Assembly (NCBI GenBank): GCA_016839815.1
Contig: JAEOTM010000111.1
Span: 1-17,179 of the forward strand
Direction: 5' to 3'
DNA length: 17,179 nucleotides
DNA from: Candidatus Hodarchaeota archaeon
Lineage (GTDB): Archaea > Asgardarchaeota > Heimdallarchaeia > Hodarchaeales > Hodarchaeaceae
Part shown: one piece after another, positions 1-17,179 of the stretch
Layout: each line of letters opens with the position of its first letter
Position numbering within the stretch: the first letter of the stretch is position 1
The notes under the pieces: generated by a model
Seen by the model: the letters and a program-made list of their open reading frames with translations, nothing else
The model's database searches: none
Told to the model about the DNA's origin: nothing
Program-made: the position numbers and the translations under genes

Positions 1-389
1 AATAGAAAAGCTTTGCCTTTCTTCCATTTTATATCAGAAGAGATCAGAAAAGTTTTATATTTCTTTTTAATTTCACGGATTAGCTCCATGACTTCCATTT
101 TATGTAATTCAGTAAGGGAATAAGCATAATTTCGTTCTGCCTCAAATTGATGGTAAATATTCTTACATTCAGAGGCACATTGTTTGTATACTTTGGAGAG
201 TTGTAAAGCATCATTCAAATGATTTAATTCATTATAAGATGTGATTTTAAAATTAAAATAGTTTAATTTTGCTTCAATAGGTAATTTCTCTGGCTCTATT
301 TCCTTTAAAAGACTTAAAGCGGATTTATATTCACCTAGGTTTATTCTGTTTGAGATTTGTTTAAATCGCTCTTCCTCGTCCATTTTCAT
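1..389 (-). CDS. N-terminal part of an alpha-helical, probably TPR-like protein (runs off the left edge)
   Basis: Not in the ORF track. Read by hand: ATG at 389, open to the window edge, MKMDEEERFKQISNRINLGEYKSALSLLKEIEPEKLPIEAKLNYFNFKITSYNELNHLNDALQLSK... The GEYKSALSLL / LNDALQL pattern is TPR-like. Purine-rich GGGAAG lies just upstream. Confidence 0.65.
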   Translation of the reverse strand, partial: MKMDEEERFKQISNRINLGEYKSALSLLKEIEPEKLPIEAKLNYFNFKITSYNELNHLNDALQLSKVYKQCASECKNIYHQFEAERNYAYSLTELHKMEVMELIREIKKKYKTFLISSDIKWKKGKAFL

Positions 390-444
390 CTTCCCTGACT
401 AGAATAGTAAATAAATTCTTCGCTTGATCACACACTCTTTTTCC

Positions 445-582
445 CCCTCATCCCTCACCGTTTATTGTTGTTAAACAACGTGGAAAGGTTCATTCCTCTC
501 GTTTTCTAGAAGAAATAGCCTCAAGGAGTCGTAAAAAGTGTATAGAAGTAGCTTCTGGTCTTATGTCTGGGGGTTGCTTCTT
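445..582 (+). repeat. 23S-3'-end/trailer-derived intergenic repeat, copy 1
   Basis: GTGGAAAGGTTCATTCCTCTCGTTTTCTAGAAGAAATAGCCTCAAGGAGTC (480-530), then TTCTGGTCTTATGTCTGG (553-570). Preceded by the hairpin GTTGTTAAACAAC. Confidence 0.9.
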
Positions 583-591
583 ATTCTAAGA

Positions 592-1227
592 TTACACCCT
601 CTTCATTTTTCTCAAAACATAGAAAACTATACCCAGGGGTAGATTCCATCTTGGAACAACCTTCATGTAATTTCTATAATTTGAACCAAATTTGTCAATA
701 AGATCTTTTTCTTCTTCCATGGTTGATAGGTATAATAACACTAATGCTATGGCGCCTATCATTGTTATAATTAGATGTTGTCTTATTAATATAAATGAAA
801 CGATTATTGATGACCACCCCAGATATTGTGGGTGTCTGACTAAACTATATATTCCCGAATCAACAATTACCGTTGTAGATAGAAAATTCTCTCCTTTTTG
901 TACTTGTCCTTTTCTTGGAAAAAGTACATATGGTACTGGAACCAATAAAATCCCAATTATTAAGAAAATCAACCCTAGAACAAGTATCAGACCATCTTTC
1001 TCCTGATTAATGAATATTTCACCCAATAGTAGTTCCGCAATTAATAACATCCCCCATCCCCAACCCAGGGTAATTTGTTTTGGAGACTGGAAGTCTGCTC
1101 TCATTTTCCTCATCTGTTTTTTGTTTACTGAACGCTTCGTCATCCCGTATCGTAATAACGTGTATGACTTAAGTACTGGTCTTCTGTTTGATGGTTCTCT
1201 TCGTTCTTGACATTTCATTGAAGTCAT
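592..1227 (-). CDS. Isoprenylcysteine carboxylmethyltransferase (ICMT/Ste14)/PEMT-family integral membrane methyltransferase
   Basis: Family motifs GIYSLVRHPQYLG and EEEKDLIDKFGSNYRNYMKVVPRW, plus 4-5 hydrophobic segments. ATG at 1227 overlaps the upstream TGA (ATGA). The true start could be further downstream (MRKMRADF). Confidence 0.85.
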   Translation of the reverse strand: MTSMKCQERREPSNRRPVLKSYTLLRYGMTKRSVNKKQMRKMRADFQSPKQITLGWGWGMLLIAELLLGEIFINQEKDGLILVLGLIFLIIGILLVPVPYVLFPRKGQVQKGENFLSTTVIVDSGIYSLVRHPQYLGWSSIIVSFILIRQHLIITMIGAIALVLLYLSTMEEEKDLIDKFGSNYRNYMKVVPRWNLPLGIVFYVLRKMKRV

Positions 1228-2321
1228 TTTTCTAGGGCCCAAAAGTATCTCTGATGTGGGAGAGATGCTTTGACAAATTCCACCTGGGAAAAAGGACTAT
1301 CTTGGACTAATTCTCGAAAGCTTTTTTCATTATAGAATTTCGATCCAAAGCCAATTTCATACCATTTATGCAAGATTAAATCGAAATGGGGTAGTTTTTC
1401 TGCATCTAATCCGGGAATCATTGGTTCTCCCACAATTAACACTCCTTCCTTGGACAATAATTGATGCAAGTATTTAAAAGCTTGCTCTCTATATTTTCCT
1501 GACTGATTCATTTCGTGCAAGACATGATGGAGAAGGATTACTTCATATTTTCCTTTATTATGTTTCACATGGGATTCTAGGTCTGTGAATAGAATGGTTA
1601 TCCTCTTTTCTTCTTTCTCTTTGGATATTTTCTTCTTAATTTCCTCAACAGCTTCCAGATCGATGTCTATCCCTACTATTCTTGCCTTTGGATATGCCTT
1701 TGCCCAATTCTGTAAATTAAATCCGAATCCACATCCCACTTCTAGTAAATTTCCTCCTTCTTGGAGTATCTTTGATTGTATTGGATACTTTTCTGTAAAT
1801 AGCTGAATATGCTTTTTACCCAGGCGTGCGCTTAATTTATGTTCAGAGATGCGATTTTCTTTTGGAATACTTTGGTGGTTGTTGGTATCTCCTGTCTTAA
1901 AATTGGACATGATTTTCTCCTGAGAATGTGTCATAGTATAGAATAATCCTAGATACTCACCTGAGTACAACCTACTGGCAGTATCAATTAATAGCTCAAA
2001 TATATAGGGGGCGGTTTTCAATCCCTGTTTATGTTTTTTATCGTGAACGAAGATACCCGTAACTAGTGCTATCTGAAGCCATCCCTCCAGATAGTTAGTG
2101 TTTAACGATAATTCCCGTGACAATTCATCAGGTGTGAATGTTATTGCGGAAACTCTGTTTTCTGAGGTATTTTTCGCTTTAGTTAAAAGATAATCAAAAA
2201 TCCCTATCTTTCTCCCTAATCCAAACCACAGTACCACCTGAAATCCAAACATACTCTGAATCACATACTTTTGCAAAGCATCTTCAAGAGTTGGGTCCAC
2301 ATCGGTTTCATCCTGATTCAT
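1224..2321 (-). CDS. Class I SAM-dependent methyltransferase with N-terminal winged-helix/dimerisation domain (Rv2258c-like)
   Basis: Motif I LLEVGCGFG, acidic IVGIDID, YEVILLHHVLHE, LSKEGVLIVGE. N-terminal TPDELSRELSLNTNYLEGWL. GGAG Shine-Dalgarno-like sequence upstream. Confidence 0.9.
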   Translation of the reverse strand: MNQDETDVDPTLEDALQKYVIQSMFGFQVVLWFGLGRKIGIFDYLLTKAKNTSENRVSAITFTPDELSRELSLNTNYLEGWLQIALVTGIFVHDKKHKQGLKTAPYIFELLIDTASRLYSGEYLGLFYTMTHSQEKIMSNFKTGDTNNHQSIPKENRISEHKLSARLGKKHIQLFTEKYPIQSKILQEGGNLLEVGCGFGFNLQNWAKAYPKARIVGIDIDLEAVEEIKKKISKEKEEKRITILFTDLESHVKHNKGKYEVILLHHVLHEMNQSGKYREQAFKYLHQLLSKEGVLIVGEPMIPGLDAEKLPHFDLILHKWYEIGFGSKFYNEKSFRELVQDSPFSQVEFVKASLPHQRYFWALEK

Positions 2322-2548
2322 TTTTTACTCCTACGTAATTTTTTTCTTTATACAATCTCTGGTACTAAATACACCCTTAAATAACATTCCCCCTTCAACC
2401 TATTGCTATCTGTGTCCCTCTACATCTCCTTCTCTGAATCTTTTCAGAATTTCCACTATTTCTTTTGTTGTTAATGATCTATTCTGAAGACTTTCTGCTA
2501 ATTCAATTATTCTATTTTATAGATTAGTCATTAAAACAGCTTTAACGC

Positions 2549-2863
2549 CCTATTGGGTTCGCAAGATGAATAGGATATGAGTGCTTCTAGTCTACGGGTT
2601 ATCCGGAAGGGTACTGCCCGGCCGCCACGCGCTAACCGATAAGTGCTGAATGCATCTAAGCACGAAACGGACCTTGAAAAGATGAATCCATTTTACCATC
2701 AGCGCTAAGCCATGGGGATTGGCGACGATAACCATGAGATGGTAAACGAGTGCTGGGATCTTTCTTGAAAGAAATCCCGTTGATAGAGGAGTTTTCTGAT
2801 AAGAAATACGCGTGGAGGATCTTCGACATGCTTAGCTGGCTCCCACTAATCGCACAAGGGCTT
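2549..2863 (+). pseudogene. rrl: Isolated 3'-terminal fragment (~315 nt, domain VI, H95-H101) of an archaeal-type 23S rRNA
   Basis: GATAAGTGCTGAATGCATCTAAGCACGAAAC (2638-2668) is the conserved H97 region (recalled consensus GAUAAGuGCUGAAAGCAUCUAAGcaCGAAAC). CTTCTAGTCTACGGGTTATCCGGAAGGGTACTGCCCGGCCGCCACGCGCTAA resembles archaeal H96. GTTGATAG (2779-2786) and TAGCTGGCTCCCACTAATCGCACAAGGGCTT match the terminal helices in the expected order. The sequence upstream is AT-rich and non-rRNA, so this is not a full gene. Confidence 0.85.
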
Positions 2864-2981
2864 CAAATTGAAGATTAGTGTGGAAATTTTCAGTCCTCTC
2901 GTTTTCTAGAAGAAAAAGCCTTAAGGAGTCAAATAGAGTATATGTGTCAGTCTTCTGATTTATGTCTGATGGTCAATTCTT
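2864..2981 (+). repeat. Repeat copy 2 core (putative 23S 3' trailer), contiguous with the 23S fragment
   Basis: GTGTGGAAATTTTCAGTCCTCTCGTTTTCTAGAAGAAAAAGCCTTAAGGAGTCAAATAGAGT...TTCTGATTTATGTCTGATGGTCAATTCT directly follows the rRNA 3' end and the hairpin CTTCAAATTGAAG. Confidence 0.92.
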
Positions 2982-3148
2982 TTTTACTTCTTCTTTGTTT
3001 AATCTTTGAATATCGATTAGTTTTTCTCAAATAGATTCTCTACTATTTAACTTGAGGGTGTAGTACTGGAGTGACAAGAGTAATATATTAGGTAGAACTG
3101 GAGAAAGCGATAGACTATTAAGGAATAAAGATAATCGGATTTAGTCAC

Positions 3149-4387
3149 GTGAGTTTTCAGGTGAGGTTCTTGGTCGAATTCAAAAAAGCAATCTTCCAGA
3201 ATGGAATTAGCACTTTTCTCTTCATATGTACTATTATTCTCCCATTTCTAGATTTTTTTGGGCCTATCTTTACTAAATCGAAAGAAGGAGTTTATAGTGC
3301 TGAATTCATGTTTCGCTCTCTCTATGTTGGCTGGATGTCTGATGTCCATCATATGGCTGGTCATGATGAGGTTCCGTATGAATCCTTTATCCCAAGTTCC
3401 TATAAACTATTCCTTAATCTCAGTTACATATTTCTTATTCTCAGTTTGGTTTTCGCTAGTATTTTGTTCCTTTATTCAGTTATTGTGTTCCCACAGGAGC
3501 AAATCACTAACCGTTTTAAACAAGTCAGAAGGATGTTCTTCTTTGTTTGTATAATCATATTTCTCCTACCCACTGCGTTTCTATTTCTGGTTGCTTCTTC
3601 TCCAAGTACTTATTCCCAAGCAGATTGGAGTTCACCCACCTTACTTAATCCGTTGATTATTCTAGATTTATCAGTTGGAATTTTATGCTTACTTTTTGTC
3701 TTTTATAACATAACTAAGAAGGAAAAGCTCTTCAAACAACTAGAAGGCCCCCATTCGATATTTAAACGATTTTTACTTGCTCCCCAAAAAGTTCTTTCTG
3801 ATTCATTGGGAGTCAACCAAAGACCTAGGCAACCCACCAAGATGGAACGATTAGGTTTAAGTTTAAAAAATGGATTAGGAGTTCCTGTAAACACTGCTGC
3901 AGAGGTACTTCAGACTTCTAGCAACATTGACATTCCACGAAAAATTAAGCATCTATTTCAAAAATGGGAGGAGAATGATTCACTAATACTACGTGGTGGA
4001 GTATTTTTTATCGAAAAGACTCCTGCTCCGACAAGCTATTGTCAATTGTGCGGTGGTGGTTCAATAGAAAGCGAGATATATTTTCAATGTTGTACTTGTG
4101 AACAATACGTGTGTTCTCCTCATTTCACTCAACTTACCTCTGTTGGAAAACCGACTTGTTCAAATTGTGATGGTAAGCTGTATTATTTTCCTTTTACCTG
4201 TCAAGGTTGTCAATTGGATTTCAACTCAAGAAGCGAGATTAATGGAGAACCAGAATTTTGTCCTCTATGTGGTCACTCTTTACCTTCTCAAGAGCTGTTA
4301 ATAAACACACACTTCTCTCCCCCACCTAAAATACAAGAGAATCCTCACAATAATAGAGACAATGAGAAGAACAAGGACAAACTATAA
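3149..4387 (+). CDS. Membrane protein (about 4 TM) with C-terminal RING-like Zn finger plus zinc ribbon
   Basis: 412-aa ORF with GTG start. Four hydrophobic segments. C-terminal CQLC-x12-CCTC-x4-CSPH-x11-CSNC, followed by CQGC...CPLC. Confidence 0.8.
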   Translation: MSFQVRFLVEFKKAIFQNGISTFLFICTIILPFLDFFGPIFTKSKEGVYSAEFMFRSLYVGWMSDVHHMAGHDEVPYESFIPSSYKLFLNLSYIFLILSLVFASILFLYSVIVFPQEQITNRFKQVRRMFFFVCIIIFLLPTAFLFLVASSPSTYSQADWSSPTLLNPLIILDLSVGILCLLFVFYNITKKEKLFKQLEGPHSIFKRFLLAPQKVLSDSLGVNQRPRQPTKMERLGLSLKNGLGVPVNTAAEVLQTSSNIDIPRKIKHLFQKWEENDSLILRGGVFFIEKTPAPTSYCQLCGGGSIESEIYFQCCTCEQYVCSPHFTQLTSVGKPTCSNCDGKLYYFPFTCQGCQLDFNSRSEINGEPEFCPLCGHSLPSQELLINTHFSPPPKIQENPHNNRDNEKNKDKL

Positions 4388-4410
4388 GAATTTTGTGTCC
4401 CCCGATCATA

Positions 4411-4545
4411 TAACCGATGGTGGTAACTGTAACCATTTACTGGTTAGGAAACGCTGGGATCTTTCGTGAAAGAATTCCGTTGATAGAGCAGTTTTCGAAT
4501 AAGAAATACGCGTGGTTCTGGTCTTATGTCTGGTGGTCACTTCTT
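4411..4545 (+). repeat. Repeat copy 3: 23S fragment joined directly to the repeat 3' end (internal deletion)
   Basis: 4453-4515 aligns to 2752-2815 at 58/64 positions (counted by eye). It is followed immediately by TTCTGGTCTTATGTCTGGTGGTCACTTCTT (4516-4545). Confidence 0.9.
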
Positions 4546-4572
4546 CCTACATATCTTATTTGTGAACCTTTT

Positions 4573-5100
4573 CTATCTTGATTTCTTGGAAATCACTTTT
4601 CGGGCTAGATATTGAATTATCTCTTCGACTTCAGTCCCCCCGCGTTTCGGATAACATTCAAAGTAGGGTGCTTCAAGTTCGTGTGCTAATGTTTTTGCTT
4701 CTTCAGAGGACACTTCTTCTGCTTCTTCCCCCTCGGTTTGAAAACCAACGATCGCTATTGGCAGGGGTATAGGAATATAGTTTTCAAAATCCTGTTTCCA
4801 TGTCAGTATTTGGTGAAAAGAGTCTTGATTCCCTTTACTAAAGAAAATAATGATGGCTGAAGCTCCTCGGTAGTAGCTGGGTCGGAGGATTCCAGCAGTG
4901 TCAACTAAGATTATTTTCAGCTGAATATCATCAATCTGAATTTTCTTTGTAGTAATATCCACACCTAGTGTGGGGAGATAGTTGGTATCGTATTTATTTT
5001 CCACAAATCGACGAATGAATTTTACTTTCTGGTCATCCACACTCCCCAGACAACAAATCTTTAGCAAATATTCCTCCGAGTTTTCATTTTCGTTTGTCAC
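4573..5100 (-). CDS. Rab-like small GTPase family protein, degenerate (probable pseudo-GTPase)
   Basis: LLKICCLG, effector loop YLPTLGVDITTK, LVDTAG, RPSYYRGASA, VSSEEAKTLAHELEAPYFE. Lacks GKS/T, NKxD and SAK. GTG start with GGGAG upstream. Confidence 0.85.
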   Translation of the reverse strand: MTNENENSEEYLLKICCLGSVDDQKVKFIRRFVENKYDTNYLPTLGVDITTKKIQIDDIQLKIILVDTAGILRPSYYRGASAIIIFFSKGNQDSFHQILTWKQDFENYIPIPLPIAIVGFQTEGEEAEEVSSEEAKTLAHELEAPYFECYPKRGGTEVEEIIQYLARKVISKKSR

Positions 5101-5115
5101 TCTTTGTTCTCCCTT

Positions 5116-5625
5116 CTAATTCCCAATCCCTTGTTTCGCTAGGATCTGAAAGATGTGTTCGATTTGTGTCTTGTCAGCTATTTGTGTTTCAAAGTACTGA
5201 CCATTGAGTTCCTTAGCTAATTGTTCTCCTTCCTCTCTAGTCACTTCTTCGCTCTCAGTAATTATTCCTACTATCGCTGTGGGAACTTGAATTGTTATTT
5301 TTTGTTTGAATTCTCTATGGAAGTCTTTCACCATTTGATAGGCTTTTCGATCATCCTTTCCAAAGAGAAATATCCCTGCGGACGATCCTCGAAAAAAGCT
5401 GGGACGATTGGGACGGAAAAAGTCCTCTCCTGCTGTTATCGTAATAATAAGTTTCACCTGTAAAGAGTCGAGTGTAATTTTCTTGGTAGGGATATCCACA
5501 CCCAGTGTAGGTAAGTCATCTCTGTCAAAGACATTATCGGCCGTTATTCGTCCAAATTGCTTGTTTAATTCTGTATTTTTCCCACTAATACTAATTTTCA
5601 GCAGATAGCCGTTTTCATTTGACAT
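5116..5625 (-). CDS. Rab-like small GTPase family protein, degenerate (probable pseudo-GTPase), tandem paralog
   Basis: LPTLGVDIPTKKI, ITAGEDFFRPNRPSFFRGSSA, VTREEGEQLAKELNGQYFET. P-loop, the G3 Asp and G4 are absent. Confidence 0.82.
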   Translation of the reverse strand: MSNENGYLLKISISGKNTELNKQFGRITADNVFDRDDLPTLGVDIPTKKITLDSLQVKLIITITAGEDFFRPNRPSFFRGSSAGIFLFGKDDRKAYQMVKDFHREFKQKITIQVPTAIVGIITESEEVTREEGEQLAKELNGQYFETQIADKTQIEHIFQILAKQGIGN

Positions 5626-5933
5626 ATCTAGTACTCTTCCTTGGAGTCTGTATGTACTGTGTGAATACGAATTTAGGACTATCTAGAGAAACTCTACTTG
5701 TATCAAAAAAATTCATTCCGCGTTACACGGTTATTGTGTTTCATCTTGACTTTTCCGGTCATATTCACTTGTAGTATTTAAGAAAACTATCTTATTCCCT
5801 CCCTCATCCCATTAGTAATGTTTCCGATAAATTCCGACCTGTCTCAGCTGGGAGTATCCCGAAAATGATGAAAATGAACATTATTTTGTGAATAATTCCA
5901 GAATTTGGATTTTTTCCCACGTTACACGGTTTG

Positions 5934-6050
5934 AACTGGGGCTTTCACTCGTATGAGAGCCATCTGTGTGGAAATTTTCAGTCCTCTCGTTTTCTCACAG
6001 AAATAGCTTATAGGAGTCGTACAAGTATGTTTGTGAGATTTTTGGTCTTG
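5934..6050 (+). repeat. Repeat copy 4
   Basis: GTGTGGAAATTTTCAGTCCTCTCGTTTTCTCACAGAAATAGCTTATAGGAGTC...TTTTGGTCTT. Preceded by ACTGGGGCTTTCACTC, which resembles AGCTGGCTCTCACTC of the rRNA end. Confidence 0.88.
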
Positions 6051-6123
6051 AACAAGAGTTCATGGGTAAAAGAACTGCACTATAAACTTAATAAGGAAAT
6101 TCTCATTTATTAGGTTTAGAGAC

Positions 6124-6195
6124 TGAAATTCTCAGGTCTCGTGACAGTTAGCCTGAAGGAGTCTCAAAAGTAACCGTGGAGAGCGTTCTGAGTTT
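6124..6195 (+). repeat. Repeat copy 5 (highly degenerate)
   Basis: GAAATTCTCAGGTCTCGT...TAGCCTGAAGGAGTC...GCGTTCTG keeps the core motifs in order, with the central hairpin shortened. Confidence 0.55.
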
Positions 6196-6226
6196 GATAA
6201 GTCTTTTTTCTTCCTTTTTTTGATGG

Positions 6227-6907
6227 TTGCGAGTTATCGTGTTTCTTCTGAGTATATTTTTTCTTAATTGGTTAGTTAGTTCGTATTCTCTGCTTCTACC
6301 TCATTGGTTTGCTTTTGTTACGTGTTCTATTCTTGTGATTGAAGGGTTAATTGTCTTTTTCTTCTGGAGAGATTGGCGTTCCGTTCTTGTCTTCTCTGGG
6401 GTAGTAAATACGACTTCCTCTCTGTTAGCTCTTTTTACTCAATATGTTCTGTCGAGTAGTGGATCTTTTTTCCTTTATTTGATCAATTATGGTGAATTAA
6501 TAGCCATTGAGGGAAAATTGGATCTTTCACACTTTTTCTATGTTCTCTTTGAATTCTTCCTCTTCTTTCTCTTAACGGTTTTAATTGAGGGATTAGTTGC
6601 ACTAGCTCTGTCAGTTCCTCTTTCTGGACCACGTCGTATTCTTGTCCTTTTCTACGCCAATTTTGTATCCTATGTAACTCTCATCCTTTCCTTCTTTTCT
6701 TTTGGTATCTTGTATGGTATACAGAATCAAGGGTCATCTAAAACAGCGCAAGATTTTCTGGAGGGAATACTCTTTCAAACCAGTCCACCTGGAGTTCACC
6801 CCTCTCTTTTTCCACAATTCCTTGTTTTGTTTGGCCTTCTCTTTTTTCTTTTTATTCTGGGTTGGAAAAAGAAATTTCTTTCTCCTTCACATATTTCAGA
6901 AAAATAG
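6227..6907 (+). CDS. Hypothetical polytopic membrane protein
   Basis: 226-aa ORF with about 6 hydrophobic segments and an internally repeated motif (LVIEGLIV...VVNTTS / VLIEGLVA...YANFVS). TTG start uncertain. Confidence 0.7.
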   Translation: MRVIVFLLSIFFLNWLVSSYSLLLPHWFAFVTCSILVIEGLIVFFFWRDWRSVLVFSGVVNTTSSLLALFTQYVLSSSGSFFLYLINYGELIAIEGKLDLSHFFYVLFEFFLFFLLTVLIEGLVALALSVPLSGPRRILVLFYANFVSYVTLILSFFSFGILYGIQNQGSSKTAQDFLEGILFQTSPPGVHPSLFPQFLVLFGLLFFLFILGWKKKFLSPSHISEK

Positions 6908-7062
6908 ATCTCCGACGTCATTGGGAAGTCTTATAGCTGGCTCTCACTCCTCGCACACGGGCTATTGTTGCCAAACAATGTGGAAATTGTCAGTCCTCCC
7001 GCTTTCTTCAAGAAATAGCCTTAAGGAGTCTAATAGCGTGTGTTCGCGAGCATTCTGGTCTT
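6907..7062 (+). repeat. Repeat copy 6 (keeps ~55 nt of the 23S 3' end)
   Basis: GATCTCCGACGT (compare GATCTTCGACAT at 2818), TAGCTGGCTCTCACTCCTCGCACACGGGCT, hairpin ATTGTTGCCAAACAAT, core GTGGAAATTGTCAGTCCTCCCG...GCCTTAAGGAGTC...TTCTGGTCTT. Confidence 0.9.
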
Positions 7063-7181
7063 CTATCCTCAAAAATCTTTCTTTCTGCATTAAAAAATTG
7101 ATTTCCAGAGCTAATATTCAAATCCTGATTTTTTCTTTTATTTCAATTCTTTTGGTCGACAGTGTCGTTTTATAAGGACAT

Positions 7182-8495
7182 ATGGTTTCCAACAATCTGG
7201 AGATTCTTATGAGAAATAGCCAAATTAAGCAATTTGACCTTCTTTTATGTTTTCTGATAATAATATTCAATCTTTTAACTCCTATCATGATTAACGAGGC
7301 TATTATTGTATCAGAATCCGAGGGAATTAAGCTTGACCAAGAAGTTGATGAAGGGACTATTTATATCACGCCAGATACTGGTTACAATTACGTGTGGATA
7401 AATAATATGGGTACACAGTTACTTTTTCTGTCTATGATCTCTAATACTTATCCTTCTCCTGTTCGAGTATTCCTAGCTGAACATTTTTATTCATTGAATA
7501 AAAATATTGAGATATTCACAGGCAGTGAACTTAGCTATATAGAAGTATACAACGATACAAACAACAATCACCGAATCGACTCTAATTTTACAGCTAATCC
7601 AATAAATTCGGAACTAACATACTATCTGATAATTAATGCCTCAAAAAGTTTTCTCATTTCTCCAGTGACAAAAATGGATCGGGAAAATGGTTCTTCTTAT
7701 GAATGGGGAATAAAATATCTTGAAGTTCAAGCAGGTTTAGTAAAAACCCCGTTAGGGCCTATTTGGGATGTAACTGATCTAATTATTCCTTTTCTCGAAT
7801 TTAATTACCAATACATTGTGGATCTAAGCGTGAATAAAACTATTTTGAAAAATACTTTCAAAATGGGGTCAGTTGAAGAGAAATATAAGGATTTATTCAG
7901 GAAATCCAGCTTATCTCTGCTATATTCATCCTTTAATTATGTAACAAACCATTCTACTGCATTAATTAATGAAAGTGTCCTATTATCCCCCTCAAATATA
8001 AATACAACATTTTTTCTCAATGACCTCTCTCAGGAATATAAGGATTTTAGAATGTGGGAAAATATCTTTAAAAGCAATTATACATTAGATTTTGAGAATC
8101 AGGGTAGTGAGTATGAGATCAGTACTATTAATGCCCCCTCGAATACCATAGATCCTGAAATGTTTTCATCTGGACATTTAAACTTTATCCAAATATCGAA
8201 TTATCTTTCCTCACTTCTTCCTCCGATCTATTCTAATATTGATTCTCTTGCATTGAATAGGTCATTAGCGTTTGATAACCCTTTCATTAGATACCGGATA
8301 TGCTATCCTGAATGGTCTGGTTCATCTCTTGATCATGATCCTTGGATGATTTCTTATTTCACACCTATTGAAAATCCCACTAGTGAGATATTGTTTGATT
8401 TAAGTGTGATAGCCACTCTTTCAATATTTGTTGTTGGTGTAGTTACATTAAGCATCGCTTTAATTCGCTGGAAAGAATTATTAGTAAATAGATAA
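7182..8495 (+). CDS. Secreted, C-terminally membrane-anchored surface (glyco)protein
   Basis: N-terminal hydrophobic signal, many N-x-S/T sequons, YPEWSGSSLDHDP motif before a C-terminal TM helix with a basic tail. Confidence 0.75.
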   Translation: MVSNNLEILMRNSQIKQFDLLLCFLIIIFNLLTPIMINEAIIVSESEGIKLDQEVDEGTIYITPDTGYNYVWINNMGTQLLFLSMISNTYPSPVRVFLAEHFYSLNKNIEIFTGSELSYIEVYNDTNNNHRIDSNFTANPINSELTYYLIINASKSFLISPVTKMDRENGSSYEWGIKYLEVQAGLVKTPLGPIWDVTDLIIPFLEFNYQYIVDLSVNKTILKNTFKMGSVEEKYKDLFRKSSLSLLYSSFNYVTNHSTALINESVLLSPSNINTTFFLNDLSQEYKDFRMWENIFKSNYTLDFENQGSEYEISTINAPSNTIDPEMFSSGHLNFIQISNYLSSLLPPIYSNIDSLALNRSLAFDNPFIRYRICYPEWSGSSLDHDPWMISYFTPIENPTSEILFDLSVIATLSIFVVGVVTLSIALIRWKELLVNR

Positions 8496-8554
8496 GGAGT
8501 AATGTCCGAGCTATTTCAGAACTGTCGAAACCAAGTGCTTTTATCGGGAGTGTC

Positions 8555-9064
8555 ATGTCGTTAAACCAACCCAAAAATGATTATTTGAATTCATTAGATC
8601 CACAACAATCCTCTAAATCCTCTCAGAGGTCTATTGAGGATCTTCATGGGTCAACATTACAAACCTATTGGTTTATTTTACGTTTTTCCGAAAAAACTAT
8701 AACATACACTGATGTTCAAGAGTACATGGGTTTCTCCAGCAAAAGTTCTGCTATTTACCAGTTAACCAAACTATGTGAAATTGGGATTCTAATTAAAACC
8801 TCAAATGGTTATGAAATCGTATCTAAACCCAAACCGCGGGCATTACAACCATTTTTACTTATTAAAAACTATCTTATTCCAAAATCTTTTCTTTATGGAA
8901 TCATTCTTTTAGTATTTCATCTTTTATTACTAGTTTTTTTTCTCAAATTAGATGAACCGTTGGTATTAGTTGCAAGTCTTCCTAATCTGATAGCTATCAT
9001 CTTATTTTTCTTAGAAGCAGTCGTTATCTGGCAAGGAAGACCTATTAGAAATTTATCAAAGTGA
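8555..9064 (+). CDS. Winged helix-turn-helix protein with two C-terminal TM helices (membrane-anchored regulator)
   Basis: LHGSTLQTYWFIL...TYTDVQEYMGFSSKSSAIYQLTKLCEIGILIK...GYEI is an archaeal wHTH pattern. Two hydrophobic helices follow. GGGAG upstream. Confidence 0.75.
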   Translation: MSLNQPKNDYLNSLDPQQSSKSSQRSIEDLHGSTLQTYWFILRFSEKTITYTDVQEYMGFSSKSSAIYQLTKLCEIGILIKTSNGYEIVSKPKPRALQPFLLIKNYLIPKSFLYGIILLVFHLLLLVFFLKLDEPLVLVASLPNLIAIILFFLEAVVIWQGRPIRNLSK

Positions 9065-9218
9065 AGAAAGAACTCTTTTCTAAAAGTATGAAATCTCCCT
9101 CTCTGACTTTAATTATCCAATACTAGTCAGAATTTACCGCCTTATTTTTAAAATTGAGAATATTTGAATGGATTTAAAGAAAAAATGGGGAAATAAAAAA
9201 TGCTTTTCATTCCCCAAA

Positions 9219-11393
9219 TTAAGCAGCATAGATTTTTATATCTGTTTCATGGAAAAGGGGAACATCTTGAACCAGAGTGTAGTACCTATAACCACCTAAA
9301 AAGAGTTGCCACGTCTTAATTTTGACGGTTAGTAGTGCTGTGAGTGTAAAGGTGAATGTTCCTGGTTCCATTCCAACAGAGAAGGTTCCCACTCGGCCAA
9401 AACTCCCACTTGAATCTTGTTTTATATCATCAAATGAAATTCCAGCTGCTTCTCCCCCGGTTCCTGTGGTAGCACCATCATGTGTTCCTGATGATTTTGA
9501 AAAATATGAATTCCATTGTACGAGATCCGTAAGGAGAGGAAATACATAACCAAGAGGACCACAGAGAGGTCCAAACATATCTCCAATTGTGTCTACGAGC
9601 AACGGTCCCATATCCTCTAGATGTTCGCCAGTACCAGCAGGACTACCCCAATAACTAGGATATTGACCTACTGTGCCATAAGGCCATCCGTTACATGTTA
9701 TTTGGGTATCTAACCAATAATAAATTCCTTTATAATCAATAAAGATTGGGCAATACCAGCTCTTTAATTGATCAATCGCTTCATCAGGGATATGGAAGTT
9801 TACACCATAATAGAAATTTAACATATCATCCTTTCTCTTTGCACGAATATAATAATCAAATTCGCCTAAGAAATATCTGTTCACATTTTGGATATTATGC
9901 CACAATAAAGTTGAACCCCCAAGGAAAGTATTGTAAAAACTGGTCCACATGTTTGAACTCCCTGGATCAGGAAATGGATCCCATCTTGCATTTGTGTAAA
10001 GCTCTCCAGTTACTAACCAATAACCTGTATATGTAGTAATCACTATTTCGACATGCAATTCGTCCTTATACTTTGATTCAGTTAATACATTGATTGTATA
10101 ACTAAAACTTCCATATGCCCATCCGCTTTTAACTAGTGCTCCATCGACGTATACTCTTACAATACGGGAGTTACTATCACCATAAGCTTGTCCTCTTATC
10201 TTCAGTAACGCCCCTGAAATACCCCTTGGGACATCAACACTGAGATGCTGTCTCGAATAACCAGTATTTTTAAAAAGGTACTCACTTCCTGTTTTTGCCA
10301 GATATGAGTTTGTCTGATCAAGCATTTCTTCTGATGCGGAATAATAAGAATTCACATATGCATCTACTCTCCAAAAATTATCTTGATAATCATATGTGGT
10401 TAAGACGATCGTAACCTTATTCTTATTAGTTGCTGATCTCATTAAAGGATGGATTGTTGCACTGTCCCAAGCAAAGTAAAACGATTGACTTACAACCTCA
10501 TCATATAAAACCCAGTTATTGTTGAACTTAATTCTGAGATTTCGATGGTGACCATCATTAAATGAACTCCCAGATACAATCAATTGTTCCCCATTTGCTA
10601 TATCCTGTCCTGGGAGATAAATCTCTTTTATCTGCTCTGACCAACCCGTATTACGAAACTCGTGATAATCAAAAAATTGGCCACGATCATATACTGTTTG
10701 AGTTGATTGAATGGAACCAATTTTCTGGTTTATTAGAGGATTTCTTTGATTTTCTACTTCAATTCCAGAGAAACCTGTAAGTTCAAAAATTTCCGTTTTA
10801 AGTGACTTAATAGAAGCTTTACCTATCGTGGTGTTATTAGTCAATCCAATTGGTCGACTCCCATATATCAGATTCAAGAAAGGCAATTTTGAAAGACTTG
10901 GTTCATCAATATTCCCGAAATAAAAGAAAATTTCTAGTTGATATTCCATTGAAGAATCAAGAACCATCTTTATCCTTTTATTAAGCGAATACTCGGTTGC
11001 TTTTGACCACCAGAATGTTTCATCACAAGAAGTAGACTTCAAATATGGGACATAGAATTTCAGATATCTATTTTGATCATTGTCTGTTTGATCAGATAAA
11101 CTGGATGTATTATTCAAATTGACTCCATTATTCCGAGTCATCTCGTTATCCTCTTTAACTATCATAAATGGAATTTCGACCCATTTTATATTATCCCAAA
11201 GAGCTAATATGGATCTCTCTGAAGTTATATCTACATTTTCTAAACCAATTTTATTTAACGGAATTTCGATCAATCTTTCATCATTAGAAGTGATTGAGTC
11301 GGATTCAAGCTCGAATATGCTAAATCCAATGACGATTTGAGTTCCTAACACCCCTAAGAATAAAAAGATCTGTATTTTTCTTTTTATACTCAT
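9219..11393 (-). CDS. Large secreted beta-rich hypothetical protein
   Basis: 724-aa ORF with signal peptide (MSIKRKIQIFLFLGVLG...). Internal duplication: FRNTGWSEQ...IVLTTY..FWRV / FKNTGYSRQ...IVITTYTGYWLV. Confidence 0.75.
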   Translation of the reverse strand: MSIKRKIQIFLFLGVLGTQIVIGFSIFELESDSITSNDERLIEIPLNKIGLENVDITSERSILALWDNIKWVEIPFMIVKEDNEMTRNNGVNLNNTSSLSDQTDNDQNRYLKFYVPYLKSTSCDETFWWSKATEYSLNKRIKMVLDSSMEYQLEIFFYFGNIDEPSLSKLPFLNLIYGSRPIGLTNNTTIGKASIKSLKTEIFELTGFSGIEVENQRNPLINQKIGSIQSTQTVYDRGQFFDYHEFRNTGWSEQIKEIYLPGQDIANGEQLIVSGSSFNDGHHRNLRIKFNNNWVLYDEVVSQSFYFAWDSATIHPLMRSATNKNKVTIVLTTYDYQDNFWRVDAYVNSYYSASEEMLDQTNSYLAKTGSEYLFKNTGYSRQHLSVDVPRGISGALLKIRGQAYGDSNSRIVRVYVDGALVKSGWAYGSFSYTINVLTESKYKDELHVEIVITTYTGYWLVTGELYTNARWDPFPDPGSSNMWTSFYNTFLGGSTLLWHNIQNVNRYFLGEFDYYIRAKRKDDMLNFYYGVNFHIPDEAIDQLKSWYCPIFIDYKGIYYWLDTQITCNGWPYGTVGQYPSYWGSPAGTGEHLEDMGPLLVDTIGDMFGPLCGPLGYVFPLLTDLVQWNSYFSKSSGTHDGATTGTGGEAAGISFDDIKQDSSGSFGRVGTFSVGMEPGTFTFTLTALLTVKIKTWQLFLGGYRYYTLVQDVPLFHETDIKIYAA

Positions 11394-11942
11394 TTTAAAC
11401 CCGGAAAGTTGTTTTCTTGAAAATTCGAAAAGTTTTGACTGATATTCGGGAAATTATAGTATATAAAGTCTTTCACTAGTAAATCCATTATTTTTAATCA
11501 CCTGAAAGTCTCTTATATTCCGTTTCAACTCTAGACGTTTTAAAACATGCTCTCTTGACTCTTTCCAATTCAGGGGATTGTTTTTTTTGCTGATAAATGG
11601 GCAAAGAAGGAGGATTTAATCATGTATGTGCATGGGAAGATGCTTTGTAAAAAGGTGAATCAAAAGCATCCATATTTCGCTGTTATATTATTCAGATGTA
11701 TTATTTCTCAGTATTTTTTATCTTAAATACACTTACTTATCTCAAAAAAGAGTTTAAAGGTTACAAATATAAAATGGATTTTTGTAAGTCTTAAATAGCG
11801 TTAGACTAATCAAATTCATAATTTCTTTAGGAGGAAGGGTTGTTCTTTATGTGATGACTAATCAGAAAGTTATGGAATACATTCAAATGGCGAAGAATCT
11901 ATTGGATGATCCAACCCTATAGAGAAACTGGATTTTAATTAC

Positions 11943-12080
11943 TACTCCTTGCACACGGGCTACTAATGAAAAATTAGTGTGGAAAGTGTCAGTCCTCTCG
12001 TTTTTTTGAAGAAATAGCCTTAAGGAGTCAAATAGAGTGTGTTCAAGAGTGTCTGGTTTTTTATCTGGTGGTCATTTCTT
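11943..12080 (+). repeat. Repeat copy 7
   Basis: ACTCCTTGCACACGGGCT, hairpin ACTAATGAAAAATTAGT, GTGGAAAGTGTCAGTCCTCTCG...GCCTTAAGGAGTCAAATAGAGTGTG...TCTGGTGGTCATTTCTT. Confidence 0.92.
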
Positions 12081-12162
12081 TTTCCATACTAGCTTTCTGC
12101 TAAACTTTTTTATTCTAAGTATTGATAAGGTTTTTAAATTACTCCTCTGATCAGCCTTCGAG

Positions 12163-12981
12163 GTGGCTGGTTTGTTGAAAAAAAAAGCACTCATTTTTGG
12201 AAATTTAATGATCCTTTGCATTATATCTTTGACGATAGTTCGGGCAACCGATAGTGAGGTATGGAAGGTAAGAGCTGGAACAGAAATAACCTATGAGTTT
12301 TCTAATGCTAGAGATAACGAAGAAACGTCTACATTGTTCTTTTTTACTACAACTGATGATGTTCTTAAAAGTATAGAGGTTACAAAAGGTACTAAATTCA
12401 CCATTACGCTTACAAAGTTTAAAACTTTAGAGCTTAGCATGGGAGGAGAATACGAATATCCTTCAGGGACTATTACGGTACAATTAAACTCTACTGAGAG
12501 TGTGACTTCAAAAGAGTTTGATTTATCGTCTGGTGGAGCTGGACAGTCGGGGGCAGGACTTATTTGGCCTGGAACTTCATTTATCAATACTGTTACTGAA
12601 AACATGACTTTTTATCAAGAATTGGAGGATCAAGGAATAGATGAGGACAATACATCAACTAATCTGTACAGTAGATGGTACGAGTTTGATGGAAAAGATC
12701 TCTTAACCTCCTATAGAAATACAACAATTCGAACCGCCACACACCAACCACTTTCCTCATTCTTCGATATTGAAAAGATCAACGTTACTACTGGATGCCT
12801 TACGGAATTTTATTACCTTAGAAAAACCTTTGATTATCAGAATTACACCTTGATTAGGGAAATTGAATGTTCTTATAAAATGGATAATCTAAAGCTTGGG
12901 TCTAAGGGGTCTGTTTCAGGATTTGAAGTACTTGTTATTATACCTATTATCATAACTATCTATAAGAGAAAAAATCAATGA
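12163..12981 (+). CDS. Secreted surface protein with PGF-CTERM-like C-terminal sorting signal
   Basis: Signal peptide; mature part begins WKVRAGTEITYEF. The C-terminus VSGFE-VLVIIPIIITIY-KRKNQ has the motif/TM/basic layout of archaeosortase-type targets. Confidence 0.75.
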   Translation: MAGLLKKKALIFGNLMILCIISLTIVRATDSEVWKVRAGTEITYEFSNARDNEETSTLFFFTTTDDVLKSIEVTKGTKFTITLTKFKTLELSMGGEYEYPSGTITVQLNSTESVTSKEFDLSSGGAGQSGAGLIWPGTSFINTVTENMTFYQELEDQGIDEDNTSTNLYSRWYEFDGKDLLTSYRNTTIRTATHQPLSSFFDIEKINVTTGCLTEFYYLRKTFDYQNYTLIREIECSYKMDNLKLGSKGSVSGFEVLVIIPIIITIYKRKNQ

Positions 12982-13025
12982 GAAGAGTTAGGAACCAAAG
13001 ATTAGACCAATATTGATGCTCATCC

Positions 13026-13165
13026 AGCTGCCACTCCTCGCACAAGGGCAATTTCTTATTAGAAAGGTGGAAAGGGTCAATCCTCTCGTTTTTCTTAGAA
13101 AAAGCCTTAAGGAGTCAAATAGTGTGTGTTCAGGGGCTTTCTGCTCTTATGCCTGGTGGTTCTTT
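13026..13165 (+). repeat. Repeat copy 8
   Basis: AGCTGCCACTCCTCGCACAAGGGC, hairpin TTTCTTATTAGAAA, GTGGAAAGGGTCAATCCTCTCG...GCCTTAAGGAGTCAAATAG...TTCTGCTCTTATGCCTGGTGGT. Confidence 0.92.
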
Positions 13166-13318
13166 TTTTAATATTGGTTTCTTGTGAATTCCACTTTTAA
13201 TCCATTATTTTGCAGAAACCTTCCCAATCACTTTCTATCTATGATGGGAAAGTTTATTATTATCTTTGTTCCTTATGCAGGGCAATATTTTATTATTTAA
13301 AGGGAAAGCGAAACGAAG

Positions 13319-13858
13319 ATGAGTTTTAAACCTGAGGAGCAGAAAAATACCATTATTGGTATTATGGGTTCAATCTTTTTTGTATTTTTAACAATTCTCG
13401 TACCGTTGTTTAGGATATTTGGGGGTTTTCTAACCTATTCTAGCAGCTCTATATCAGGAGAGTGGTATTGGAATGAAGTAAGTATTTCTGGTATGATTTC
13501 TCGTGAAATGAGTTATCCTGAGTATGTTGCGCAAAATGACGAATTATCTGGACTTTGGCTCACAATTGGTGATTGGGGATTGTTTTGGATTGTATTAGGT
13601 TTTTTTGGAGCATTTTGCATAATTCTTCCCTCCATTCGTAAATTTCCTGAGAAACCTATTATTGGAGTTATAGTCCCTACGATTGGCCTTATTACTGGTC
13701 TTCTTGCCACCGTAGTCGAGTTTGGTCTGTTTTTCCTTGTGTTGAACGAGGAGGATTGGGGGGCGACTACTCCTGATCTGAATCTTGTATTACTAGCTTG
13801 TTTTATCCTAGGTTGGATAGTATTCATAATCAGCTATTATTTTTCCCTTAAAAAGTGA
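13319..13858 (+). CDS. Four-TM hypothetical membrane protein
   Basis: 179-aa ORF with four hydrophobic helices and a larger first loop. Confidence 0.75.
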   Translation: MSFKPEEQKNTIIGIMGSIFFVFLTILVPLFRIFGGFLTYSSSSISGEWYWNEVSISGMISREMSYPEYVAQNDELSGLWLTIGDWGLFWIVLGFFGAFCIILPSIRKFPEKPIIGVIVPTIGLITGLLATVVEFGLFFLVLNEEDWGATTPDLNLVLLACFILGWIVFIISYYFSLKK

Positions 13859-13878
13859 GTTTCTTTACTTATCTTGGA

Positions 13879-14000
13879 TTCTTGAGAAGAATAAGTTCTG
13901 TAAATTTTCAGTCCTCTCGTTTTTTCTTTTAAGAAAAAGAAATAGCCGTAAGGAGTCAAATAGAGTGTATGTGTCAGTCTTCTGGTCTGGTGGTCACTTC
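13879..14000 (+). repeat. Repeat copy 9 (no recognisable rRNA portion left)
   Basis: AAATTTTCAGTCCTCTCGT...AATAGCCGTAAGGAGTCAAATAGAGTGTATGTGTCAGTCTTCTGGTCTGGTGGTCACTTC. Confidence 0.9.
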
Positions 14001-14185
14001 ATCTTTCATATTTTCATTATCAGGAATTTTCCTTTACAAGACTGATTCGAAGATTTTCGCGAGTTATCCCTCTAACCTGGTAGACCCTCTATTGAGGGTT
14101 CTTCTCACCATCAAGTTAATTTGGTTATCCTTTTGTTAAGGATCATCAGATTCGAGAGATTCGGATGATTTTCCTCTTTTTTGTT

Positions 14186-14770
14186 TTACTCCCAAACCGC
14201 TATTTCTTTCCATGGAACTTGTAGGGTTTTGAATACGCGAATTATTGAATGAGCATTCCGTTTCTCACAATAGATTATGCTTTTACCCAATTTACGAGCA
14301 TTTAATTGGGCTACTATTCCCTCAATTCTTGACTCGTAAGTTTTATTCTTATAATGAGAAGTGCTTTTTCCTCCATATAAAGCTCTATGCAATTTTTTCC
14401 TGGTTGCAGGGGGTACATCTTTCAACTCATAAATCAGCAGCATTTTTGGAACAAATTCACTTTCGTCCACCATGACTTGAATGGGTCTTCCATACAATAA
14501 AATTCCTTCTCCTGCTAACGCGAATTGGATTTCTAATTCTTTACTTAGTTCTTCTATTGATAAATGGGTTGTTTGAATATTCTCACTTTTCTGTTGGTTT
14601 ATACGTGTTACCTGTTCAGGATTTTTCTGATCATATATCACCGCAATATCAATATCAGACGTCTTTGTGTCATTACCAGTGGCTACACTTCCAAATAAGA
14701 CAATTGCCAATATATTCTCTTTTTCTGATATTTTTTTGACAAAACGAGTCGCCTCTTCAAATTTAGACAT
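14186..14770 (-). CDS. Minimal nucleotidyltransferase (MNT, MntA-like antitoxin) with C-terminal Cas2/PaaX-like extension
   Basis: VLFGSVATG...SDIDIAVI is the GS-x10-DxD signature. Extra C-terminal ~85 aa: LLIYELKDVPPATRKKLHRALYG...LGKSIIY. Overlaps the upstream gene by 8 bp. Confidence 0.88.
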   Translation of the reverse strand: MSKFEEATRFVKKISEKENILAIVLFGSVATGNDTKTSDIDIAVIYDQKNPEQVTRINQQKSENIQTTHLSIEELSKELEIQFALAGEGILLYGRPIQVMVDESEFVPKMLLIYELKDVPPATRKKLHRALYGGKSTSHYKNKTYESRIEGIVAQLNARKLGKSIIYCEKRNAHSIIRVFKTLQVPWKEIAVWE

Positions 14771-15137
14771 CTAGCTCCCTCTTACAAATCTTTTTTAACT
14801 TTTGAAACAGTTCCATAGCTTCTTGTGCGTACTTGCCATTTGTTTTTCTCCCGTAGACTAATCCTGGACGGAGTTCTTCAAATCTGGTTACAATCTTAGC
14901 TATCTCCTCACTCTTTTCTCCCATCCTTTTTTCACGTCTTAATATTCCTGCTAGTCTATTATGCTTGATATCTCTCTTTAAGTGCAGAGTATTCAACTTA
15001 TGCATTGTAGCATTAATATAGTGAGCACTAATCAACATTAACAGTTCTATTATGGTTGCATAGTCAGTTTCGGTATCTAACTTGCTTAATGTGCTTTCTA
15101 GTTCAGTAATTTTGCTTAAATGGTAGTCGATTTTCAT
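14763..15137 (-). CDS. HEPN-domain protein (putative toxin of the HEPN-MNT pair)
   Basis: 124-aa all-helical protein with H-N-R-L and C-terminal R-x4-Y (LRPGLVYG...AQEAMELF). Coupled to an MNT gene. GGGG upstream of the start. Confidence 0.72.
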   Translation of the reverse strand: MKIDYHLSKITELESTLSKLDTETDYATIIELLMLISAHYINATMHKLNTLHLKRDIKHNRLAGILRREKRMGEKSEEIAKIVTRFEELRPGLVYGRKTNGKYAQEAMELFQKLKKICKRELDV

Positions 15138-15190
15138 AAAATAGCCCCCTTATAGGAAAAGGATGTCTTTTCTTTCGCTGGTCTAGTTCG

Positions 15191-15265
15191 ACAGAAAGTA
15201 ACATATAAAGATTTCTGTGGATATAGTACTACAAAATCACACTCAATTATTTTTTTGTAGTACTA
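15191..15265 (-). promoter_or_regulatory. Putative HEPN-MNT promoter with two inverted-repeat operators
   Basis: TTTATA box on the minus strand (15204-15209), flanked by the inverted repeat ACAGAAA/TTTCTGT (15191-15197/15212-15218). Perfect 13-bp inverted repeat TAGTACTACAAAA/TTTTGTAGTACTA (15224-15236/15253-15265). Confidence 0.55.
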
Positions 15266-15357
15266 GTACCACATAGATCATTAAGATTCCCATTAAAAAA
15301 AATGTCACAGCAATTTTTTATGCTATTTCAGTTCTTTAAAACTTTGATTCTTTCACA

Positions 15358-15490
15358 CTCCCACTAATCGTACACGGGCTATTTTTTTAGAAAAAGTGTG
15401 GAAAGGGTCAGTCCTCTCGTTTTCTAGAAGAAAAAGCCTTAAGGAGTCTAATTGCATGTGTTGAACGCTTCTGGTCTTATGTCTGGTGCA
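15358..15490 (+). repeat. Repeat copy 10
   Basis: CTCCCACTAATCGTACACGGGCT (nearly identical to the 23S end at 2840-2862), GTGTGGAAAGGGTCAGTCCTCTCGTTTTCTAGAAGAAAAAGCCTTAAGGAGTC...TTCTGGTCTTATGTCTGGTG. Confidence 0.93.
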
Positions 15491-15868
15491 TGCTTTCTTA
15501 ATTTCGTTTTGAGTTGTGGATTTTGAAATCCCTCTAAGGGTATAATAATTCAAGTGTACTTTTCTCCGTCACTTTTTCCTTTTCTAATCCTTAAAATCGT
15601 AACTGGAATCGTGAGGTGTCTTCAGGGATAGTTCTTGGCGTTCTACAACTGGGACACATGAGAATTTTCTTATTTTCTTGGATTTGAGGGACCCAAACAC
15701 TTCCACAGGTACAAAATAGTGAATCTTCACTCCTTACATGTTCAGGAATAATATCTTGTGTTCCGATTGCTATTGGCTAAACCTCCTGCTAATTTTGTTT
15801 TTTACCTATATAAAAAGAAAGAAGGGAAAGGAAATGAGAAGAGAGAATTCCCTGGTAAATCCTCCTTT

Positions 15869-16324
15869 CTATAATGTCAATCGTTTTTTCCCTGTCCCAG
15901 GCATTTTCGGAAGATTTAATTCAAGGGTTCCATCTTTAAAGGTGGATTTTATCTCCTCTGTATTGATGGTACTGGGTAGAGAAATGGCACGATAGAACTT
16001 ATACGCACACCTTTCTTGTCTGAGATATCTACCTTCTCTGTCCTCATCTTTTTTCTCTTCTTTATGCTCTGCTGATATTTCTACAGTTTCAGATGTTACA
16101 TCTATGGTGATGTCCTCTTTTTTGAATCCTGGAATATCTGCTTCGACAATAAATTCAGTCTCTAATTCACGTACATCTACTAAAGGGGCAAAAATTCGAT
16201 CCGAAAGTGCCAGTTCTCGGTCACCAAAGACATTTGAAAATAAATTTCGCATTTCATTTTCAAGACGAGATACTTCTTGGATTGGATTAAGTCCCCATCT
16301 TCGATCTCTTCTAATTAAACTCAT
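15869..16324 (-). CDS. hsp20: Hsp20/alpha-crystallin small heat-shock protein
   Basis: PLVDVRE...ADIPGFKKEDI...YLRQER...FYRAISLP...STFKDGTLELNLPK. Start placed at MSLIRR (16324) because GGAG lies just upstream; the ORF track starts at 16342. Confidence 0.95.
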   Translation of the reverse strand: MSLIRRDRRWGLNPIQEVSRLENEMRNLFSNVFGDRELALSDRIFAPLVDVRELETEFIVEADIPGFKKEDITIDVTSETVEISAEHKEEKKDEDREGRYLRQERCAYKFYRAISLPSTINTEEIKSTFKDGTLELNLPKMPGTGKKRLTL

Positions 16325-16393
16325 TTTAATTACTCCGTTCATATTTCATCTTGTTTTACGGGAATAATTCCCATATTCATTTGGATTAATAGG

Positions 16394-16410
16394 TATATAT
16401 ATATTTTTCG
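16394..16410 (-). promoter_or_regulatory. Putative BRE/TATA promoter of hsp20
   Basis: Minus strand reads CGAAAAATATATATATA about 70 bp upstream of the start codon. Confidence 0.45.
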
Positions 16411-17067
16411 TCACTATAGATTATCTCAAAGTGTATTTTCCTGTCAGATCTATTAGTTAAATCCAATTTCCTTTTTTAATTCACAACGTAGAAATAATAT
16501 TATTGAGTATTGTGAATAAATTATTTAGAGTAAAGATTACCTTATTGATGGAGTTTTCTAGATTTAATTCTGAATTGAAAGCTTTTTCATTTGTTCGATT
16601 ACTAGAAAATCATGTTTTTCGTTATACTTGGATTGAAAATCGCAACCATTCTTGGAGAATCCTACAAATAGAGTGGATACAGCTAATAGTTCAAGCAAAA
16701 TCTTATTTTTGGTCGTTACCATTTTTATTCAAATTGAAAATTTCATTTTTTTCTTACTCTAAGGAAGTTTTAATTAGATACTTTATTCGAAGTATCATCA
16801 TTATTCTCTCTGGTAGTGATTGAGTGATCCACACCCCTTCCAATGAAACGTTCCACCAATGAGACCTAATATTCTACCAATAAATTGTAAATCAGCCATT
16901 TGTGTCACATTCTGTATCTTTTTCTTTAAAATCAAGTTCTTCTTCAGATTTTGATTTTGACCCAAATTTTATCTTCAGGAGAAATGTATACTTTGTGAGA
17001 AGAATTCTCGAAAAAACAAGAAGTTCTGTGATTCTGATCTGTTTTTAATAATTTCAAGTATATGTGC

Positions 17068-17179
17068 TTATTTCAATTTATCATATTCTTTGGTTAAATC
17101 CGTTAAAAAGCTTCCTGTTATATCTAATAACTTAGTTGCACTGTCAGAGGTAAGATTTATTTGATATGTTGTATCCAAG
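17068..17179 (-). CDS. C-terminal end of a gene entering from the right edge
   Basis: Open frame ...LDTTYQINLTSDSATKLLDITGSFLTDLTKEYDKLK* with TAA at 17068-17070. Only 36 codons are visible. Confidence 0.4.
   Translation of the reverse strand, partial: LDTTYQINLTSDSATKLLDITGSFLTDLTKEYDKLK

Follow-up and report, generated by a model that had tools for sequence, protein, structure and literature searches.

Hairpins that vary yet stay paired in displaced 23S rRNA tails of an Asgard archaeon, and a tentative origin by template switching

The window that we analyzed, a whole stretch of 17,179 nucleotides from a Candidatus Hodarchaeota archaeon, raises the question of how hairpins within a repeat can change in sequence from copy to copy and still remain paired. 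The repeat is the displaced last part of a 23S rRNA gene (domain VI at most) followed by about 150 nt of trailer, and in this Asgard archaeon these orphan 23S tails set apart cassettes of accessory genes, forming an array whose proper place is behind the 23S gene. All copies in the window have the same orientation, with one to three genes per cassette between neighbors, and the cassettes read in both directions. The landmarks of the repeat are these:

2549 to 2861, plus strand: orphan fragment of 23S rRNA reaching from domain VI to the 3′ end, read from the sequence; the longest in the window, continuing directly into the repeat core
2880 to 2901, plus strand: conserved block S1, GTGGAAA...CAGTCCTCTCG, matched by nhmmer, with leader complementarity in G002 and G007
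480, 5968, 6980, 11979, 13067, 13898 and 15398: starts of the further S1 blocks matched by nhmmer
2918 to 2930, plus strand: block S2, GCCTTAAGGAGTC, containing the palindrome CCTTAAGG; its pairing partner in the leader is CCTTAGG/CCTTAAG
4453 to 4557, plus strand: partial copy, a 63-nt rRNA piece fused to the distal trailer block TTCTGGTCTTATGTCTGGTGGTC and lacking the hairpin region

A blastn comparison with the authentic 23S 3′ half of G004 (L038) covered positions 2564-2759, and the long rRNA fragments of five species all share one start boundary; no window copy contains rRNA beyond domain VI. Rfam searches of the window returned no rRNA or other family at gathering scores, and two chance matches but no rRNA family at E-values up to 1. 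Arrays of such repeats were absent from the family f3 genomes (G025, G021 and G029), and neither a literature search nor PMC8813620 yielded a description of them.

Each repeat has two hairpin sites, the first between the rRNA end and GTGGAAA and the second between S1 and S2:

464 to 479, plus strand: hairpin 1 of copy 1, ATTGTTGTTAAACAAC, a near-perfect palindrome GTTGTT-A-AACAAC with a 1-nt center
2861 to 2879, plus strand: hairpin 1 site of copy 2, with the palindrome CTTCAA-A-TTGAAG (2861-2873) lying 5′ of the usual register and the usual 3′ arm ATTAGT remaining
6964 to 6979, plus strand: hairpin 1 of copy 6, ATTGTT-GCCA-AACAAT
11962 to 11978, plus strand: hairpin 1 of copy 7, ACTAAT-GAAAA-ATTAGT, the same 18-nt allele as in G002 and G018
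13051 to 13066, plus strand: hairpin 1 of copy 8, ATTTCT-TATT-AGAAAG
13879 to 13891, plus strand: hairpin-1-like palindrome of copy 9, TTCTT-GAG-AAGAA, out of register with the remaining copies (as is 2861-2873) and without an rRNA anchor
15381 to 15397, plus strand: hairpin 1 of copy 10, ATTTTT-TTAG-AAAAAGT
2902 to 2917, plus strand: hairpin 2, TTTTCT-AGA-AGAAAAA
502-517, about 5990-6005, 7002-7017, 12001-12016, about 13089-13103 and 15420-15435: other hairpin 2 sites
13920 to 13944, plus strand: extended hairpin 2 of copy 9, TTTTTTCTTTT-AAG-AAAAAGAAATA, with an 8-bp stem

An earlier note on this DNA had listed hairpins between the rRNA end and GTGGAAA, all of which are present, as well as a TTTCT-nnn-AGAAA hairpin followed by a palindrome, which correspond to hairpin 2 and CCTTAAGG and recur in each copy. 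Both hairpins are AT-rich inverted-repeat expansions of 10-11 nt, and their size classes are discrete: the hairpin 1 spacer measures either 7 or 17/18 nt, and hairpin 2 measures 6-7, 15-17 or 23-26 nt.

For a quantitative view we used 121 copies from this genome (G000) and four sister species, 74 of which retain the rRNA-end anchor. The spacer from the rRNA end to GTGGAAA is 17 or 18 nt long in 65 of these 74, in which a 6-bp stem encloses a loop of 4-5 nt, and 7 nt long (TAACCGT, with no hairpin) in five. For the 18-nt class, 87.0% of cells are paired versus 74.8% with shuffled partners, and 20 cells have changes on both sides versus 7.8 in shuffles; for the 17-nt class the figures are 78.3% versus 70.8% and 16 versus 8.7. 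None of 500 shuffles reached the observed pairing in either class, and slid registers paired at 33-54% and 46-59%, respectively. A separate script gave z = 9.7 for 62 unique spacers, among which mutual information was maximal on the pairing diagonal. The copies are not independent, since their alleles belong to a few families. The covariation in the hairpin stems is real. Seven distinct perfect stems, linked in a chain of single-pair double changes, require at least seven both-side changes; pairs 1, 3 and 6 of hairpin 1 are almost invariant (A-T, T-A and T-A), so that only pairs 2, 4 and 5 covary. The earlier note’s claim that pairing is kept while the sequence changes completely thus holds for the pairing, which exceeds that in shuffles, but “completely” is too strong when three of six pairs hardly vary. 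Chance palindromes of AT-rich DNA would go some way toward the observed values, since a T-rich 5′ arm and an A-rich 3′ arm give 65-75% pairing from composition alone, but the shuffles (0/500 for pairing and covariation), the slid registers (33-59% overall) and the mutual information already refute chance, whose likelihood we regard as practically nil. We also agree with the earlier note that neutral decay of one ancestor cannot explain pairing above shuffled controls (0/500), and some base-pairing-dependent process must therefore be at work.

The real 23S-trailer junction is assembled in two genomes (G004:C44 and G007:C8), where it reads GGGC(T)-(G/A)ACCGT-GTGGAAA. Neither hairpin is present there, and the hairpin-less form is the consensus across the genus; that displaced tails carry two hairpin modules while the working tail, in the two genomes with an assembled one, is without them is new. 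Both junctions fall outside the five-species clade containing this window, and neither G000 nor its four sisters have an assembled 23S gene, with a 5′ part only in G002. Blocks S1, S2 and S3 are complementary to the 5′ leaders of G002 and G007, and in the working precursor GTGGAAA..CAGTCCTCTCG, GCCTTAAGGAGTC and TCTGATGTCTG.. pair with the pre-23S leader to form the processing stem. When the G007 leader and trailer are cofolded, site 1 (UAACC) and site 2 (CAG) are predicted to be unpaired bulges, and it is exactly at these two modeled bulges of the trailer strand that the hairpins are located. By eye, leader CUA/AAAG opposite trailer UUUU/GAAA makes a near-canonical bulge-helix-bulge (3-4-3); the cofold left this region open. 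The repeat resembles archaeal pre-rRNA processing stems with a bulge-helix-bulge in that its conserved blocks are the trailer strand, with leader complementarity in two genomes, but differs in that the hairpins fill bulges of leaderless displaced copies rather than of a working stem. A derivation of the right arm plus GTGGAAA..CAGTC from the 23S 5′ end, as at a circular or permuted junction, was rejected because this block complements the leader and has no homology to that end. We tentatively take the hairpins to be derived features of the displaced copies, lying outside the working trailer.

The earlier note had proposed instead that the copies are functional trailers from different donors, so that each formerly working trailer, brought in with its cassette, would keep its donor lineage’s compensated spacer helix. 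The copies of the five species are indeed fully intermixed on a tree, several species have cassettes in common, the hairpins sit at bulges that a working stem could tolerate, and the working trailer of this clade, being unassembled, could carry a hairpin. Nevertheless, both assembled working trailers lack it; pattern scans of genomes and metagenomes found no hairpin-bearing trailer with rRNA past the domain VI boundary; and U4, which would pair with the conserved leader A4, is lost in 52 of 68 hairpin-bearing copies (76%). The tree of copies with authentic trailers, to which the earlier note had looked for copies grouping with different species, places the hairpin-bearing copies of G007 with their host’s own hairpin-less trailer. 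We consider a record of donors distinctly unlikely.

The alleles of hairpin 2 offer a more direct view of how arms come to match. The loop AGA of the short allele and its arm AGAAA together make up AGAAGAAA, the 3′ arm of the long alleles, and the 5′ arm added in the latter reverse-complements this former loop and arm exactly. A new reverse-complement arm and a loop turned into stem, as expected of template switching, are thus seen between long and short hairpin 2 alleles and also in window copies 1 and 2, where the 1-nt center or shifted register implies dyad symmetry rather than a foldable RNA geometry. These comparisons, made between alleles and not with reconstructed ancestors, directly suggest that template switching, a mechanism absent from the earlier note, lies behind the long hairpin 2 alleles. 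Quasi-palindrome correction, a related process, occurs in bacteria. Template switching in replication both creates and repairs stems (Monttinen and Loytynoja 2022, PMC8794818), and the likeness to those stems and to quasi-palindrome correction extends to perfect arms made by reverse-complement copying, conversion of loop to stem, and multi-base or paired changes that skip G-U intermediates; a difference from the published stems is that ours are on non-working orphan rRNA-trailer copies at a recombination hot spot.

We therefore favor, at a probability of roughly 45%, the reading that the hairpins are palindromic expansions of displaced tails that template switching produced and maintained, possibly aided by weak selection. 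A 23S tail would have been displaced, retaining its conserved trailer blocks, with inverted-repeat expansions at the two bulge positions, and the main source of the pair-preserving variation would be replication errors templated by the hairpins, whether through template switching or through quasi-palindrome correction. When one arm is copied from the other, both sides change together with no need for a selected RNA. We infer that no essential function attaches to the hairpins, and some weak selection for a fold may contribute to the pattern. Hairpin integrity and core score are uncorrelated (rho 0.05). If the process is purely mutational, the hairpins would be a clean natural case of compensatory evolution without selection, and a caution for covariation-based RNA discovery among repeat families.

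The alternative that the hairpins are selected RNA folds, acting within the array on transcripts that enter orphan tails, seems to us rather unlikely. Such folds could serve as a 3′-end or insulator element, block exonucleases, or prevent an orphan tail from pairing with the leader. The compensatory chain of stems (with 0/500 shuffles), changing one pair at a time, is the classical mark of selected RNA helices and runs counter to template switching, as does the sense-strand excess of wobbles in hairpin 2 (22 GT versus 9 AC); the fixed 6-bp geometry and the 18-nt allele identical in three species amid differing flanks, which hints at constraint, point the same way. On the other hand, hairpin 1 has no such wobble asymmetry (12 GT versus 18 AC), its stems are very weak (MFE 0 to -4.5 kcal/mol), RNAalifold found no consensus structure for 41 copies, and palindromes with a 1-nt center are unable to fold as RNA. 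Non-Watson-Crick pairs make up 19% of stem pairs, or about 10% per site, a mismatch load near the 9.4% by which sites in the neighboring rRNA remnant have diverged. Runs of five or more T occur in 35% of hairpin 2 copies, on both strands in 26%, which would suit cassettes running both ways, but in just 8% of hairpin 1 copies; the hairpins do not answer to an archaeal oligo-T terminator. Two further observations run counter to the template-switch reading: the tolerance of the working stem for inserts at the hairpin sites would also be consistent with selection having acted earlier, at the working site, and there are only two authentic junctions, both outside the window’s clade. If functional, the hairpins would be the first candidate cis-signal for a gene-shuffling system in Asgard archaea, the closest archaeal relatives of eukaryotes.

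Shuffling between species is itself observed. The same cassette, 95-97% identical in two species, is flanked by unrelated hairpin alleles, and identity ends at positions that vary by pair, at about -122/-120, -106, +32 and +53 to +80, counted from GTGGAAA. The differing breakpoints, together with different alleles beside one cassette, point to homologous recombination as the probable cause of the cassette mosaics; under the template-switch reading, homologous exchange within the flanking conserved blocks would shuffle cassettes and hairpin alleles independently. Read joints from four DNA runs, between repeat copies, were short-sided only and unreliable.

The arrays also invite comparison with integrons, and the earlier note had suggested attC-like substrates. 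The hairpins would be folded single-stranded sites of an integron-like Asgard capture system with an enzyme not yet recognized, and the hairpin-less 23S-end site would be its attI. They do show the conserved fold and variable sequence by which integron attC sites are judged, with a hairpin-less head, array sites of constant shape, and co-oriented copies bounding cassettes of one to three genes. The resemblance ends with the machinery: there is no IntI and no recombinase domain in the window ORFs, and the single tyrosine recombinase of G000 (PF00589, C183) is off the array contigs and probably XerA, since all five genomes have an orthologue. Nor is there R/L box symmetry, as the flanks GGGCT and GTGGAAA are neither inverse repeats nor complementary and the inner 6 bp alone pair; crossover points are not fixed, hairpin-less ex-working copies also occur within arrays, and the hairpin is just 17 nt of a site of about 150 nt that is mostly homologous to the head site. 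We find the attC-like reading very unlikely and without support for its integrase, R-box or crossover.

Among other enzymes, a Xer/dif-like site is unsupported with the lone probable XerA located elsewhere, and IS200/IS605-type hairpin ends do not fit, the Y1 HUH transposase (PF01797) being absent from G000, G002, G007 and G031 and the hairpin sequence variable. P-nucleotide-type footprints were rejected because of the non-palindromic 3-5 nt loops and fixed register. Tandem islands at tRNA/tmRNA 3′ ends (attR-type remnants) are similar in that co-oriented, 5′-truncated ends of a stable-RNA gene divide accessory blocks behind the intact gene; here, however, it is a 23S rRNA end with its processing-stem trailer that is targeted, no island integrase is found, homologous recombination is what the breakpoints suggest, and the displaced copies have extra hairpins that the working site is without.

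The window is the entire 17.2-kb contig (C62) of a 4.24-Mb, 206-contig MAG, G000. It carries nine copies of a dispersed, co-oriented repeat (37 across ten G000 contigs), and Rfam matched no RNA family in it. No 23S gene is assembled in G000. The longest copy in the window is

2549-2990: repeat copy whose first ~310 nt align to the 3′ part of a real 23S gene

and its rRNA part is followed by the conserved core GTGGAAA..CAGTCCTCTCG..GCCTTAAGGAGTC..TTCTGGTCTTATGTCTGG. Long orphan rRNA fragments from at least eight species (window 2549-2861; G000:C192:5973-6380; sequence stretches L090, L092, L101, L139, L154 and L156), in copies both with and without a hairpin, all share one 5′ boundary, ACGTGTTGGAT (position about 1750-1764 of L038, the 23S 3′ half of genome G004). 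Domain VI of the 23S begins at this boundary, and real 23S gene assemblies also tend to break there. In some fragments (G000:C192:~6150-6180; ~60-90 of L092, on G002:C9) the conserved GAATGCATCTAAGCACG loop is replaced by GAATGCTTTCATTGAAAGAAAGCACG, another small palindromic insertion, common to two species. In four marine-sediment metagenome runs, contig depth summed to 130-220 over the rRNA fragment (window 2293-2865) and to about 1-6 over the rest of the window, probably because conserved rRNA from other organisms maps to the fragment.

A core profile searched against G000 and the array contigs of its four sister species (G002, G013, G018 and G031) found 121 copies, 74 of which keep the rRNA-end anchor TCGCACACGGGC. 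Between this anchor and GTGGAAA, 65/74 have a spacer of 17 or 18 nt, made up of a single T and a 6-bp stem with a loop of 4-5 nt (hairpin 1), and 5/74 have the hairpin-less 7-nt TAACCGT. On ungapped alignments, 87.0% of cells in the 18-nt class were paired versus 74.8% with partners shuffled (0/500 shuffles) and 33-54% in slid registers, with both-side changes in 20 cells versus 7.8; for the 17-nt class the figures were 78.3% versus 70.8% (0/500), 46-59%, and 16 versus 8.7. Pairs 2 (T-A/C-G), 4 (A-T/T-A/G-C) and 5 (A-T/T-A/C-G) carry the covariation, and pairs 1, 3 and 6 hardly vary. The seven distinct perfect stems (ACTAAA, ACTAAT, ACTATT, ACTATC, ATTATT, ATTGTT and ATTTCT) connect as a chain of single-pair double changes. 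RNAalifold gave no consensus structure and the stem energies are weak (0 to -4.5 kcal/mol); given the shuffle counts and the chain of stems, the pair-preserving change described in the earlier note is nonetheless real, chance having a negligible probability, although “completely” overstated how far the sequences differ.

Hairpin 2, which follows the conserved block beginning with GTGGAAA, behaves similarly, with lengths of 6-7, 15-17 or 23-26 nt and covariation such as TTTACT/AGTAAT versus TTTTCT/AGAAAT. Joined, the loop AGA and the arm AGAAA of the short allele spell the 3′ arm of the long alleles, AGAAGAAA; the reverse complement of that 3′ arm forms their new 5′ arm, TTTCTTCT.

On two contigs, G004:C44 and G007:C8 (JBHLMN010000029.1), a 23S gene that reaches well past domain VI is joined to its trailer. 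Both of these authentic trailers read GGGC(T)-(G/A)ACCGT-GTGGAAA and ..CG-TCAGTT-.. and thus lack both hairpins; other species of the genus likewise have the short hairpin-less form as their consensus. Behind its 23S gene, G007 has about 28 co-oriented displaced copies in 52 kb, about 12 with hairpin 1 (AATTTT/AAAATT, AGTTTT/AAAACT) and 5 with the short form. Two further features were seen on this contig, the first being an intron-like insertion in the authentic 23S gene (of DZ2M.341) between GGGAACGTGA and GCTGGGTTTAGACC, and the second a third hairpin site, where the leader-pairing strand AGTAGTCCTATCG gives way to a T-run/A-run palindrome, e.g. GATTTTTCCAAAAATC:

G007:C8, about 130-450 of the contig end (L126), reverse strand: ~320-nt insertion in the 23S gene, ~47 nt upstream of where domain VI begins
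G007:C8, 2611, 11173, 15096, 26934 and 44057, reverse strand: displaced copies with AGTAGTCCTATCG replaced

The conserved trailer blocks are complementary to the leaders of G002 and G007: leader GGACTG lies opposite trailer CAGTCC, leader CCTTAGG/CCTTAAG lies opposite CCTTAAGG, and a distal block pairs too. The G007 leader and its own trailer cofold into a long duplex (-83.6 kcal/mol) in which the trailer nucleotides at hairpin sites 1 (UAACC) and 2 (CAG) are unpaired bulges. This makes the CCTTAAGG palindrome no more than one strand of the processing stem. One of the alternatives in the earlier note was that the copies are working trailers imported from different donor species. In the tree the copies from the five sister species intermingle completely, and both authentic junctions lie outside the window’s clade; nevertheless, the hairpin-less trailers, the G007 copies grouping with their host’s own trailer with or without a hairpin (support 96/94), the loss of U4 opposite conserved leader A4 in 52/68 hairpin-bearing versus 2/6 short copies, and the finding of no hairpin-bearing copy with rRNA beyond the domain VI boundary in two scans of genome collections and one of metagenomes all argue against importation, which we regard as improbable.

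Several features point to a DNA-level process for arm complementarity. Hairpin size classes lie about 10 nt apart, implying that a palindrome was inserted in a single step; the long hairpin-2 alleles have the reverse-complement arm described above; the palindromes of window copies 1 and 2 have a 1-nt centre, or are register-shifted, so that no RNA fold is possible; hairpin 1 has no excess of sense-strand wobble (GT 12, AC 18); and the mismatch load of the stems, 19% of pairs, agrees with a per-site divergence of 9.4% in the rRNA remnant next to them. Documented outcomes of replication template switching include new stems and compensatory changes made in a single event (PMC8794818). Our tentative reading, at a probability of roughly 0.45, is that displaced trailer copies acquired the hairpins as derived palindromic expansions, at a recombination hot spot where hairpin-templated mutation would both create and maintain them. 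Against a purely mutational origin stand the wobble excess of hairpin 2 (22 versus 9), one 18-nt allele identical in three species with different flanks, and the location of both hairpin sites where the working stem would tolerate an insert. Selection on an RNA structure within the array is a possible explanation, though on the whole an unlikely one. The original observation held, and its interpretation did so in part.

Cassettes 85-97% identical between species adjoin unrelated hairpin alleles, and identity breakpoints differ among aligned pairs, one lying some 120 nt upstream, within the rRNA part, and others near GCCTTAAGGAGTC, at +32 to +80. The module of rRNA end, hairpin, conserved block and hairpin 2 therefore assorts independently of both neighbouring cassettes. 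Judged from these alignments, crossovers fall in the conserved blocks rather than at one site, as expected from homologous recombination. The only tyrosine recombinase gene in G000 is probably XerA, since all five genomes have its orthologue and it is located away from the arrays, and G000 has no Y1 transposase; that the copies serve as attC-like recombination sites seems very improbable. Sequence flanking window copy 2 on its upstream side is found again, at 88.6% identity, next to a copy on G018:C266. Cassette genes in the window include two adjacent Ras-family small GTPases in one cassette (Pfam Ras, E=1e-27 and 7e-21), in keeping with the Hodarchaeales (Asgard) lineage, and a Pol-beta-type nucleotidyltransferase overlapping an ORF without a Pfam match, arranged as in a minimal nucleotidyltransferase toxin-antitoxin module:

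592-1242 and 1224-2321, minus: ICMT/PEMT-like membrane methyltransferase and SAM-dependent methyltransferase cassette
4573-5100 and 5116-5625, minus: Ras-family small GTPase genes
14186-14770 and 14763-15137, minus: nucleotidyltransferase gene and 124-aa ORF

Follow-up and report, generated by a model that had tools for sequence, protein, structure and literature searches.

The stretch of DNA analysed here (the window) is the whole of contig JAEOTM010000111.1 (C62), 17,179 bp from Candidatus Hodarchaeota archaeon, a member of the Hodarchaeales. The host MAG (GCA_016839815.1) contains 4.24 Mb in 206 contigs with a GC content of 36%, is 89.5% complete, and encodes Ras-family GTPases. The features of the window are listed in Table 1. 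Between an ORF for a SAM methyltransferase (1224–2321, minus strand) and one for a membrane protein (3149–4387, plus strand) lies a fragment of 23S rRNA domain VI that continues without a break into the core (2863–2990) of a repeat found at many places in the window. An earlier note, made from the sequence by itself, had proposed the rRNA identity, with its landmarks in order, as well as this placement between two protein genes and the direct passage into the repeat; all of these are borne out, the first by a significant covariance-model match and the others by the ORFs and the repeat mapping.

The model RF02540 (LSU_rRNA_archaea) matches the fragment with 69.6 bits (E 1.8e-19; Rfam cmscan in E-value mode on window 2300–3200), which is above the gathering score of 50. 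The confident alignment relates window ~2577–2869 to model ~2770–2987, and the elements follow one another in the order H96, H97, the GUUGAUAG junction, H99–H101 and the ACUAAU terminal strand, with few non-canonical or broken pairs; an insert at the H98/ES39 site is also resolved. Similarity to other copies begins at ~2551 (CTATTGG). The fragment is not a complete gene, as there are no domains I–V upstream, where the methyltransferase gene and non-rRNA spacer lie, and no intact sarcin-ricin loop (AGUACGAGAGGAAC). Neither a gathering-mode Rfam scan of the whole window nor a whole-genome LSU search matched it. Because the fragment is detected in E-value mode these misses are filter artefacts, and the expectation that annotation pipelines overlook partial rRNAs of this kind holds for the default scans used here. 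The assembly lacks the 23S gene of the host together with its leader, as judged by the same whole-genome LSU search.

Table 1. Features of the 17,179-bp window; all lie on the plus strand.
Positions	Strand	Feature	Details
437..587	+	Repeat copy, short form	nhmmer E 3.6e-36
1095..1215	+	Repeat copy, strongly decayed, between the genes for the ICMT-like protein and the methyltransferase	Alignment to G018:C266
2549..2862	+	Orphan decayed 23S domain VI copy	RF02540; alignments to orphan and genuine copies. H94 remnant, H96, H97, H98/ES39, H99, H100, H101 and 3' terminal strand; sarcin-ricin loop absent
2551..2580	+	5' edge of the copy	CTATTGG common entry point, H94 5'-strand remnant, 22-nt gap removing H95/sarcin-ricin loop; alignment gaps against all other long copies
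2692..2746	+	ES39-type expansion at H98	55-nt insert in the CM alignment; also in G004 and G007 genuine 23S
2755..2812	+	Two AT-rich helix-extending insertions, TTTCT..AGAAA type	H99 loop and H100
2862..2880	+	hp1 hairpin module, exactly at the 23S 3' end	Partly degenerate in the focal copy
2880..2990	+	Trailer-derived repeat core	GTGGAAA, CAGTCCTCTCG, hp2, GCCTTAAGGAGTC, tail TTCTGATTTATGTCTGATGGTCA, T-run
2902-2917	+	hp2 hairpin	At the putative BHB bulge position
4421..4551	+	Partial copy, rRNA H98-H100 fused to the repeat tail via an internal deletion	Repeat families D9, D12, D6
5916..6190	+	Split or rearranged repeat copy	5916-6071 plus block ~6139-6190
6935..7083	+	Repeat copy	nhmmer E 6.4e-38
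11937..12088	+	Repeat copy	nhmmer E 8.8e-40
13022..13171	+	Repeat copy	nhmmer E 3e-37
13858..14010	+	Repeat copy	nhmmer E 1e-26
15353..15500	+	Repeat copy	nhmmer E 5.6e-39

Window 2549–2990 is an orphan, non-functional duplicate of the final ~470 bp of the 23S transcription unit, and the rRNA part is a pseudogene or gene fragment and not a working or split rRNA. The lesions can be specified closely. The sarcin-ricin loop is universally conserved, and it falls in the 22-nt segment that the focal copy has lost; in intact copies this segment is bracketed by a direct repeat, GAGAGGAAC, which suggests that it was removed by a slippage deletion. Relative to the genuine genes and to G018:C162, a 'clean' orphan of 199 bits, a second small deletion is seen at the 5' edge, and the two insertions in H99 and H100 are found in neither of these. 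The decay is not confined to the focal copy. Orphans in G007 show 93–94% identity to the real domain VI of the same genome, as against 97% between the G007 gene and the clean copy of another species, and this lower identity fits a relaxed constraint on the orphans.

The earlier note had also raised the possibility of a split rRNA, with the fragment as a separately encoded 3' piece of the 23S; a related reading would make it an alternative ribosomal domain VI. Some isolated copies in congeners do score per position like working rRNA (215–226 bits), and their trailers pair with the real leader. However, the window copy scores only 69.6 bits, copies are numerous in each genome and are found in every state of decay, and in G004:C44, G007:C8, and the metagenome contigs L047 and L048 the genuine 23S runs through domain VI without interruption. 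The suggestion is thus unsupported, given the loss of the sarcin-ricin loop and the contiguity of the gene in congeners, and we consider it highly improbable.

Since the host 23S is unassembled, the 23S 3' ends of congeners were used as the reference. Four genuine 3' ends from the same genus are contiguous with upstream rRNA, and these are in G004:C44 (model positions 1423–2973), at the end of G007:C8 (model positions 2545–2987, 328 bits), and in the metagenome contigs L047 and L048, which were retrieved by a motif spanning the domain V/VI border. All four carry the ES39 insert of the fragment, which was therefore inherited from the rRNA. Behind GGGC(T), each of the four trailers contains GTGTGGAAAT, GTCCT.TCGT, TTAAGGAGT, TCTGATGTCTG and a T-run, and these are the modules of the repeat core in identical order, so that in these four the sequence downstream of the 23S gene is related to the repeat. 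A profile made from three genuine trailers, all of other species, finds window 2846–2973 at E 4e-6, and the addition of four clean orphans brings this to E 3.2e-7; the other window copies match the family of the focal copy at E 1e-26 to 1e-40. Together the shared modules and the trailer-profile match support the origin of the repeat that was put forward in the earlier note, namely the 3' end of the 23S together with its 3' trailer. A full 23S gene in G001:C57 (L018) was rejected as a further reference. It has no ES39 insert, is followed by an unrelated trailer, and is probably foreign to the G001 bin.

These comparisons bear on the concern that the contig is an assembly chimera, or that the rRNA of another organism has been joined into it. 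Very deep foreign metagenome contigs map to the conserved rRNA stretch 2293–2865, and the pieces from the marine-sediment runs that we searched are too short either to prove or to disprove the window junctions. The fragment, however, bears the ES39 sequence specific to its genus, is fused to a host-specific repeat, and has the same fragment-plus-repeat architecture in at least eight independently assembled genomes, all of which leave a chimera scarcely credible.

In archaea the 23S processing stem contains a bulge-helix-bulge (BHB) site that is cut by EndA and ligated by RtcB (PMC12918454; PMC7038931). The 23S leaders of G001 and G016 hold the exact complement of the tail module of the repeat, and they are also complementary to the GAGCAGTCC/TCGTC and TAGTGTTAGGA blocks; the matching segments in the G007 leader are GATCCTTAAGC and GACGAAATAGGACCGC. 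Cofolding of the G001 23S leader with a G001 orphan trailer gives −115.8 kcal/mol with 82 intermolecular pairs, compared to −79.0 ± 4.5 kcal/mol for shuffled trailers. From these leader complements and the G001 cofold, the repeat is assigned to the 3' strand of the processing stem; in the predicted structures, derived from leader–trailer folding in G001 and G007, it is the 3' strand of helix 1 and of the long processing stem of the 23S, and the oligo-T run behind it would be the terminator of the rRNA transcription unit. A long-range duplexfold of the G007 leader and trailer was not informative relative to shuffles, and the window repeats show no more cofolding with the leaders of G001 and G007 than shuffled sequences do (z −2.1 to +0.9), these leaders being from other clades than that of the host. 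No leader-like (complementary) copies are present inside the window with up to one mismatch allowed. The repeat core is thus like the archaeal processing stem in being homologous to its 3' strand, with ~80 bp of pairing to the leader in G001; unlike it, the array copies are without a partner strand in cis and carry hp2 inserted at the putative 3' bulge.

The orphan belongs to a family of co-oriented 23S-tail copies that partition a hypervariable accessory island into cassettes of 1–3 genes. All of the window copies are on the plus strand, and the terminal rRNA motif recurs with few mismatches at the starts of those at 6942, 11941, 13027 and 15360, as the earlier note had read them. The host genome contains 42 repeat copies, which are co-oriented within every contig; eight strong and some weaker ones are in C62, 12 are in C196, and the rest are on short contigs. 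On C196 the copies extend from position 79 kb as far as the end of the contig, and this contig end cuts an rRNA fragment. At the right end of C62, window 17053–17179 is identical (100% over a 127-nt overlap) to G000:C145:4640–4766, and C145 looks like an assembly-graph neighbour. Arrays are present also in the congeners G002, G012, G013, G018, G020 and G007, and are strictly co-oriented there (10/10, 7/7, 7/7 and 9/9 copies).

The arrangement is clearest in G007:C8, where the real 23S gene is followed directly by a co-oriented array with orphan domain VI copies 7 and 26 kb downstream; direct partial repeats of the 3' end thus adjoin an intact 23S gene, an adjacency seen directly in this genome only. 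At least 12 long copies, from eight genomes, all start at (ATTGG)ACGTGTTGGAT, give or take a few bases. This point is the domain V/VI border, and the DNA that precedes the copies is unrelated. The long copies therefore have the fixed crossover point of att-type duplications, and the short copies start raggedly. Decay is unordered along the G007 array, in which the copy at 27.7 kb outscores the copy at 46.3 kb. G009, a single-scaffold genome without a detectable array, has a relic of ~150 nt (L034, G009:C1:2878500–2878700, minus strand) retaining the canonical start CGTGTTGGATC, part of H95–H96, and the tail GATCTGATGTCTGTACGC only; there is no LSU match within 20 kb of it.

Many copies with a common 3' tail and differing 5' ends (query starts at ~16–35, 190–220, 285–300 and 330) could also be produced by retroposition, with 3' fragments of pre-23S being reverse transcribed and inserted in the manner of LSU-rRNA-derived SINEs. 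The distribution of the copies is hard to square with such a process, as they are limited to one locus or to array contigs and are strictly co-oriented. Moreover, 3'-truncated and internally deleted copies exist, no A-tails or target-site duplications are seen, and no reverse transcriptase (PF00078) is matched in the 89.5%-complete host genome. Retroposition is accordingly very unlikely.

The cargo of the cassettes is of the type found in variable islands and includes Ras-like GTPases, methyltransferases, HEPN/MNT, AbiE, PIN and Fic proteins, a nitroreductase, and surface proteins, with a composition that varies between genomes. Ras-like small GTPases, a hallmark of Asgard genomes, are the commonest cargo (at 4573–5625 in the window and on array contigs of five genomes). 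At least 19 of the 211 array ORFs fall into one Ras-like GTPase cluster, which includes LRR-Ras (ROCO-like) fusions of 584–685 aa, and 131 of the 211 are singletons. The methyltransferase cassette of the window (1150–2409) is present at 87% identity in G018:C266, where it is bounded by short repeats on both sides; its neighbours in the window, the ICMT-like gene and the long rRNA copy, are not matched there. This comparison exposed the strongly decayed repeat at ~1095–1215. We note that the TTG-started N-terminus of the ICMT-like ORF (592–1242, minus strand) overlaps this decayed repeat, and the true start of the ORF probably lies further downstream. A separate repeat-bounded cassette at 14186–15137 (minus strand) consists of an MNT-type nucleotidyltransferase (PF18765) and a small upstream partner, and looks like a toxin–antitoxin module.

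Genes on the plus strand end 0–41 nt before a repeat, and of the repeat-abutting minus-strand genes three end 5–22 nt after a repeat and the fourth (14186–14770) ends 176 nt after one. Genes lie in both orientations, and 75–540 nt of DNA precede their start codons. T-runs are provided on both strands by the hairpins and the tail, and together with this gene-stop geometry they fit a reading in which the repeats are boundary elements. The retained trailer is most likely a cassette boundary, which may act as a two-way transcription stop, as a recombination substrate, or as both.

The hp1 hairpin distinguishes the array copies from the genuine genes. In genuine trailers GGGCT is followed by 6–7 nt (AACCGT or GACCGT) and hp1 is absent; in 33 array copies from six genomes a hairpin of 15–18 nt replaces these 6–7 nt, its shape staying the same while the stem takes at least six different forms. 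Among the cells of the 7-bp stem in the 33 copies, 88.7% hold a standard pair compared to 68.3% after shuffling, and double-sided changes are found in 52 cells compared to 16.9, with none of 500 shuffles reaching the observed value in either measure and a covariation score of 0.51 against 0.17 or less for slid controls, all of these figures being inflated by kinship among the copies. The number of distinct stems is not easily accounted for unless there is selection or an origin linked to the mechanism. The constant shape and variable sequence of hp1, and its absence from genuine trailers, indicate that the repeats are constrained elements and not only scars. Hairpin aside, array trailers resemble the genuine trailer of their own clade, so hp1 either arose repeatedly at this exact site or survived homogenisation.

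One palindromic type of insert (TTTCT-loop-AGAAA) accounts for hp1, hp2 and the other AT-rich insertions. It occupies five positions in orphans, of which the H99 loop, H100, the site after GGGCT at the 23S 3' end (hp1), and the putative BHB bulge of the trailer (hp2) are filled in the focal copy, and the H97 loop is filled in sister copies. All five positions are unpaired in the RNA structure, and each insert provides T-runs on both strands; the inserts were seen in window 2755–2812 and 2862–2917 and in G000:C192, G020:C106 and G002:C65.

Such features raise the question of whether the repeats are functional RNA modules, either 3' UTR or antisense, that pair in trans with the pre-23S leader and tie the expression of the cassettes to the synthesis of rRNA or influence its processing, with domain VI a mere by-product. 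In genuine trailers, the segments that pair with the leader correspond to the four conserved blocks of the repeat, and the unpaired location of all five insertion sites, the compensatory changes in hp1, and the stops of plus-strand genes just ahead of a repeat also speak for this reading. We nevertheless regard this as rather improbable. The window repeats cofold with the available leaders no better than shuffles, albeit with leaders not of the host clade; hp2 at the expected BHB bulge would disrupt that bulge; and strict co-orientation whatever the direction of the genes fits an origin at the DNA level better.

The simplest reading of the array is that small cassettes accrete and are shuffled by recombination at 23S-tail copies, anchored at the 23S gene. 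Incoming or duplicated DNA bearing a 23S-tail copy would recombine with a resident copy, and the island would grow and be reshuffled, with every event adding one repeat copy. In the long forms the left edge is always the same, at the domain V/VI border. Displaced rRNA parts would then decay, through slippage loss of the sarcin-ricin loop in the focal copy and through internal or 5' deletions elsewhere, and AT-rich hairpins may build up at loop tips; the trailer part would be retained, and hp1 gained at the 23S 3' end. Taken jointly, an orphan 23S tail in an island of co-oriented cassettes that grew by recombination at the copies, with the trailer kept as a boundary, is the best explanation of the locus and in our judgement probably correct.

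A Pfam search for a recombinase covered the proteins of the arrays, the region upstream of the 23S gene in G016, the distal end of the array in G000, and the surroundings of the orphan in G010. It found none among the ~65 array and array-flanking proteins scanned. The tyrosine recombinase family (PF00589) has a single match genome-wide, on C183, and none on array contigs; the serine recombinase family (PF00239) has no match in the 89.5%-complete host genome; and matches to TnpB (PF07282) exist, none of them on array contigs. The integrase in or beside the insert that marks att elements is therefore lacking from the proteins scanned. No insertion or excision event was seen directly. Repeat joints in four marine-sediment DNA runs do not show excision and most simply represent other repeat copies, the organism being present at ~3–5x depth and the pieces being short.

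A serious rival is that the island derives from a single ancestral tandem duplication, comprising the 23S from the domain V/VI border together with downstream DNA, which was spread within the locus by unequal crossing-over and segmental duplication, and whose rRNA parts stay typical of the species through gene conversion with the real 23S, without site-specific entry or a dedicated recombinase. It would account for the failure to find a recombinase, and one ancestral edge kept uniform by gene conversion would explain the shared left boundary. Copies group by genome clade in the rRNA part and in the trailer alike, and paralogous cargo recurs in the arrays, as with the large Ras-like GTPase cluster (at least 19 members) and the repeated methyltransferases. 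Most cassettes, however, are unrelated singletons (131 of 211 ORFs), the same cassette is found in another context in another genome, and the 'clean' orphans (199–226 bits), which have unrelated flanks and occur in several species, suggest repeated recent births. On balance we think a single duplication unlikely, albeit less so than the other alternatives set out above.

Growth by recombination at 23S-tail copies has parallels in several known systems. Williams reportedly described, in 2002, how partial 3' ends of tRNA, tmRNA or housekeeping genes flank integrated elements, with duplications of att sites and tandem or degenerate island arrays. As in the tRNA and tmRNA att duplications, blocks of accessory DNA beside the intact gene are delimited by direct, co-oriented copies of a stable-RNA gene's 3' part, the long copies have a fixed left edge, and older copies decay. 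The differences are that the target here is the 23S rRNA gene, that ~470 bp are duplicated, that the units have 1–3 genes and the copies number in dozens, that an integrase was not found, and that the copies have gained a conserved hairpin. An expansion segment ES39 of supersized proportions in Asgard archaea was reportedly described by Penev et al. in 2020; the 55-nt H98 insert of the fragment is like it and is the same in the genuine 23S of the genus, but here it lies within a pseudogene, and the extra AT-rich insertions at the H97, H99 and H100 loop tips are specific to orphans.

Integrons with cassette arrays and attC/VCR repeats have been described in archaea (bioRxiv 10.1101/2022.02.06.479319). 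The Hodarchaeales arrays are similar in their length, in their small unrelated cassettes that include toxin–antitoxin genes, in their co-oriented ~150-nt repeats with a hairpin of conserved shape and variable sequence, and in a content that differs among close relatives. They differ in that no IntI is found and the 23S gene itself heads the array, in place of attI/Pc; in that the repeats are rRNA-derived and conserved in sequence over ~150 nt; and in that genes run in both directions with room for promoters of their own, unlike the cassettes of integrons, which are mostly promoterless and co-oriented with the array. The hairpin hp1 may be comparable to attC sites in its 7-bp stem with compensatory changes, although it is only 17–18 nt long, lies inside a repeat with a sequence conserved along 150 nt, and showed no R/L boxes. 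We can offer only tentatively the broader proposal that the 3' end of the single 23S gene of the Hodarchaeales anchors a gene-capture platform not described before, whose sites would be copies of the processing-stem strand with an attC-like hp1, served by some recombinase or by the recombination machinery of the host, and where much of the GTPase and toxin–antitoxin diversity of the lineage is generated and exchanged.

Mobile DNA at an rRNA gene is also known from Ca. Heimdallarchaeum, in which HeimM2 is found between the 16S rRNA gene and a tRNA gene (PMC8813620). HeimM2 is comparable in being mobile DNA at the end of an rRNA gene in a Heimdall-group archaeon; it is unlike the present arrays in that it consists of one element of 8 kb, which carries a homing-endonuclease-like gene and adjoins the 16S, with no repeat array or duplication of an rRNA tail. 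Our literature search found no description of cassette arrays derived from an rRNA tail. New are the assignment of the repeat to the processing stem, the covariation of hp1, the location of the insertions at sites that are unpaired or involved in processing, and the precise damage to the focal copy.

The orphan fragment is the key to a repeat family that otherwise looks anonymous, and it reveals ~100 kb of variable accessory genes organised by 23S-tail copies in a close archaeal relative of eukaryotes. If the array was built by recombination at these copies, it would represent a route of gene acquisition tied to the most conserved gene of the cell, and a site at which Ras-like GTPases diversify. 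There are practical consequences as well, in that such fragments break assemblies at the rRNA locus, are missed by default rRNA annotation, and can mislead rRNA-based binning and copy-number estimates.

Several further observations concern the rRNA genes of the congeners. G001 contains both the complete 23S without ES39 (C57) and a partial 23S of the genus type (C38), and one of the two is probably bin contamination. G001:C38 and G016:C9, which are independent assemblies, both break at 23S model position 2078, and G007:C9 breaks at position 1422; these breaks hint that the 23S gene contains more inserts or varies among strains. In G007 (L019, G007:C9) a 16S 3' end precedes the 23S leader with a spacer of ~290 nt, and the rRNA genes are linked; in G001 and G016 (L022/L044) no 16S end is present within 330 nt upstream. 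The genuine G007 23S (L013, G007:C8:52444–54756, at ~1860–2200 on the minus strand) is interrupted in H92, the A-loop helix, by 337 nt inserted at GGGCUGUU^C, which are probably an rRNA intron or intervening sequence.
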